NCBI RefSeq assembly: GCF_054482595.1 | Contig: NZ_CM137008.1 | Length of the DNA: 64,000 nt | Direction: 5' to 3' (one strand) | Shown: one piece after another, positions 1 through 64,000 of the stretch | Layout of the letters: the number at the start of each line of letters is the position of its first letter | Position numbering within the stretch: the stretch's first letter is position 1 | Translations under genes and position numbers: made by a program | Notes under the pieces: model-generated | Seen by the model: only the letters and a program-made list of their open reading frames with translations | The model's database searches: none | What the model was told of the DNA's origin: nothing

Positions 1-18363: not shown

Positions 18364-18750
18364 ATGTACGACAATCTGAAAAGTCTGGGTATTACCAATC
18401 CTGAAGAAATTGATCGTTACAGCCTCCGGCAGGAAGCCAACAACGATATTCTGAAAATCTATTTCCAGAAAGACAAAGGCGAGTTTTTCGCCAAGAGCGT
18501 TAAGTTTAAATATCCGCGTCAGCGTAAAACGGTCGTCGCTGATGGTGTGGGTCAGGGTTATAAAGAAGTCCAGGAAATCAGCCCGAATCTACGGTATATC
18601 ATTGATGAGCTTGATCAAATCTGCCAGCGTGACCGCAGCGAAGTTGATCTTAAGCGTAAGATCCTCGACGACTTACGTCACCTGGAGTCAGTCGTAACCA
18701 ATAAGATCAGCGAGATTGAAGCCGATCTGGAAAAACTAACGCGTAAATAA
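18364..18750 (+). CDS. yaeH: UPF0325 family protein YaeH
   Basis: 128-aa [48 protein letters not shown]... Confidence 0.9.
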
Positions 18751-18773
18751 TCCCGAATTGACGGTTAACTCGG

Positions 18774-18810
18774 GCATTCCCCTCTCCCCTTCGGGCTGAG
18801 GGGAATGAGC
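18774..18810. terminator. bidirectional terminator hairpin between convergent yaeH and cdaR
   Basis: Inverted repeat CATTCCCCTC...GAGGGGAATG. Confidence 0.5.
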
Positions 18811-18838
18811 CAGCGCCGCCTCAACCTTAACGCATAAT

Positions 18839-19996
18839 CTACCGCTCTTCATCCAGTTGTAACGCCACATACAGCAGCAACCTGTCATCAAAATTGCCCA
18901 AATCAAGCCCGGTCAGTTCCGATATACGATTAAGCCGATACTCCAGGGTATTACGATGAATAAACAGCGCCTTTGACGTAGCCAGCGGTTGCACATTGTG
19001 ACGAAACCACGCCGCCAGCGTTCGTCGCAGCAAGCCGTTATTGTCCATCGCTTTCAGCCGCGCCAGCGGTCGCGCCAGTTCGTTGGCCTGCCAGTCGCCA
19101 CGCAAACTGTCGAGTAACACAGGTAACATCAGATCCTGATAAAAATAGCAGCGACTTTCTGGCATCCGCTGTTTACCCACCACCATCGTCGTTTTCGCCG
19201 TACGATAGGATCGGGCAATACTGCCAGGACCGGTAAAATAGTTGCCCAGTGAAACGCGAAAACGCAGCTGGCCGTACTCTTTCATGCGGGTAATCAGTTG
19301 TTCAACTCGCTTACGATGATCTTCTGCATCCCAGCGCCCAAAAGAGTTCAACGCCGGTTTCAACACCACCATTTCGGTTAGCGAGACAATCGCCACCAGA
19401 TTATTACGTTCGGGCGTAGTCAGCGCGTTTTGCAGTTGTTGTAACTCCGCCATTGCGCTGTCCACACCAAGCTGACCGCTGTCGACCTCAACAATAGCCA
19501 CCACTCGCGGTTGATTGAGATCGATCCCCAGCCGTTGCGCCCATTCAGTAAGTGCGGGAGTATTCTCCTCTGCCTGAATCAGGTTCATCACCAGTTCCTC
19601 CCGCAAACGGCTATCCTGCGCCAACAAGTGCATCAACCGCGACTGTTCCAGCATCATTTCAGCCGTCATGCAGACCAGTTCGCCATATTTACGCAGATTC
19701 TCTGGTTCACCTGTCAGGCCAATTACGCCGACAATTTCACCTTCCAGCCGTAACGGTAGATTAATCCCCTGCCGCACACCGTGCAGATGACGTGCCACCG
19801 CGTCATCAATATCGACGACTCGTCCCTGTGAAAGTACCAGCAATGCTCCTTCGTGCAATTCACCAATACGCTCACGATCGCCGCTGCCGATAATTCGCCC
19901 GCGGGCATCCATTACGTTGATATTGGTATCGATGATGCGCATGGTACGTGCCACGATATCCTGCGCCATTTTGGTATCAAGATGCCAGCCAGCCAT
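18839..19996 (-). CDS. cdaR: carbohydrate diacid regulator CdaR (SdaR)
   Basis: ORF contains MAGWHLDTKMAQDIVARTMRIIDTNINVMDARGRIIGSGD; start placed at that Met (385 aa); C-terminal HTH (..FIHRNTLEYRLNRISELTG). Confidence 0.9.
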   Translation of the reverse strand: MAGWHLDTKMAQDIVARTMRIIDTNINVMDARGRIIGSGDRERIGELHEGALLVLSQGRVVDIDDAVARHLHGVRQGINLPLRLEGEIVGVIGLTGEPENLRKYGELVCMTAEMMLEQSRLMHLLAQDSRLREELVMNLIQAEENTPALTEWAQRLGIDLNQPRVVAIVEVDSGQLGVDSAMAELQQLQNALTTPERNNLVAIVSLTEMVVLKPALNSFGRWDAEDHRKRVEQLITRMKEYGQLRFRVSLGNYFTGPGSIARSYRTAKTTMVVGKQRMPESRCYFYQDLMLPVLLDSLRGDWQANELARPLARLKAMDNNGLLRRTLAAWFRHNVQPLATSKALFIHRNTLEYRLNRISELTGLDLGNFDDRLLLYVALQLDEER

Positions 19997-20150
19997 AAGT
20001 CCTCCGTTATGCACGGCTTAGCATAAGGAAGTACGTAACGTACGGCATTGTGCAAATGCCTAAAGGATGATGAAGATGTATGGAGTTGTGGTGAAGTTCA
20101 CAGATTGTAAGGAGAACCCCTTCCCGTTTTCAGGAAGGGGTTGAGGGAGA

Positions 20151-21575
20151 TTACTGCATTAACAGGTAGATGGTGCTGTCGCCGCGCTGAATGTTCAGTG
20201 CCAGCACAGACGGTTTGCTGTCGAGAACTTTACGCAGTTCAGCGATGTTTTTCACTGCCTGCTGGTTCGCGCCAATAATCACATCACCTTTCTTCAGGCC
20301 GATCTGCGCAGCCGGAGTGCCCGTTTTCACGTTGTTCACTACCACGCCCTGATCTTTGCCTTTGTTGCTCATCTCAGCGCCTTCAATGCCGTTGAAGATG
20401 GAGCTGGAATCAACCTGATTCTGGCTGCTCTGCTGCAGTTCCAGATTCACGTTGACCTGCTTACCGTCGCGCAGCAAGCCCAGGGTCAGTTTGCTGCCCA
20501 CCGGCATAGTACCCACTTGAGCACGCAGTGCGGCAAAGCTGCTGATTGGCTTACCGTTCAGTGAGGTGATCACATCACCTGCTTTAATGCCCGCTTTTGC
20601 AGCGGAGGAGTTAGGCAGAACCTGGCTTACGAAAGCACCGCGCTGGGCGTCAACTTTCATCGCTTTCGCCAGTTCGGAGTTCAGCTCAGTCCCCATAATA
20701 CCCAGCTCACCGCGTTTCACCTGGCCGTATTCCACCATCTGCGAGGTCAGGTTTTTCACCATGTTACTCGGGATAGCAAAACCGATACCGATGTTGCCGC
20801 CGTCCGGTGCGAGGATCGCGGTGTTGATACCGATCAGTTCGCCGTTCAGGTTAACCAGCGCACCACCGGAGTTACCACGGTTGATCGCTGCATCGGTCTG
20901 GATGAAGTTTTCGTAGTTTTCGGCATTCAGGCCGCTACGCCCCAACGCAGAGACAATCCCGGAAGTTACCGTCTCGCCCAAACCAAACGGGTTACCAATC
21001 GCTACGGTGTAATCACCCACGCGCAGTGCATCAGAATCCGCCATCTTAATTGCGGTCAGGTTTTTCGGGTTCTGGATCTGGATCAGCGCGATATCAGAGC
21101 GCGGATCTTTGCCAACCATCTTCGCGTCGAACTTACGGCCATCGCTCAGTTGAACTTTAATGACCGTCGCGTTATCAACAACGTGGTTGTTGGTGACGAC
21201 ATAGCCTTTATCGGCATCAATGATGACGCCGGAACCCAGCGCCATGAATTTCTGTTGCTGGCCGCCGCCATTACCGCCCTGGCCCCCCTGGCAGAACGGA
21301 GAGCTCTGGAACGGAGAACCTTCCTGGCAGAACGGAGAATCATCACCGAAGAACTGCTGGAAATTACGCGGCATACGCGGCGTATTAACGGTTGTGCTAC
21401 CTTCTACGTTAATGCTGACCACTGAAGGCATCACCTTTTCGAGCATCGGTGCAAGGCTTGGCATCTGCTGGGCTGTCGTTGCTGAAGAAGTCTCAGCCGC
21501 CGTTGCAGAGAGCGGAGATAACGCCAAACCTAAACTCAGAGCCAGTGCACTCAGTGCTAATGTGGTTTTTTTCAT
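20151..21575 (-). CDS. degP: periplasmic serine endoprotease DegP (HtrA)
   Basis: 474-aa ORF MKKTTLALSALALSLGLALSPLSATA... with GNSGGAL protease motif and two PDZ-length C-terminal regions. Confidence 0.95.
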   Translation of the reverse strand: MKKTTLALSALALSLGLALSPLSATAAETSSATTAQQMPSLAPMLEKVMPSVVSINVEGSTTVNTPRMPRNFQQFFGDDSPFCQEGSPFQSSPFCQGGQGGNGGGQQQKFMALGSGVIIDADKGYVVTNNHVVDNATVIKVQLSDGRKFDAKMVGKDPRSDIALIQIQNPKNLTAIKMADSDALRVGDYTVAIGNPFGLGETVTSGIVSALGRSGLNAENYENFIQTDAAINRGNSGGALVNLNGELIGINTAILAPDGGNIGIGFAIPSNMVKNLTSQMVEYGQVKRGELGIMGTELNSELAKAMKVDAQRGAFVSQVLPNSSAAKAGIKAGDVITSLNGKPISSFAALRAQVGTMPVGSKLTLGLLRDGKQVNVNLELQQSSQNQVDSSSIFNGIEGAEMSNKGKDQGVVVNNVKTGTPAAQIGLKKGDVIIGANQQAVKNIAELRKVLDSKPSVLALNIQRGDSTIYLLMQ

Positions 21576-21704
21576 GTATTTCAGTCTCGATTAACAGATA
21601 ACGCAAAATTGCTGTGTTCTTCAGATTCGTTTTATAGCGCGAAGTTCCGAACTAAAGTTTCTGCAAAAGGTAAAAATTTATTGTTCGTCTTTACAAAAGC
21701 CTGG

Positions 21705-23222
21705 TTATTGTTCTACGGCCATCAGACGTCGGTATTCATCCCACGCATAGAGGTCGGTCATACCGCTGATATAATCCTGCAGCAGGCGGCAACGGTAATA
21801 ATATTCCCATAGCGGAAACTCAGGAGAATCTGACGGTAATTTACTGACAGCTTCGACATAGGCCAGCCGATGGCGCGTCGAGAGTTTGTGGAATAAGCGC
21901 GATTCAATAGGGAAACGTTTCACCCGTTCTTTTTCTACCAGTTCAGTAAAGTCTGATAACGACAGGCTTAATAAAGGGCGATAAATCTCTAATAATCCGC
22001 TAATGACCCGATAGCCCTGCAATTCAAGCTGCTCGACATCTGGATGGCTAAACACATGTTTTACAGCGACATTTTTATATAGCTTAAGAAGATCGCTGCA
22101 TTCGCTGGCATCTTCCAATAATGCATGATTAAACGTTCCGGCGAAAATCGCAGGCAGATTATCAATAAATCGTTGTGCCGCGTAGGGTACCAGTTTATTT
22201 AGGGTGTTTACCCGTAAATACATAAAAAACTGATCTTCCGTACTGCGGCTTAAACTATTTGAGCGTGATTTTTCCCAGGCATTTTCAACCACCAGCGAAA
22301 AGAGCGAACCTTTCTCATGCTGGCCCCACGCCTCGTGCAAATGATGATAAAGCTGCTCAACGGTAAATATTCTTTTCTCTACCGCATCTTCAAGATCTGC
22401 CACACAATAGGAGATGTCGTCGGCAGCTTCCATAATCCACGTTAATGGAAAACGGCTGTAAAGCGCCAAATTAAGTTCTTTACGCAACCGGGCAATATAG
22501 GCTTCTTCAGAAAGATAATAACCCGGCTTTTTCATTAAATAGTGATGTGTCTCAGGCGTTTCGCCACGCCACCACGCCGGACGGGTATATTTTAAAATAC
22601 CGCCAACCTGTGCCCAGGTGAGATTCATCCTCATCAATGTATGCACCAGACGAATGCCTTGTGCATTCCCCTCAAAATGACATAAGTCCTGACGAATCTT
22701 GCGCCGCAGCTCGTTAAGCGGTTCTTCCCCGTCCCGTAAACGTAGTGCCGCCACGCTGCAGCGATCGTCAGTCAGAGGCTGGCTTTCGGCATCTTCCGGG
22801 TGCAAACGTTGGCGAAACCAGTCATTTATCGCTGCTTCGCCAAAATGACCAAACGGCGGATTGCCGATATCGTGCATCAGGCATGACATCTCAACAATGC
22901 TTTCAAAAGGTCCGGTCAGTTCATCCAGGCCGTATGCTTCCAGCAATTTAAGCTCTTTCAGACGGCTTAAAATTTCTTTGGCGATGTAGCGCCCCACCTG
23001 CTGGACTTCCATCGAGTGGGTAAGACGCGTGCGCACGGCGGCATTGCGCTCCAGTGGAAAAACCTGGGTCTTTTGTTGCAGACGACGAATTGCCGGAGAG
23101 TTGATGATACGCCCGCGATCGCTCTCGAAGATCCGCAGGATCTCATGTTCGGTTTTAACGCCCTGCGGTGAACGGTAACGACGATGCCAGTTTATTTTTT
23201 TTCGGAAATCAATCTGTGCCAT
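21705..23222 (-). CDS. dgt: dGTP triphosphohydrolase
   Basis: 505-aa [60 protein letters not shown]... (HD domain). Confidence 0.93.
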
Positions 23223-23305
23223 GTCCTCTCCCGCGTGAGAAATACGCTTCCCCGTAAGCGCATGGTAAACTATGCCTTCAAATCGGGCTTATCGCGAGTA
23301 AATCT

Positions 23306-24004
23306 ATGAAAATCGGCATCATTGGTGCAATGGAAGAAGAAGTTACGCTGCTGCGTGACAAAATCGAAAACCGTCAAACTATCAGTCTGGGCGGTTGCGA
23401 AATCTATACCGGCCAACTGAATGGAATCGAGGTTGCGCTTCTGAAATCGGGCATCGGTAAAGTCGCTGCGGCGCTGGGTGCCACTTTGCTGTTGGAACAC
23501 TGCAAGCCAGATGTGATTATTAACACCGGTTCTGCCGGTGGCCTGGCACCAACGTTGAAAGTGGGCGATATCGTTGTCTCGGACGAAGCACGTTATCACG
23601 ACGCGGATGTCACGGCATTTGGTTATGAATACGGTCAGTTACCAGGCTGTCCGGCAGGCTTTAAAGCTGACGATAAACTGATCGCTGCCGCTGAGGCCTG
23701 CATTGCCGAACTGAATCTTAACGCTGTACGTGGCCTGATTGTTAGCGGCGACGCTTTCATCAACGGTTCTGTTGGTCTGGCGAAAATCCGCCACAACTTC
23801 CCACAGGCCATTGCTGTAGAGATGGAAGCGACGGCAATCGCCCATGTCTGCCACAATTTCAACGTCCCGTTTGTTGTCGTACGCGCCATCTCCGACGTGG
23901 CCGATCAACAGTCTCATCTTAGCTTCGATGAGTTCCTGGCTGTTGCCGCTAAACAGTCCAGCCTGATGGTTGAGTCACTGGTGCAGAAACTGGCACATGG
24001 CTAA
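23306..24004 (+). CDS. mtn: 5'-methylthioadenosine/S-adenosylhomocysteine nucleosidase
   Basis: 232-aa [43 protein letters not shown]... Confidence 0.95.
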
Positions 24005-24797
24005 GTCACTGTTCAGGGCGCTGGTCGCCCTGTCTTTTCTTGCGCCACTGTGGCTCAACGCGGCACCGCGCGTCATCACGCTTTCTCCCGCCAACACTGA
24101 ACTTGCCTTTGCCGCCGGGATCACGCCGGTTGGGGTCAGCAGCTATTCCGACTATCCTCCACAAGCGCAAAAGATTGAACAGGTTTCCACCTGGCAGGGG
24201 ATGAATCTGGAACGCATTGTCGCGCTGAAACCCGATCTGGTGATTGCCTGGCGTGGAGGTAATGCCGAGCGGCAGGTTGACCAGCTGGCTTCGCTGGGAA
24301 TAAAAGTGATGTGGGTCGATGCGACAAGCATTGAACAAATTGCCAATGCGTTACGTCAACTGGCCCCCTGGAGTCCGCAACCGCATAAGGCCGAACAAGC
24401 CGCGCAATCCCTGCTGGATCAGTACGCGCAATTGAAAGCGCAATATGCTGATAAACCTAAAAAACGTGTTTTTCTGCAATTCGGCATTAATCCGCCATTT
24501 ACCAGTGGAAAAGAGTCGATTCAAAACCAGGTACTCGAAGTTTGTGGCGGAGAAAACATCTTTAAAGACAGCCGGGTTCCCTGGCCGCAAGTTAGCCGCG
24601 AACAGGTGTTAGCACGCTCGCCACAGGCGATTGTCATTACAGGCGGACCGGACCAAATTCCTAAAATCAAACAATACTGGGGTGAACAGCTCAAAATTCC
24701 CGTTATTCCTCTCACGAGTGACTGGTTTGAACGTGCAAGCCCACGTATTATCCTCGCTGCACAACAGCTCTGTAATGCGCTTTCACAGGTAGATTAG
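23997..24797 (+). CDS. btuF: vitamin B12 periplasmic binding protein BtuF
   Basis: ORF contains [42 protein letters not shown]; start placed at that Met, overlapping mtn 3' end by 8 nt. Confidence 0.9.
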
Positions 24798-24834
24798 CGC
24801 CTGACCTTTTTAGGTGCTCAGTGGGGATTGAACA

Positions 24835-25458
24835 ATGCTCGTCTATTGGCTGGATATAGTCGGCACAGCGGTATTTGCCATCTCCGGCGTTTTGTTAGCC
24901 GGAAAATTGCGTATGGACCCTTTTGGTGTTCTGGTATTGGGCGTGGTTACCGCAGTAGGCGGCGGAACAATTCGCGACATGGCGCTGGATCACGGCCCGG
25001 TATTTTGGGTGAAAGATCCCACCGATCTGGTCGTTGCAATGGTCACCAGCATGCTGACCATCGTGCTGGTGCGCCAGCCAAGACGCTTACCAAAATGGAT
25101 GTTGCCGGTGCTGGACGCCGTTGGTCTGGCGGTGTTTGTCGGCATTGGCGTGAATAAAGCCTTTAATGCGGAAGCCGGTCCGTTAATCGCGGTTTGTATG
25201 GGCGTCATTACTGGCGTTGGCGGCGGGATCATTCGTGATGTTCTGGCCCGCGAAATCCCCATGATTTTACGTACAGAAATCTACGCAACTGCCTGTATTA
25301 TCGGCGGTATTGTCCACGCTACGGCTTATTACACATTTTCCGTACCACTGGAAACAGCCAGTATGATGGGCATGGTCGTGACGCTATTGATTCGGCTGGC
25401 GGCTATTCGTTGGCATCTTAAGCTACCGACGTTTGCGCTGGATGAGAATGGGCGTTGA
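24835..25458 (+). CDS. yadS: UPF0126 inner membrane protein YadS
   Basis: 207-aa hydrophobic ORF with duplicated glycine-rich motif (VTAVGGGTIRD / ITGVGGGIIRD). Confidence 0.9.
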   Translation: MLVYWLDIVGTAVFAISGVLLAGKLRMDPFGVLVLGVVTAVGGGTIRDMALDHGPVFWVKDPTDLVVAMVTSMLTIVLVRQPRRLPKWMLPVLDAVGLAVFVGIGVNKAFNAEAGPLIAVCMGVITGVGGGIIRDVLAREIPMILRTEIYATACIIGGIVHATAYYTFSVPLETASMMGMVVTLLIRLAAIRWHLKLPTFALDENGR

Positions 25459-25467
25459 AGAGAGAAG

Positions 25468-25494
25468 ATGTGCCGGATAGTTTATCCGGCACAT
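25468..25494. terminator. terminator hairpin between convergent yadS and erpA
   Basis: Inverted repeat GTGCCGGATA-gtt-TATCCGGCAC. Confidence 0.5.
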
Positions 25495-25504
25495 GAACAA
25501 CAGA

Positions 25505-25849
25505 TTAGATGCTAAAGGAAGAACCGCAACCGCAGGTGCTTTTCGCGTTCGGGTTGGTCACGATGAAACGAGAACCTTCCAGTCCTTCGGTATAGTCAAC
25601 GGAACCGCCGACCAGATATTGCAGGCTCATCGGATCAACCACCAGGCCAACGCCCTGTTTTTCGATGGTCATATCGCCTTCGTTCACCTGATCATCAAAG
25701 GTGAAACCATACTGGAAGCCGCTGCAACCGCCACCGGTGATATACACGCGTAATTTCAGATTCGGGTTATCTTCGTCAGCGATCAGGCTTTTAACTTTGT
25801 TGGCTGCTGCGTCGGTAAACTCCAGCGGCAGTGCTACGTCATCACTCAT
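25505..25849 (-). CDS. erpA: iron-sulfur cluster insertion protein ErpA
   Basis: ORF contains [22 protein letters not shown]...; C-terminal CGCGSSF A-type carrier motif; start placed at that Met (114 aa). Confidence 0.92.
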
Positions 25850-25930
25850 ATTTTGCTCCAAACGACATCGGCAATTGGGCAAATTCTAACCCAATAATAA
25901 TCGCCATTATCTAATACCCTGGTATTTCGT

Positions 25931-27370
<1,440 letters not shown>

Positions 27371-27576
27371 TCATACAAATAAGATGACGGCATTTTACTC
27401 GCACGTTCCATGAAAATCCTTTGCAAAGCGTAATGTTTCAAATGCACAAAACTTTTATACTCTAAGAAATCAGGATTGCACCAGTACAAGCAGCCTGATG
27501 TTTGACGAGTATTTAACTTGTTATGAATAACATAGAATAGCAGCCATTCACTTTTTCTACGAATCAGGAACCCTCC

Positions 27577-28857
27577 ATGAGTAAGTCTGAAAATCTTTAC
27601 AGCGCAGCGCGCGAGCTGATCCCTGGCGGTGTGAACTCCCCTGTTCGCGCCTTTACTGGCGTGGGCGGCACTCCACTGTTTATCGAAAAAGCGGACGGCG
27701 CTTATCTGTACGATGTTGATGGCAAAGCCTATATCGATTATGTCGGTTCCTGGGGGCCGATGGTGCTGGGCCATAACCATCCGGCGATCCGCAATGCCGT
27801 GATTGAAGCCGCCGAGCGTGGTTTAAGCTTTGGTGCACCAACCGAAATGGAAGTGAAAATGGCGCAACTGGTGACCGAACTGGTCCCGACCATGGATATG
27901 GTGCGCATGGTGAACTCCGGCACTGAAGCGACAATGAGCGCCATCCGCCTGGCCCGTGGTTTTACCGGTCGCGACAAAATTATTAAATTTGAAGGTTGTT
28001 ACCACGGTCACGCTGACTGCCTGCTGGTGAAAGCCGGTTCTGGCGCACTCACGTTAGGCCAGCCAAACTCGCCGGGCGTTCCGGCAGATTTCGCCAAACA
28101 TACCTTAACCTGTACTTTTAACGATCTGGCTTCTGTACGCGCCGCGTTTGAGCAATACCCGCAAGAGATTGCCTGTATTATCGTCGAGCCGGTGGCAGGC
28201 AATATGAACTGTGTTCCGCCGCTGCCAGAGTTCCTGCCAGGTCTGCGTGCGCTGTGTGACGAATTTGGCGCGTTGCTGATCATCGATGAAGTGATGACCG
28301 GTTTCCGCGTAGCGCTAGCTGGCGCACAGGATTATTACGGCGTAGTGCCAGATTTAACCTGCCTCGGCAAAATCATCGGCGGTGGAATGCCGGTAGGCGC
28401 ATTCGGTGGTCGTCGTGATGTAATGGATGCGCTGGCCCCGACGGGTCCGGTCTATCAGGCGGGTACGCTTTCCGGTAACCCGATTGCGATGGCAGCCGGT
28501 TTCGCCTGTCTGAATGAAGTCGCGCAGCCGGGCGTTCACGAAACGCTGGATGAGCTGACAACACGTCTGGCAGAAGGTCTGCTGGAAGCGGCAGAAGAAG
28601 CCGGAATTCCGCTGGTGGTAAACCACGTTGGCGGCATGTTCGGTATTTTCTTTACCGACGCCGGGTCCGTGACGTGCTATCAGGATGTGATGGCCTGTGA
28701 CGTCGAGCGTTTTAAGCGTTTCTTCCATATGATGCTGGATGAAGGTGTTTACCTGGCACCGTCAGCGTTTGAAGCGGGCTTTATGTCTGTGGCGCACAGC
28801 ATGGAAGATATCAATAACACCATCGATGCTGCACGTCGGGTGTTTGCGAAGTTGTGA
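27577..28857 (+). CDS. hemL: glutamate-1-semialdehyde 2,1-aminomutase
   Basis: 426-aa [29 protein letters not shown]... Confidence 0.95.
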
Positions 28858-28861
28858 TGAT

Positions 28862-28891
28862 TTTGCCTCGCCCACCGGGCGAGGCATTTTA
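28862..28891. terminator. bidirectional terminator between convergent hemL and fhuB
   Basis: GCCTCGCCC-ACC-GGGCGAGGC followed by ATTTTATT on plus strand and preceded by complementary A/T run. Confidence 0.65.
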
Positions 28892-30874
28892 TTAACGGCT
28901 CTGCTTTCTCAACAAATAGATAAAATATGGCGCGCCGATAAAGGTCGACAGCAGCCCCGCCGGGATCTGGAACGGAAACAGCACCATCCGCCCACACCAG
29001 TCAGCGAACACCAGCAGTAAACCACCCACCAGCGCCGAAATCACGATGTGCGGCATCGTCCGTCGAAAGCCCATCATCCGCGCGATATGCGGTGCCATTA
29101 AACCAACAAAGCTCAACGGTCCAATGGTCATCGTCGCGGTCGCCGTCAGGCAAGCCGCTAACAGCAGCAGCGCAATTCGCGTCGGCGTTAACGCCACCCC
29201 CACGGCCCGCGCGGTATCACCACCCAGCGGTAAAATGGTCAGCCAGCGGCGGCACAGCGGGGTAATCGCCAGCAAAATCACCATCACAATTCCGGTGCGC
29301 CAGACCTGCGCATCGGTGGCGTTGTAGGTCGAACCAGAGATCCAGGTCAGCACTTGCGCCATTCGCGGGTCACCACTCGCCTGCAACATCATTAAAAGCA
29401 TGGTGAATGCGGTACTTAACGCCATCCCCGCCAGTAACATGCGGTGTGGGGAAAATCCACCGCGCCCGGCGGCGATCATAATAATCAACAGCGTCACCGC
29501 GGCACCGATACTGCCCGCGGGTAACAGCCAGCCAAAGGCATTACCCGGCACCAGAAACAGCATTAACACCACGCCAAACGCCGCGCCAGAGCTAATCCCC
29601 AGCACTTCCGGGCTTGCCATCGGGTTTCCGGTCAGCCGCTGAATAATACAGCCCGCCACCGCCAGCATGACGCCCGCAAACAGCGCCGCCATAATTCGCG
29701 GCCAGCGCCAGGGCATTAAATCATCGAGCAACGCCCCGCTCGCCCACGTCCAGCCGTGCGCATCACGACCAAACGACAGCGCCACCACCACAGCCATCAA
29801 CAGCAGCACGCCGCCCGCGAGGGCAAACGCCAGCACATGTTGGCGTTCAGCCGCGACACGATCGTTGACCTTCATATCCGGCGCGCTAATGCTGCGTAAA
29901 CGCGGCAGCAACCACAGTAGCAGCGGCGCACCGATCAACGCAGTGACCGAACCGGTGGACACTTCCATCCACACGCGAGTCAGCCAGAGGATGATTTGAT
30001 CGGAAAGCCAGAGGATCAGCGCACCAATCAACGACGCCAGCATCAGTCGCGGCAGCAGACGCCGCGCCCCCAGCATTTTTGCCAGCAGCGGCGCGAACAA
30101 CCCGATAAAGCCGATAATCCCCACTGCGTTCACCAGCAGCGCACTGATGACTATCGCCAGCAACAGCGCCGCCAGACGCGCGAGCGACAAGGCCAGCCCG
30201 AGATTGCGCGCCACGCCATCATCAAGCCCCATCAGGGTTAACGGACGAAGTAGCAGCAACGTCAGCATCACACCGCCCAGCAACTGCGGCCATAAACGCT
30301 CAACACCGCCCCAGTCGGTTTGCGTCAGCGTTCCGGTGCTCCACAGAAACATGCTTTGCAGTTGGTCATGGTGGAAGATAACCAGTAACTGATTGATTGC
30401 CCCACAATAAAGGCTCACTACCAGCCCCGCGAGAATCAGCGTTACCGGCGACAGCCGTTTCCCCCACGCGACGCCAAAGACAATTAAGCCAACAACACAA
30501 GCCCCTGCCAGCGCAGCAAACTGGCTCGCCATCGCACCAGGGATCGCCCAGAGCGTCGTGACGGTAATCCCCAGTTGCGCGCCTGTAGCAACGCCCAACG
30601 TCGTCGGTTCCGCCAGCGGGTTACGCAGCACTTGCTGAAACAGCACGCCCACCAGCCCCAGGCCCGCGCCCACCAGCAGCGAAATCGCCAGACGCGGTAA
30701 CAAGCTGTAGTGAAAAATCATCTGCTCGATGACGTTAATATCCGGCGACCAGGCGGCCTGCGCCCACTGGCTACGCGGCAGCGCCTGCGAAAAGTTCATC
30801 CAGGTCAGCGCCGTAGCGACAATCACCAGCAGCGCCAGCAATAATGCCGGGAAAAGCGCAATACGTTTACTCAC
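28892..30874 (-). CDS. fhuB: ferric hydroxamate ABC transporter permease FhuB
   Basis: 660-aa duplicated-permease ORF; fhuACDB synteny. Confidence 0.95.
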   Translation of the reverse strand: MSKRIALFPALLLALLVIVATALTWMNFSQALPRSQWAQAAWSPDINVIEQMIFHYSLLPRLAISLLVGAGLGLVGVLFQQVLRNPLAEPTTLGVATGAQLGITVTTLWAIPGAMASQFAALAGACVVGLIVFGVAWGKRLSPVTLILAGLVVSLYCGAINQLLVIFHHDQLQSMFLWSTGTLTQTDWGGVERLWPQLLGGVMLTLLLLRPLTLMGLDDGVARNLGLALSLARLAALLLAIVISALLVNAVGIIGFIGLFAPLLAKMLGARRLLPRLMLASLIGALILWLSDQIILWLTRVWMEVSTGSVTALIGAPLLLWLLPRLRSISAPDMKVNDRVAAERQHVLAFALAGGVLLLMAVVVALSFGRDAHGWTWASGALLDDLMPWRWPRIMAALFAGVMLAVAGCIIQRLTGNPMASPEVLGISSGAAFGVVLMLFLVPGNAFGWLLPAGSIGAAVTLLIIMIAAGRGGFSPHRMLLAGMALSTAFTMLLMMLQASGDPRMAQVLTWISGSTYNATDAQVWRTGIVMVILLAITPLCRRWLTILPLGGDTARAVGVALTPTRIALLLLAACLTATATMTIGPLSFVGLMAPHIARMMGFRRTMPHIVISALVGGLLLVFADWCGRMVLFPFQIPAGLLSTFIGAPYFIYLLRKQSR

Positions 30875-31761
30875 GCTTTACCTCCAATGGCGTTATCCAG
30901 AACGCGCACAAAGTGCATTGCCGAGAGCGTTGCACCATAAAACCAGACTGCGGGTACGCGCTGAAAGCGTCCGGCGCGGACAAACGGCATGGCCTGCCAC
31001 AGCGGCGTTGCCATTAGCGCATCCATGTCTTTGCTGTTGTCGTGATCAAAACAGAGCACATCAACGTCTTTATACGCTGCCAGACGATCGATGCTGACGG
31101 CGGTACTGCCCCAGAAGTTGGTTTCCCCTTGCCAGGCATTTGGGATGCCGTACTCATCGAGAATTTCCTGGAACAAGCTGTTTGGACCGAAGACCAGCAT
31201 ATGGCGCGGATCGATAAGCGTCGTCAGCAATAACGGACGCGCACCACGCTTCACAAAGCGGGGTTTCATGCTGCGGATAAAGTCTTCATATTGCGCTAAA
31301 TGCGTTTCTGCTGCGCTTTGCAGGTTAAGTAAATCCGCCATTTCCGTCAGCGATTTACGCGCCATCGCCAGCGGCTGTTTGCCGTCGCTGAAGTTAAATC
31401 CACGCCCCGGCGCAATACGAGCCAGCATTTCTGGCGAAGGACCATATCCCGCCGACCAGACCATAAACGACGGTTTCATTTCGGTCAGCAGTTCGAGGTT
31501 AGGTTCTGTACGCAAACCGACGTCAATCACCGATTCAGGTAGTGGTGGTTCGCTGACCCACAGTCGATAGTTGATGGTGTCTGCCACGCCATAAGGCACG
31601 ATGCCGAGCGCCAGTAGTAATTCCACCGGCAGCCACTCCAGCGCCACAATACGATTTGGGTCAATAGCCGCCGCGTGGGCGGTATTCATCTGCCATAACA
31701 ACGGAGAAAGCGCCATCGCCGTTAACAGTCGACGGCGCGAAATAAGAGGTAAGCCGCTCAT
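30871..31761 (-). CDS. fhuD: ferric hydroxamate periplasmic binding protein FhuD
   Basis: ORF MSGLPLISRRRLLTAMALSPLLWQMNTAHA...; start chosen at second Met (296 aa); stop overlaps fhuB start by 4 nt. Confidence 0.92.
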   Translation of the reverse strand: MSGLPLISRRRLLTAMALSPLLWQMNTAHAAAIDPNRIVALEWLPVELLLALGIVPYGVADTINYRLWVSEPPLPESVIDVGLRTEPNLELLTEMKPSFMVWSAGYGPSPEMLARIAPGRGFNFSDGKQPLAMARKSLTEMADLLNLQSAAETHLAQYEDFIRSMKPRFVKRGARPLLLTTLIDPRHMLVFGPNSLFQEILDEYGIPNAWQGETNFWGSTAVSIDRLAAYKDVDVLCFDHDNSKDMDALMATPLWQAMPFVRAGRFQRVPAVWFYGATLSAMHFVRVLDNAIGGKA

Positions 31762-32558
31762 CAATAAACAAAACTCACAGGTGCAGCACCCGCCGGATGC
31801 GGCAGAATACCCATCGGGATGCCATAAATCATTTCGAGGGTTTCGCCGCGCATAATTTCCGCAGGCGTTCCCTGAGCAATCATTTCACCGCCGCGCAGGG
31901 CGACCAGATAATCACAGTAACGCGCAGCCATATTGATATCGTGCAGCACGGCAATGACCGTCAGGCCACGCTCCTGACTTAAACGGTGCACCAGCGCCAG
32001 CACATCAACCTGGTGGGCGATATCCAACGCCGAAGTCGGTTCGTCGAGCAACAGACAACGGCTATCCTGCGCCACCAGCATGGCGATCCACGCCCGCTGA
32101 CGTTCGCCGCCAGAGAGGCTGTCTACCAGCCGATGCGCCAGCGATTTTAAGCCAACCAGCGAGATAGCTTCCTCAACTTTTTCGCGATCTGCCGCACCAA
32201 AGCGCCCTAGTGCGCCATGCCACGGGTAACGACCAATCGCCACCAGTTCACGCACGGTCATCCCTTCTGCCGGAGGAAGCTGCTGCGGTAAATAAGCCAC
32301 TTTGCGGGCGAACGCTTTGCTGCTCCAGCTTTCCAGCGGCTGGGCATCAAGAAGAATCTCCCCTTCCGACGGCGGCTGATGACGGCCAAGCATTTTGAGC
32401 AGAGTGGATTTACCAGAACCGTTGTGACCAATCAGACCGGTCACTTTCCCGGCAGGAAAGGTTAACGACAGCGGATGCAAAAGCGTGCGCCCGGGCACAC
32501 GAAAGGAGATATTACGCAGTGCAAAAGTGGTATCGGAATGATTCGTGTATTCCTGCAT
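31761..32558 (-). CDS. fhuC: ferric hydroxamate ABC transporter ATPase FhuC
   Basis: ORF contains MQEYTNHSDTTFALRNISFRVPGRTLL...GHNGSGKST...LSGGERQ (Walker A / ABC signature); start placed at that Met. Confidence 0.92.
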   Translation of the reverse strand: MQEYTNHSDTTFALRNISFRVPGRTLLHPLSLTFPAGKVTGLIGHNGSGKSTLLKMLGRHQPPSEGEILLDAQPLESWSSKAFARKVAYLPQQLPPAEGMTVRELVAIGRYPWHGALGRFGAADREKVEEAISLVGLKSLAHRLVDSLSGGERQRAWIAMLVAQDSRCLLLDEPTSALDIAHQVDVLALVHRLSQERGLTVIAVLHDINMAARYCDYLVALRGGEMIAQGTPAEIMRGETLEMIYGIPMGILPHPAGAAPVSFVY

Positions 32559-32608
32559 AACAGCCAACTTGTGAAACGGGCACGGAAATCCGTGCCCCAA
32601 AAGAGAAA

Positions 32609-34852
32609 TTAGAAACGGAAGGTTGCGGTTGCAACGACCTGACGTTCTGCGCCCCAGAAGCAGCCATAAGTGTTAAAGCAGCTGGCGACGTATTCACGAT
32701 CGAACAGGTTGTTAACATGCAGCGCCACGTTGGAGCCCGCCATGCCGACTCGCGCCAGATCATAACGCACTAACGCATCCACGACCGTATAACTTCCCAC
32801 TTTAAAGGAGTTAGCCGGATCACCATAGCTGGAGCCAGTATAACGACCACCGGTGCCCAGCGTCAGACCTGAAAGCGGACCGTCAAAGAAGGTATAGTCA
32901 GCCCACAGCGAAGCCATGTGTTTTGGCACCTGTGCAGGCGTATTGCCTTTATAGGTAGTATCGGTGGTGTATTCCGCATCGGTGTAAGTATAAGAACCGA
33001 CTACGTTAACACTCGCCGACAGCGCCGCTTTCGCTTCGATTTCTACGCCACGTGCGCGGATCTCGCCACCTTCAACCGAGAAGAAGGAACCCTCAGGGTC
33101 CGCCATCAGGTTGTTGGTTTTAGTGAGATTATACACGGCACCAGTAACTACAATCGGACGATCTTCCGGTACATATTTCACGCCGACTTCATACTGCTTA
33201 CCTTTAGACGGTGCGAAAATATTACCATCCTTCCCAACTTGCGAAGAAGGTTCAAACGATTCGCTATAGCTAAAGTAAGGTGTTACGCCATTATCAAACA
33301 GGTAGTTAACACCACCACGCCAGGTAAACTGTTTGTCATCACGTTTATCGGTCGTCCCGGCAACGCGGTTAAGAGATTCTTGATCTGCCCAGTCATAACG
33401 ACCGCCCAGGGTGACCAGCACTTTATCCCACTGCGCCTGATCCTGAACATAAACGCCCGTTTGTTTCTGTTTATTCAGAATGCGGTAAGGGCCGGAGTTT
33501 GCCGGATCTTTGGCATTGAAGTCGAAATCGGTATTCACCGGATTGTACAGATTGAGCAGTGGCACAGAGTCGTCGTAACCAAACCAGGCGTTGATGTCAT
33601 TACGCATACGCATAAAGTCGACACCGGTCAGCAGGGTGTGGTCGATATCGCCAGTGGCAAACTTGCTCTGCAACTGGGTATCAACAGAGAAGTTTTGCAG
33701 CTTCTCATCATCAACGACGTATTTACGTGCCAGATAATGGCCTTTATCCGCTGGCGCTAATGCCGCACACTGTTTGCTGTAAGCATTCGCCGGATCGGAG
33801 CAGACGCCGTAACCATAAACGCTGTTTTGCGAGGTTTTGTTTTCAGCAAAGCGCAGGTTCTGACGCACAGTAAAGGTGTCGTTAAATTCGTGATCGAAGC
33901 TGTAGCCCACCATCTTCTCATTACGAGAATAGGTGTTGTTCTTCGCCCCTTCGTTAAAGTCTGTCGGCAGACGCTTACCGTTCGGCAGCGGCTCAACGGT
34001 TCCCTCTTTCGGCAACCAGCCGTAATAACCGGTTTCCGGCTCGTTCTGGAAGTAAGAAAGGAAGGTGAAATTGGTTTTATCATCCGGACGCCAGGTGAAC
34101 GCCGGTGCAATAGCATAACGCTGCTCTTCTGACCCTTTCTGCTGGGCATTGGCAGAACGCGCAAGACCGGTCAGGCGATAAGAGTAAACGCCATCATCAT
34201 CCAGCGCATCGCTAAAGTCAAAACCAGTCTGGAACAGGCTGTCAGTACCGGCTTTAAACTGAACTTCTTTCAGCGGTTCGGTGGTCGGACGCTTGCTGAC
34301 CATATTCAACAGACCGCCAGGACTGCTTTTACCGTAAAGCACGGAAACCGGGCCACGCATAATTTCAGCGCGTTCCAGCATATACGGATCAATGACCGCA
34401 TCGTTATAGAAGTTGCCCTGCAACTTCAGGCCATTCAGATAGTTATTTTGGCTTTGGCCTTCTGCCGCAAAACCGCGAATGATCAGGTGGTCATAGGTGT
34501 TGGATGCGCCACGCGTACCAACAGAGACACCCGGCGTATAGCTAAGCGCTTCTTTCACCGACTTCGGCTGATGCAGCGCCATCTCTTCGGCGGTCACAAC
34601 AGAAATAGACTGTGGCACTTTTTGAATCGGCGTATCGGTTTTAGTGCCGGTAGCTGACTGTCGCGCCGCAATAGTTGCAGCAGGCCCCCATGCGCTTTCT
34701 TGCGGCGCAGGTGCAGCGGTAACGGTGATAGTGTCTTCTTTCGGTTCAACCGCTGCCTGTGCATAAACAGACATGCCGCTAACCGCTGTGGCTACTACAA
34801 CTGCGATTTTACGCAGTGAGTGTTTTGGCTGAGCAGTTTTGGAACGCGCCAT
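32609..34852 (-). CDS. fhuA: TonB-dependent ferrichrome outer membrane receptor FhuA
   Basis: 747-aa ORF MARSKTAQPKHSLRKIAVVVATAVSGMSVYAQAAVEP... ending ..ATFRF (terminal Phe). Confidence 0.95.
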   Translation of the reverse strand: MARSKTAQPKHSLRKIAVVVATAVSGMSVYAQAAVEPKEDTITVTAAPAPQESAWGPAATIAARQSATGTKTDTPIQKVPQSISVVTAEEMALHQPKSVKEALSYTPGVSVGTRGASNTYDHLIIRGFAAEGQSQNNYLNGLKLQGNFYNDAVIDPYMLERAEIMRGPVSVLYGKSSPGGLLNMVSKRPTTEPLKEVQFKAGTDSLFQTGFDFSDALDDDGVYSYRLTGLARSANAQQKGSEEQRYAIAPAFTWRPDDKTNFTFLSYFQNEPETGYYGWLPKEGTVEPLPNGKRLPTDFNEGAKNNTYSRNEKMVGYSFDHEFNDTFTVRQNLRFAENKTSQNSVYGYGVCSDPANAYSKQCAALAPADKGHYLARKYVVDDEKLQNFSVDTQLQSKFATGDIDHTLLTGVDFMRMRNDINAWFGYDDSVPLLNLYNPVNTDFDFNAKDPANSGPYRILNKQKQTGVYVQDQAQWDKVLVTLGGRYDWADQESLNRVAGTTDKRDDKQFTWRGGVNYLFDNGVTPYFSYSESFEPSSQVGKDGNIFAPSKGKQYEVGVKYVPEDRPIVVTGAVYNLTKTNNLMADPEGSFFSVEGGEIRARGVEIEAKAALSASVNVVGSYTYTDAEYTTDTTYKGNTPAQVPKHMASLWADYTFFDGPLSGLTLGTGGRYTGSSYGDPANSFKVGSYTVVDALVRYDLARVGMAGSNVALHVNNLFDREYVASCFNTYGCFWGAERQVVATATFRF

Positions 34853-34872
34853 TGGTATATCTCTGATGTAAA

Positions 34873-34924
34873 GTGAATGATAACGTAAACGAGAATGATT
34901 ATTATAAAGATAAGATAATATTCG
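34873..34924 (-). promoter_or_regulatory. fhuA promoter region with Fur-box-like iron-regulation operator
   Basis: AT-rich GATAAT/ATTATC-type hexamer repeats (GAATGATAACG, GAGAATGATTATTATAAAGATAAGATAATATTC) within about 70 bp upstream of the fhuA start; resembles the Fur consensus GATAATGATAATCATTATC. Confidence 0.45.
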
Positions 34925-35071
34925 AAACGCTGGCGGGTTCGCAAGCGGTACGCAATCTGAGCGTTCCTGAAGGGTTAATAAACAACCAGATGAAAAGAAA
35001 GGGTTAATATTTTAGATGGGATGTTATTTTACCGGATGGCAACTCGCCATCCGGTATGTCACGTTTAGACG

Positions 35072-37606
35072 TTAATTACTACCAAACATATCTTTAATCC
35101 AACCGGCTACACCGTCGCTGTCTTTCTGCTCTTGCTGAGCAGGTTGCTGTTGCGGCTGTTGCTGCGGCTGAGAAGACTGATCAAACGGATTGCCTGACGG
35201 CTGCTGCTGCATCTCACTCTGCTGGCACAGCGATTGCGGATCGCTGGTCCAGACCGGCAAGACACGCATGCCACCGCTGCAAACAAAGTTGCCGTCGTAG
35301 TCCACGCCCATATCTGCAATATCTTCTGGCGGAACAAGATTCAGCGGCGTTGGCGTCTGGTTAGCCAGATAACGCTGATAAATCGACATTGCCCCGCTGG
35401 CACCATACAGTTTGGTCGGCTGGTTGTTATCACGGCCGACCCAGGTGATGGTCACCGTGCTGCCGTCAATGCCCGCAAACCAGGTATCTACGTTATTGTT
35501 GGTAGTCCCTGTTTTCCCTGCCAGATGCAGGTTCGGGTATTTCGCCCCAAGCTGACGACCCGTACCACGTTGTACCACCTGCTGCATGGTCCATAGTGTC
35601 AGATACGCCGCCTGCGCCGGAACAGCGCGTTCCGCCTGCGGGAAGCTCTGATACAGCACTTTGCCATCTTCCGCGATTACCGAACGCAGCGCAGAAAGCG
35701 GTGCACGGTTACCACCGCTGGCGATGGTCTGGAATGCCTGCGCCACTTCGATTGGCGTTAAGTTCAACGCCCCCAGCAGCATTGCCGGAACCGGATGCAA
35801 CTGATCTTTCGGTACGCCCAGTTTGATCCAGGTATCCGTAACCGCAGGCAGCCCCAGCGCCATCCCCAGATTTACCGTCGGCACGTTCATCGAACGGGTC
35901 AACGCATCCACCAGCATCACTCTGCCGCTTTCGCTATAACGACGGTCATCATTCTGCGGTGACCAGACCTGGCCATTCGGCTGACGCAGCGCAATTGGCG
36001 CATCCGCAATCCACGTATTCAGACGATAGATTTTCGGCTGGCTTAAGGCCGTCAGATAAGTCGCTGGTTTTGCAAGGGAACCAATCGAACGACGCGCCTG
36101 CATCGCACGGTTGTAGCCCGCAAACTGCGGCTCAGAACCTCCGACCATCGCACGAACTTCACCACTAAAGCGGTCGACGACCACAATCGCGGTTTCCAGA
36201 TCGCTCAGCTTACGCTGTTTCTTAAGTGCCGGAATGCCTTCCACGGCGGCTTTTTCTGCCGCGTCCTGGGCCACCGAGTCAAAGGTAGTGAAGATCTTCA
36301 CGCCGGAGAGATCTTTTACCTTATCGCCTAATTTAGCCTGAAGCTCCTGACGCACCAGTTGCATAAAGGCTGGCTGAGGAGAGATCACCCCACCGCGCGG
36401 CTGAACACCCAGCGGACGCGCACTCAACATGTCATAGAGTTCTTGATCAATAATCTGTTGCTGTTGCAGCAGACGCAGTACCAGATTACGTCGCTCCAGC
36501 GCCAGTTTCGGGTTACGCCACGGGTTGTAGATGGACGCTCCTTTCACCATACCGACTAACAGCGCCTGCTGATCGAGGCTCAATTCTTCTACCGGGCGAC
36601 CAAAGTAATACAAGCTCGCCAGCGGGAAGCCGCGGATTTCGTTGTCGCCGCTCTGACCGAGATACACCTCGTTCATATACAGCTCAAGAATACGGTCTTT
36701 GCTGTAACGCGCGTCCATGATCAGCGCCATGTAGGCTTCATTCGCTTTACGCCAGTAAGAGCGCTCGCTGGAGAGGAACAGGTTTTTCACCAGCTGCTGC
36801 GTCAGCGTACTCGCCCCCTGCACCGTTCGACCTGCGGTCAGGTTTGCCAGCACCGCACGTCCGATGGAGTAGAGACTGATCCCATCATGCTCGTAGAAAT
36901 GACGGTCTTCTGTCGCCAGCAAAGTATCCACCAGCAAATCCGGGAAACCACTGCGCGGCACAAACAAACGCTGCTCACCGTTTGGTGAGGAGATCATGGT
37001 GATCAGACGCGGATCAAGACGGAAGAAACCGAACTGACGGTTGTTCTCCATATTGACGATGGTCGCCAGATGATCGCCATCAAAGGTCAGACGCGCACGC
37101 ACCTGCCCTTCTTTGCTGTCCGGGAAATCAAACGGACGGCGGATCATCTCAATGCTGTTAGCCTGCACAGTAAATTCGCCAGGACGGGTCATTTTCGACA
37201 CCTGACGATACTGGGTTGCCTCCAGCAGCTTCACCATTTCGTTCTTGCTGATGGTCATGTCTGGCTCAAGGTTGACCATTCGGCCATAAACTGCCGCAGG
37301 CAGTTGCCAGACCTTGCCATCAATACGGCTGCGAATTTTTTGATCGAGATAAACGCCGTAAATGGCGATCAGCACGGCAAAAACGATAGCCAGTTTTAAC
37401 AGCAGCCATAGCCAGCCGCGTTTGCCACGAGGCTTACGCCCTTTGCCTTTGCCCTTACCTTTGCGCGGCATCGGTTCTTCATCCTCATAGTCATCATAAT
37501 CGTCGTAATCATCGTCATCTTCGTAACGACGACGGCTTACCTTTTGTTTGACCGGACGCGTCGGTTTCCCTTTGCGTCCAATTGGCTCGCGGTCATTCCC
37601 GGCCAT
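35072..37606 (-). CDS. mrcB: penicillin-binding protein 1B (bifunctional glycosyltransferase/transpeptidase)
   Basis: ORF contains [23 protein letters not shown]...; start placed at that Met (844 aa); track ORF has 5 extra N-terminal codons. Confidence 0.93.
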
Positions 37607-37703
37607 GCTTTTTCTCCGCAATATTCAGGCGCAAAAGCCCGATTTTCTGTTCTTCTGTTACAAGACAGAAGAAGATATCTCTCAAAATTTGAGCTCGATC
37701 GGT

Positions 37704-37789
37704 CCCCTCTCCCTTAAGGGAGAGGGTTAGGGTGAGGGTGAACGTGCGCGCTGATGCCCTCACCCCGGCCCTCTCCCACAGGGAGAGGG
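37704..37789. repeat. cluster of three GC-rich palindromic units between hrpB stop and mrcB start
   Basis: CCCTCTCCC-ttaa-GGGAGAGGG; GGGTGAGGG...CCCTCACCC; CCCTCTCCC-aca-GGGAGAGGG. Confidence 0.6.
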
Positions 37790-37801
37790 AGAAAACCAAC
37801 C

Positions 37802-40231
37802 TTACGAATACTTTTTCGTCCGTCGCGTCGGTGCCGTGTTTGCCGGGTCGTCCGGCCAGACGTGTTTGGGATAACGCCCTTTCATCTCTTTTTGCACCTC
37901 ACGATACGCCCCTTTCCAGAAGGCCCCCAAATCACGCGTGATTTGCAGCGGCCTTTGGGCAGGTGAAAGCAATTCCAGCACCAGCGGCACGCGCCCCTGG
38001 GCGATCGTCGGATTGGTGGCCTCACCAAACATCTCCTGCATTCTCACCGCCAGCGCGGGCGGGTTATCTTCATGATAACGAATGGCGATCCGGCTTCCCG
38101 TCGGCACAGTGTAATGCGCAGGCAATTCACTATCCAGACGTTGCTGCATTCCCCAATCAAGTAATCCGCGTAGTGCCTGATAAATGTCGAGTGATTTCAG
38201 GCCGCGTAGTGAATGTACACCGGCCATATGTGGCAGCAGCCACGTTTCCAGCGTCGCCAACAAACTTTCATCATCAACCGCTGGCCAGTCATATTCTGGC
38301 AACCACTTTCCGGCGCATAACAAACGCAAGCGTAGCTGTTCCGCTTCCGCCGTCCAGTTGAGCACGCTTAAACCTTTATCACGGATGCCGTTAAGCATCG
38401 CCTGATGCAACTCGTCTTCTGACGGTTTCGCCAACGGCTGCACTTTCACCGTCAACTGACCGATTTGCAGCCGACGCCAGGCTTTCAGTGTACCTTGCGC
38501 GTCATCCCATTCCACGGTGTCAGATTGCTGCACCAGCTGCGGACTGCGTCGCACTAATTCATCAATATCGACCGGTAACGCCAGTAAAATCCGCGCATCC
38601 GGCGAGGCGCTGCCCTGCAATAATAACGGTGCGATCAACCATTCGTGGCGGCTTAGCGCGTCGTCGGCATCGAGCATCGCCCCCATGCCGTTTGCCAGTT
38701 GATAGCGTCCATCTTGCCCACGGCGGCGAGCAATGCGATCGGCAAACGCCCCGGCAAGTAGCGGCGCGATAAGCGAACTGTCTGCCTCACCGCCGCGTAC
38801 GTTTAAGCGTTTTAACAGTTGCTGACTACGTTGCTGCCAGGCTGGTTGATTGCGCGAAAACGCCACGCCCAGGTCACTATTGCCCATCCGTGGCGGCTCT
38901 TCGAGAATGGCGGCAATTTTTGCCGCGGTAGCAGCTTCGTCGTCGCTCTTTGCGCTAACCAGCATTGCCGCTAAACGCGGATCGTTACCCAGCGCTGCCA
39001 TTTTTTGCCCCTGCGCACTAAGCCGTTCACCGTCCAGCGCCCCCAGCATCTTTAACAGGCGTTTCGCGGCCAGTAAATTCACTGCTGGCGGTTGATCCAG
39101 CCAGCTCATCTGCGCTGGATCGCTGCATCCCCATTGCAGTAATTCCATCAGCAAACCGGAAAGATCGCTTTGTAATATTTCCGGTTCACTTTGCGCCGCG
39201 GCGCGTTCTGCTTGTTCCTTGGCGATTAAATGCTGGCAGATACCCGACTCCAGACGCCCGGCGCGCCCGGCACGCTGCGTCATGGATGCCTGGCTAACGC
39301 GTTGAGTAATCAGTCGCGTAAGCCCCGTGCGCGGATCAAAACGCGCCACACGCTCCTGGGCACAATCCACCACCAGACGAATACCTTCAATGGTTAAACT
39401 GGTTTCAGCAATATTGGTCGCCAGCACCACTTTGCGCATCCCTTGCGGTGCCGGGAGGATCGCTTTTCGCTGATCGTTCAGCGACAACGCGCCATACAGC
39501 GGGCAGAGCAACACATCACTGCCGATGCGCGAAGCCAGTTGTTCCTGCACACGCTGAATTTCTCCGACGCCCGGTAAAAATAACAGTAATGATCCGCTTT
39601 CCTGACGCAGCATTTCGGCGGTAGCAACCGCGACGGCTTCGTCAAAACGCTGATGCGCGGGCAACGGAAAATAGCGGCGCTCAACCGGAAACGAGCGCCC
39701 TTCTGAGATGACGACGGGCGCTTCTGGTAGCATTTGTTGCAAGCGGTCGTTGTCCAGCGTAGCTGACATAATCAGCAGTTTAAGGTCATCGCGCAGGCCT
39801 TGTTGCACGTCTAGTAACAACGCCAGCGCCAAATCCGCCTGCAAGCTGCGTTCATGGAATTCATCGAGAATCACCAGCCCAACACCGCTCAGTTCCGGGT
39901 CACGCTGGATCATCCGCGTCAGCACGCCTTCGGTAACCACTTCCAGGCGGGTATTTGGCCCGACGCAGTTTTGCGCACGCATCCGGTAGCCAACGGTATC
40001 GCCTGGCTTTTCGTTAAGCAGCTCCGCCAGCCGTTGCGCGACGTTACGCGCCGCCAGACGACGCGGCTCCAGCAGGATAATTTTCCCGTTAATGCCGGGA
40101 TGCGCCAGCAGTTGCAGCGGCAGCCAGGTTGATTTCCCGGCCCCGGTCGGCGCACTTAATAATACCTGCGGCGCACAATCGAGAGCGGTAAGTAATTCAG
40201 GTAAGACGGCAGCAACGGGCAACGACGACAC
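37802..40231 (-). CDS. hrpB: ATP-dependent RNA helicase HrpB (DEAH box)
   Basis: 824-aa track ORF with GAGKST Walker A and DEFH motif; start tentatively placed at in-frame GTG (40229-40231) to give about 809 aa; upstream ATG at 40276 also possible. Confidence 0.85.
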   Translation of the reverse strand: MSSLPVAAVLPELLTALDCAPQVLLSAPTGAGKSTWLPLQLLAHPGINGKIILLEPRRLAARNVAQRLAELLNEKPGDTVGYRMRAQNCVGPNTRLEVVTEGVLTRMIQRDPELSGVGLVILDEFHERSLQADLALALLLDVQQGLRDDLKLLIMSATLDNDRLQQMLPEAPVVISEGRSFPVERRYFPLPAHQRFDEAVAVATAEMLRQESGSLLLFLPGVGEIQRVQEQLASRIGSDVLLCPLYGALSLNDQRKAILPAPQGMRKVVLATNIAETSLTIEGIRLVVDCAQERVARFDPRTGLTRLITQRVSQASMTQRAGRAGRLESGICQHLIAKEQAERAAAQSEPEILQSDLSGLLMELLQWGCSDPAQMSWLDQPPAVNLLAAKRLLKMLGALDGERLSAQGQKMAALGNDPRLAAMLVSAKSDDEAATAAKIAAILEEPPRMGNSDLGVAFSRNQPAWQQRSQQLLKRLNVRGGEADSSLIAPLLAGAFADRIARRRGQDGRYQLANGMGAMLDADDALSRHEWLIAPLLLQGSASPDARILLALPVDIDELVRRSPQLVQQSDTVEWDDAQGTLKAWRRLQIGQLTVKVQPLAKPSEDELHQAMLNGIRDKGLSVLNWTAEAEQLRLRLLCAGKWLPEYDWPAVDDESLLATLETWLLPHMAGVHSLRGLKSLDIYQALRGLLDWGMQQRLDSELPAHYTVPTGSRIAIRYHEDNPPALAVRMQEMFGEATNPTIAQGRVPLVLELLSPAQRPLQITRDLGAFWKGAYREVQKEMKGRYPKHVWPDDPANTAPTRRTKKYS

Positions 40232-40304
40232 AAAACGCTCCAGAGGGTTAACATTCTTCGCGCCACATTGTAGCATCGCGGTAATTCATAACCGAGTGCC
40301 TCAC

Positions 40305-41554
<1,250 letters not shown>

Positions 41555-41731
41555 TAAAGTAAGTAACTGGTTAATTTACATTCTGGTCGCGTGCGCAAAT
41601 ACGCTTTTCCTCACACAGTTGTCAAGTGTTACGTTTAGATAATTGCTATCCGGAAAAGCATCTGCTATTTATAGCGGCCTCATTTTTCCCCCGAACATGG
41701 GGATCGATAGTGCGTGTTAAGGAGAAGCAAC

Positions 41732-42187
41732 ATGCAAGAAGGGCAAAACCGTAAAACATCGTCCCTGAGTATTCTCGCCATCGCTGGGGTGGAACCATAT
41801 CAGGAGAAGCCGGGCGAAGAGTATATGAATGAAGCCCAGCTGGCGCACTTCCGTCGTATTCTGGAAGCATGGCGTAATCAACTCAGGGATGAAGTCGATC
41901 GCACCGTTACACATATGCAGGATGAAGCAGCCAACTTCCCGGACCCGGTAGACCGTGCAGCCCAGGAAGAAGAGTTCAGCCTCGAACTGCGTAACCGCGA
42001 TCGCGAGCGTAAGCTGATCAAAAAGATCGAGAAGACGCTGAAAAAAGTGGAAGACGAAGATTTCGGCTACTGCGAATCCTGCGGTGTTGAAATTGGTATT
42101 CGCCGTCTGGAAGCGCGCCCGACAGCCGATCTGTGCATCGACTGCAAAACGCTGGCTGAAATTCGCGAAAAACAGATGGCTGGCTAA
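41732..42187 (+). CDS. dksA: RNA polymerase-binding transcription factor DksA
   Basis: ATG at 41732 preceded by AAGGAGAA; [36 protein letters not shown]...; C4 zinc finger CESCGVEI...CIDC. Confidence 0.95.
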
Positions 42188-42216
42188 TTACAGCCGTTCC
42201 ATCACGTTTACCACAG

Positions 42217-42244
42217 GCGGGAAATGCTCCCGCCTTATTTTTTG
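42217..42244 (+). terminator. intrinsic terminator downstream of dksA, overlapping the 5' end of the gluQ ORF
   Basis: GGCGGGA-AATGC-TCCCGCC followed by TTATTTTTT. Confidence 0.7.
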
Positions 42245-43150
42245 TTCAAAGAGATGACAGACACACACTATATTGGCCGCTTCGCCCCCTCTCCTTCCGG
42301 CGAGCTTCATTTTGGTTCTCTGATTGCTGCGCTTGGCAGCTATTTGCAGGCTCACGCCCGACAAGGTCGCTGGCTGGTACGCATAGAAGATATCGACCCG
42401 CCTCGTGAAGTTCCCGGTGCCGCAGAAACTATCCTGCGCCAGCTGGAACATTACGGCCTGCACTGGGACGGCGATGTTCTCTGGCAATCGCAACGTCACG
42501 ATGCCTATCGTGAAGCACTCGCCTGGTTACATGAGCAAGGACTAAGTTATTACTGCACCTGCACGCGTGCACGTATTCAAAGCATTGGCGGTATTTACGA
42601 CGGTCATTGCCGGGAATTGCATCATGGACCAGGCAACGCCGCAGTGCGTATCCGCCAGCAGCATCCGGTCACCCAGTTTACAGACCTGCTGCGAGGCATT
42701 ATTCACGCCGACGAAAAACTGGCACGGGAAGATTTTATTATTCATCGCCGTGATGGTTTGTTTGCCTATAACCTGGCGGTGGTGGTGGATGATCACTTCC
42801 AGGGCGTGAGCGAAATTGTCCGCGGGGCAGATTTGATCGAACCGACAGTGCGGCAAATCTCGCTGTACCAGCTTTTTGGCTGGAAAGTGCCAGATTACAT
42901 TCATCTGCCGCTGGCGCTTAATCCACAAGGCGCTAAACTTTCCAAGCAGAATCATGCGCCTGCGTTGCCGAAAGGCGATCCACGCCCGGTACTAATCGCG
43001 GCACTTCAATTTCTGGGTCAGCAGGTAGAAGCACACTGGCAGGATTTCAGCGTCGAACAAATCCTTCAGTCAGCCGTCAAAAACTGGCGGCTTACCGCAG
43101 TGCCTGAGTCGGCAATTGTAAATTCAACATTCTCAAATGCGTCATGCTGA
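42224..43150 (+). CDS. gluQ: glutamyl-Q tRNA(Asp) synthetase GluQ-RS (YadB)
   Basis: 308-aa ORF with class I aaRS HIGH-like motif (ELHFGS); first ATG lies in the loop of the dksA terminator hairpin, alternative in-frame ATG at 42254. Confidence 0.88.
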
Positions 43151-43209
43151 GCTATGATTAGCCGCTATTTTTTTGTCCTGAATGATGTTTGACACTACCG
43201 AGGTGTACT

Positions 43210-44607
43210 ATTTTTACCCGAGTCGCTAATTTTTGCCGCAAGGTGCTAAGCCGCGAGGAAAGCGAGGCTGAACAGGCAGTCGCCCGTCCACAGGTGACGG
43301 TGATCCCGCGTGAGCAGCATGCTATTTCCCGCAAAGATATCAGTGAAAATGCCCTGAAGGTAATGTACAGGCTCAATAAAGCGGGATACGAAGCCTGGCT
43401 GGTTGGCGGCGGCGTGCGCGACCTGTTACTTGGCAAAAAGCCGAAAGACTTTGACGTAACCACTAACGCCACGCCTGAGCAGGTGCGCAAACTGTTCCGT
43501 AACTGCCGCCTGGTGGGTCGCCGTTTCCGTCTGGCTCATGTGATGTTTGGCCCGGAGATTATCGAAGTTGCGACCTTCCGTGGACACCACGAAGGTAACG
43601 TCAGCGACCGCACGACCTCCCAACGCGGGCAAAACGGCATGTTGCTGCGCGACAACATTTTCGGCTCCATCGAAGAAGACGCCCAGCGCCGCGATTTCAC
43701 TATCAACAGCCTGTATTACAGCGTAGCGGATTTTACCGTCCGTGATTACGTTGGCGGTATGAAGGATCTGAAGGACGGTGTTATCCGTCTGATTGGTAAC
43801 CCGGAAACGCGCTACCGTGAAGATCCGGTACGTATGCTGCGCGCGGTACGTTTTGCCGCCAAATTGGGTATGCGCATCAGCCCGGAAACCGCAGAACCGA
43901 TCCCTCGCCTCGCTACCCTGCTGAACGATATCCCACCGGCACGCCTGTTTGAAGAATCGCTTAAACTGCTACAAGCGGGCTACGGTTACGAAACCTATAA
44001 GCTGCTGTGTGAATATCATCTGTTCCAGCCACTGTTCCCGACCATTACCCGCTACTTCACGGAAAATGGCGACAGCCCGATGGAGCGGATCATTGAGCAG
44101 GTACTGAAGAACACCGATACGCGTATTCATAACGATATGCGCGTTAACCCGGCGTTTTTGTTTGCCGCCATGTTCTGGTACCCACTGCTGGAGACGGCAC
44201 AGAAGATCGCCCAGGAAAGCGGCCTGACCTATCACGACGCTTTCGCGCTGGCGATGAACGACGTGCTGGACGAAGCCTGCCGTTCACTGGCAATCCCGAA
44301 ACGCCTGACGACATTAACCCGCGATATCTGGCAGTTGCAGTTGCGTATGTCCCGACGTCAGGGTAAACGCGCATGGAAACTGCTGGAGCATCCTAAGTTC
44401 CGTGCGGCTTATGACCTGTTGGCCTTGCGAGCTGAAGTTGAGCGTAACGCTGAACTGCAGCGTCTGGTGAAATGGTGGGGTGAGTTCCAGGTTTCCGCGC
44501 CACCAGACCAAAAAGGGATGCTCAACGAGCTGGATGAAGAACCATCACCGCGTCGTCGTACTCGTCGTCCACGCAAACGCGCACCACGTCGTGAGGGTAC
44601 CGCATGA
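43210..44607 (+). CDS. pcnB: poly(A) polymerase I PcnB
   Basis: ORF contains [24 protein letters not shown]...; no in-frame ATG near the conserved N-terminus; start placed at ATT 43210 following published AUU initiation for E. coli pcnB; track ORF starts at TTG 43189. Confidence 0.85.
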
Positions 44608-45083
44608 CAGTGGCGTATATTGCCATAGGCAGCAATCTGGCCTCTCCGCTGGAGCAGGTCAATGCTGCCCTGAAAGCATTAGGCGATATCCCTGAAAGCC
44701 ACATTCTTACCGTTTCTTCGTTTTACCGCACCCCACCGCTGGGGCCGCAAGATCAACCCGATTACTTAAACGCAGCCGTGGCGCTGGAAACCTCTCTTGC
44801 ACCTGAAGTGCTACTCAATCACACACAGCGTATTGAATTGCAGCAAGGTCGCGTCCGTAAAGCTGAACGCTGGGGACCGCGCACGCTGGATCTCGACATC
44901 ATGCTGTTTGGTAATGAAGTGATAAATACTGAACGACTGACCGTACCGCACTACGATATGAAAAATCGTGGATTTATGCTGTGGCCGCTGTTTGAAATCG
45001 CGCCGGAGTTGGTGTTTCCTGATGGGGAAACATTACGTGAAATACTCACTTCACTAGCAGTACCACAACCTGCCATCTGGTAA
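44604..45083 (+). CDS. folK: 2-amino-4-hydroxy-6-hydroxymethyldihydropteridine pyrophosphokinase
   Basis: 159-aa [34 protein letters not shown]...; start overlaps pcnB stop by 4 nt. Confidence 0.95.
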
Positions 45084-45424
45084 TAGCTGTATTATTTTAT
45101 TTTCTTGACGAGAGGAATACAAAATGATACGGCTATTTCATCCACCAAGAAAAAATTATTTTCTTATCTTACTCCTCACATCCCCCTTACACATTAAATA
45201 TACTTAATTTACATTTTAGTTTTTTTTAATTCATTCATGAAATAGCACTTCATGCAAATAGATTAGGCATTTTTTGTTTAAACGACCTAAAATAACAACA
45301 ATTCAATACGCCACATAAATATATTCACACCCGTGATAATTCACCCCTATTACATCCTCCAAAAACTTTGAGTAATATCCGCTCGCAATATTAATTTCAT
45401 ATAATTTTTGTAAGGATGCATGTA
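45084..45424 (+). promoter_or_regulatory. AT-rich leader/promoter region of the yad fimbrial operon
   Basis: 341-bp non-coding stretch that is visibly very AT-rich, with multiple A/T tracts, upstream of yadN. Confidence 0.4.
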
Positions 45425-46021
45425 ATGAAAAAAGCACTTCTCGCAGCCGCTCTGGTTATGGCTTCTGGTTCCGCCCTGGCTGTAGATGGTGGTCATATCG
45501 ACTTTAACGGTATGGTACAGTCCGGTACCTGTAAAGTGGGTGTGGTAGATACTGGTATGCACAGCGTTACCACTGATGGCGTGGTTACCCTGGATACTGC
45601 GAATGTTACTGATACTTTTGCTGAAGTTAGCGCAACTGCTGTCGGTTTACTGCCGAAAGAGTTCATGATTTCTGTTGAGTGTGATCCAGGTGCTCCGAAG
45701 AATGCTGAGTTGACTATGGGTTCTGCAAGCTACGCGAACACCAGCGGTACCCTGAATAACAATATGAACATCACTGTTAACGGTATTGCACCGGCTCAGA
45801 ACGTAAACATTGCAGTTCATAACATGAAAAACAAAGCTGGCGCTGCTGAAATTAAGCAGGTCCATATGAACAACTCTTCTGAAGTTCAGGAACTGACATT
45901 AGACGCAGAAGGTAAAGGCCAGTACGTATTTAACGCATCTTACGTTAAAGCACCGAACAGCCCGGCTGTAACTGCTGGTCATGTAACCACTAACGCGCTG
46001 TACACCGTTGCTTATAAGTAA
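45425..46021 (+). CDS. yadN: fimbrial major subunit (chaperone-usher pilin)
   Basis: Signal peptide MKKALLAAALVMASGSALA; conserved Cys pair; C-terminal pilin-like strand (..LYTVAYK); AGGA 8 nt upstream of ATG 45425; alternative ATG at 45416. Confidence 0.8.
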   Translation: MKKALLAAALVMASGSALAVDGGHIDFNGMVQSGTCKVGVVDTGMHSVTTDGVVTLDTANVTDTFAEVSATAVGLLPKEFMISVECDPGAPKNAELTMGSASYANTSGTLNNNMNITVNGIAPAQNVNIAVHNMKNKAGAAEIKQVHMNNSSEVQELTLDAEGKGQYVFNASYVKAPNSPAVTAGHVTTNALYTVAYK

Positions 46022-46107
46022 TTGATGGTGTGTTGAGCATAAGGTTTGCCAGCAGGCAGACCTTATTTTCTCTAATTTAATCTTTTTACAGACAGCAAGG
46101 AGTGCTT

Positions 46108-46833
46108 ATGTTTCCCTTGGTTAAAAAAACGGTTAGTGCATTATTTGTAAGTACTCTGTTAGCCAGTGCGCCAGCATTTGCTGACATTATTATTTCCGGA
46201 ACACGTATCATTTATAACGCTGATAAAAAAGATGTTAACGTTCGCCTGGAAAATAAAGGGAATCGTCCCTTACTGATTCAAAACTGGTTGGATACGGGCG
46301 ATGACAATGCCGATCCCAGCCAGATCAAAGTGCCGTTTACCGCGACCCCGCCCGTTTCACGCGTAGAGCCAAAACGCGGTCAAACCGTAAAAGTGATGTA
46401 CACCGGTGCAACAGCCCTGCCGAAAGACCGTGAAAGCGTCTACTGGTTTAACGTGCTGGAAGTGCCGCCTAAGCCGAAAGATGCTGAGGCTGACAAAAAC
46501 TTGTTACAGCTGGCTTTCCGTACGCGCATCAAACTCTTTTATCGCCCGAGCGGTTTACAGGGAGAACCGGCTGAAGCACCGGCGAAAATCACCTGGAAAT
46601 TAAACAACGCTCAGTTACAGGCAAATAACCCAACGCCATATTACGTGTCCTTTAATGAGGTCAAGCTGGAAAGCGGCGGCAAAACCTACAACGTCAATTC
46701 CAGCATGGTCGCGCCGTTCAGCCAGGCAAGCTTTGGCGTAACCGGTCTGCCAGGAAGCGTTTCATCCGGAAAAGTGGTCTTTAAAGCGATCAACGACTTT
46801 GGCGGCAACATTGATGGTTCCGCAACATTCTAA
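46108..46833 (+). CDS. yadV: periplasmic fimbrial chaperone (PapD-like)
   Basis: ORF MFPLVKKTVSALFVSTLLASAPAFADIIISGTRIIY... typical of PapD-family chaperones; AAGGAG 5 nt upstream of ATG 46108. Confidence 0.85.
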   Translation: MFPLVKKTVSALFVSTLLASAPAFADIIISGTRIIYNADKKDVNVRLENKGNRPLLIQNWLDTGDDNADPSQIKVPFTATPPVSRVEPKRGQTVKVMYTGATALPKDRESVYWFNVLEVPPKPKDAEADKNLLQLAFRTRIKLFYRPSGLQGEPAEAPAKITWKLNNAQLQANNPTPYYVSFNEVKLESGGKTYNVNSSMVAPFSQASFGVTGLPGSVSSGKVVFKAINDFGGNIDGSATF

Positions 46834-46874
46834 AAAATAAACGGATTCTTTTTAACATCGCCAGGAATGCAACC

Positions 46875-49475
46875 TTGTACCAGTTTACTCATCAAAAAAG
46901 CCGTATCCCGAAAAAAACGCTACTTGCGGCCTGTTGCGCCCTTTTTTACAGCGGCAACAGTTCTGCGGCAGACACGGTGGAATATGACAGTTCCTTCTTA
47001 ATGGGAACTGGCGCATCAACGATTGATGTTAAACGTTATGCTCAAGGCAACCCGACACCGCCGGGTCTCTATAATGTCCGCGTGTTTGTAAACGGTCAGG
47101 CGACGTCCAGCTTAGAAATTCCGTTTGTGGATATTGGCGAAAACAGCGCAGCGGCCTGTATTACCCACAAAAACCTGGCACAACTTCACATTAAGCAACC
47201 TGAACAGCCTGTCACTTTACTCGCCAGAGAAGGTGAGGAAGAGGATTGTCTGGATTTGGCAAAGTCATACGAAAAGGCGGATGTGCGCTTTGACGGTAGT
47301 GACCAGTTTCTCGATCTGACGATCCCTCAGGCCTATGTTTTGAAAAGCTATGGCGGCTACGTTGACCCTTCTTTATGGGAATCGGGAATTAACGCTGCCA
47401 CACTGGCATATACCCTGAACGCGTATCACACAAGTTCAGATAACGACAATAGTGACAGCGTCTATGGCGCATTTAACTCGGGTATCAATTTAGGAGCCTG
47501 GCACTTCCGTGCGCGCGGTAACTATAACTGGACAACAGATAACGGCAGCGATTTCGATTTCCAGGATCGTTACTTACAGCGTGACATTCCGGCAATCCGT
47601 TCACAGATAATTATGGGTGACGCCTACACCACCGGTGAAACGTTTGACTCTGTCAACGTCCGTGGTGTTCGCCTGTACAGCGATAGCCGTATGCTACCTT
47701 CGGCGCTGGCCAGTTACGCTCCGACCATCCGCGGTGTAGCAAACTCCAACGCCAAAGTCACGGTGACGCAAAGCGGTTATAAAATCTATGAAACCACCGT
47801 ACCACCCGGTGAATTTGTTATAGACGACATTAGCCCTTCCGGCTTTGGTAGCGAACTGGTCGTAACCATTGAAGAAGCGGATGGTTCCAAACGCACCTTT
47901 ACGCAACCCTTCTCGTCGGTTGTGCAAATGCAACGTCCTGGTGTAGGTCGTTGGGATTTCAGTGCCGGTAAAGTCATTGATGATAGCCTGCGTTCCGAAC
48001 CCAATATGGGGCAAGCCTCTTATTACTATGGTCTGAATAACCTCTTCACGGGTTATACCGGCATTCAGTTCACCGATAACAACTATCTTGCCGGGCTGTT
48101 AGGTGTGGGTATCAACACCAGCATCGGCGCCTTTGCGGTAGACGTTACCCATTCCCGTGCTGAAATTCCGGATGATAAAACCTACCAGGGGCAAAGTTAT
48201 CGCGTGACCTGGAACAAACTTTTCCAGGATACCGGGACATCATTTAACCTCGCGGCGTACCGCTATTCCACCCAGGATTACCTGGGCCTGCATGATGCGT
48301 TAGTCCTCATTGACGACGCCAAACATTTGTCTGCCGATGAAGACAAAAACACCATGCAGACGTACTCACGTATGAAAAACCAGTTTACCGTCAGCATCAA
48401 CCAGCCGCTGAAAACGACTTACGAAGATTACGGTTCACTGTTTATTTCCGGTAGCTGGACGGATTACTGGGCGGCGAACAATAGCCGCACTGAATATAAT
48501 GTTGGTTACAGTAAAAGCGTTTCGTGGGGCAGTTTCAGCGTCAACCTGCAACGTAGCTGGAATGAAGACGGCGAGAAAGATGACGCGATGTACGTCAGCG
48601 TTAGCGTACCTATTGAGAATATTTTAGGTGGCAAGCGCAAATCTTCTGGTTTCCGCAATTTAAATACTCAGCTCAATACCGATTTTGATGGTTCACATCA
48701 GTTGAATGTTAACAGTTCCGGTAACACTGAAAACAATCTGGTGAACTACAGTGTCAACGCAGGTTATAGCCTCGATAAAAACGCCGGCGATTTAGCCTCT
48801 GTTGGTGGTTATCTCAACTATGAATCAGGGTTAGGCGGTATTTCCGCTTCGGCCTCGGCCACTTCTGATAATAGCCAGCAGTACTCCATCTCCACCGATG
48901 GCGGCTTTGTATTACACAGTGGTGGTTTAACGTTCACTAACAACAGTTTCAGCAGTAACGACACGCTGGTGTTAATCAACGCCCCAGGTGCTAAAGGCGC
49001 ACGAATCAATAACAGTAATAACGAAATCGATCGCTGGGGATATGCCGTGACGTCTTCTGTCAGCCCCTACCGTGAAAACCGGGTAGGTCTGAACATTGAA
49101 ACACTGGAAAACGATGTTGAACTGAAAAGTACCAGCGCCACCACCGTACCACGCAGCGGCTCCGTTGTTTTGACCCGTTTCGAAACTGACGAGGGGCGTT
49201 CTGCCGTGCTGAATATTACTGCCGCCAATGGCAAATCTATTCCGTTTGCTGCGGAGGTTTACCAGGGTGAGGTGATGATCGGCAGCATGGGCCAGGGTGG
49301 TCAGGCATTTGTGCGCGGTATTAACGACAGCGGGGAATTAACAGTGCGTTGGTATGAAAACAACCAAACCATTGACTGTAAGTTGCACTACCAGTTCCCG
49401 GCCCAGCCACAAACGCTGGGAAGTACCAACACCTTATTACTTAACAATCTTACCTGTCAGGTAGCAAATCACTAA
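46875..49475 (+). CDS. htrE: fimbrial outer membrane usher
   Basis: 866-aa ORF between chaperone and minor subunits; apparent TTG start at 46875 (no in-frame ATG upstream). Confidence 0.85.
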   Translation: MYQFTHQKSRIPKKTLLAACCALFYSGNSSAADTVEYDSSFLMGTGASTIDVKRYAQGNPTPPGLYNVRVFVNGQATSSLEIPFVDIGENSAAACITHKNLAQLHIKQPEQPVTLLAREGEEEDCLDLAKSYEKADVRFDGSDQFLDLTIPQAYVLKSYGGYVDPSLWESGINAATLAYTLNAYHTSSDNDNSDSVYGAFNSGINLGAWHFRARGNYNWTTDNGSDFDFQDRYLQRDIPAIRSQIIMGDAYTTGETFDSVNVRGVRLYSDSRMLPSALASYAPTIRGVANSNAKVTVTQSGYKIYETTVPPGEFVIDDISPSGFGSELVVTIEEADGSKRTFTQPFSSVVQMQRPGVGRWDFSAGKVIDDSLRSEPNMGQASYYYGLNNLFTGYTGIQFTDNNYLAGLLGVGINTSIGAFAVDVTHSRAEIPDDKTYQGQSYRVTWNKLFQDTGTSFNLAAYRYSTQDYLGLHDALVLIDDAKHLSADEDKNTMQTYSRMKNQFTVSINQPLKTTYEDYGSLFISGSWTDYWAANNSRTEYNVGYSKSVSWGSFSVNLQRSWNEDGEKDDAMYVSVSVPIENILGGKRKSSGFRNLNTQLNTDFDGSHQLNVNSSGNTENNLVNYSVNAGYSLDKNAGDLASVGGYLNYESGLGGISASASATSDNSQQYSISTDGGFVLHSGGLTFTNNSFSSNDTLVLINAPGAKGARINNSNNEIDRWGYAVTSSVSPYRENRVGLNIETLENDVELKSTSATTVPRSGSVVLTRFETDEGRSAVLNITAANGKSIPFAAEVYQGEVMIGSMGQGGQAFVRGINDSGELTVRWYENNQTIDCKLHYQFPAQPQTLGSTNTLLLNNLTCQVANH

Positions 49476-49476
49476 T

Positions 49477-50037
49477 ATGGAAAATTCTATGAAAAGGATA
49501 CTACTAACATCCGCGTTAATAGGTCTGGGTTTACCGGCGGTTGGCTCTGCAACAGATCTTAATGTCGATTTTACGGCCACCGTATTAGCCACCACCTGTA
49601 CGATAACTATCGTACAAGATGGTGGTCCAGTAGTGACGGGTAGCAACGGTGAATATAGCCTGACAATTCCCGATGTTGGCCTGGATAAAGTTGTCACTGG
49701 AGATGTTGCAGCTCAAGCCAACTTTAAATTAGTGGCTTCCGATTGCAGCAATGGTTATTCAAAGATTTTTACCACACTTACAGGAACAACGGTTTCCGGT
49801 AAGTTAATTGTTAATGAAACAACCTCTGGCGCTACGGGTGTGGGTATGGGGATTAAGCGTAGAGATACCGCAGACTCGGCTTTCTTTACGCCAAATAATA
49901 CTGACAAATTTGAATGGAGTACCGATGAGAAAGCTAACGGTGTGCCTCTGACCGTAGCACTGCGCGAAACAACGGCAGGAGCAGGACGCACTGGTGCGTT
50001 TCAGGCAAAAGCCACCTTTAACTTCACCTACGAATAA
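49477..50037 (+). CDS. yadM: fimbrial minor subunit
   Basis: 186-aa ORF with signal peptide and C-terminal ..ATFNFTYE; alternative start at MKRILL (49492). Confidence 0.8.
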   Translation: MENSMKRILLTSALIGLGLPAVGSATDLNVDFTATVLATTCTITIVQDGGPVVTGSNGEYSLTIPDVGLDKVVTGDVAAQANFKLVASDCSNGYSKIFTTLTGTTVSGKLIVNETTSGATGVGMGIKRRDTADSAFFTPNNTDKFEWSTDEKANGVPLTVALRETTAGAGRTGAFQAKATFNFTYE

Positions 50038-50051
50038 CAGGGACAGCCACC

Positions 50052-50663
50052 ATGAAATTAAAAGTCATAGCTACACTGATTGCTACTGTTGCCGTGGGTG
50101 CCAGCGTTAGCAACAATCTCACTTATGCGAGTACGACATCCGCCTCTTTAACCGTAAACAGTAACCTGACTATGGGTACCTGTAGTGCGAAGGTAGTGGA
50201 TACCAGTGGTGCCGTGATCGACACCGTTGTCTTGGGCAATGTTTATATTTCTGAACTGGCAGCCAAAAGCAAGGTGCAACCATTTAAAATCCGCTTCAGC
50301 GATTGTGCCGGGCTTCCAGGAAAGAGTGCTCAACTCGTCTTAGCGCCCAAAAACAACGGTTGCGCAGGAGGCATGTCTGACACTGCCGCCTTTTCAAATA
50401 AACTCAACACCACCACCGATGGTGGTTCAAGCAGAGCAGCAGTCGAAGTATGGACGACTACAAGCCCCGAAGGAACTGGCAGTGAGCAATTCAATTGTTA
50501 TCAGCGAAACGTCATCAATGTCGATCTTTCTAATGCCAGCACAACACAGCCTTATGATTTCGATTTAAGCGCGCGAATGATTATCGCTGGCGGGTGGACA
50601 GTCAATGACGTATTACCGGGTAGATTCCTCTCTCCTACGACTTTCACAATCACTTATCAGTAA
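50052..50663 (+). CDS. yadL: fimbrial minor subunit
   Basis: 203-aa ORF with signal peptide MKLKVIATLIATVAVGASV and C-terminal ..TFTITYQ. Confidence 0.8.
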   Translation: MKLKVIATLIATVAVGASVSNNLTYASTTSASLTVNSNLTMGTCSAKVVDTSGAVIDTVVLGNVYISELAAKSKVQPFKIRFSDCAGLPGKSAQLVLAPKNNGCAGGMSDTAAFSNKLNTTTDGGSSRAAVEVWTTTSPEGTGSEQFNCYQRNVINVDLSNASTTQPYDFDLSARMIIAGGWTVNDVLPGRFLSPTTFTITYQ

Positions 50664-50683
50664 TAGCGGATAAGGATATTAGA

Positions 50684-51274
50684 ATGCTATGCAGGCATCA
50701 TAAATTTGTACGTTTTTTGGGGCTGGCAACAGCCCTCATTACGCCTTTTGCCTATGCTGGCCAGGATGTGGATCTCACGGCGCAGATTGTGGCCAGCACC
50801 TGTCAGGTGGAAGTCAGTAATAATGGCGTTGTCGATCTCGGCACAGTGACGCTGGACTATTTTGCTGACAATGTGACCCCAACGACGGATTACGCGGGTG
50901 GCAAAACGTTTAATGTTAATGTGGTCTCTTGCGATAACATTCAAACGACACAGTCGCAAATGAAATTAGATTTTCAGCCGCAGGCGGGAGCGCTTGCACA
51001 GGTGAATAATCAAATTTTTAGTAATGAATACGAACAGCAGGCTACCGGGGCGAAAAACGTCGGCATTGTGATATTTTCGGCCCAACCGAATCAGCAGACA
51101 TTTAACGTGCGAGGAACAGATGGTTCCTCAGCAGCAATTTATTCGGTCGCGCCTGGCAATGCTGTTCCCTCAACCTGGACCTTTTATTCCCGTATGCAGC
51201 GGGTGAATAATGCCCTTCCTCCTGAATCGGGAATGGTGAGAAGCCAGGTTATTGTTAACGTATCTTACGAATAA
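50684..51274 (+). CDS. yadK: fimbrial minor subunit
   Basis: 196-aa ORF with signal peptide and C-terminal ..VNVSYE. Confidence 0.8.
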   Translation: MLCRHHKFVRFLGLATALITPFAYAGQDVDLTAQIVASTCQVEVSNNGVVDLGTVTLDYFADNVTPTTDYAGGKTFNVNVVSCDNIQTTQSQMKLDFQPQAGALAQVNNQIFSNEYEQQATGAKNVGIVIFSAQPNQQTFNVRGTDGSSAAIYSVAPGNAVPSTWTFYSRMQRVNNALPPESGMVRSQVIVNVSYE

Positions 51275-51285
51275 TAAGGATAATT

Positions 51286-52398
51286 ATGCAAAGGAAAGGC
51301 AATAAACTGTTGATTCAGTTATGCAGTGCGATACTGCTATTTTTTACCACATCCTGGTATGCATTGGCGAATGAATGTTATATAGAGAGAAATGCTGAAG
51401 GGCCTTATGATATGGTGATAAACCGAAAGCCTTTCAGTATACAGTCAGCGATGGTCACAGTCCCGGAAGAAATAGGCTTCGCGACCTGGGATTCTCATAT
51501 TGATCTTCGGGGCGATAAGATTGGTTGTAAATCCTTAGGTAGTAACACAAGCTCAGTGCATTTTCTTAATACTGCTGATGCCAGTCTCTTATCAACCTAT
51601 ACTACCAGCCATGGCGATGCTTTATTGAAAACAACCGTTCCCGGTATTGTTTATTCAGTAGAATTAGTATGTACAAGTTGTGGAGCCGCGGAGGAGCTTG
51701 ATTTGTATCTTCCTGCACAAAGTGGTGCAGATAATCATACAGATAACGCCAGCTCAAAGTGGGCCTATGAGTATAGTGACGAGAGCTGGTATTTACGATT
51801 TCGTTTTTTCTGGACCCCGGAATTTAAACCTCAAAATGGGGTTTCAGAAGGAACTGCGATACCAGGTAAAATAGCTTCCTGGTATATAGGCAATAATGAT
51901 CAACCATGGATAAATTTTTTCGTTGATACAAGCTCCGTTCATTTTTACGTTGACGAACCGACCTGTGCAACAGTTGCCCTCGCACAAGATCAGGGCAACG
52001 TCAGTGGCAACCAGGTAACGCTTGGGAACAGTTATGTTTCAGAAGTGAAAAATGGGCTTACGCGGGAAATCCCTTTTTCTATCCGTGCTGAATACTGTTA
52101 TGCCAGTAAAATAACGGTTAAATTGAAAGCGGCAAATAAACCCAGCGACGCCACACTAGTAGGTAAAACGACTGGCTCTGCTTCAGGCGTGGCTGTAAAA
52201 GTAAATTCAACTTATGACAATAGCAAAGTATTGTTAAAAGCAGATGGTAGCAACACGGTTGACTATAACTTCGCCGTCTGGTCAAACAACCTGCTGCTTT
52301 TACCTTTTACGGCGCAGCTGGTACCGGATGGCAGTGGTGCTGCTGTCGGTGTTGGAACCTTCTCTGGTAACGCGACCTTCTCCTTTACCTACGAATAA
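51286..52398 (+). CDS. yadC: fimbrial tip adhesin (two-domain, lectin domain plus pilin domain)
   Basis: 370-aa ORF, last gene of the cluster, signal peptide, C-terminal pilin-like ..ATFSFTYE. Confidence 0.75.
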   Translation: MQRKGNKLLIQLCSAILLFFTTSWYALANECYIERNAEGPYDMVINRKPFSIQSAMVTVPEEIGFATWDSHIDLRGDKIGCKSLGSNTSSVHFLNTADASLLSTYTTSHGDALLKTTVPGIVYSVELVCTSCGAAEELDLYLPAQSGADNHTDNASSKWAYEYSDESWYLRFRFFWTPEFKPQNGVSEGTAIPGKIASWYIGNNDQPWINFFVDTSSVHFYVDEPTCATVALAQDQGNVSGNQVTLGNSYVSEVKNGLTREIPFSIRAEYCYASKITVKLKAANKPSDATLVGKTTGSASGVAVKVNSTYDNSKVLLKADGSNTVDYNFAVWSNNLLLLPFTAQLVPDGSGAAVGVGTFSGNATFSFTYE

Positions 52399-52421
52399 GT
52401 AAAACGTCATTCCTTCCTCAT

Positions 52422-52455
52422 CGCACCAGAGTTCTGCTCTGGTGCGAACATTTTC
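52422..52455 (+). terminator. terminator hairpin downstream of yadC (end of fimbrial operon)
   Basis: Inverted repeat GCACCAGAG-ttctg-CTCTGGTGC after the yadC stop. Confidence 0.5.
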
Positions 52456-52533
52456 CCCACACTAAAAACCATTGCCCCCCTGATTTCGACTGTTAGAATG
52501 CGATCAATCTGACTTTAGCCATCAGGATACGTT

Positions 52534-53325
52534 ATGAAACCGACCACTATTGCTTCATTGCAGAAATGTAAGCAGGAAAAAAAACGCTTCGCCACCATCA
52601 CCGCCTACGACTACAGCTTCGCCAAATTGTTTGCTGACGAAGGGCTAAACGTGATGCTGGTGGGCGATTCGCTGGGCATGACCGTGCAGGGCCACGTCTC
52701 CACTCTGCCGGTAACCGTTGCCGATATTGCCTACCACACTGCCGCTGTACGTCGCGGCGCACCAAACTGCCTGCTGCTGGCTGACCTGCCGTTTATGGCA
52801 TATGCCACGCCGGAACAAGCCTTTGAAAATGCCGCCACAGTAATGCGTGCCGGAGCCAATATGGTCAAAATCGAAGGTGGCGCATGGCTGGTGGAAACCG
52901 TGCAGATGCTGACTGAACGCGCGGTTCCGGTATGTGGTCATTTAGGTTTAACGCCGCAGTCAGTGAACATTTTCGGCGGCTACAAAGTACAAGGGCGTGG
53001 CGAGGCAGGCGATCAACTGCTCAGCGATGCATTAGCATTAGAAGCGGCAGGCGCACAACTTCTGGTGCTGGAATGCGTACCGGTTGAACTGGCAAAACGT
53101 ATTACCGAAGCGCTGGCGATCCCGGTTATCGGTATTGGCGCAGGCAACGTTACCGATGGGCAGATCCTCGTGATGCACGATGCGTTCGGCATTACCGGCG
53201 GCCATATCCCTAAATTTGCCAAAAATTTCCTCGCTGAAACGGGCGACATCCGCGCGGCTGTGCGGCAGTATATGGCTGAAGTGGAGTCCGGCGTTTATCC
53301 GGGCGAAGAACACAGTTTCCATTAA
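52534..53325 (+). CDS. panB: 3-methyl-2-oxobutanoate hydroxymethyltransferase
   Basis: 263-aa [40 protein letters not shown]... Confidence 0.95.
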
Positions 53326-53336
53326 GGAGTGACGTT

Positions 53337-54188
53337 GTGTTAATTATCGAAACCCTGCCACTGCTGCGCCAGCAAATTCGCCGCCTGCGTATGGAAGGCA
53401 AGCGCGTGGCGCTGGTACCTACCATGGGCAACCTGCATGATGGCCATATGAAGCTGGTCGATGAAGCCAAAGCCCGCGCCGATGTGGTCGTCGTCAGTAT
53501 TTTCGTTAACCCGATGCAGTTCGACCGCCCGGAAGATCTGGCACGTTATCCACGGACCTTGCAGGAGGACTGCGAGAAGCTAAACAAACGTAAAGTAGAT
53601 TTAGTTTTCGCCCCTTCGGTAAAAGAGATCTACCCGAACGGTACAGAAACCCACACCTATGTTGATGTTCCTGGTCTTTCGACCATGCTGGAAGGTGCCA
53701 GCCGTCCGGGACATTTTCGCGGCGTTTCGACTATTGTCAGCAAGCTGTTCAACCTGGTCCAGCCGGATATCGCCTGCTTCGGTGAAAAAGATTTTCAGCA
53801 ACTGGCGCTGATCCGCAAAATGGTTGCCGATATGGGCTTCGATATTGAGATTGTTGGCGTCCCGATTATGCGCGCCAAAGATGGCCTTGCGCTCAGTTCC
53901 CGTAATGGTTATCTGACGGCAGAACAACGCAAAATTGCGCCCGGTCTGTACAAAGTTTTAAGTTCGATTGCCGACAAATTGCAGGCTGGCGAACGGGATC
54001 TCGATGAAATTATTGCTATTGCCGGGCAAGAACTGAATGAAAAAGGCTTCCGCGCCGATGATATTCAGATTCGCGATGCCGACACGTTGCAGGAGGTCTC
54101 TGAAAACAGCAAACGGGCCGTAATTCTGGTAGCCGCCTGGCTTGGCGATGCTCGCCTGATCGACAACAAGATGGTCGAACTGGCGTAA
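53337..54188 (+). CDS. panC: pantothenate synthetase
   Basis: 283-aa ORF (M)[36 protein letters not shown]...; start codon appears to be GTG at 53337. Confidence 0.93.
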
Positions 54189-54194
54189 TACTTA

Positions 54195-64000: not shown

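Follow-up and report, generated by a model that had tools for sequence, protein, structure and literature searches.

Upstream of fhuA, the gene for the ferrichrome receptor that also serves phages T1, T5 and phi80, colicin M and albomycin, lies a run of overlapping AT-rich hexamers that an initial annotation read as a Fur box. Repression of fhuACDB by Fur is a long-established part of E. coli iron homeostasis, and the array raises a narrow set of questions: whether it is a genuine operator or AT-rich promoter DNA that merely looks like one, how much of it belongs to Fur, and where it stands with respect to the start of transcription. We are highly confident that the interval contains the operator through which Fur represses the sigma-70 promoter of fhuACDB in E. 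coli, most likely by occluding initiation when the cell is iron-replete.

The window analysed here, a stretch of 64,000 nucleotides, comes from an E. coli chromosome: when the interval and its surroundings (701 nt) are used as a query, 5424 of the 5426 complete E. coli genomes match, several of them at 100%, and fhuA and mrcB are the features annotated there. Relative to K-12 the numbering is reversed, a window position being equal to 34852 + (167484 - K-12 position). The regulated gene, fhuA, occupies 32609..34852 (747 codons) and is followed by fhuC (31761..32558), fhuD (30871..31761) and fhuB (28892..30874, with a GTG start), all of them on the minus strand, as are all the promoter features described below. 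The region upstream of fhuA, likewise read on the minus strand, extends over 34853..35071, and mrcB ends at 35072. Approximately 160 bp directly before the fhuA ATG are identical to K-12 MG1655, and the only four differences from K-12 lie ~160-220 nt upstream, near a hairpin that follows mrcB; experiments carried out on K-12 are therefore directly applicable to this promoter. The fhuC and fhuD genes overlap by 1 nt (TGATG), and fhuD and fhuB by 4 nt (GTGA), so that the overlaps of 1-4 nt earlier ascribed to fhuACDB are real at these two junctions; fhuA and fhuC, by contrast, are separated by 50 nt containing a hairpin, and translational coupling at every junction of the operon has to be abandoned.

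The hairpins deserve a brief description of their own. The one in the fhuA-fhuC spacer, 3' of the fhuA stop codon, is GC-rich (GGGGCACGG-AUUU-CCGUGCCC, 32578..32597, minus strand; -20.1 kcal/mol, z = -4.2) and could either limit read-through or make the fhuA message more stable; either effect would fit the fhuA RNA level, which is ~5-fold above that of fhuC in the expression table of Gao et al. 2023 (PMC10164565). Directly after the mrcB stop codon there is a perfect 11-bp hairpin (ACCGGAUGGCG-AGUUG-CCAUCCGGU, 35030..35056, minus strand; z = -5.8), which is followed by AAAAUAAC in place of a U-run. On the minus strand it can thus be no more than a weak terminator, and transcripts from mrcB might conceivably continue into fhuA. 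Between this hairpin and the promoter, the motif (A)TTAACCCTT occurs twice, ~30 nt apart (34969..35008, minus strand); its first copy overlaps the distal of two predicted HypT sites, and the TTAAC/TTAAAC blocks of both copies are partially conserved across genera.

Read on the fhuA sense strand, the interval 34924..34873 is CGAATATTATCTTATCTTTATAATAATCATTCTCGTTTACGTTATCATTCAC, with 75% A+T, and it reaches to 72 nt before the ATG, in agreement with its placement within 70 bp upstream of fhuA. The hexamer array reported there is present: seven hexamers differ by at most one mismatch from GATAAT or ATTATC. The single exact copy, ATTATC at 34919..34914, overlaps the -10 hexamer of the promoter, and the others are CTTATC (34914..34909, within a non-conserved stretch), TATAAT (34906..34901), AATAAT (34903..34898), ATAATC (34902..34897), ATTCTC (34896..34891) and GTTATC (34884..34879, inside the proximal predicted HypT site). 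A count of seven is the maximum for any 52-nt stretch in the 64 kb (mean 0.52) and is reached at the fhuA promoter only; composition-preserving shuffles of the 52-mer itself contain 1.4 such hexamers on average (P ~0.0005). An extended array in a 6-bp register spans 34879..34914, its hexamers starting at 34914, 34908, 34902, 34896, 34890 and 34884 and agreeing with ATTATC at 5, 4, 5, 5, 3 and 5 of 6 positions, respectively. The whole 52 bp, which had been taken as one Fur array, is nevertheless too wide: approximately 19-31 bp make up the Fur operator proper, while the outer hexamers coincide with the -10 element, the non-conserved stretch and the sequence corresponding to a HypT footprint.

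Counting mismatches to the classic Fur-box consensus GATAATGATAATCATTATC was rejected as a means of recognizing the operator: with 5 mismatches, the fhuA box is on a par with four unrelated places in the window. We therefore used a position weight matrix (PWM), symmetric and 19 columns wide, built from 13 gel-shifted or footprinted K-12 Fur sites (fepA-fes, fepD-entS, entC, fecA, fecI, yoeA, gpmA, ryhB, sodA, fhuF, nohA, cir and exbB) with fhuA excluded. Site centres were taken from Table 4 of Chen et al. 2007 (PMC2189734) and sequences from NC_000913.3, with coordinates adjusted for shifts between genome versions and each one checked against the start of its gene. The top match in the 64 kb is the 19-mer TATAATAATCATTCTCGTT at 34888..34906, centred on 34897, a near-palindrome of the form TATAATAAT-C-ATTCTCGTT (34906..34888 in the direction of transcription). 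It scores ~20.6 bits, which corresponds to a per-position P of 6.5e-8 and to 0.004 matches expected per 64 kb, and it ranks 9th of 14 when placed among the leave-one-out scores of the training sites (18.0-29.3 bits). In a matrix scan, the first check recommended with the initial annotation, the site thus comes out on top of the window and at the level of proven operators. A weak second match (2.1 bits) is centred on 34903, 6 bp upstream of the core. The classic 19-bp box, CTTTATAATAATCATTCTC at 34891..34909, matches the consensus at 14 of 19 positions and is offset by 3 nt from the core 19-mer, because the frames of the classic consensus and of the M9 model of Chen et al. are known to differ in this way.

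The second-best match in the window, ATTGAGAATCATTCTGAAT at 13574..13592 (18.2 bits), lies between map and rpsB, 84 nt before the map ATG (13667), and corresponds to K-12 189581..189599. A Fur ChIP-exo peak assigned to map has been published at 189588-189600 (PMC10164565), and its overlap with the match constitutes an internal control that validates the matrix. A strong Fur site thus lies upstream of a housekeeping gene, that of methionine aminopeptidase, whose place in the iron regulon is not obvious. From the fhuA ATG to this site the window measures 21269 nt, compared with 22106 nt in K-12, i.e. it has ~837 bp fewer between fhuA and map (~13600 to ~34850).

The position of the operator has to be judged against the start of transcription. 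In the Cappable-seq data of Ettwiller et al. 2016, obtained in minimal medium, the main start of fhuACDB is K-12 167428 (relative read score 31.4, enrichment 3.2), the other plus-strand start is 167477 (score 2.0), and none falls between the two (PMC4782308). In the window the main start is 34908, which gives a 5' UTR of 56 nt and lies 7 nt after the hexamer TATTAT (34915..34920, -12..-7), as is proper for a sigma-70 promoter. Promoter scanning, the spacing to the start site and the invariance of the hexamer in other genera agree in identifying TATTAT as the -10 element; the -35 hexamer is TTGCGA (34939..34944), which was found by the same scan and whose CTTGC is conserved across genera, and with the 18-nt spacer the pair TTGCGA-18-TATTAT matches sigma-70 at 9/12 positions. 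In Klebsiella pneumoniae, the fhuA start mapped by Kim et al. 2012 follows ...CGCTTGCC...CGTTTCGCCTATTATATCGCCCG and gives a UTR of 55 nt (PMC3415461), so this start uses the same promoter and -10 element as E. coli fhuA. With transcription starting at 34908, the operator spans -1..+21 (the classic box -1..+18, the core 19-mer +3..+21) and overlaps the start site and core promoter, as a Fur box should, and the perfect TATAAT at 34906..34901 is internal to the operator (+3..+8) rather than the -10 element.

Motif score, position, conservation and operon anatomy are observed directly here; the literature on the identical K-12 sequence supplies the start site and the evidence that Fur binds in vitro, occupies the promoter in vivo and, when deleted, leaves fhuA derepressed. 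The centre of our match, 34897, is K-12 167439, to the base the position at which Chen et al. 2007 list a fhuA site (19.5 bits, at -45); an oligonucleotide carrying the 167439 site was gel-shifted with 150 nM Fur, and three overlapping sites were described as a 31-bp cluster at fhuA (PMC2189734). Under iron-replete conditions, Gao et al. 2023 report for fhuACDB a Fur ChIP-exo peak at 167456-167466 in MG1655 and 167456-167468 in W3110, i.e. 34880..34868 in the window, which is marked as also found by Seo et al. (PMC10164565). The narrow MG1655 call (34880..34870) lies 17-27 bp downstream of the motif centre, which counts against an exact coincidence of peak and motif. Two further MG1655 peaks assigned to fhuACDB (167218-254 and 167641-672) contain nothing better than 1.6 and -10.7 bits, respectively; having no motif beneath them, they were rejected as Fur sites and treated as shoulders or artefacts. 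Transcription responds as well: in nine strains the log2 fold change of fhuA in Δfur was 1.09, 5.00, 2.18, 0, 3.10, 1.97, 1.07, 1.40 and 3.93, an increase of 1.1 to 5.0 in 8/9 strains, with the repression in MG1655 (1.09) being modest (PMC10164565), and the activity of a fhuA promoter-lacZ fusion depends on Fur (Beauchene et al. 2015, PMC4676285). Gel shift, ChIP-exo, Δfur derepression and lacZ fusions therefore agree in the comparison with iron regulation and binding data that had been proposed as a further check, and, together with the motif score, they uphold the original interpretation of the array as mediating iron-dependent Fur repression of the ferrichrome uptake operon. The literature yielded no Fur footprint of the E. 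coli fhuA promoter, whether by DNase I or by hydroxyl radicals, and fhuA is absent from the 12 regions footprinted by Chen et al. (PMC2189734); for this reason the extent of Fur protection is given below as a deduction.

Conservation was followed in orthologous promoters collected, one genome per species, with a degenerate DNA pattern for the TonB box of FhuA (EDTITVTA), a choice that avoids bias towards the promoter itself. The scan yielded 25 loci encoding FhuA-like proteins, 22 of which are enterobacterial loci with a start codon that could be placed; they cover ~10 genera and further lineages, including Escherichia, Citrobacter, Enterobacter, Atlantibacter, Lelliottia, Pseudenterobacter, Klebsiella indica and Tenebrionibacter. 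A Fur site is present in 22/22 promoters, with 16.8-20.6 bits and a centre at -44..-48 from the start codon, following the pattern (T/C)ATAATAAT(A/C)ATT(A/C)TCGTT. In the alignment of the 17 non-Escherichia sequences the arms of the palindrome are invariant and the central base (34897) varies between C and A, which is the signature expected of a palindrome bound by a dimer. Three promoter blocks (CTTGC, CGTTTCG and TATTAT) do not vary from genus to genus, no conservation is seen in the 9 nt that separate the -10 element from the Fur operator, and in the flank 34892..34873 conservation is as strong as in the Fur core; some of it must therefore have another role, e.g. in HypT binding. Within the species, the 52-mer is found unchanged in at least 4184 of 5414 E. 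coli genomes, and the two variant genomes that were examined carry changes at 34913/34912, outside the Fur core. Two loci of the collection are peculiar in other respects. In E. coli SCPM-O-B-8794, an E. coli-type promoter is joined to a FhuA with an Enterobacter-like N-terminal region (AAKHSATATKTDTPIEK), an arrangement that suggests allelic exchange within fhuA, and in Citrobacter amalonaticus AUH the expected in-frame start codon is absent, which may reflect a frameshift or an assembly error.

Promoter spacers are normally unconstrained in sequence, and CGTTTCG (34923..34929, -21..-15) is identical in 17/17 of the non-Escherichia orthologous promoters. Compared by eye with the consensuses of CRP, ArcA, PhoP, IscR, sigma-32 and extended -10 sites, it fits none of them. 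We give only a small chance to an undescribed layer of control in the fhuA promoter, in which CGTTTCG could mark the site of a further factor and the TATAAT of the operator could provide a second, condition-specific start.

The flank downstream of the core brings in HypT, a HOCl-sensing regulator of the LysR type, whose DNase I footprints on the Salmonella fhuA promoter were described by Jo et al. 2019 (PMC6397515). The proximal predicted site, TTACGTTATCATTCA at 34874..34888 (+21..+35), contains GTTATC, matches the Salmonella footprint at 15/15 positions and is nearly invariant across genera; the distal one, AACCCTTTCTTTTCA at 34991..35005 (-97..-83), matches its counterpart AACCCTTCCTTTTCA at 14/15. 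As a Fur site, 34892..34873 scores less than 0 bits and offers the half-site GTTATCATT only. An RNA element in the fhuA 5' UTR was considered and rejected (fold z-score -0.1, no Rfam match at E <= 1), so that the constraint on this segment probably acts at the level of DNA, through HypT, Fur spreading, or both.

When iron is plentiful, dimers of Fe2+-Fur occupy the core (34906..34888) and probably spread in the 6-bp register to the weaker neighbouring hexamers (34914..34879), so that bound Fur would cover ~ -6..+30, i.e. DNA that RNA polymerase holds and melts. Since Fur would be sitting on DNA needed by the polymerase, initiation would most likely be blocked by occlusion; when iron is scarce Fur departs, and fhuA and the downstream fhuCDB are transcribed.

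Three other explanations have to be weighed against this one. One is that the array owes its resemblance to Fur hexamers to chance, being no more than the AT-rich DNA of a promoter with its -10 element, melting region and 5' UTR, and that the iron regulation of fhuA is indirect. The region does contain 75% A+T, one of its hexamers is the -10 element and another lies within the proximal predicted HypT site, and by the classic consensus there are five places in the window with 5 mismatches; yet even with a background of 75% A+T only 0.002 matches with the PWM score of the fhuA site are expected in the intergenic region, the density of hexamers is hardly ever reached by shuffling, conservation follows the palindrome and leaves its central base free, and the published gel shift and ChIP-exo data contradict it (PMC2189734, PMC10164565). 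We regard a fortuitous resemblance as extremely improbable. A different promoter for the same Fur operator is given in RegulonDB and by Huerta and Collado-Vides, with TATAAT (34906..34901) as the -10 hexamer and 34894 as the start; in this geometry Fur would repress by binding on the -10 itself. TATAAT is a perfect -10 consensus, the cluster of Chen et al. overlaps a predicted sigma-70 promoter (PMC2189734), and Jo et al. 2019 number the HypT footprint 34888..34874 as +7..+21 from a start equivalent to 34894, which they took, with TATAAT as the -10, from a computational promoter paper (PMC6397515). Cappable-seq, however, reports no start at 167442, with a threshold of 1.5 (PMC4782308), no acceptable -35 hexamer is found 16-18 nt upstream (CGTTTC, GTTTCG and GCGTTT match TTGACA at 0-2/6 positions), other genera have CATAAT in place of TATAAT while TTGC.A-18-TATTAT is invariant, and the mapped Klebsiella start stems from the upstream promoter (PMC3415461). 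Initiation from TATAAT thus appears improbable; the database-derived start is probably wrong, and the published positions of HypT and Fur, counted from 34894 rather than 34908, are then probably off by 14 nt.

The remaining alternative concerns the extent of the operator rather than its existence, and we judge the chances for and against it to be roughly even: 34892..34873 may be chiefly an operator for HypT or another factor, which would make the 52-bp array a composite of a -10 element, a Fur operator and a HypT operator. The exact match to the Salmonella footprint points in this direction, as do the near-invariance of a block that is so poor a Fur site and the lack of RNA structure or an Rfam match in the UTR; on the other side, GTTATC keeps the 6-bp register of the core hexamers exactly, it is on this very block that the ChIP-exo peak (34880..34870) falls, which makes the spreading of Fur plausible there too, and HypT binding itself is known from the Salmonella promoter. 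Such a composite complements the Fur operator as the main explanation of the locus and does not exclude it.

Set beside known systems, the fhuA operator is ordinary, already known and already described. It is the K-12 fhuA Fur site itself (Chen et al. 2007; ChIP-exo of Seo et al. 2014 and Gao et al. 2023), at the same locus, with an identical sequence, a coordinate equal to the base and nothing of substance that differs, and it has little significance beyond correct annotation. What the start at 34908 does change is the geometry, in that the operator lies at and just downstream of +1 and not where the database-derived start used for HypT and Fur numbering in a recent structural paper would place it, a correction that is needed whenever Fur, HypT and RNA polymerase are modelled together. 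The Salmonella Typhimurium fhuA promoter described by Jo et al. 2019 has the same pair of HypT sites, with an identical proximal 15-mer, a distal one that differs by one base and a spacing of 102 nt in both; binding is known for the Salmonella HypT only, and its numbering follows a start unsupported by E. coli Cappable-seq. With the Fur operators of cirA, fepA-fes, fecA, fhuF and ryhB, fhuA shares the AATGATAATnATTATCATT-type palindrome, overlapping clusters spaced by 6 bp and overlap with the core promoter, and the ryhB site, AATAATAATCATTCTCATT, has nearly the same sequence. It differs from them in that its strong site is placed just downstream of the start (+3..+21), whereas in the operators of other TonB-dependent siderophore receptor genes and in ryhB it lies over the -35/-10 region, and in that it comprises one strong and one weak site, compared with 4-13 in fhuF, fecI or iucA.

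Follow-up and report, generated by a model that had tools for sequence, protein, structure and literature searches.

The internal start codon at Met46 of Escherichia coli mrcB and the long and short isoforms of PBP1b

One mrcB mRNA of Escherichia coli very probably gives rise to two forms of PBP1b, alpha and gamma, which are made from separate starts and differ only at their cytoplasmic N-terminus. Ribosomes starting at ATG 37606, with the Shine-Dalgarno (SD) sequence GGAG, would produce alpha-PBP1b of 844 aa, and ribosomes independently starting at the in-frame ATG 37471 (Met46, SD GAGGA) would produce gamma-PBP1b of 799 aa. The 45 residues confined to alpha comprise a conserved basic peptide (residues 1-27) followed by an acidic D/E/Y spacer (residues 28-45). 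The basic peptide is reported to recruit alpha to the division site via a predicted contact with FtsA (PMC13423804), and gamma, retaining just the Lys/Gly-rich juxtamembrane tail, would remain peripheral. The codons of the acidic tract (GAY/GAR/TAY) appear to be in dual use, as the protein spacer of alpha and as an open, purine-rich landing site for the ribosomes that make gamma. What is said here of initiation and of isoform function is based on the literature, while the present analysis was computational.

Locus, gene identity and N-terminal tail

The analysed stretch of 64 kb (the window) is E. coli chromosome from a non-K-12 strain. Several complete E. coli genomes, XH990 among them, matched the window at 100% identity, and the gene order thpR-hrpB-mrcB-fhuA was that of E. 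coli. The mrcB product scored 1735.3 bits against the NCBIfam PBP1b equivalog NF007061 (cutoff 1120, residues 1-843) and 1248 bits against the PBP1b equivalog TIGR02071 (cutoff 717.75). Its Pfam matches, PF14812 PBP1_TM (1-79), PF14814 UB2H (113-197), PF00912 Transgly (209-379) and PF00905 Transpeptidase (473-714), follow the order expected for PBP1b, namely N-terminal tail and TM helix, UB2H, GT51 glycosyltransferase and transpeptidase. The PBP1b chains in the PDB (3VMA, 3FWL and 5FGZ) aligned from residues 53-58 through 804; since the solved structures begin this far into the protein, the alpha-specific tail has never been observed structurally. The features of the locus are compiled in Table 1. 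A TTG at 37621, five codons further upstream, was proposed as the mrcB start by the ORF lister and was rejected as an artefact, because it overlaps the SD sequence and RefSeq uses the ATG.

Table 1. Positions of mrcB, its two translation starts and the segments of the PBP1b N-terminus in the window
Feature	Position	Strand	Basis
mrcB (ponB), long alpha isoform of PBP1b	35072..37606	minus	844 codons + stop; ORF, translation, RefSeq annotation (100%-identical genome, K-12)
Alpha start ATG (Met1)	37604..37606	minus	Sequence; annotated start
SD GGAG for Met1, 7-nt spacer	37614..37617	minus	Top anti-SD duplex in 37300-37700(-), -6.6 kcal/mol
Gamma start ATG (Met46)	37469..37471	minus	Sequence; ATG/GTG/TTG in this column in 93/103 Enterobacterales sequences
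SD GAGGA for Met46, 10-nt spacer	37482..37486	minus	-6.1 kcal/mol; codons Glu41-Asp42 (GAG GAT)
Nested CDS, short gamma isoform, Met46 to stop	35072..37471	minus	Matches K-12 YP_010051172.1; literature
Residues 1-27, alpha-specific basic peptide, net +8	37526..37606	minus	Published predicted FtsA-binding 'N-pep' (PMC13423804)
Residues 28-45, acidic D/E/Y tract, net -13	37472..37525	minus	TRF 9-bp period; composition
Residues 46-63, basic Lys-Gly tract, net +10	37418..37471	minus	TRF 6-bp period; composition
Transmembrane anchor, residues 64-87	37346..37417	minus	Hydrophobic stretch; within PF14812 PBP1_TM match, residues 1-79

The tail in front of the membrane anchor consists of three blocks of alternating charge. 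A sequence-only reading of this DNA had described an acidic D/Y repeat followed by a KG repeat in the 5' region of mrcB, and the sequence itself, the TRF periods and the composition all agree with that description. In the TRF output the Asp-Asp-Tyr codons at 37491-37526 show up as 4 copies of a 9-bp unit and the Lys-Gly codons at 37440-37464 as 4.2 copies of a 6-bp unit, both with modest scores of 36-54. The acidic tract holds 13 D/E and 4 Y in 18 residues, and the binomial probability of at least 13 D/E in 18 is 3e-9 per position. In a six-frame scan of the 64-kb window (68,301 stop-free windows of 18 aa), at least 11 D/E occurred only in the acidic tract, and at least 8 K/R together with at least 6 G only in the Lys-Gly tract. 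The latter adjoins the membrane and forms the entire cytoplasmic tail of gamma. Among orthologues the N-terminus of alpha was near-invariant over about the first 14 residues (M[AS]G[ND]DREPIGRKG). The acidic tract differed widely in length among species, the internal start falling anywhere from codon 43 to 58, and the KG run ranged from none to four units.

A second low-complexity tail was seen at the C-terminus of PBP1b (residues ~795-844; 35075-35224, minus strand). It is rich in Gln and Pro, with 16 Q in the last 50 residues, and lies outside all solved structures, whose last residue is 804.

The two starts and the known isoforms

From codon 2 to the TM helix, Met46 is the sole canonical start codon in frame, and the span 37469-37606 extends exactly from Met1 to Met46, as the sequence-only reading had it. 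An anti-SD scan of 37300-37700 on the minus strand placed the best two sites in front of Met1 and Met46 (energies in Table 1). The GAGGA preceding Met46 consists of the codons for Glu41 and Asp42; the acidic tract therefore supplies the SD sequence of the internal start. The locus carries a start at codon 46 that matches the annotated PBP-1Bgamma CDS, with a ribosome-binding signal upstream of it.

The acidic-tract codons are also the least structured mRNA in 1 kb. Windows of 50 nt centred on 37485-37500 had folding energies of -0.7 to -1.4 kcal/mol, compared with a 1-kb mean of -11.8 (sd 3.7). Met46 accessibility, calculated from the partition function in a 240-nt context, ranked only in the top 12.5% of control sites. 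The openness of the region is real, not extreme. Among 93 orthologues, the 40-nt stretch just before the internal start was the window with the least structure in 74% (mean z +2.25).

The gamma start at Met46 is already known. In the RefSeq annotation of K-12 MG1655 (b0149), mrcB at 164730..167264 (NP_414691.1) is accompanied by 'PBP-1Bgamma' (YP_010051172.1) at 164865..167264, which begins 135 nt (45 codons) into mrcB and hence at codon 46. The ATG at 37469-37471, which had been singled out from the letters as the obvious candidate for the short form, coincides with this CDS. The isoforms have been published since 1984-85: a recent study states that mrcB has two start codons, the gamma start lying 46 codons downstream, and cites Kato 1984 and Broome-Smith 1985 (PMC13423804, Nat Microbiol 2026). 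That PBP1b exists in long and short forms through alternative initiation, as the sequence-only reading stated, is borne out by that study and by the K-12 annotation. The same authors used M46L to express alpha only, in agreement with the assignment of the short form to Met46, found alpha alone to be enriched and active at the division site, and ascribed its septal role to the N-terminal peptide, with predicted FtsA binding and a critical R6 (PMC13423804).

Published initiation profiling leads to the same site. Ribo-RET detected the internal initiation site of mrcB in E. coli (Meydan et al., bioRxiv 10.1101/520783), and mrcB, infB and clpB, the three E. coli genes whose internal starts had been characterised before, were all recovered by the method (10.1101/520783). 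For Salmonella, an mBio 2024 article describes a long and short MrcB pair with a Ribo-RET internal site, a 42-aa extension and peptides specific to the long form (PMC11005335). In our Salmonella locus the internal ATG was found at codon 43, matching this extension. A single isoform, or initiation elsewhere, would have spoken against the Met46 assignment; literature and annotation instead record two isoforms and initiation at this codon.

Compared with K-12 the window carries the same gene, locus and two starts, and residues 1-75 are the same. An ungapped alignment of the 5' regions shows only synonymous differences, which lie in the TM codons, the strain of the window being non-K-12. The Salmonella pair likewise has an internal in-frame ATG after the acidic tract and, that tract being shorter, an extension of 42 instead of 45 aa. 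infB (IF2 alpha/beta) and clpB (ClpB long/short) share the arrangement of one mRNA with two starts in the same frame, the second of which gives a product shortened at its N-terminus. These encode cytoplasmic proteins that lose a folded domain, whereas mrcB encodes a membrane enzyme that loses a disordered targeting tail of 45 residues. Gram-positive class A PBPs that bind GpsB also use a disordered cytoplasmic tail for recruitment to the division site (PMC13423804, discussion); neither the sequence nor the partner of these tails is related, and a dual start has not been described for them; the likeness is an analogy only.

Conservation of the internal start and the origin of the short form

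Orthologous 5' regions were collected with a degenerate DNA pattern for DREPIGRKG in species-representative genomes. This returned 120 loci, nearly all from Enterobacterales, of which 102 had a complete 5' region, giving 103 sequences with the window. The codon in the Met46 column was ATG in 66 of these 103 sequences, GTG in 25, TTG in two and GTA in one, and nine sequences had a residue other than Met, Val or Leu. Kluyvera, Pseudescherichia and Hafnia lacked a start codon both in the column and close to it. An SD sequence of -5.9 kcal/mol or stronger preceded 93.5% of the orthologue internal starts and 8.8% of control codons, phylogeny being ignored in this comparison. A protein database search with residues 1-225 returned mostly truncated fragments without accompanying DNA, and served for the protein alignment only. 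Four of the deposited N-terminal fragments (P0010, P0011 (Shigella flexneri), P0047 and P0072) leave the frame within the tail and then return to it, in one example over the acidic tract, which suggests frameshift errors or pseudogenisation in a repeat-rich, homopolymer-prone 5' region.

Initiation at Met46 could be genuine and at the same time a by-product, in that the acidic codons are SD-like and unstructured and any nearby AUG would fire, with no selected function for gamma. We consider this improbable, and it is the only rival explanation with some weight. When the acidic tract was resampled synonymously it was still SD-like, with a mean of about -5.6 kcal/mol compared with -2.7 at control positions, and the three genera named above do without a start codon. 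We know of no function specific to gamma PBP1b. The division role has been assigned to alpha only (PMC13423804).

The choice of codons in the Met46 column argues against such a by-product. Valine in this column was encoded by GTG in 25 of 26 cases, compared with 48% GTG among the remaining Val codons of these sequences (binomial P 1.7e-7 from raw counts, phylogeny ignored). At least five lineages switched independently, namely Erwiniaceae, Leclercia, Kosakonia, Klebsiella and Serratia plymuthica. Both Leu residues in the column, from Tatumella, were encoded by TTG, the background frequency of which is 7.8%; Rosenbergiella, left out by the first filter, also has TTG in the column, with GAGGAG upstream. 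The observed mean SD of -6.9 kcal/mol was stronger than every synonymous resampling (0/300). This excess over resampling was small in the ATG lineages (-5.83 vs -5.31), and the SD sequence was stronger in GTG lineages than in ATG lineages (-9.5 vs -5.8 kcal/mol; Mann-Whitney p 1.6e-10, phylogeny ignored). The pairing of weaker start codons with stronger SD sequences looks like compensation and also speaks against a by-product, as do the lone GTA, which belongs to an insect symbiont, and a Mixta genome in which the alpha-only part is interrupted by a stop and the internal GTG is preceded by a perfect SD sequence.

A further, more tentative proposal is that the alpha-only acidic tract is dual-coding. 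Its codons may be under selection both as protein spacer and as a leader that is free of structure, carries the SD sequence and determines the alpha:gamma ratio, although we rate this as somewhat less probable than its opposite. If it were true, start-codon and SD strength would co-evolve (ATG with GAGGAT, GTG/TTG with GAGGAG), and gain or loss of in-frame DDY or KG units would adjust, from strain to strain, the length of the spacer or the ratio of the isoforms. Conservation of the internal start as such is probably not new: the authors of PMC11005335 state that conservation of start codon and SD sequence was scored for truncated proteoforms in 100 enterobacterial genomes (mBio 2024). The aspects of compensation and mRNA structure alone could be new.

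Several individual sequences deserve description. Two Kluyvera loci, from Kluyvera intermedia and Kluyvera genomosp. 3 (L073 and L076), read EKPR-A/S-RKGG without a start in the Met46 column, and Kluyvera may make a single PBP1b isoform. L076 seems to be frameshifted twice, close to codon 3 and in the TM region, and assembly errors are possible. Nearby starts that might rescue initiation were noted in six of the ten sequences without a start in the column and were discarded, as chance alone places an in-frame ATG, GTG or TTG within +/-5 codons about half the time. The sole GTA-encoded Val in the column came from the Type-B symbiont of Plautia stali, a Pantoea-like insect-gut bacterium (L100), and is consistent with relaxed selection, as a single case. 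In Mixta sp. Marseille-Q2659 (L064) an in-frame TAG lies in the acidic tract (GAT TAC TAG GAG GAA AGA CCG GTG); the stop cuts the alpha frame short and also introduces a perfect AGGAGG ahead of the internal GTG. In this one genome the allele could be naturally gamma-only or could reflect an error of sequencing.

Gamma might instead be translated from a separate, shorter transcript whose promoter would lie within the first 135 nt of mrcB, a reading we hold to be very unlikely. Ribo-RET cannot distinguish the transcript under an initiating ribosome, and a -10 element might in principle be present in the acidic tract, which is richer in A/T. A sigma-70 consensus scan of 37200-37900 on both strands, a weak test, found no promoter-like site, and the terminator scan of the same interval, equally weak, found no terminator. 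Were such a transcript to exist, Met46 and the same SD sequence would still be used, and the claim on the start would be unaffected.

A third PBP1b band, beta, has been ascribed to cleavage of alpha by OmpT while samples are prepared, and proteolysis therefore does occur in the PBP1b tail. A literature search on the beta form and OmpT returned nothing relevant. The basic KG tract would moreover suit a dibasic-site protease. That the short form is itself a proteolytic fragment of alpha, with Met46 incidental, is nevertheless extremely unlikely, given that Ribo-RET places initiating ribosomes at this site in both E. coli and Salmonella (10.1101/520783; PMC11005335), that M46L serves to obtain alpha alone (PMC13423804), and that start-codon identity (ATG/GTG/TTG) and SD sequence are conserved at the DNA level, for which proteolysis would not select.

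With initiation at Met46 as the favoured origin of gamma, mrcB provides a positive control, a genuine internal start that was located by reading the letters alone. Conservation as ATG/GTG/TTG, SD compensation and open mRNA together form the profile of a real in-frame internal start, and this pattern could help to tell real internal starts from incidental Met codons in genome scans. As a discovery the case carries little weight: isoforms, starts and annotation were already known, and the division-site role of alpha comes from a 2026 paper.

Variation within E. coli and the hrpB-mrcB spacer

Within E. coli, at most 335 of 5,424 genomes differed by more than 1% over a 241-nt stretch (95-99% identity). 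Four variants (L003-L006, from ETEC1738, MLI114, N24 and LR14) had lost in frame one GAT (Asp), one GGCAAA (Gly-Lys) or both. These indels sit exactly in the two micro-repeats (37440-37526 of the window), and ATG46 and GAGGA were intact in all four. A reading of the micro-repeats as a contingency locus was rejected, because units of 3, 6 and 9 nt keep the frame and indel alleles are limited to the at most 335 divergent genomes. Two GTDB 'E. coli' representatives (L035 and L085) had even shorter tails, their internal ATG being codon 45 in L035 and codon 43 in L085.

The intergenic region between hrpB and mrcB contains an imperfect palindrome of ~85 nt (37705-37789), with arms GGGAGAGGGTTAGGGTGAGGG / CCCTCACCCCGGCCCTCTCCC and outer arms CCCTCTCCCT / AGGGAGAGGG, which is without RefSeq annotation. 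An Rfam scan of 37300-37900 at E<=1 yielded only sub-threshold hairpins on the palindrome (miRNA precursors, 15-27 bits compared with gathering thresholds of 37-105), no RNA family at the internal start and one chance MicF-like match with E 0.99. The palindrome belongs to a repeated extragenic element that has 1-5 sites per E. coli genome and occurs once in the window, and it is present or absent at this locus depending on the strain. The spacer measures 195 nt in the window and in K-12; in four other strains hrpB ends 93 nt before the mrcB ATG, and at least 80% of a 162-nt spacer was matched in only 3,247 of 5,426 genomes. In hrpB itself (37802-40276, minus strand) the longest ORF runs from ATG 40276 and encodes 824 aa, and the RefSeq annotation comprises 2,430 nt (809 aa), with a start 15 codons downstream of the first ATG.

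Follow-up and report, generated by a model that had tools for sequence, protein, structure and literature searches.

BoxC is a dispersed, GC-rich and non-coding extragenic repeat of Escherichia coli and its relatives. Its unit consists of a C-block, a G-block and a second G-block together with short conserved flanks. REP/BIME/REPIN elements are alike in being short GC-rich extragenic palindromes, which frequently come as inverted doublets and then form a single long hairpin. They are also located in 3' UTRs, differ from strain to strain and show RNA 3' ends at the base of the stem. BoxC differs from them in two respects: it is unrelated to the REP consensus (compare the true Citrobacter REPs at the site studied here, GCCGGATAAGGCG...CATCCGGC), and its unit includes a third, non-palindromic G-block. 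REP is said to stabilise mRNA 3' ends, which reportedly was Newbury's finding in 1987, and the REPIN concept is said to go back to Bertels and Rainey in 2011. To our knowledge there is no RAYT-type transposase for BoxC.

The TMECO motif of Holder 2015 (PMC4666352) is the BoxC repeat of the 1990s, which was re-described later as PIT (potential intrastrand triplex) elements. In MG1655 that survey counts 23 units, distributed over 18 loci. Five of its MG1655 loci carry two close units on opposite strands, always one of type A and one of type B. Kaplan 2016 (PMC5100583) describes a T-rich stretch of 4 nt preceding the C-block of HPG2. In Enterobacter sp. 638, Taghavi 2010 listed 100 palindromes of the form CCCTCTCCCXX(X)GGGAGAGGG and guessed at a function in termination.

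The DNA analysed here is a stretch of 64,000 nt, referred to as the window. It is E. coli sequence; several complete genomes match it with 100% identity, and its orientation is opposite to that of K-12. Between hrpB and mrcB it carries an element that is, with near certainty, an inverted pair of BoxC units (PIT; TMECO type A + type B; HPG1 + HPG2). The K-12 ortholog of this site is found in Table 1 of Holder 2015 (PMC4666352) as TMECO #1 (type B, 164547-164580) and #2 (type A, 164631-164597), and in Table 1 of Kaplan 2016 (PMC5100583), rows 'hrpB >>> mrcB', as HPGQ 5 and 6. The element, the hrpB-mrcB locus, the pairing pattern, the in-vitro structures and the link to local variability are all already published. 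Since element and locus stand in two published tables, the finding has little weight as a discovery. Its use lies in annotation, where the short ORFs are to be ignored and the hrpB-mrcB spacer is to be labelled as a BoxC pair. Moreover the alleles that occur naturally at this site (filled, half-deleted and empty) are a ready-made test set for questions about the BoxC family.

Architecture and family assignment of the hrpB-mrcB element

A sequence-only reading of the window had pointed out three nested GC-rich palindromes with a common arm family between hrpB and mrcB. They are present as described. Within 37705-37789, the CCCTCNCCC/GGGNGAGGG family is represented by six arms of 9 nt. On both strands of the 64-kb window the CCCTCNCCC pattern has seven matches, six of them in this interval, against a shuffle expectation of 1.3 +/- 1.1 (0 of 100 shuffles get to seven). 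The arms given in that reading are exact, whereas the three-block structure of the unit and the published family name were missed. A better description than three palindromes is a single three-block unit present in two inverted copies, 18 nt apart and with their third blocks facing each other. The unit reads CCCTCTCCC-loop-GGGAGAGGG-(TTA or CCG)-GGGTGAGGG, the second loop being TTA on the + copy and CCG on the - copy. The features of the region are:

35072..37606, - strand: mrcB coding sequence
37691..37704, + strand: conserved type-A flank GAGCTCGATCGGTC (family pattern GAGCnCnATCGGTC), from the flank alignment; pairs with the opposite flank in the RNA fold
37705..37738, + strand: type A BoxC/TMECO unit, CCCTCTCCC (37705-37713), TTAA, GGGAGAGGG (37718-37726), TTA, GGGTGAGGG (37730-37738); ortholog of MG1655 TMECO #2 (164631-164597) and HPGQ 6
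37739..37756, no strand assigned: inter-unit spacer of 18 nt, TGAACGTGCGCGCTGATG; its other strand, CATCAGCGCGCAC, is the 3' flank of the type-B subfamily, also present at ilvC-ppiC
37757..37789, - strand: type B BoxC/TMECO unit, on the - strand CCCTCTCCC-TGT-GGGAGAGGG-CCG-GGGTGAGGG, on the + strand CCCTCACCC (37757-37765), CGG, CCCTCTCCC (37769-37777), ACA, GGGAGAGGG (37781-37789); ortholog of MG1655 TMECO #1 (164547-164580) and HPGQ 5
37790..37801, - strand: conserved T-rich type-B flank, - strand GGTTGGTTTTCT, immediately adjoining the hrpB stop codon (37802-37804)
37802..40231, - strand: hrpB coding sequence, 809 aa; stop codon TAA in element-bearing alleles, TGA in empty-site alleles

The pair is intergenic, located between the stop of hrpB (37802) and the start of mrcB (37606). 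The short ORFs overlapping it had been called artefacts, and this holds: no CDS is annotated there in K-12, and the DNA is absent from E. albertii and from at least 1469 of 5426 E. coli genomes (27% or more), which contain the empty junction as a contiguous 60-mer.

The family assignment was evaluated using profiles built from the other K-12 copies, with the window excluded. The type-A profile matches 37686-37747 (E = 8.8e-14), the type-B profile 37801-37744 (E = 1e-13). Both units show the BoxC core, i.e. a C-block CCCTC(T/G)CCC(C), a loop of 3-5 nt, a G-block (G)GGGAGAGGG, a TTA/CCG loop and a G-block GGGTGAGGG. Homology reaches beyond this core of ~35 nt: the type A flanks are GAGCnCnATCGGTC and GAACAGGCC, those of type B TTTTCT and (C/T)A..CGCGCAC. 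The same cores with conserved flanks were seen at all ten further K-12 loci inspected. Thus all testable features of BoxC/PIT/TMECO match, including core, intergenic site, multiple copies, flanks and the pairing of A and B on opposite strands. Compared to the K-12 BoxC copy, one loop base differs (TTAA here, TTGA in K-12) as well as one flank SNP.

The arrangement of type A (+) and type B (-) with facing third blocks is found at three other K-12 loci. The outer flanks are common to all four head-to-head K-12 pairs, and a spacer of ~30 nt is common to three of the four. Hence the whole composite was copied and not the core alone. In this regard the BoxC inverted doublet resembles a REPIN, as it forms one long hairpin that is copied as a unit. 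The hrpB-mrcB pair deviates from the other three by its shorter spacer of 18 nt, which it has in common with a single type-B copy at ilvC-ppiC. A permuted order is observed at K-12 lldD-trmL (1530-1656 of the extracted locus), where type A with its flank is followed by 59 nt, the T-rich flank and type B, such that the C-blocks face each other.

A genome-wide search for the arm motif had been suggested to define the repeat family; this family is the multi-copy BoxC, which is not unique to this site. With a segment of 106 nt, BLAST finds a median of 11 places in each E. coli genome and at most 26, with hardly any on plasmids. The proposal of a repeated, extragenic and non-coding element is borne out by these numbers.

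A pattern scan with one genome per species yielded at least 120 stretches with the 33-nt core. They stem from Candidatus Contendobacter, an Archangium MAG (~70 loci among the matches listed), an unclassified MAG and others, with the same core and lineage-specific flanks. The scan agrees with Holder 2015 (PMC4666352), where the motif is described as widely distributed. Across the Archangium MAG, MAG GL140_5 and Ca. Contendobacter, the identical three-block core is present in dozens of copies, with conserved flanks peculiar to each. At one locus of the Archangium MAG (5727-5747 of the extracted locus) the copy is located inside an ORF of 358 aa and reads ...SPSPSGRGVGE... In the few loci inspected among these at least 120 loci of other phyla, no RAYT/REP-like transposase was found between nearby BoxC copies.

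Rfam contains no BoxC family, and none of its families scores over threshold at the hrpB-mrcB site. Matches to miRNA precursors in a permissive Rfam search were rejected as chance resemblance of hairpins. Whalefall-1 RNA (RF01762) scores below threshold, with 15.5-17 bits against a gathering score of 37, at 37703-37739 (+) and 37756-37791 (-). Its hairpin CUCUCC/GGAGAG followed by AGGGUGAGG is resembled by both units, but the spacing is 24 nt in the model and 3 nt here, and the score is far under the gathering threshold. We regard this resemblance as a lead and not as membership; it could reflect a distant relative or coincidence. Elsewhere in the window two Rfam families exceed their gathering scores, t44 RNA at 13327-13413 (-) with 83.5 bits and the HtrA 5' UTR thermometer at 21570-21615 (-) with 77 bits.

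Folding, RNA 3' ends and the terminator question

RNA folding had been suggested as a check and gives a stable structure. The RNA in hrpB/mrcB sense (- strand) folds with -75.2 kcal/mol, compared to -45.0 +/- 4.0 kcal/mol for shuffled sequences (z = -7.6). Folded as single-stranded DNA, the z-score is -5.0. Two very stable RNA folds are predicted, one long nested hairpin (-75.2 kcal/mol) and three adjacent hairpins with a stem that closes the flanks (-67.9 kcal/mol). As both are very stable, 'nested' and 'three units' are two ways of depicting one palindrome.

The palindromes had been read as terminator-type elements whose stacking might provide strong transcriptional insulation of mrcB. The pair indeed has likeness to an intrinsic terminator: a GC-rich stem-loop, very stable, directly downstream of the hrpB stop codon, near whose base a weak RNA 3' end is listed. 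In contrast to intrinsic terminators it has no U-tract and its stem is far longer than typical. Neither a U-tract nor a T-run is present 3' of the stem on the transcribed strand, where GACCGAUCGAGCUCA follows (sequence after the stem: GACCGAUCGAGCUCAAAUUUUG). Scanning 37300-38100 with a terminator consensus gave no site at the element, the sole match being an unrelated one at 38047, and a promoter consensus gave none in or beside the element in the same interval. Moreover, as far as Holder 2015 (PMC4666352) recounts an earlier functional study of PIT elements, promoter or terminator activity was absent.

In vivo, the published Term-seq data of Adams 2021 (PMC7815308, supplementary file 1) show one RNA 3' end near the site, MG1655 164636(+). 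It is located 5 nt past the last GGGAGAGGG / GC stem (...GGGAGAGGGGACCG, then the end), which corresponds to position 37700 of the window on the - strand. A 3' end at the stem, for which Term-seq had been proposed as a check, is listed, but only with a score of 987, where good terminators reach 1e4-1e6, and in one of three conditions (the third, minimal medium, judged by position in the file). Such a weak end could be noise or merely reflect low expression of hrpB. Term-seq gives the same signal for termination and for exonuclease stalling or trimming. No Rho-termination region is listed near the locus in the data of Adams 2021 (PMC7815308).

The same list places 3' ends at other BoxC or BoxC-like loci (632098, 847200, 3781065, 3959467 and 4231270), where they follow the hairpin at a distance of 3-11 nt in either orientation. 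By rough estimate this recurrence is far above chance, given a list of a few thousand rows and a genome of 4.6 Mb. The RNA hairpin hence marks 3' ends, weakly at hrpB-mrcB, and not as a canonical terminator.

Similar single hairpins had been reported at two further sites in the window. One of them has proved a probable relative:

18767..18804, + strand (first noted as 18776-18808): hairpin CCCCTCTCCCC-TTC-GGGCTGAGGGG with BoxC-like flanks, third block lost; type-A profile E = 0.033 (marginal)

Its arms CCCCTCTCCCC/GGGCTGAGGGG are imperfect and the G-block is fused (GGGCTGAGGGG). Judged by this sequence it is probably a decayed two-block copy of BoxC. In K-12, its ortholog coincides with a strong 3' end of the RNA of the upstream gene, 183649(-), which occupies three rows in the Term-seq supplement, two of them scoring 7.1e4 and 1.3e5. 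The second hairpin, at 57895-57921, exists as well but was rejected as a BoxC member (arms TCCTCTCC/GGAGAGGA, profile E = 4.2). Its sequence is in no row of the Term-seq list searched. On the - strand, at 57896-57922, the hairpin TCCTCTCC/GGAGAGGA is followed by GTTTTG, resembling a weak terminator-like site for the upstream gene on this strand.

Taken literally, a strong Rho-independent terminator formed by the stacked palindromes would insulate mrcB from hrpB transcription. The stable hairpin directly behind the hrpB stop codon speaks for it, and so do the 3' ends at the stem base here and at several other BoxC hairpins. In addition, RegulonDB-derived tables list hrpB and mrcB as separate single-gene operons (Kaplan 2016, PMC5100583), and Taghavi 2010 made the same guess for the Enterobacter palindromes. 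The missing U-tract, the negative scan, the weak end confined to a single condition and the assays as recounted by Holder 2015 (PMC4666352) all argue against it, as does the absence of the element from E. albertii and from at least 27% of E. coli genomes. We consider such a terminator very unlikely. Of the terminator-type reading the weak 3' end is what stands. Strong insulation of mrcB is not supported, the element being dispensable in at least a quarter of strains.

How the pair works can be proposed by analogy to REP, and we give such REP-like behaviour about even odds. The pair is located in the hrpB 3' untranslated region and precedes the conserved leader of mrcB. When transcribed from hrpB, the palindrome is predicted to form a stem of extreme stability (-68 to -75 kcal/mol), which would set the 3' end a few nt beyond its base. 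The likeliest cause would be 3'-to-5' exonucleases that stall at the stem while trimming read-through transcripts. At most, an inefficient termination independent of a U-tract might contribute. The pair would thus be no canonical intrinsic terminator, and mrcB expression would not depend on it. At the DNA level, its own repeats would render the site prone to deletion.

Polymorphism and origin of the hrpB-mrcB spacer

The hrpB-mrcB spacer is polymorphic among 5,424 E. coli genomes. About 3190 E. coli genomes contain the pair at 95% identity or more. Representative alleles comprise the full pair, a deletion of 63 bp, a deletion of 12 bp, an insertion of ISEc20 and an element-free form with a TGA stop codon of hrpB. 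The 63-bp deletion is located between direct CCCTCTCCCT repeats and leaves a single hairpin, and in the 12-bp deletion CCCTAACCCTCT is lost. As the deletions end in short direct repeats, plain slippage at the palindrome explains these alleles.

E. albertii and one E. coli allele exhibit the same uninterrupted spacer of ~13 nt with the TGA stop and no element. The ~90 nt upstream of mrcB (37607 to ~37697) are kept as far as Citrobacter, and this conserved stretch starts exactly at the end of the repeat, i.e. the insertion point. Because the spacer of E. albertii is short and empty, the pair is a derived insertion. Comparison of these sequences shows that the BoxC pair was inserted into an ancestrally short spacer; it is now polymorphic and decays as slippage occurs between the direct repeats it contains.

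Other species have different inserts at this position. In E. marmotae a degenerate BoxC-like insert follows the hrpB stop (3631-3700 of its extracted locus), with the left junction in common. Citrobacter freundii and C. amalonaticus have a classical REP palindrome after the hrpB stop instead (3631-3700 of each extracted locus). The REP being at the equivalent position, a stem-loop after hrpB recurs. Different repeat families are thus seen repeatedly at one spot behind the hrpB stop codon.

In an alternative reading, the relevant structure is formed by DNA. One strand of each three-block unit could fold back as an intrastrand triplex of the purine motif, or its four G-tracts could alternate between the hairpin and a G-quadruplex. 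Such a structure could stall replication and drive local genomic instability or regulation. This fits the required block order and the mirror symmetry in each unit. At the sequence level a G-quadruplex motif (four G3 tracts, loops of 1-7 nt) is present in GGGAGAGGGTTAGGGTGAGGG and GGGAGAGGGCCGGGGTGAGGG. According to CD and NMR, oligonucleotides of type A and B form triplexes with a Tm of 70-82 C, and sequence variation is higher around TMECO loci than around controls (Holder 2015, PMC4666352). CD evidence for an equilibrium of hairpin and G4 was provided by Kaplan 2016 (PMC5100583). The 63-bp and 12-bp deletion alleles together with the variable junctions would also suit an unstable site. However, in-vivo DMS footprinting did not reveal triplex protection, and with the complementary strand the oligonucleotides became duplex (Holder 2015, PMC4666352). 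Slippage at direct repeats accounts for the deletions with no need of a triplex, and the decayed two-block copy at 18776 still has a strong RNA 3' end although its third block is lost. We therefore hold non-B DNA to be an unlikely basis of the observations.

Presence/absence polymorphism and decay of the element would likewise be seen for a purely selfish or neutral repeat without effect on hrpB or mrcB, the mapped RNA end then being incidental. Published surveys (PMC4666352, PMC5100583) contain no link to gene class or orientation, and the common spacers of the three long head-to-head K-12 pairs as well as the common flanks of all four indicate a composite that is copied as a unit. Such a repeat does not readily account for RNA 3' ends that keep a constant, short interval to the hairpin in several independent copies, for an unrelated palindromic repeat at the same position in Citrobacter or for an identical 33-nt core conserved across distant phyla. 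Neutrality is accordingly an explanation that we doubt.

Seemingly the best explanation as a whole is a BoxC pair that was inserted as a derived element and acts as a REP-like barrier at RNA 3' ends, which we consider fairly probable. Besides the weakness of the 3' end at this locus, two further points weigh against a REP-like barrier: the polymorphism is equally expected of a purely neutral or selfish repeat, and according to the in-vitro studies in the literature the structure that matters is rather a DNA triplex or G-quadruplex.

A more far-reaching view would combine these data. BoxC hairpins might be genuine determinants of RNA 3' ends that do without a U-tract and are in use throughout the E. 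coli genome. They would then be functional analogues of REP, in conflict with the negative outcome of older reporter assays. The hrpB spacer might be a favoured slot that was filled independently, with BoxC in Escherichia and with REP in Citrobacter. The 33-nt core, which is nearly identical in Myxococcota, Competibacteraceae and other phyla, might further point to a conserved trans-acting factor or a mobilising enzyme that recognises it. We put this combination forward tentatively, as a possibility that we rate as improbable.

The ISEc20 allele is found in E. coli O145:H28 RM13516 (NZ_CP006262.1, ~171.7-173.2 kb; 1115-2571 of the extracted locus), where this IS110-family element is located inside the type-B unit. 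A specificity of ISEc20 for BoxC was rejected: three independent sites share only CCGGGGGG / IS / (A/G)GGG, and two of the three are not BoxC. Since all three sites show this pattern, ISEc20 seems to target the G-run. In the O145 allele, a T-to-G change converts GGGTGAGGG to GGGGGAGGG and creates the target run of ISEc20 in the third block of BoxC.

The conserved leader/promoter region of mrcB contains a perfect inverted repeat of 9 bp at 37650-37673, TTCTTCTGT-6 nt-ACAGAAGAA, which may represent an RNA hairpin or an operator. E. albertii, E. marmotae and Citrobacter all retain this stem, with changes that affect both of its sides, e.g. TTCTTCTGTC/GACGGAAGAA in C. amalonaticus.

Follow-up and report, generated by a model that had tools for sequence, protein, structure and literature searches.

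Introduction

The closest described counterpart of the element analysed here is the terminator that separates dksA from gluQ-rs in Shigella flexneri (Caballero et al. 2012, BMC Microbiol 12:226, PMC3542578). Both elements occupy the same locus with near-identical sequence, and in both the first AUG of the downstream gene sits in the hairpin loop, with a second AUG following in the same frame. In S. flexneri, expression of the downstream gene depends on the dksA promoters and translation begins at the second AUG without an obvious Shine-Dalgarno (SD) sequence. The two AUGs are 30 nt apart by our coordinates, whereas the S. flexneri report counts 27 nt between the two codons. The DNA studied here differs in coming from an E. 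coli strain and in carrying His instead of Gln at residue 5 of GluQ-RS, with the structure of the element unchanged.

Intrinsic terminators within operons are also known from rpsU-dnaG-rpoD, where the terminator precedes a dnaG gene with a poor SD sequence, and from the recA-recX read-through system, both named in PMC3542578. As at dksA-gluQ, the downstream gene of such systems is promoter-less, has a weak ribosome-binding site and is made at a small fraction of the upstream gene, a likeness that we draw from the statement in that paper and from general knowledge. The dksA-gluQ hairpin departs from them in that its loop also holds a decoy in-frame ATG, which misled annotation. The preQ1 riboswitches of queuosine genes likewise place a terminator hairpin just upstream of a queuosine-related start codon, but dksA-gluQ has no aptamer, no Rfam match and no antiterminator, and a coding gene plus 27 nonconserved nt lie upstream of its hairpin.

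Our analysis identifies the feature, with high confidence, as this published leaky Rho-independent terminator inside the E. coli/Shigella dksA-gluQ operon, with gluQ translated from the second in-frame ATG (ATG2). The operon structure, the terminator, the decoy ATG (ATG1) and the true start are already known, having been published in 2012 and later confirmed by Term-seq and N-terminomics. The biological addition is small, and the practical value lies in the annotation of the gluQ start.

The locus

The window, i.e., the whole 64-kb stretch of DNA analysed, belongs to E. coli. Its sfsA-to-pcnB region was matched in 5424 of 5426 complete E. coli genomes, with a top identity of 99.9% (strain XH990). 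The dksA reading frame ends with TAA at 42185-42187 and has a strong SD sequence (anti-SD duplex of -9.2 kcal/mol, 6-nt spacing). Residue 5 of GluQ-RS (42266-42268) is His (CAC) in the window and Gln (TDTQ) in K-12, S. flexneri and the PDB chains; each variant occurs among E. coli and other Escherichia. The features are listed in Table 1.

Table 1. Features of the dksA-gluQ region in window coordinates.
Feature	Position	Strand	Basis
sfsA, dksA, gluQ (gluQRS/yadB), pcnB	41.5-43.4 kb	+	
dksA CDS, 151 aa, upstream gene of the dksA-gluQ operon	41732..42187	+	RefSeq annotation of a 99.9% identical E. coli genome, mapped
Intrinsic terminator hairpin, AGGCGGGA-AAUGC-UCCCGCCU (DNA: AGGCGGGA-AATGC-TCCCGCCT)	42215..42235	+	Fold, scan, conservation, published S. 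flexneri stem mutants
ATG1, first in-frame ATG, K-12 annotated start (308 aa)	42224..42226	+	NC_000913.3 annotation
U-tract UAUUUUUUGUU, running into the A/U-rich, SD-less gluQ leader (CAAAGAG)	42236..42253	+	Sequence, Term-seq 3' end at 42239
gluQ (gluQRS/yadB) CDS from ATG2, 298 aa, tRNA glutamyl-Q(34) synthetase	42254..43150	+	PGAP annotation, 84-locus comparison, PDB 1NZJ/4A91, Edman, N-terminomics

A strong intrinsic terminator follows dksA

The hairpin stem comprises 8 bp, six of them G-C, and is closed by a 5-nt loop that encloses ATG1 entirely; folded alone, it reaches about -14.5 kcal/mol. Its 5' edge lies 27 nt past the dksA stop, and the adjoining tail TATTTTTTGTT (42236-42246) counts 7 to 8 T in its first 10 nt. 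The preliminary description had recognized a strong intrinsic terminator at this site and placed the first gluQ ATG in its loop. Both observations were borne out, the former by the GC-rich stem, the U-tract, a strict scan and Term-seq. Its distance of 30 bp from the dksA stop needs correction to the 27 nt measured, and its GGCGGGA/TCCCGCC stem stands as a 7-bp core (42216-42234) of a stem that in fact has eight pairs.

The hairpin was the top-ranked match of a generic terminator scan, which is nonspecific in this window (6 matches versus 5.2 expected). A stricter scan accepted only perfect stems of 7 bp or more that contained 5 or more G-C pairs and had at least 7 T within the next 10 nt. It returned 4 distinct sites over both strands of the 64 kb, compared with 0.1 in each shuffled sequence; therefore, the hairpin exceeds chance expectation.

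Stem pair probabilities ranged from 0.81 to 1.0, i.e., about 1, when 47 to 195 nt of upstream sequence were included. Since pairing stayed this high in every upstream context, no alternative fold competes with the hairpin over that range, and an antiterminator alternative was ruled out. A riboswitch or another known RNA family was likewise ruled out by an Rfam scan of 41400-43400 (E <= 1), whose only match was a chance-level snoRNA hit inside dksA (E = 0.23). The U-tract can also pair with AAAGAGAUGA into a second, weak hairpin, which was set aside as a functional element: about 4.5-6 kcal/mol suffices to open it, and its sequences differ among genera.

The element thus combines the marks of an intrinsic terminator, i.e., a G+C-rich stem with a short loop, an adjoining U-tract, a Rho-insensitive 3' end in vivo and conservation with compensatory changes. 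The conserved upstream domain and the mutually exclusive antiterminator of riboswitches and attenuators were both absent at the hairpin.

Termination and read-through in vivo

Term-seq of E. coli K-12 (Adams et al. 2021, eLife, PMC7815308, supplementary files 1 and 3) reports a 3' end at MG1655 position 160097 (- strand), which we mapped to window position 42239, in the U-tract and 4 nt past the stem, so that the RNA ends in ...CCCGCCUUAUU. These data stem from another strain than the window, with an identical 52-nt segment from the hairpin to ATG2. The end collected an average of 3,097,035 reads (LB, OD 0.4), far above the other values among the rows listed, with a Rho score of 1.16 ('No') and an intrinsic-terminator score of 7.47 (PMC7815308). 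Direct RNA-seq coverage dropped about 4-fold across the site, from 250 upstream to 62 downstream, and bicyclomycin barely altered the downstream value (62 without, 72 with the drug; PMC7815308). The coverage ratio translates into a read-through of about 25%, a crude figure given that transcripts from the pcnB promoters may contribute to the 800 nt counted downstream.

A 3' end at 42239 could also be generated by exonucleolytic trimming of a dksA-gluQ RNA back to a protective hairpin, in which case gluQ expression would be set by mRNA decay. Some 3' trimming is suggested by the distance of the end from the stem, only 4 nt where 7-9 nt is usual, and Term-seq alone cannot separate termination from processing. 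However, a canonical U-tract directly follows the stem, the intrinsic score is 7.47, and coverage falls across the site. Furthermore, mutation or deletion of the stem raises a downstream transcriptional lacZ fusion, as termination predicts and a 3' protective role alone would not. We thus regard trimming as the main origin of this end as highly improbable.

The genetic evidence for termination comes from S. flexneri, where RT-PCR showed co-transcription of dksA and gluQ-rs (PMC3542578). A promoter-less lacZ fusion (pVCDT) lacking the dksA promoters gave baseline activity, which indicates that gluQ-rs has no promoter of its own (PMC3542578). Deletion of the intergenic region with the terminator increased lacZ activity 10-fold and stem-disrupting mutations more than 2-fold (PMC3542578), values obtained with plasmids in another host than the window strain.

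An independent gluQ promoter was also rejected in the window. The sole nearby match, TTCAAA-18-TATATT at 42245-42274, is misplaced, as transcription from it would start downstream of ATG2; the promoter scan returned 3 sites versus 2.9 expected by chance; and the gap between stem and ATG2 measures only 18 nt. The proposals that the hairpin ends dksA transcripts and that gluQ expression relies on read-through are thus both upheld, the first by about 3.1 million Rho-insensitive K-12 reads ending in the U-tract and the second by the S. flexneri fusions. Term-seq and lacZ fusions with hairpin mutations, which had been suggested as checks, were already in the literature with these outcomes.

Conservation of the hairpin and the case for regulated read-through

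We compared 84 loci, i.e., the best 80 from different species in a contig search with GluQ-RS as query, all of them Enterobacteriaceae, plus four E. coli variants; the comparison thus describes that family. The GGCGGG/CCCGCC core is present in 77 of the 84 loci, in 50 distinct variants. Its six pairs are invariant and, because they never vary, carry no information on compensation. Compensatory changes appear at the edges of the stem (e.g., A-U to G-C, A-U to U-A): 46 variants have A-U and 4 have G-C as the inner flanking pair, and for the outer flanking pairs A-U, U-A, C-G and G-U were all seen. The loop is unconstrained in sequence (AATGC, CTT, CAT, TCA, TTT, TCT, ATCTC and others), and no conservation was found across the 84 loci in the 27-nt spacer from the dksA stop to the hairpin. 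Within the species, 4887 of 5424 E. coli genomes carry the 52-nt segment unchanged.

This pattern bears on whether read-through is regulated. Read-through, and thereby the GluQ modification of tRNA(Asp), might be tuned with growth phase or stress by a factor such as a protein that binds the RNA, DksA/ppGpp through its action on RNA polymerase, or a small ligand, as a layer added to the leaky terminator rather than a replacement for it. In stationary-phase S. flexneri, RT-PCR across the intergenic region gave 20-fold more product, versus a 1.3-fold change for the dksA and gluQ amplicons, as estimated by semiquantitative end-point PCR, and Caballero et al. left a riboswitch-like or protein-binding role open (PMC3542578). 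This 20-fold rise is not accounted for by simple constitutive leakiness. The core also persists where loop and flanks have diverged, and even the U-tract with them (the Enterobacter tail reads UUGUUACCGUUGAU, and the hairpin there is only 12 nt from the ATG). Against regulation, the region lacks an Rfam match, the stem pairs with a probability of about 1 with no antiterminator fold, and the 27 nt upstream are unconserved. Moreover, a short stem made only of G-C pairs is expected to stay invariant under selection for stability alone, since each single substitution disrupts a pair. Regulated read-through is therefore unlikely on balance.

More specifically, the stem might be a recognition site for a particular protein or a DksA/ppGpp-sensitive pause-termination signal, through which growth phase would tune read-through and perhaps gluQ translation. 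We consider this version quite unlikely; if true, the stringent response and the glutamyl-queuosine modification of tRNA(Asp) would be linked.

Two groups of loci depart from the E. coli arrangement. Enterobacter and relatives (L030, L039, L040, L042, L052-L057, L060, L072, L081 and L083) keep a GGCGGGAG/CTCCCGCC hairpin about 12-40 nt upstream of the gluQ ATG. In Enterobacter-group loci the U-tract is degenerate (TTGTTACCGTTGAT, besides the Enterobacter tail given above) and the stem ends only about 12 nt before that ATG; there, the hairpin may lean more towards blocking translation or terminating weakly than it does in E. coli. Unrelated stem-loops, e.g., CGGGGAAAATTTCCCG or GACGCCCCGC-TGAT-GCGGGGCGTC, and longer intergenic regions are found instead in Phytobacter/Kosakonia (L032, L033 and L041), Kosakonia cowanii (L074) and L079. 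The element has turned over in these loci, with some hairpin still kept.

Translation of gluQ starts at the second ATG

ATG2 (42254-42256) lies 18 nt past the stem and 30 nt downstream of ATG1. Annotations conflict on which of the two is used: K-12 RefSeq NC_000913.3 (b0144) and UniProt P27305 begin gluQ at ATG1 (308 aa), PGAP-annotated genomes at ATG2 (298 aa). Edman degradation of His-tagged S. flexneri GluQ-RS, expressed from a T7-driven plasmid, read T-D-T-Q-Y-I-G-R-F-A-P in the predominant protein band, the only one covered, which identifies the second Met as initiator of a 298-aa protein (PMC3542578). In K-12, the TRAINSPOTTER N-terminomics study (NAR 2026, PMC13245402, Table S1 row 32) lists an alternative ATG start for b0144 gluQ with the peptide MTDTQYIGR and a 298-aa proteoform labelled 'N-terminal truncation (10aa)'. 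That table has no row for the annotated ATG1 start, and its Ribo-seq support columns are empty for the gluQ start (PMC13245402); N-terminomics can miss rare forms. The chains of PDB entries 1NZJ and 4A91 are also 298 aa long, begin with MTDTQ and align from residue 11 of the 308-aa query, i.e., from ATG2. GluRS homologues align only from residues 17-19 of that frame.

Conservation separates the two codons. An ATG seven codons before the GRFAPSPSG motif, corresponding to ATG2 or an indel-shifted equivalent, is found in all 84 loci. ATG1 occurs in nine (E. coli, E. albertii and one further Escherichia) and is absent from the other 75, which comprise all non-Escherichia loci, E. whittamii, Escherichia sp. 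MOD1-EC7003 and one E. coli isolate. In E. whittamii it has become ATA (loop AATAC), in the E. coli isolate, from blood, the loop reads ATTAC, and in MOD1-EC7003 the ATG is out of frame. At least six loci from several genera carry a stop codon directly 5' of ATG2.

Predicted accessibility points the same way. Opening the ribosome site (-15 to +12) would cost about 17.8 kcal/mol at ATG1 versus about 5.8 kcal/mol at ATG2, in keeping with the proposal of the preliminary description that the hairpin occludes the upstream start. That description had also called the true start ambiguous, which holds for the annotation only; experimentally, the Edman, N-terminomics and 84-locus data favour ATG2, and the N-terminal proteomics it had suggested was already published for both S. 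flexneri and K-12. ATG2 does lie at 42254 behind a purine-rich AAAGAG as described, but we rejected this motif as a usable SD sequence, because it abuts the start codon with zero spacing and its anti-SD duplex, the best for ATG2, reaches only -1.7 kcal/mol.

Both starts might still be used, yielding 308-aa and 298-aa forms of GluQ-RS, if ribosomes, temperature or helicases melted the hairpin and exposed ATG1. This codon is in frame with no intervening stop, sits in a single-stranded loop and follows an SD-like GGCGGGA (anti-SD duplex of -6.3 kcal/mol). It is also the annotated start and part of the segment that most E. coli genomes share. Yet the SD-like element is buried in the stem, 2 nt from ATG1, behind the opening cost given above, and the absence of ATG1 from 75 of the 84 loci, the N-terminal data and the onset of GluRS homology right after ATG2 all speak against its use. 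Dual initiation is therefore very unlikely. GluQ-RS starts at ATG2, a conclusion that rests on Edman, N-terminomics and conservation over the 84 loci. The energetics and conservation of ATG1 suggest that it is a lineage-specific accident of the loop sequence and not a start.

A model for dksA-gluQ expression

Within the leaky-terminator reading with initiation at ATG2, transcripts begin at the dksA promoters and most end in the U-tract past the hairpin, yielding a monocistronic dksA mRNA that the hairpin would protect at its 3' end. A minority read through and carry gluQ. On such read-through RNA the hairpin would re-form and lock the flanks of ATG1 together with the SD-like GGCGGGA, so that ATG1 would stay unused, and translation from ATG2 delivers the 298-aa enzyme. 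GluQ-RS would be made at a fraction of the DksA level because gluQ is promoter-less and travels on the minority read-through RNA. Published work or our analysis has established that transcripts terminate at the hairpin, that gluQ depends on the dksA promoters, that the hairpin affects downstream expression and that the protein begins at ATG2.

SD-independent initiation occurs on A/U-rich leaders. We infer that initiation at ATG2 is of this kind, with the unstructured, U/A-rich terminator tail (UAUUUUUUGUUCAAAGAG) as a putative landing site for the ribosome, probably via protein S1. The locus is a clear example of how a leaky terminator and an SD-less start hold a downstream gene at a low, fixed ratio. 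The choice of start also affects genome-wide maps: since gluQ is annotated from ATG1 in K-12, 15 nt upstream of the 3' end, the dksA terminator is scored as 'internal' to gluQ. Shifting the K-12 gluQ start to ATG2 (298 aa) would remove this artefact.

Neighbouring sites

Further sites in and around the operon were noted. Between sfsA and dksA, a weak hairpin formed by CTGCTATTTATAGCGG, with CCTCATTTTT after it (41662-41690), coincides with a K-12 Term-seq 'orphan' 3' end at 160652(-), which corresponds to about window position 41684 by offset from 160097. This end lies about 48 nt before the dksA ATG and near the dksA transcription start (about 41677) implied by the numbering of Caballero et al. 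The hairpin could be an sfsA terminator overlapping the dksA promoter region.

Another, moderate K-12 Term-seq 3' end falls inside dksA at 160387(-), about window position 41949 by offset. It drew about 29,000 reads, scored 1.04 as an intrinsic terminator and showed no dependence on Rho.

At the other side of the operon, the end of gluQ is overlapped by TTCTCA-17-TATGAT (43130-43158), which resembles a promoter, with seven consecutive T further on at about 43167-43173. The stretch 43130-43175 is plausibly pcnB promoter territory, within a promoter scan that is at chance level overall. The pcnB start in RefSeq is an ATT codon at 43210-43212 (att ttt acc cga ...), 60 nt past the gluQ stop, for which the list of open reading frames offers TTG at 43189; we take this ATT to be the known inefficient AUU start of pcnB.

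Follow-up and report, generated by a model that had tools for sequence, protein, structure and literature searches.

In E. coli, an AUU start is described as confirmed for two genes only, infC, which encodes IF3, and pcnB (bioRxiv 10.1101/063800; PMC5499595; PMC4447247; PMC9410913). For pcnB, the gene of poly(A) polymerase I (PAP I), Binns & Masters 2002 (Mol Microbiol 44:1287), as presented in PMC2939334, placed the start at AUU and held expression to be limited at translation initiation; according to the same account, the promoter that Liu & Parkinson had first proposed lies downstream of this AUU. The title of Binns & Masters, like the papers that cite it, names the start codon as what limits translation. 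Their AUU start is also cited in bioRxiv 10.1101/063800, PMC3561954, PMC5499595 and PMC4447247, of which PMC3561954 is inconsistent: its introduction names UUG as the start codon, its discussion AUU. Cells contain approximately 30-50 molecules of PAP I, and such a low level matters because overproduction of the enzyme polyadenylates tRNAs and kills the cells (PMC3561954). In reporter studies, AUU initiates at about 1-2% of the level of AUG.

In infC, as in pcnB, the AUU start limits translation, and it is IF3 that discriminates against AUU there (PMC9410913). The control of infC is autoregulatory because its own product is the discriminator, whereas pcnB has no known feedback through its product. 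A further parallel comes from ebpA of Enterococcus faecalis, where an ATT start attenuates expression and the start has been mis-annotated by gene callers (PMC4447247), although that gene encodes a pilus tip protein and neither it nor its host is related to pcnB and E. coli.

The closest described system is pcnB of E. coli K-12 itself (b0143), which is the same locus as the one described here, with the same synteny, an identical 75-nt start region, an ATT start and a product of 465 aa. No difference of substance was found between the two; the window, a stretch of 64,000 nucleotides from contig NZ_CM137008.1, represents another E. coli strain and is 100% identical to H9Ecoli over 43000-43500. 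The AUU start of pcnB is thus already known and annotated, and the established picture is unchanged. We hold with high confidence that translation of pcnB in the window starts at the AUU at 43210, a weak start which keeps PAP I low; the present analysis contributes the anatomy of the start, its annotation and the evolutionary signature, and the literature the use of AUU and the translational limitation. Recognising this start matters chiefly for annotation. What the comparative data add is that the module of Shine-Dalgarno (SD) sequence, four-nucleotide spacer and ATT does not vary across Enterobacteriaceae and is still found in Enterobacterales that are more distantly related, and that the initiation region of pcnB is under unusually strong constraint at the nucleotide level.

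The pcnB locus and its product

The gene order in the window is sfsA-dksA-gluQ-pcnB-folK and matches the annotation of NZ_CP029180.1, which is 100% identical over 43000-43500, a segment matched in 5424 of 5426 complete E. coli genomes. The neighbourhood gluQ-pcnB-folK is intact here, and folK (HPPK) lies 3' of pcnB in distant loci too. Two features delimit the gene:

43210 to 44607, plus strand: pcnB coding sequence, poly(A) polymerase I, 465 aa, with stop codon TGA at 44605-44607
44604 to 44607, plus strand: ATGA overlap of the pcnB stop and the folK start, the folK ATG being at 44604

The overlap suggests translational coupling of the two genes. Among related loci, 38 have ATG and 31 have GTG at the aligned position of the folK start. 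For the two other neighbours, the mechanical list of open reading frames and RefSeq place the starts differently: gluQ at ATG 42224 in the list and at the downstream ATG 42254 in RefSeq, and dksA at GTG 41714 in the list and at the downstream ATG 41732 in RefSeq.

The identity of the product is clear from profile matches. Residues 1-464 align to positions 1-468/469 of the NCBIfam equivalog model NF008634 (PcnB) with 997.1 bits against a cut-off of 702, and the alignment begins at residue 1, that is, at the ATT codon; TIGR01942 is matched with 523 bits against a cut-off of 305.65. Precomputed Pfam domains of an identical protein (P0002) are PF01743, PF12627 and PF12626, so that the PcnB domain set is complete, with the PolyA_pol head, the RNA-binding domain and the Arg-rich C-terminal domain. 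The E. coli PAP I structures, PDB 3AQK-3AQN, match the product over residues 28-442, the printed alignment with 3AQM being without mismatch; the N-terminus of PAP I is absent from these solved structures, where constructs begin at residue 28/29.

Anatomy and annotation of the start region

Read directly from 43183, the pcnB frame runs TGA TGT TTG ACA CTA CCG AGG TGT ACT ATT TTT ACC CGA GTC GCT AAT TTT TGC CGC AAG GTG. The features around the start are as follows.

43130 to 43158, plus strand: sigma-70-type promoter-like site, TTCTCA, 17 nt, TATGAT, from a consensus scan; it overlaps the end of gluQ (stop codon 43148-43150)
43182 to 43229, plus strand: out-of-frame ORF of 15 codons (ATGATG...), in frame +2, overlapping the pcnB start; ATGATG is kept in Escherichia loci only and has no SD
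43183 to 43185, plus strand: in-frame TGA stop, which closes the pcnB frame upstream, two codons 5' of TTG (sequence reading)
43189 to 43191, plus strand: in-frame TTG, seven codons 5' of ATT, a rival start (472-aa product) used historically and in some annotations
43200 to 43205, plus strand: Shine-Dalgarno sequence GAGGTG, 4 nt 5' of ATT, 6 nt from ATT when counted from the GAGG core, and 3' of TTG
43210 to 43212, plus strand: ATT (AUU) initiation codon of pcnB, the RefSeq CDS start in NZ_CP029180 and NC_000913.3, present in 81/81 loci, covered by NF008634 from residue 1 and described in the literature
43243 to 43245, plus strand: in-frame GTG at codon 12, the nearest canonical start 3' of ATT, invariant in all loci and used by some gene callers (454-aa products)
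43363 to 43365, plus strand: first in-frame ATG, at codon 52 (sequence reading), the codon being Leu in 57/80 species

The initial annotation, made from the sequence of the window, had stated that the conserved PcnB N-terminus has no in-frame ATG and that TTG at 43189 and ATT at 43210 are the upstream candidates in frame. Both statements agree with the direct reading, in which codon 52 (43363) is the first ATG in frame and both candidates are in frame with the conserved N-terminus. It had further described two out-of-frame ATGs at 43183-43188; they are indeed out of frame (frame +2), but their true position is 43182-43187, one base to the left, and 43183-43188 reads TGATGT. The in-frame TGA at 43183-43185, the Shine-Dalgarno sequence at 43200-43205 and the invariant GTG at codon 12 had been omitted. 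Taken alone, the absence of ATG over 8 codons means little, and the part that is not due to chance is conservation, with ATT in 81/81 loci and a 31-nt core, comprising the Shine-Dalgarno sequence, ATT and codons 2-6, intact in 5420/5426 complete E. coli genomes. The proposal of the initial annotation that pcnB initiates at AUU and that PAP I is thereby kept low is supported by annotation, by the NF008634 model, by the comparative data and by the literature.

The anti-SD sequence is CACCUCC, and GAGGTG is a perfect 6-nt complement of the 3' end of 16S rRNA (CACCUC), the distance of 6 nt between the GAGG core and ATT being a functional spacing. The strong GAGGUG would recruit the 30S subunit and set AUU in the P site, where the initiator tRNA would pair imperfectly, with a mismatch at the third position. 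By analogy with infC, IF3 may proofread the AUU complexes such that few binding events yield protein, and with productive initiation so rare, a cell would contain no more than a few tens of PAP I molecules.

The promoter-like site at 43130-43158 is probably pB, published as the major promoter of pcnB, an identity derived from PMC2939334. A leader of approximately 45 nt from this site would hold both TTG and ATT, and the extent of the transcript therefore does not decide between the two codons. Nearly every Enterobacteriaceae locus retains the promoter block GAGCTATGATTAGCCGC, placed between -46 and -187 nt from ATT, while the module of Shine-Dalgarno sequence and ATT stays fixed. Duplications of this upstream region were also seen: a pB-like promoter block (GTGAGCTATG...CCGCTATTTTTT) occurs in tandem 5' of pcnB in locus L084 (1081-1210), and a shorter unit, TATTTTTTTGTCC, is duplicated upstream of 1501 in Phytobacter diazotrophicus (L040).

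The out-of-frame ORF at 43182-43229 is probably not functional. A functional upstream ORF was considered and rejected, as neither this ATGATG ORF nor a GTG mini-ORF inside the Shine-Dalgarno sequence is conserved or preceded by a Shine-Dalgarno sequence of its own.

When the annotated pcnB starts were compared, a check that the initial annotation had proposed, the RefSeq CDS was found to begin at ATT 43210 in the identical genome as well as in K-12 MG1655 (NC_000913.3; b0143, NP_414685.4, 465 aa). K-12 MG1655 is 100% identical to the window over 43176-43250, and this 75-nt start region is identical in 5416/5424 E. coli genomes. Public PcnB entries are less uniform. The protein matches P0002-P0120 show at least four N-termini, with products of 465 aa beginning at ATT, 472 aa at the -7 codon, 454 aa at GTG of codon 12 and 447 aa at an ATG at codon 19, and they differ because gene callers do not consider ATT. 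Entries P0018 and P0052, of 472 aa, begin with MTLPRCT, and P0014, of 454 aa, begins at the GTG of codon 12. In Salmonella, two loci (L021 and L022, of S. enterica subsp. diarizonae and arizonae) carry at -7, 21 nt upstream of ATT, an in-frame ATG that has no Shine-Dalgarno sequence; the main RefSeq Salmonella cluster, P0013 (472 aa), begins at this ATG, and P0045 (465 aa) at ATT.

Conservation of the start and the weighing of rival codons

A single scan of species-representative genomes yielded 80 loci, all from Enterobacteriaceae and representing at least 23 named genera, with protein identities of 86-100%. ATT is invariant in 81/81 loci, as are GAGGTG and the 4-nt length of the spacer, an invariance which shows constraint at the level of sequence and does not in itself identify the codon that the ribosome uses. 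The letters of the spacer vary (TACT, CACT, TATT, CCCT, CGCT, CAAT, CACC, CAAC and others), and the region 5' of the Shine-Dalgarno sequence diverges and contains indels, with changes at all positions of the spacer and of the upstream region. Between the nearest upstream stop and ATT, 43/82 sequences have no ATG, GTG or TTG in frame. At codon -7, TTG is found in 28/82 sequences and ATG in the 2 Salmonella subspecies, the codon being absent or frame-shifted in the others. Within codons 2-11, six variant codons occur (ACT, GCA, TTC, CGT, CGA and AAA), all of them synonymous third-position changes, and there are no indels. Such synonymous-only variation is a coding signature, indicating that the stretch is translated and ruling out GTG of codon 12 as the sole start. 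This signature begins at ATT and not further 5', and the N-terminus thus lies at an in-frame ATT with no conserved canonical start upstream and with a Shine-Dalgarno sequence at functional spacing, as in an AUU-initiated gene.

More distant relatives were taken from representatives at 50% identity and from their contigs. The arrangement GAGGTG-N4-ATT persists in Enterobacterales relatives at 62-67% protein identity: GAGGTG-TCCT-ATT in L083 (62% identity, from a genome of 1.08 Mb), GAGGTG-TACC-ATT in L084 (67% identity, CP043324.1) and GAGGTG-TATT-ATT in L089 (62% identity), where it lies 5' of the called start. At 55% identity, L088 shows GAGGAT followed by ATT ATT. In L090 (54% identity, approximately 520-600), the N-terminal helix TIRRVIELCKKV follows an in-frame TAG, the only possible starts being CTG or ATC, and the start chosen by the gene caller is an ATG 30 codons downstream of the conserved helix; judged from sequence, this homologue may start at AUC. 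The picture at 45-48% identity is mixed, with called starts TTG, GTG and ATG; two of these relatives have ATT or ATC close by. The helix pattern is kept in frame with different nucleotides, reading IFTRVSNFYRH in L083, IFSQIANFCRK in L084 and ILKRITQLYRS in L089. The start regions of these distant relatives agree with the view ascribed to Binns & Masters in PMC3561954 that AUU may serve as the start of PAP I homologues in many Proteobacteria. The product of another distant homologue, P0148, begins with Leu.

Two other single starts can be weighed against AUU. If the main start were the in-frame UUG at 43189, the protein would have 472 aa, and ATT would do no more than code for an internal Ile. 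Among canonical starts TTG is a weak one; it is the first start codon past the TGA stop, and it has a history in the literature because PMC3561954 names UUG in its introduction; the 472-aa entries beginning with MTLPRCT, and the Salmonella ATG at the same position with which the main RefSeq cluster starts, also speak for it. Yet the 15 nt upstream of TTG (TGTCCTGAATGATGT) lack a purine-rich Shine-Dalgarno sequence, the sole one being 3' of TTG. A start codon at -7 is missing in 52/82 sequences, indels break the frame 5' of the Shine-Dalgarno sequence, and non-synonymous changes occur in the codons that separate TTG from ATT, codon -1 coding for T, I, P, A or N. With RefSeq K-12 and PGAP using ATT and the literature mapping initiation to AUU, a main start at UUG appears very improbable. 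We give still less credence to a start downstream, at GTG of codon 12 (43243) or ATG of codon 52 (43363), with the stretch from 43210 serving as a conserved untranslated leader. The GTG is invariant, has AAGG directly 5' and is often chosen by gene callers (454 aa, P0014), but that AAGG abuts it with no spacer. The ATG, also with AAGG upstream and discussed in PMC2939334, is the original proposal, probably that of Liu & Parkinson 1989; it is not conserved, with Leu at codon 52 in 57/80 species. An internal sigma-S promoter, pS1, and a second band with anti-PAP I (PMC2939334) have been reported and would favour a downstream start, and codons 1-9 are conserved even synonymously, as an RNA element would be. 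Against this, the variant codons of 2-11 are all synonymous and free of indels, distant homologues keep the N-terminal helix in frame with different nucleotides, and the NCBIfam model covers residue 1.

A mixture of starts is somewhat easier to accommodate, yet still unlikely in our assessment: AUU would be the main start, with minor isoforms from the UUG at -7, or from the ATG of codon 52 on a pS1 transcript in stationary-phase or ppGpp-deficient conditions. The promoter pS1 is active in vitro and, under special conditions, in vivo, two immunoreactive bands were seen in Western blots (PMC2939334), and both UUG and the ATG of codon 52 lie on known transcripts. Neither codon is conserved, however, and direct evidence for an isoform from either of them was not found. 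As the enzyme core in the crystals starts at residue 28, a product from residue 52 would also miss part of the folded enzyme. The searchable literature likewise yielded no Ribo-seq initiation map and no N-terminal peptide of PAP I. Initiation at the AUU at 43210 is the reading that we retain.

Nucleotide-level constraint around the AUU codon

The conservation extends beyond the start codon and its Shine-Dalgarno sequence, and defines one further feature:

43196 to 43236, plus strand: translation-initiation block of 41 nt, spanning the Shine-Dalgarno sequence through codon 9, with almost no nucleotide variation in 80 species, synonymous sites included

The mean third-position entropy of codons 2-9 is 0.055 bits, compared with 0.905 for the amino-acid-invariant degenerate codons of the gene, and these codons form the lowest-entropy 8-codon window of pcnB (permutation p<1e-5). 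Only 13 codons of pcnB are fully invariant, of which six are within codons 1-9, and the positions conserved in the block include four-fold degenerate sites as well as a rare CGA codon. A general trend in enterobacteria is for synonymous change to be reduced at gene starts; in the same loci, start-proximal synonymous suppression was absent in gluQ and folK and present in dksA.

On folding of 43165-43290, a 6-bp stem was predicted between 43199-43205 and 43215-43220, with AUU in the loop. A hairpin sequestering the Shine-Dalgarno sequence was rejected as the explanation, the region being less structured than its shuffles (z +1.46); the two arms do not vary and hence show no covariation, and L084 and L089 lack the stem. 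Against 1500 synonymous recodings the native sequence was not extreme: its ensemble energy is less stable than that of 89% of them, the pairing probability of the Shine-Dalgarno sequence is 0.71 compared with 0.67±0.06 for the recodings, and that of the start is 0.18 compared with 0.26. Protein coding does not explain why the block is almost frozen, and predicted RNA folding does not either.

The block may simply result from strong selection, the initiation region being adjusted to a weak codon. That it is instead a specific cis-element, either a site for an sRNA or a protein or a context for AUU decoding, adding a second regulated layer to PAP I synthesis, is a tentative suggestion that we regard as rather doubtful. 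A search of the literature returned nothing specific on control of the pcnB leader by CsrA or an sRNA, and a regulator-binding site within 43196-43236 is possible but unsupported.

Further into the gene, a promoter scan gave nothing in 43318-43356, a segment which forms a second island of synonymous conservation in pcnB (codons 37-49). This island lies between ATT and the ATG of codon 52, about where the literature puts the internal sigma-S promoter pS1, and its codons 41-43 (CGC AAA GAT) are fully invariant.

Follow-up and report, generated by a model that had tools for sequence, protein, structure and literature searches.

An AT-rich leader upstream of a divergent yad chaperone-usher operon as a candidate H-NS-silenced control region

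What is the role of the strikingly AT-rich DNA that separates folK from a chaperone-usher fimbrial operon on contig NZ_CM137008.1 (RefSeq assembly GCF_054482595.1)? A preliminary description of this locus had proposed that it is the silenced promoter of a cryptic fimbrial operon. We analyzed it within a stretch of 64,000 nucleotides, hereafter the window, and refer to the intergenic DNA as the leader. The leader was bounded by the first base past the folK stop and the base preceding the RefSeq-annotated ATG at 45425. The main features of the locus are as follows:

44604..45083, plus strand: folK, whose last 40 bp (from 45044) already lie in the divergent cassette
45044..52520, plus strand: divergent allelic cassette of 7.5 kb (46.3% GC), comprising the leader and a seven-gene chaperone-usher operon
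45084..45424, plus strand: AT-rich leader, intergenic DNA from the folK stop to the start of the fimbrial operon (341 bp, 71.0% AT, 9.4% G)
45425..46021, plus strand: major fimbrial subunit (Pfam Fimbrial), 40% identical to K-12 YadN
46108..46833, plus strand: fimbrial chaperone (PapD_N/PapD_C), 62% identical to K-12 YadV
46875..49475, plus strand: outer-membrane usher (PapC_N/Usher/PapC_C), 61% identical to K-12 HtrE

The composition of the leader sets it apart from everything around it. Its 118 A, 67 C, 32 G and 124 T amount to 71.0% AT, against a mean of 48.5 ± 4.4% across all 341-bp windows of the 64 kb. Only 0.036% of these windows reach at least 71% AT and every one of them is at the leader locus, which is also the sole cluster with at least 64% AT and contains the AT-richest 341-bp stretch of the window. 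GC content is 54.1% in the flanking upstream core DNA and 46.3% in the fimbrial operon downstream. Hence, the preliminary description was correct in calling the 341-bp leader very AT-rich and unlike the GC-balanced core genes beside it. As expected of an H-NS target, AT content over a few hundred base pairs is far above average, here measured against the window. Nowhere else in the 64 kb is G as scarce as in the leader (9.4%) or the GC skew as negative, and its C/G ratio of about 2 (2.09) is shared by the leaders of E. albertii and E. whittamii.

The RefSeq gene order is pcnB, folK, fimbrial protein, chaperone, usher, four more fimbrial proteins and panB. Both the position between folK and panB and the order of genes are those of the gamma-4 Yad locus, yadN-yadV-htrE-yadMLKC in K-12. 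However, the usher is only 61% identical to that of K-12 and 60% to that of CFT073, which is below the 80% identity to HtrE used to define Yad in PMC13245861. The ushers of K-12, CFT073 and 042 are 73-87% identical to one another, while that of the window is about 60% identical to each. Of the gene names previously given to this locus, folK stands, whereas yadN can be applied only as a positional counterpart, given its 40% amino acid identity to K-12 YadN. The EHEC literature likewise names the same allele 'yad' on positional grounds (PMC11287998, PMC3559732).

Comparison to K-12 revealed how far the divergence extends. DNA identity is 98.4% upstream to 45043 and 92.4% downstream (panB/panC), but similarity collapses from 45044 until 52521, just ahead of panB. 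This collapse makes the leader part of a 7.5-kb allelic cassette, inherited as one piece with its operon. The left recombination breakpoint falls within folK, 40 bp short of its 3' end, such that the C-terminus of FolK is changed, and the right breakpoint falls before panB. The operon is a divergent yad allele of the O157/E. albertii type, and the leader is its 5' control region. At this locus the window matches E. coli XH990, which was isolated from human urine in China, with 100% identity. The major subunit protein is identical to WP_000709670.1 of O157:H7, and its gene matches that of O157:H7 at 109 of 109 four-fold synonymous sites. In the same comparison folK is 81% and the chaperone gene 91% identical at such sites, which points to a very recent mosaic exchange of yadN alone.

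We next compared the leader to those that have been studied at the same site. Local alignment of the window and K-12 leaders scored 17, against 15.6 ± 2.4 in shuffles, and is not significant. Searching E. coli genomes by blastn in both directions between the two leader types returned 0 cross-matches, and blastn with 7-mers gave only short, chance-level patches against the K-12 and CFT073 leaders and nothing at E ≤ 1e-3 against that of 042. A block containing CTTAATT was considered as an element common to the K-12 leader and rejected for want of statistical support, and EAEC 042, of interest for its hns transcriptomes, was rejected as a carrier of the window's allele because it bears another, K-12-family variant. 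Nevertheless, the window, K-12, CFT073 and 042 leaders are all 341-369 bp long with 70-74% AT and more C than G on the sense strand. The K-12 leader, which also lies between folK and a seven-gene gamma-4 operon ending before panB, has 369 bp and 73.4% AT. Its C>G skew is weaker (1.45 versus 2.09), it has a weak all-A/U hairpin after folK where the window has a strong one, and the proteins encoded downstream are 40-62% identical. The CFT073 leader has the same position and role (363 bp, 74.4% AT). Its allele belongs to the K-12 family, with a YadN that is 86% identical to K-12 and 42% to the window, and it cannot be aligned with the window leader.

Silencing by H-NS has been published for the K-12 family of leaders. 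The yadN/folK region of K-12 is an H-NS-associated 'promoter island' (156927_379; PMC3661553). Three genome-wide data sets show H-NS bound at K-12 yadN, which SlyA derepresses (PMC5797941). Deletion of hns raised Pyad activity more than 100-fold in CFT073 and EC958 and switched on YadN, a repression backed by reporter assays, qRT-PCR, western blots and complementation, with ChIP-seq occupancy of the yad leader by H-NS in CFT073 and hns-mutant derepression of yad in K-12, CFT073 and EC958 (PMC13245861). Serum and infection in vivo relieve the repression of Pyad. According to the authors, Yad does not undergo phase variation, and ArcA is implicated in K-12 yad, for which they cite Larsonneur 2016 (PMC13245861). 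Under its 80% usher threshold, the same study classed phylogroup E as 'Yad-negative'; this score affects strains that carry the window's allele.

Expression has been reported for yad of EHEC O157:H7 (locus 2, Z0146-Z0152 / ECs0139-0145), which is the same allele and whose leader is 96% identical over the proximal 270 bp. All of its yad genes are expressed from native promoters in vitro, as three transcription units, and are induced by ethanolamine (PMC11287998). They are also induced in response to acid (PMC7098969). The sole hint of H-NS control, an indirect one, is that yadN transcripts dropped in O157:H7 Xuzhou21 when hha was supplied on a plasmid (PMC3667801). Thus, any silencing of EHEC yad is incomplete given its native expression in vitro, and calling the operon 'cryptic', as had been done at the outset, may be too strong when the same allele is detectably expressed in EHEC (PMC11287998). 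In the literature searched, H-NS ChIP covered only the K-12, SE11, SE15 and CFT073 alleles, and we found neither ChIP nor an hns-mutant study for the window-type allele.

The specific sequence signals sought for H-NS binding were largely missing from the leader. The A/T tracts had been described as phased, which our analysis contradicted: AA/TT power at 10-11.5 bp was 0.53, a value reached by 58% of dinucleotide-preserving shuffles, and no single period was prominent in the Fourier spectrum of AA/TT in the leader. Predicted curvature under a wedge model averaged 19.6 degrees in the leader and 17.0 in the window, which is ordinary. There is one local peak near 45280, at the 99.8th percentile yet only the 12th highest of the window; of these wedge-model values, the relative ranking alone is meaningful. 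The high-affinity H-NS nucleation motif TCGATAAATT had 73 matches at ≤ 2 mismatches in the 64 kb, of which 0 were inside the leader (45084-45424). Such a motif is helpful to nucleation but not obligatory. We identified no site for a specific regulator in the leader, including the ArcA box, which had no match at ≤ 3 mismatches.

Promoter-like sites and a start region could be discerned within the leader:

45175..45204, plus strand: promoter-like CTCACA-18-TATACT (9/12), with its -10 part within the distal conserved block
45264..45293, plus strand: promoter-like TAGGCA-18-TAAAAT (9/12), with TAGAAT as the -10 in O157 and not conserved in E. whittamii
45349..45378, plus strand: weaker promoter-like ATTACA-18-TAATAT (8/12), both hexamers in columns nearly invariant across species
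45412..45416, plus strand: Shine-Dalgarno AAGGA, within the invariant TTTTTGTAAGGAT and 8 nt ahead of the ATG

In a promoter island, promoter-like signals are unusually dense across 300 bp or more; we gauged this density with a simple consensus scan rather than the original PlatProm (Panyukov & Ozoline). By this measure, two sites score at least 9/12, which ranks the leader among the top 4.4% of 341-bp windows. However, this number is not above that of composition-matched shuffles (2 versus 2.8 ± 1.8), so the sequence by itself does not single out a transcription start. Several peculiarities surround the start codon. There is an in-frame upstream ATG at 45416, ahead of the yadN ATG (45425), and an out-of-frame start-stop, ATGTAA (45420-45425), overlaps the latter; this start-stop is conserved in E. 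whittamii and not in E. albertii. The AAGGATG of the Shine-Dalgarno region (in the vicinity of 45416-45427) resembles a CsrA GGA site. Further upstream, ATGAAATAGCACTTCATGCA at 45237-45256 resembles the 5' end of yadN (45425-45445), with 14 of 17 positions agreeing in register. Other species do not conserve it, and the likeness could be due to chance or to a duplication that is now vestigial.

To place the leader in context, we counted leader types among 5426 complete E. coli genomes:

Window/O157-like leader: 423 of 5426 genomes, 92 of them full length
K-12-like leader: 3101 of 5426 genomes
CFT073-like leader: 561 of 5426 genomes

Approximately one quarter of the genomes fell outside these three classes, having other leaders or none, and by these counts the leader is far more variable than the flanking core genes. 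Carriers of the window type are mostly O157:H7/O55:H7 strains with a 60-bp deletion, along with O145 and scattered others. The same allele occurs in three other Escherichia, with major subunits that are 91% (Escherichia sp. E1V33), 86% (E. albertii) and 73% (E. whittamii) identical to that of the window. In E. albertii the leader is 487 bp long, with about 146 extra, unrelated base pairs directly after folK, and only its proximal ~230 bp can be aligned to the window. Mobile elements have entered the leader in other strains, as expected of AT-rich silent DNA: E. coli H9Ecoli has IS1 in the same leader and has lost most of the operon, and O157 strain 140 has a Mu-like prophage at the equivalent of ~45326 in the window.

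Two parts of the leader are recognizably conserved between species:

45191..45240, plus strand: distal conserved block with the core CTTAATT at 45203-45209, 70% identical in E. whittamii and 60% in E. albertii
45301..45424, plus strand: proximal conserved region, 75% identical in E. whittamii and 63% in E. albertii

Conservation is highest in the ~125 bp adjoining the gene, where the ribosome-binding site lies, and strings invariant across species comprise TTTTTGTAAGGAT around the Shine-Dalgarno, TTACAT, ATAA.TC, CAATA and CTTAATT. The core promoter and/or the 5' UTR probably lie in 45301-45424. The identity of this region to E. albertii (0.63) equals that of four-fold synonymous sites in yadN and the chaperone gene (0.63), and its identity to E. 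whittamii (0.75) compares with four-fold synonymous identities of 0.74 in folK and 0.49 in yadN. Since the proximal leader is conserved at the level of synonymous sites, its conservation is no proof of constraint.

Further elements of the leader, several of them at its folK-proximal end, are the following:

45078..45147, plus strand: strong RNA/DNA hairpin spanning the end of folK, stop codon included (-25 kcal/mol, z -5.8)
45097..45106, plus strand: copy 1 of the 10-bp direct repeat TTATTTTCTT, the left boundary of a 60-bp segment absent from O157:H7-type leaders
45157..45166, plus strand: copy 2 of the 10-bp direct repeat TTATTTTCTT
45139..45216, plus strand: G-depleted, C-rich tract 1, rut-like (21 C and 1 G in 78 nt)
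45285..45362, plus strand: G-depleted, C-rich tract 2, rut-like (24 C and 3 G in 78 nt)

The hairpin has a 17-bp stem (45082-45098/45121-45137) that includes two G.U pairs, a further 5-bp stem inside it and four pairs outside it. None of 200 shuffles folded equally well. It is a candidate terminator or stabilizer of the folK transcript, but its tail, UAUUUCAU, is U-rich (5/8) only if it is taken to include the four A-U pairs at the base of the stem. A consensus terminator scan did not call the hairpin and found no other terminator-like site after folK. O145 retains the hairpin (-21.5 kcal/mol, z -5.4), whereas the O157 leader has lost it (-4 kcal/mol, z 0.1) and it is not recognizable in E. 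albertii. Leaders of the O157:H7/O55:H7 type contain a single copy of TTATTTTCTT and lack the 60 bp between the repeats; this deletion is what abolishes the hairpin in O157. The folK of O157 is also one codon longer than that of the window. The full-length form is probably the ancestral state, because E. whittamii keeps sequence homologous to the right end of the 60-bp segment. An insertion of 60 bp with target-site duplication is unlikely because the left arm of the hairpin lies outside the indel. A repeat or mobile-element origin of the segment was rejected, as it is single-copy in genomes.

Both C-rich tracts are within the top 1% of the window. They have the composition of rut sites, that is, about 80 nt of untranslated, unstructured, C-rich and G-poor RNA, although composition alone leaves their Rho dependence only putative. 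In C>G excess, the tract at 54355-54794 ranks second in the window (36 C and 8 G in the 78 nt of 54664-54741). Because it lies within rpnC, a gene on the minus strand, its skew probably reflects the purine richness of the coding strand.

Taken together, how might the leader work? We consider it likely that its downstream ~230 bp hold the promoter or promoters and 5' UTR of the operon, and that a coat of H-NS/StpA keeps their transcription low. We infer this silencing from the position and composition of the leader and from the behavior of the unrelated leaders at the same site. H-NS/StpA binding tracks AT content rather than strict sequence, so the leader is most likely covered by an H-NS filament, which would probably spread into the 46% GC operon. 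Silencing would hold transcription low until environmental signals or antagonists relieve it, as at the K-12, CFT073 and EC958 leaders. Accordingly, the original proposal of a silenced fimbrial promoter is favored by composition, position and the published leaders of the same site, but draws no help from phased tracts or a nucleation motif. That cryptic fimbrial operons have AT-rich leaders silenced by H-NS is textbook knowledge. Salmonella pef and E. coli mat/ecp, sfm, yeh and elf also have AT-rich regions upstream of poorly expressed fimbrial operons. There, H-NS acts as the repressor, and antagonists, SlyA among them, lift the repression (PMC6844306, PMC5797941, PMC4720273). For these systems binding and derepression were measured, whereas the window leader is likened to them by its composition and position.

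The upstream ~130 bp probably serve the pcnB-folK operon instead. There, the hairpin followed by unstructured, C-rich and G-poor RNA would stop read-through from folK intrinsically and/or via Rho, insulating the fimbrial genes from constitutive pcnB-folK transcription. That the hairpin and C-rich tract terminate the folK transcript in this manner, as a complement to silencing, is a tentative proposal that we regard as possible but not probable.

Two other accounts of the leader compete most seriously with H-NS silencing. In one, the leader is an ordinary regulated promoter whose expression is set by specific activators or repressors, and its AT-richness is a passive legacy of a foreign or ancient cassette in which H-NS has no significant role. 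This account would fit the native expression of the same allele in EHEC and its response to ethanolamine and acid (PMC11287998, PMC7098969), as well as the missing H-NS motif and phasing and the unexceptional curvature, and specific factors could bind the blocks that are conserved across species. Yet no site for such a factor was identified, not even an ArcA box within three mismatches, and the leaders tested at this site are strongly repressed by H-NS (PMC13245861). Moreover, leaders at this site that cannot be aligned to each other all keep 70-74% AT and a similar length. In E. coli, a 340-bp tract at 71% AT is very rarely free of H-NS. We therefore judge an ordinary promoter to be unlikely. 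In the other account, the leader acts mainly at the 3' end of pcnB-folK as a terminator or insulator, built from the hairpin and Rho-utilization tracts, with the fimbrial promoter being minor. The stability of the hairpin, the extreme C-richness of both tracts, a GC skew and G content that are the lowest of the 64 kb, the sharing of this skew with E. albertii and E. whittamii, and the lack of another terminator after folK in our scan all speak for it. On the other hand, the hairpin is lineage-specific, was lost in O157 without obvious consequence and has a weak U-tail, the second C-rich tract is in the best-conserved, promoter-proximal part, and an excess of C over G is by itself no proof of Rho action. 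We view a primarily terminating role as somewhat doubtful, and it would complement a silenced promoter rather than exclude it.

Neither a hidden gene nor a switch accounts well for the leader. The preliminary description had allowed that a small regulatory RNA or small protein might be concealed there, while correctly observing that there is no ORF of at least 60 codons; the ORFs contained in the leader encode 22-44 aa. The plus strand of the whole leader does fold better than shuffles (z -2.65), but this signal stems from the single hairpin at the folK stop. The covariance models of Rfam 15 had 0 matches at E ≤ 1 on either strand of 44000-46500, and the terminator scan gave no terminator-like 3' end inside the leader. 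Small ORFs of 27, 30 and 44 aa occur, but the starts of the first two are lost in O157 through the 60-bp deletion, the 27-aa ORF begins with ACG rather than ATG in O145, and no leader ORF has a Pfam family match. A 70-aa antisense ORF (45350-45562) overlaps the last 75 bp of the leader, lies mostly inside yadN and also has no family match. We thus find the suggestion of a hidden RNA or protein very improbable. Many fimbrial operons are controlled by phase switches, which raises the prospect of an invertible, fimS-type element or a Dam/Lrp-controlled, pap-type switch. However, GATC does not occur between 44893 and 45682, only weak and unconvincing inverted repeats flank the leader, and no recombinase or papI/papB-like gene is adjacent to it, so that neither a pap-like nor a fim-like switch is present. 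As Yad is also stated not to be phase variable (PMC13245861), we hold phase variation to be the least credible explanation.

The loss of the folK-proximal hairpin in O157 would be a simple and testable explanation of why strains differ in yad expression. We speculate, at long odds, that the 60-bp deletion in O157:H7/O55:H7 removes a functional folK terminator, such that read-through from pcnB-folK enters the yad leader and partly bypasses silencing. If true, this would explain why yad is natively expressed in EHEC versus a cryptic operon elsewhere, and the full-length leader of the window would represent the insulated, ancestral state.

That the yad leader is silenced by H-NS was already known from K-12 and ExPEC, and our findings leave the current understanding of H-NS and fimbrial regulation unchanged. 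What is specific to this case is a deeply divergent allele whose leader shares no sequence with the tested leaders but has the same length and composition, together with the loss of the hairpin in O157. The name 'yadN' masks this deep allelic split. All H-NS work on yad has used leaders of the K-12 family, so that silencing of the O157/E. albertii-type leader is only assumed, and a 2026 survey scored strains carrying the window-type allele as Yad-negative. If H-NS silencing does hold here, the locus would offer a clean natural case in which a regulatory property (length, AT content, strand skew) was kept while the sequence itself was completely replaced.

Follow-up and report, generated by a model that had tools for sequence, protein, structure and literature searches.

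An intact chaperone–usher fimbrial operon, apparently of a Sta-like lineage, at the folK–panB site of an Escherichia coli chromosome

Introduction

The Yad system of EHEC O157:H7 Sakai/EDL933 (ECs0139–ECs0145) has the same chromosomal site and the same seven genes as the operon described here. When induced, the Sakai allele (ECs0139–0145) produces thin, flexible gamma-4 fimbriae, which have been imaged (PMC7098969), and the EHEC yad locus is transcribed from its native promoter and has been deleted in EHEC (PMC11287998). The K-12/ExPEC Yad operon likewise shares the chromosomal site, the gene order, the gamma-4 chaperone–usher (CU) architecture, a two-domain adhesin and an AT-rich upstream region; its YadC binds D-xylose, and H-NS represses yad in both K-12 and ExPEC (PMC13245861). 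The Sta-type operon of Salmonella (staABCDEFG) also lies at the folK–panB site; in S. enterica serovar Kotte its seven genes come in the order seen here, and the locus reads folK, seven genes, panB, panC, rpn and panD. Yad was equated with Sta by Wurpel 2013 (PMC3559732). Type 1 (Fim) pili and P (Pap) pili, the structural models for CU assembly, share the chaperone and usher domain sets with this operon, and the sequence identity between their structures and its proteins is 10–24%.

Organization of the operon and its products

The window analysed here is a 64 000-nt stretch of contig NZ_CM137008.1 (assembly GCF_054482595.1). Between the end of folK (45083) and the start of panB (52534), the position by which Wurpel 2013 recognizes the Yad locus, it holds seven intact, co-oriented genes on the + strand (45425–52398; Table 1). 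E. coli chromosomes annotated in RefSeq, e.g. XH990 and O157:H16 Santai, carry the operon DNA with 100% identity, and the gene coordinates are those given by RefSeq for the 100%-identical record NZ_CP019359. The locus is an intact classical (gamma-4 type) CU fimbrial operon at the conserved folK–panB site of the E. coli chromosome, with chaperone, usher, pilin subunits and tip adhesin all present; as such it is an already known, textbook system, annotated in RefSeq. An earlier note, made from the letters of this DNA, had proposed a seven-gene fimbrial operon with these gene roles, and the open reading frames, Pfam domains, position and gene order bear it out; frameshifts, which the note had named as the mark of decay, are absent from the seven genes. 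Its description of an accessory locus is loose: some operon is present at the site in almost all E. coli, and it is the occupying lineage that varies. Among the multi-gene segments of the window, the operon alone lacks an alignment to K-12 at ≥90% identity.

Table 1. Features of the folK–panB interval and its right flank (window coordinates)
Feature	Position	Strand	Description
folK–yadN intergenic region	45084..45424	+	341 bp; likely promoter/silencing region
yadN	45425..46021	+	major pilin, 198 aa
stem-loop 3' of yadN	46039..46066	+	candidate partial terminator
yadV	46108..46833	+	periplasmic PapD-like chaperone, 241 aa
htrE-like usher	46875..49475	+	outer membrane, 866 aa, TTG start
yadM	49489..50037	+	minor pilin, 182 aa (186 aa from alternative ATG at 49477)
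yadL	50052..50663	+	putative minor pilin, 203 aa; body probably a replaced cassette
yadK	50684..51274	+	minor pilin, 196 aa
yadC	51286..52398	+	predicted two-domain tip adhesin, 370 aa
stem-loop 3' of yadC	52421..52447	+	candidate operon terminator
panB	52534..53325	+	housekeeping flank, apparently travelling with this operon lineage

YadV has both domains of a PapD-like chaperone (Pfam PapD_N 2.3e-45, PapD_C 1e-19) and passes NCBIfam NF007398 with 420 bits (cutoff 285); its ATG at 46108 follows an AGGAG Shine-Dalgarno sequence 5 nt upstream. The usher carries PapC_N (3.6e-37), Usher (5.5e-157) and PapC_C (1e-16) and passes NF007337 with 1563 bits (cutoff 830). The two proteins thereby fall within the HtrE/YadV equivalog families that characterize the Yad usher clade, although the Salmonella usher passes NF007337 as well, so this model spans both of the operon lineages discussed below. 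The TTG start proposed earlier for the usher is confirmed: an AGGAA Shine-Dalgarno sequence precedes it by 7 nt, and one has to go as far as M43, beyond the signal peptide, for the next in-frame ATG. The 1-nt spacing reported between htrE and yadM applies only to an ATG at 49477, and the start chosen by RefSeq, ATG at 49489, leaves 13 nt; a strong Shine-Dalgarno sequence is absent at both yadM starts.

By direct reading of the sequence, all five subunits have a signal peptide, a conserved Cys pair and a C-terminal strand with a penultimate Tyr (..FNFTYE, ..FTITYQ, ..VNVSYE, ..FSFTYE and ..YTVAYK, as quoted before), and the four pilins have an N-terminal donor strand. The Pfam Fimbrial family matches four of the five: YadN (E=1.2e-8; Cys36/Cys86), YadM (8e-16), YadK (1.5e-9) and YadC. 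The yadN start lies 7 nt downstream of an AAGGA Shine-Dalgarno sequence, and YadK passes NF011794 (274 bits, cutoff 132). YadL gave no Pfam match above cutoff and no significant pilin or fimbrial match in a PDB sequence search. Its AlphaFold (AF2) model (pLDDT 70.7) is matched by Foldseek to the pilins FimA, FimF/G, PapE and PapA, and this predicted fold supports its assignment as a pilin.

YadC appears to consist of a lectin domain (about aa 29–220) and a pilin domain (about aa 221–370), the Pfam Fimbrial match being confined to aa 225–369. Read directly, its mature N-terminus has no donor strand and begins with the lectin domain. The AF2 model (pLDDT 88.4) has FimH, LpfD, CupB6 and CfaE as Foldseek top matches with probability 1.00, and FocH and PapG are also among the top. 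The model thus argues for a two-domain tip adhesin lacking a donor strand, in agreement with the earlier reading of the 370-aa protein.

Two operon lineages at one site

Table 2 compares the seven proteins with those of Sakai, Salmonella and K-12. The window operon resembles the Sakai system in YadN, YadV, HtrE, YadK and YadM but differs from it in YadL and YadC.

Table 2. Amino acid identity of the window proteins to related operons, and K-12 protein lengths
Protein	Sakai (%)	Salmonella (%)	K-12 (%)	K-12 length (aa)
YadN	100	64	43	194
YadV	99	74	63	246
HtrE	98.6	71	61	865
YadM	92		52	189
YadL	66			201
YadK	96	60	41	198
YadC	84	51	27	412

All seven proteins are nearer to Salmonella than to K-12, and the usher is 90% identical to that of E. 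albertii. Low identity to K-12 combined with higher identity to Sakai, E. albertii and Salmonella suggests that two old operon lineages share the folK–panB site; the arrangement of folK, seven genes and panB is the same in K-12, Sakai, E. albertii, E. fergusonii and Salmonella. On this comparative evidence, we assign the window operon to a Sta-like lineage, a minority in E. coli, which is also the occupant of folK–panB in O157:H7, E. albertii, E. fergusonii, a non-coli Escherichia sp. and Salmonella. YadN, YadM and YadL match the StaA, StaD and StaE models best among the NCBIfam models, but at 46–74% amino acid identity to Salmonella Sta the window proteins score below the equivalog cutoffs (StaA 159 against 230, StaD 161 against 228, StaE 279 against 414 bits). 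The serovar Kotte proteins are themselves below these three cutoffs, and ‘Sta-like’ is therefore a statement of lineage and not an equivalog call. YadL reaches E=1.7e-83 with the StaE/YadL models, yet it stays under every cutoff, whereas Sakai YadL passes the StaE model with 467 bits.

A usher search, which shows how common this lineage is among 5426 complete E. coli genomes, gave full-length matches in 576, and in 420 of these the identity was ≥90%; about 10% of complete E. coli genomes carry a Sta-like operon. In this search, K-12-type htrE matched the window usher at only ~66%. The class structure is visible with distant blastn of the usher and not with megablast of the whole operon, which found no K-12-type loci.

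Could the window operon nevertheless be an ordinary strain allele of the K-12 yad operon, differing by point and length variation only? The shared site and gene order, the similar gene sizes, and the passing of NCBIfam equivalog models covering HtrE and YadV by the usher and chaperone would agree with this, as would Wurpel 2013, which puts all operons at the site into one type, Yad (PMC3559732). We nonetheless consider it very unlikely. The seven proteins are only 27–63% identical to K-12 Yad, and the operon DNA 66–70% where it can be aligned, inside a window that is otherwise 98–99.5% identical to K-12; besides, each of the seven is closer to Salmonella. The K-12-type models are failed by wide margins, by YadL with 146 bits (cutoff 206) and 140 bits (cutoff 392) and by YadC with 27 bits (NF007269, cutoff 473). 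The K-12/ExPEC adhesin has 412–429 aa, and the other lengths differ as well, as the earlier note had said. Its conclusion that the source is not K-12 therefore stands; its appeal to strain-to-strain variability is right about a real difference from K-12 but too modest, an usher at 61% and an adhesin at 27% pointing to a separate operon lineage beyond ordinary allelic or length variability. Finally, a criterion of ≥80% HtrE identity and coverage, applied in a 2026 study, makes phylogroup E Yad-negative (PMC13245861), and the window usher falls short of it against the three comparators used (K-12, 61%; Nissle, 60%; Q65, 59%).

Nor do two other readings of the locus displace a Sta-like, intact operon. 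CU operons at this site are silent in K-12 under laboratory conditions (PMC3559732), and in the related Z226-5 allele yadL is frameshifted and yadK interrupted by an internal stop; one might thus see a decaying, non-functional cryptic remnant. This is highly improbable, as the seven reading frames are intact with their signal peptides and conserved Cys pairs, dN/dS (a check suggested in the earlier note) is 0–0.25 for every gene, indicative of purifying selection, the 7.45-kb segment is conserved at 100% identity in 13 complete genomes, the sources being humans, poultry and pigs, and the near-identical Sakai machinery does build fimbriae. We give still less credence to a genomic island acquired horizontally via a mobile element. 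The base composition (GC 47% in the operon, 53% in the flanks and 29% upstream of yadN) and, 2 kb downstream, the gene of an Rpn-family nuclease, rpnC, and a duplicated rpnC 3' fragment would speak for it. Against it, the site is occupied by an operon in E. albertii, E. fergusonii and Salmonella too; the operon is sharply bounded on the left, where folK ends, and the divergence of the right flank is graded, which is typical of homologous recombination. A search for mobile-element signatures (integrase, IS elements, tRNA genes, att-like or flanking direct repeats, Rfam families) found none, and all 679 places detected by megablast were chromosomal, with 0 on a plasmid.

The assignment of the window operon to a Sta-like lineage bears on the literature, because the names yadN to yadC cover two lineages at 27–63% protein identity. 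With one set of gene names for both, surveys of presence and absence come to contradict each other: Yad was intact in 94% of strains according to Wurpel 2013 (PMC3559732) and found in 0% of phylogroup E with the 80% HtrE threshold (PMC13245861). Data on ligand, regulation and prevalence from K-12/ExPEC Yad do not transfer automatically to the window operon; in particular, since it forms a separate lineage, D-xylose binding should not be assumed for its YadC, nor H-NS repression for the operon. At the level of sequence, the lectin domain of this YadC shows no relationship to that of the K-12/ExPEC protein (27% identity to K-12 over the whole protein).

Cassette exchange and the panB flank

The differences from Sakai are concentrated in two segments. 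In yadL, nt 50200–50600 are 64–66% identical to Sakai and 94–95% to the non-coli Escherichia sp. E1V33; in yadC, the lectin half (nt 51400–52000) is 65–78% identical to Sakai, and the pilin half 95–96%. Synonymous divergence from Sakai is saturated in both genes (dS=1.1 for yadL, 1.8 for yadC), with dN/dS of 0.12–0.22 (0.22 for yadL), and this saturation in the yadL body and the yadC lectin segment suggests cassette replacement. Recent positive selection was considered as a cause of the divergence of yadL and yadC and was rejected on the same values.

Compared with E1V33, dS is 0.05–0.12 from yadV to yadC and 0.22 in yadN, against 0.33–0.44 in gluQ and folK. The flanking panB is 97.2% identical to E1V33 at the nucleotide level and 89–91% to K-12, Sakai, Z226-5, Q65 and Nissle. 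Identity of the right flank to K-12 is 88–96% over panB and panC, 85% in the panC–rpnC spacer and 99.6% by ~55.5 kb. The operon and panB are thus nearer to E1V33 than the flanking housekeeping genes are, which argues for recombinational exchange. We infer that the operon is a mosaic with respect to Sakai and a recombinant within the Sta-like lineage. Its yadN corresponds to the O157 allele, and panB, the lectin part of yadC and the body of yadL correspond to alleles of E1V33. Homologous recombination would swap whole cassettes, such that exposed and receptor-binding parts change and polymerization interfaces remain constant.

Taken jointly, an intact gamma-4 fimbrial operon of Sta-like and not K-12-type lineage, recombinant by cassette exchange within that lineage, is a reading in which we have high confidence. 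The locus would then represent a clean case of adhesin-operon cassette exchange with a hitch-hiking housekeeping gene, panB. A broader scenario, for and against which we see about equal chances, is a trans-species polymorphism at folK–panB. K-12-like and Sta-like operons, whose split would be at least as old as that between the Sta-like operon and Salmonella, would segregate in E. coli, E. fergusonii and cryptic Escherichia through cross-species recombination, with modular swaps of the yadL body and the yadC lectin domain, fixed interfaces and panB dragged along. If so, balancing or frequency-dependent selection on the fimbrial surface and receptor specificity would be implied, and surveys with K-12/ExPEC queries would wrongly record as Yad-negative ~10% of genomes, the whole of phylogroup E among them.

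Assembly and regulatory elements

Fibre assembly at the surface, seen for the Sakai allele, may be expected of the window allele by analogy, although its YadL and YadC are only 66% and 84% identical to the Sakai proteins. From what is known of the family, Sec would export the five subunits, YadV would cap them by donor-strand complementation, and donor-strand exchange at the HtrE usher would then polymerize them to give a thin fibre. YadC, with its lectin domain and without a donor strand, would sit at the tip, YadK, YadL and YadM would serve as adaptors or minor subunits, and YadN would form the shaft.

Transcription would start upstream of yadN, in the region of 29% GC. By analogy with the K-12/ExPEC operon, H-NS probably silences this region, its low GC content being the one observation on the window operon that favours this. 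The evidence for H-NS repression comes from the K-12/ExPEC lineage, the promoter region of which is unalignable with 45084–45424. This region is 100% identical to Escherichia sp. E1V33. Promoter-like hexamers occur upstream of yadN at 45175–45204 and 45264–45293; the number of promoter-like matches in the scanned region is not above that in shuffled sequence. A phase-variable switch was looked for and rejected: unlike Fim and Pap, the window operon has no recombinase gene, no long or convincing invertible repeat and no GATC upstream (0 sites) of the kind found in a GATC/Lrp-type switch.

Hairpins follow the first and the last gene. The yadN stem-loop has a 12-bp stem, then TTTTCTCT, and the segment around it (46022–46085) folds at -21.4 kcal/mol (z=-4.5 against shuffles). 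By analogy with the hairpins of fimA and papA, we propose that the yadN 3' hairpin may act as a partial terminator and thereby fix the ratio of pilin to machinery, probably by reducing read-through to the machinery genes. The yadC stem-loop, also with a 12-bp stem, has a weak U-tract, and the segment that holds it (52399–52470) folds at -21.4 kcal/mol as well (z=-5.9 against shuffles). Downstream of it lies a promoter-like site of panB with an extended -10 element (52472–52499).

Organization of the yad locus

Seven closely packed + strand open reading frames lie between folK and panB (see table). The earlier note had recognized in them a chaperone–usher fimbrial operon, and this was right in outline: the seven yad genes are real and are annotated in RefSeq. 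The 7.45-kb segment is found with 100% identity in 13 complete genomes, E. coli XH990 and 12 others including O157:H16 Santai, and the RefSeq annotation of XH990 gives the same seven genes. A TTG start had been proposed for htrE; a properly placed AGGAA and the position of the next in-frame ATG (M43), past the signal peptide, bear this out. The 1-nt spacing claimed between htrE and yadM holds for the first of the two candidate yadM starts, while RefSeq chooses the second. The dN/dS ratio, a check that had been suggested earlier, is ≤0.25 in all seven genes, which speaks for upkeep of the operon and against its decay.

Features of the yad locus and its surroundings, with amino acid identity (%) of the window proteins to K-12 and to Salmonella enterica serovar Kotte
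Feature	Position	Strand	Start and SD check	K-12	Salmonella
pcnB	43210-44607		ATT 43210 (annotated); GAGGTG before		
folK	44604-45083				
yadN	45425-46021	+	ATG 45425; AAGGA upstream	43	64
Hairpin 3' of yadN	46039-46066				
yadV (chaperone)	46108-46833	+	ATG 46108; AGGAG upstream	63	74
htrE (usher)	46875-49475	+	TTG 46875; AGGAA upstream	61	71
yadM	49489-50037	+	ATG 49477 (1 nt after htrE stop) or ATG 49489 (RefSeq)	52	63
yadL	50052-50663	+		42	46
Divergent block, yadL body	50200-50600				
yadK	50684-51274	+		41	60
yadC	51286-52398	+		27	51
Divergent block, yadC lectin domain	51400-52000				
Second hairpin	52421-52447				
panB	52534-53325				
Incomplete hypothetical pseudogene (RefSeq)	54284-54463				
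Direct repeat, two copies	54292-54461; 54564-54709				
rpnC	54562-55434	-			

A Pfam search identified the Fimbrial domain in YadN, YadM, YadK and YadC; YadV has the two PapD domains, and HtrE the set of PapC_N, Usher and PapC_C. YadL gave nothing above cutoff in this search; it matches the StaE/YadL NCBIfam models (E=1.7e-83), and its AlphaFold model (pLDDT 70.7) resembles FimA, CS20 pilin, PapE and PapA. All five subunits carry a signal peptide, and the C-terminal motifs quoted for them earlier proved correct. In each of the four pilins a donor strand opens the N-terminus and a Cys comes after it, whereas mature YadC begins straight at its lectin domain. The description of YadC as a two-domain tip adhesin stands, since the best Foldseek matches of its predicted model (pLDDT 88.4) are FimH, LpfD, CupB6, CfaE, FocH and PapG.

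A Sta-like lineage of the yad locus

Taken in reverse orientation, the window is collinear with K-12; outside the yad locus the two are 98–99.5% identical, and the flanking proteins are 98–99% (GluQ, PanB, PanC) or 92.5% (FolK) identical. Within the operon, DNA alignable with K-12 is confined to portions of yadV and htrE (66–70% identity). The earlier note had reported subunit and adhesin lengths differing from the K-12 alleles and suggested a source other than K-12. Protein alignment upheld the latter, and the difference goes beyond length, pointing to a separate lineage (YadC 27%, usher 61%). S. enterica serovar Kotte carries a seven-gene operon at the same chromosomal site, and all seven window proteins are more similar to its products than to those of K-12. 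The usher, chaperone and YadK pass NCBIfam equivalog models; the best models for YadN, YadM and YadL are StaA, StaD and StaE, all three below cutoff, and YadC scores 27 bits on the K-12-type YadC model (cutoff 473). Because the operon is nearer to Salmonella than to K-12, and the NCBIfam scores concur, we assign it on sequence grounds to a Sta-like lineage of the yad locus. Protein identities, NCBIfam scores and the class structure described below rule out a length variant of K-12 yad.

Alleles compared across the site form two deep classes. Class I comprises K-12, Nissle and E. coli Q65 (ushers 74–87% identical among themselves), and class II the window, E. coli O157:H7 Sakai, the non-coli strain Escherichia sp. 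E1V33, E. albertii, E. coli Z226-5 and E. fergusonii (79–99%); between the classes, ushers are ~60% and adhesins 26–31% identical. An usher search over 5426 complete E. coli genomes found a full-length match to the window usher in 576, 420 of them at ≥90% identity and mainly O157:H7, O55:H7 and O145, and a class I htrE (~66% identical to the window usher) in ~4660. Beyond E. coli, class II occurs in E. albertii, E. fergusonii, Escherichia spp. E1V33 and E2661, and Salmonella, and class I in Escherichia spp. E10V10 and E4742 and in E. fergusonii.

The Z226-5 locus (8687-9893) holds a third allele, of class II and nearest to that of E. fergusonii (usher 94% aa), in which yadL is frameshifted and yadK interrupted by an internal stop. 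Decay is thus under way in some carriers of the lineage, whereas the window allele is intact. The Q65 locus (3582-10107) is a class I variant with only six genes, since it has two minor pilins and not three, and its adhesin is 416 aa long; the site thus varies in gene number as well as in sequence.

Wurpel (2013) placed all operons found here in a single core-associated type, Yad, which was equated with Sta of Salmonella and was intact in 94% of the strains surveyed (PMC3559732). A 2026 study using an 80% threshold to EC958 HtrE found Yad in 0% of phylogroup E and 5% of phylogroup D (PMC13245861). The class structure explains this discrepancy: those genomes do carry class II operons, which fall under the threshold. 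The same problem may lie behind the presence/absence associations reported for yadLMN in STEC (PMC12547504).

Mosaic structure and probable exchange between species

The operon is mostly 94–100% identical to that of Sakai, with lower stretches in yadM (86–92%) and two sharp-edged divergent blocks, the yadL body (64–66%) and the yadC lectin domain (65–78%). Recent positive selection could be invoked for these blocks; against it speaks the saturated dS (1.1 in yadL, 1.8 in yadC) with dN/dS of 0.22 and 0.12, and we regard both blocks as imported old alleles. The YadL donor and C-terminal strands and the YadC pilin domain are conserved, and the parts swapped appear to be the exposed or receptor-binding ones only.

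Compared with E1V33, the housekeeping flanks are ~92% identical (dS 0.33 in gluQ, 0.44 in folK), the region upstream of the operon 100%, and yadV through yadC 96–98% (dS 0.05–0.12), with yadN as the exception (92%, dS 0.22). At the nucleotide level panB is 97% identical to E1V33 versus 89–91% to five other E. coli strains; the PanB protein is conserved at 97–98%. Divergence from K-12 begins sharply at the folK side and on the right passes through panB and panC (88–96%) and the panC-rpnC spacer (85%), with 99.6% identity by ~55.5 kb. The operon is accompanied by neither an IS element nor an integrase, a tRNA or flanking repeats, and an Rfam search returned no family. The simplest reading of these patterns is exchange by homologous recombination, in either direction, between E. 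coli and a non-coli Escherichia; panB seems to have been carried along as a hitch-hiker of this operon lineage.

The operon was already annotated and its closest allele studied experimentally. New from the present comparison are the assignment to a lineage that is Sta-like and O157-like rather than K-12-like, the mosaic of cassettes in yadL and the yadC lectin domain, and evidence of inter-species exchange, panB included.

Proposed assembly and regulation

By established chaperone–usher biology, Sec would export the subunits, YadV would hold them stable through donor-strand complementation, and donor-strand exchange at HtrE would polymerise them, YadC entering first to form the tip, followed by YadK, YadL and YadM, with YadN as the shaft. 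The strong hairpin 3' of yadN has a U-rich tail (−21.4 kcal/mol, z=−4.5 for the stretch containing it) and probably lets less transcription through to the machinery genes. The second hairpin (−21.4 kcal/mol, z=−5.9 for its stretch), with a panB promoter-like site directly beyond it, is probably the operon end. In K-12 and ExPEC, experiments have shown that H-NS silences class I yad (PMC13245861). The 341-bp upstream region of the window operon cannot be aligned with its class I counterpart, so here such silencing, with which the 29% GC content of this region is consistent, is inferred. A search for an invertible element or a Dam-site switch found none. Experimental support comes from the nearest relative: ECs0139-0145 of Sakai, when induced, give thin, flexible gamma-4 fimbriae (PMC7098969), and in EHEC the yad promoter itself drives transcription of the locus (PMC11287998).

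Observations in the flanks

The panC-rpnC spacer is the most divergent flank segment (78–88% identity to other strains). It contains a direct repeat (80–85%) of the rpnC 3' end, which looks like a recombination scar beside this gene for an Rpn-family recombination-promoting nuclease. The annotated ATT start of pcnB, in place of which a mechanical ORF list has an upstream TTG at 43189, agrees with the non-canonical AUU initiation codon known for poly(A) polymerase I. The K-12 phosphodiesterase gene yaeI (K-12 184257-185069) has no counterpart in the window (~18085-18214), where ~129 bp between dapD and yaeH replace ~843 bp of K-12. At three intergenic indels (10662-10666, 12557-12568 and 28858-28891), K-12 stretches of 146, 134 and 156 bp are shortened or absent; these are possibly REP-type elements.
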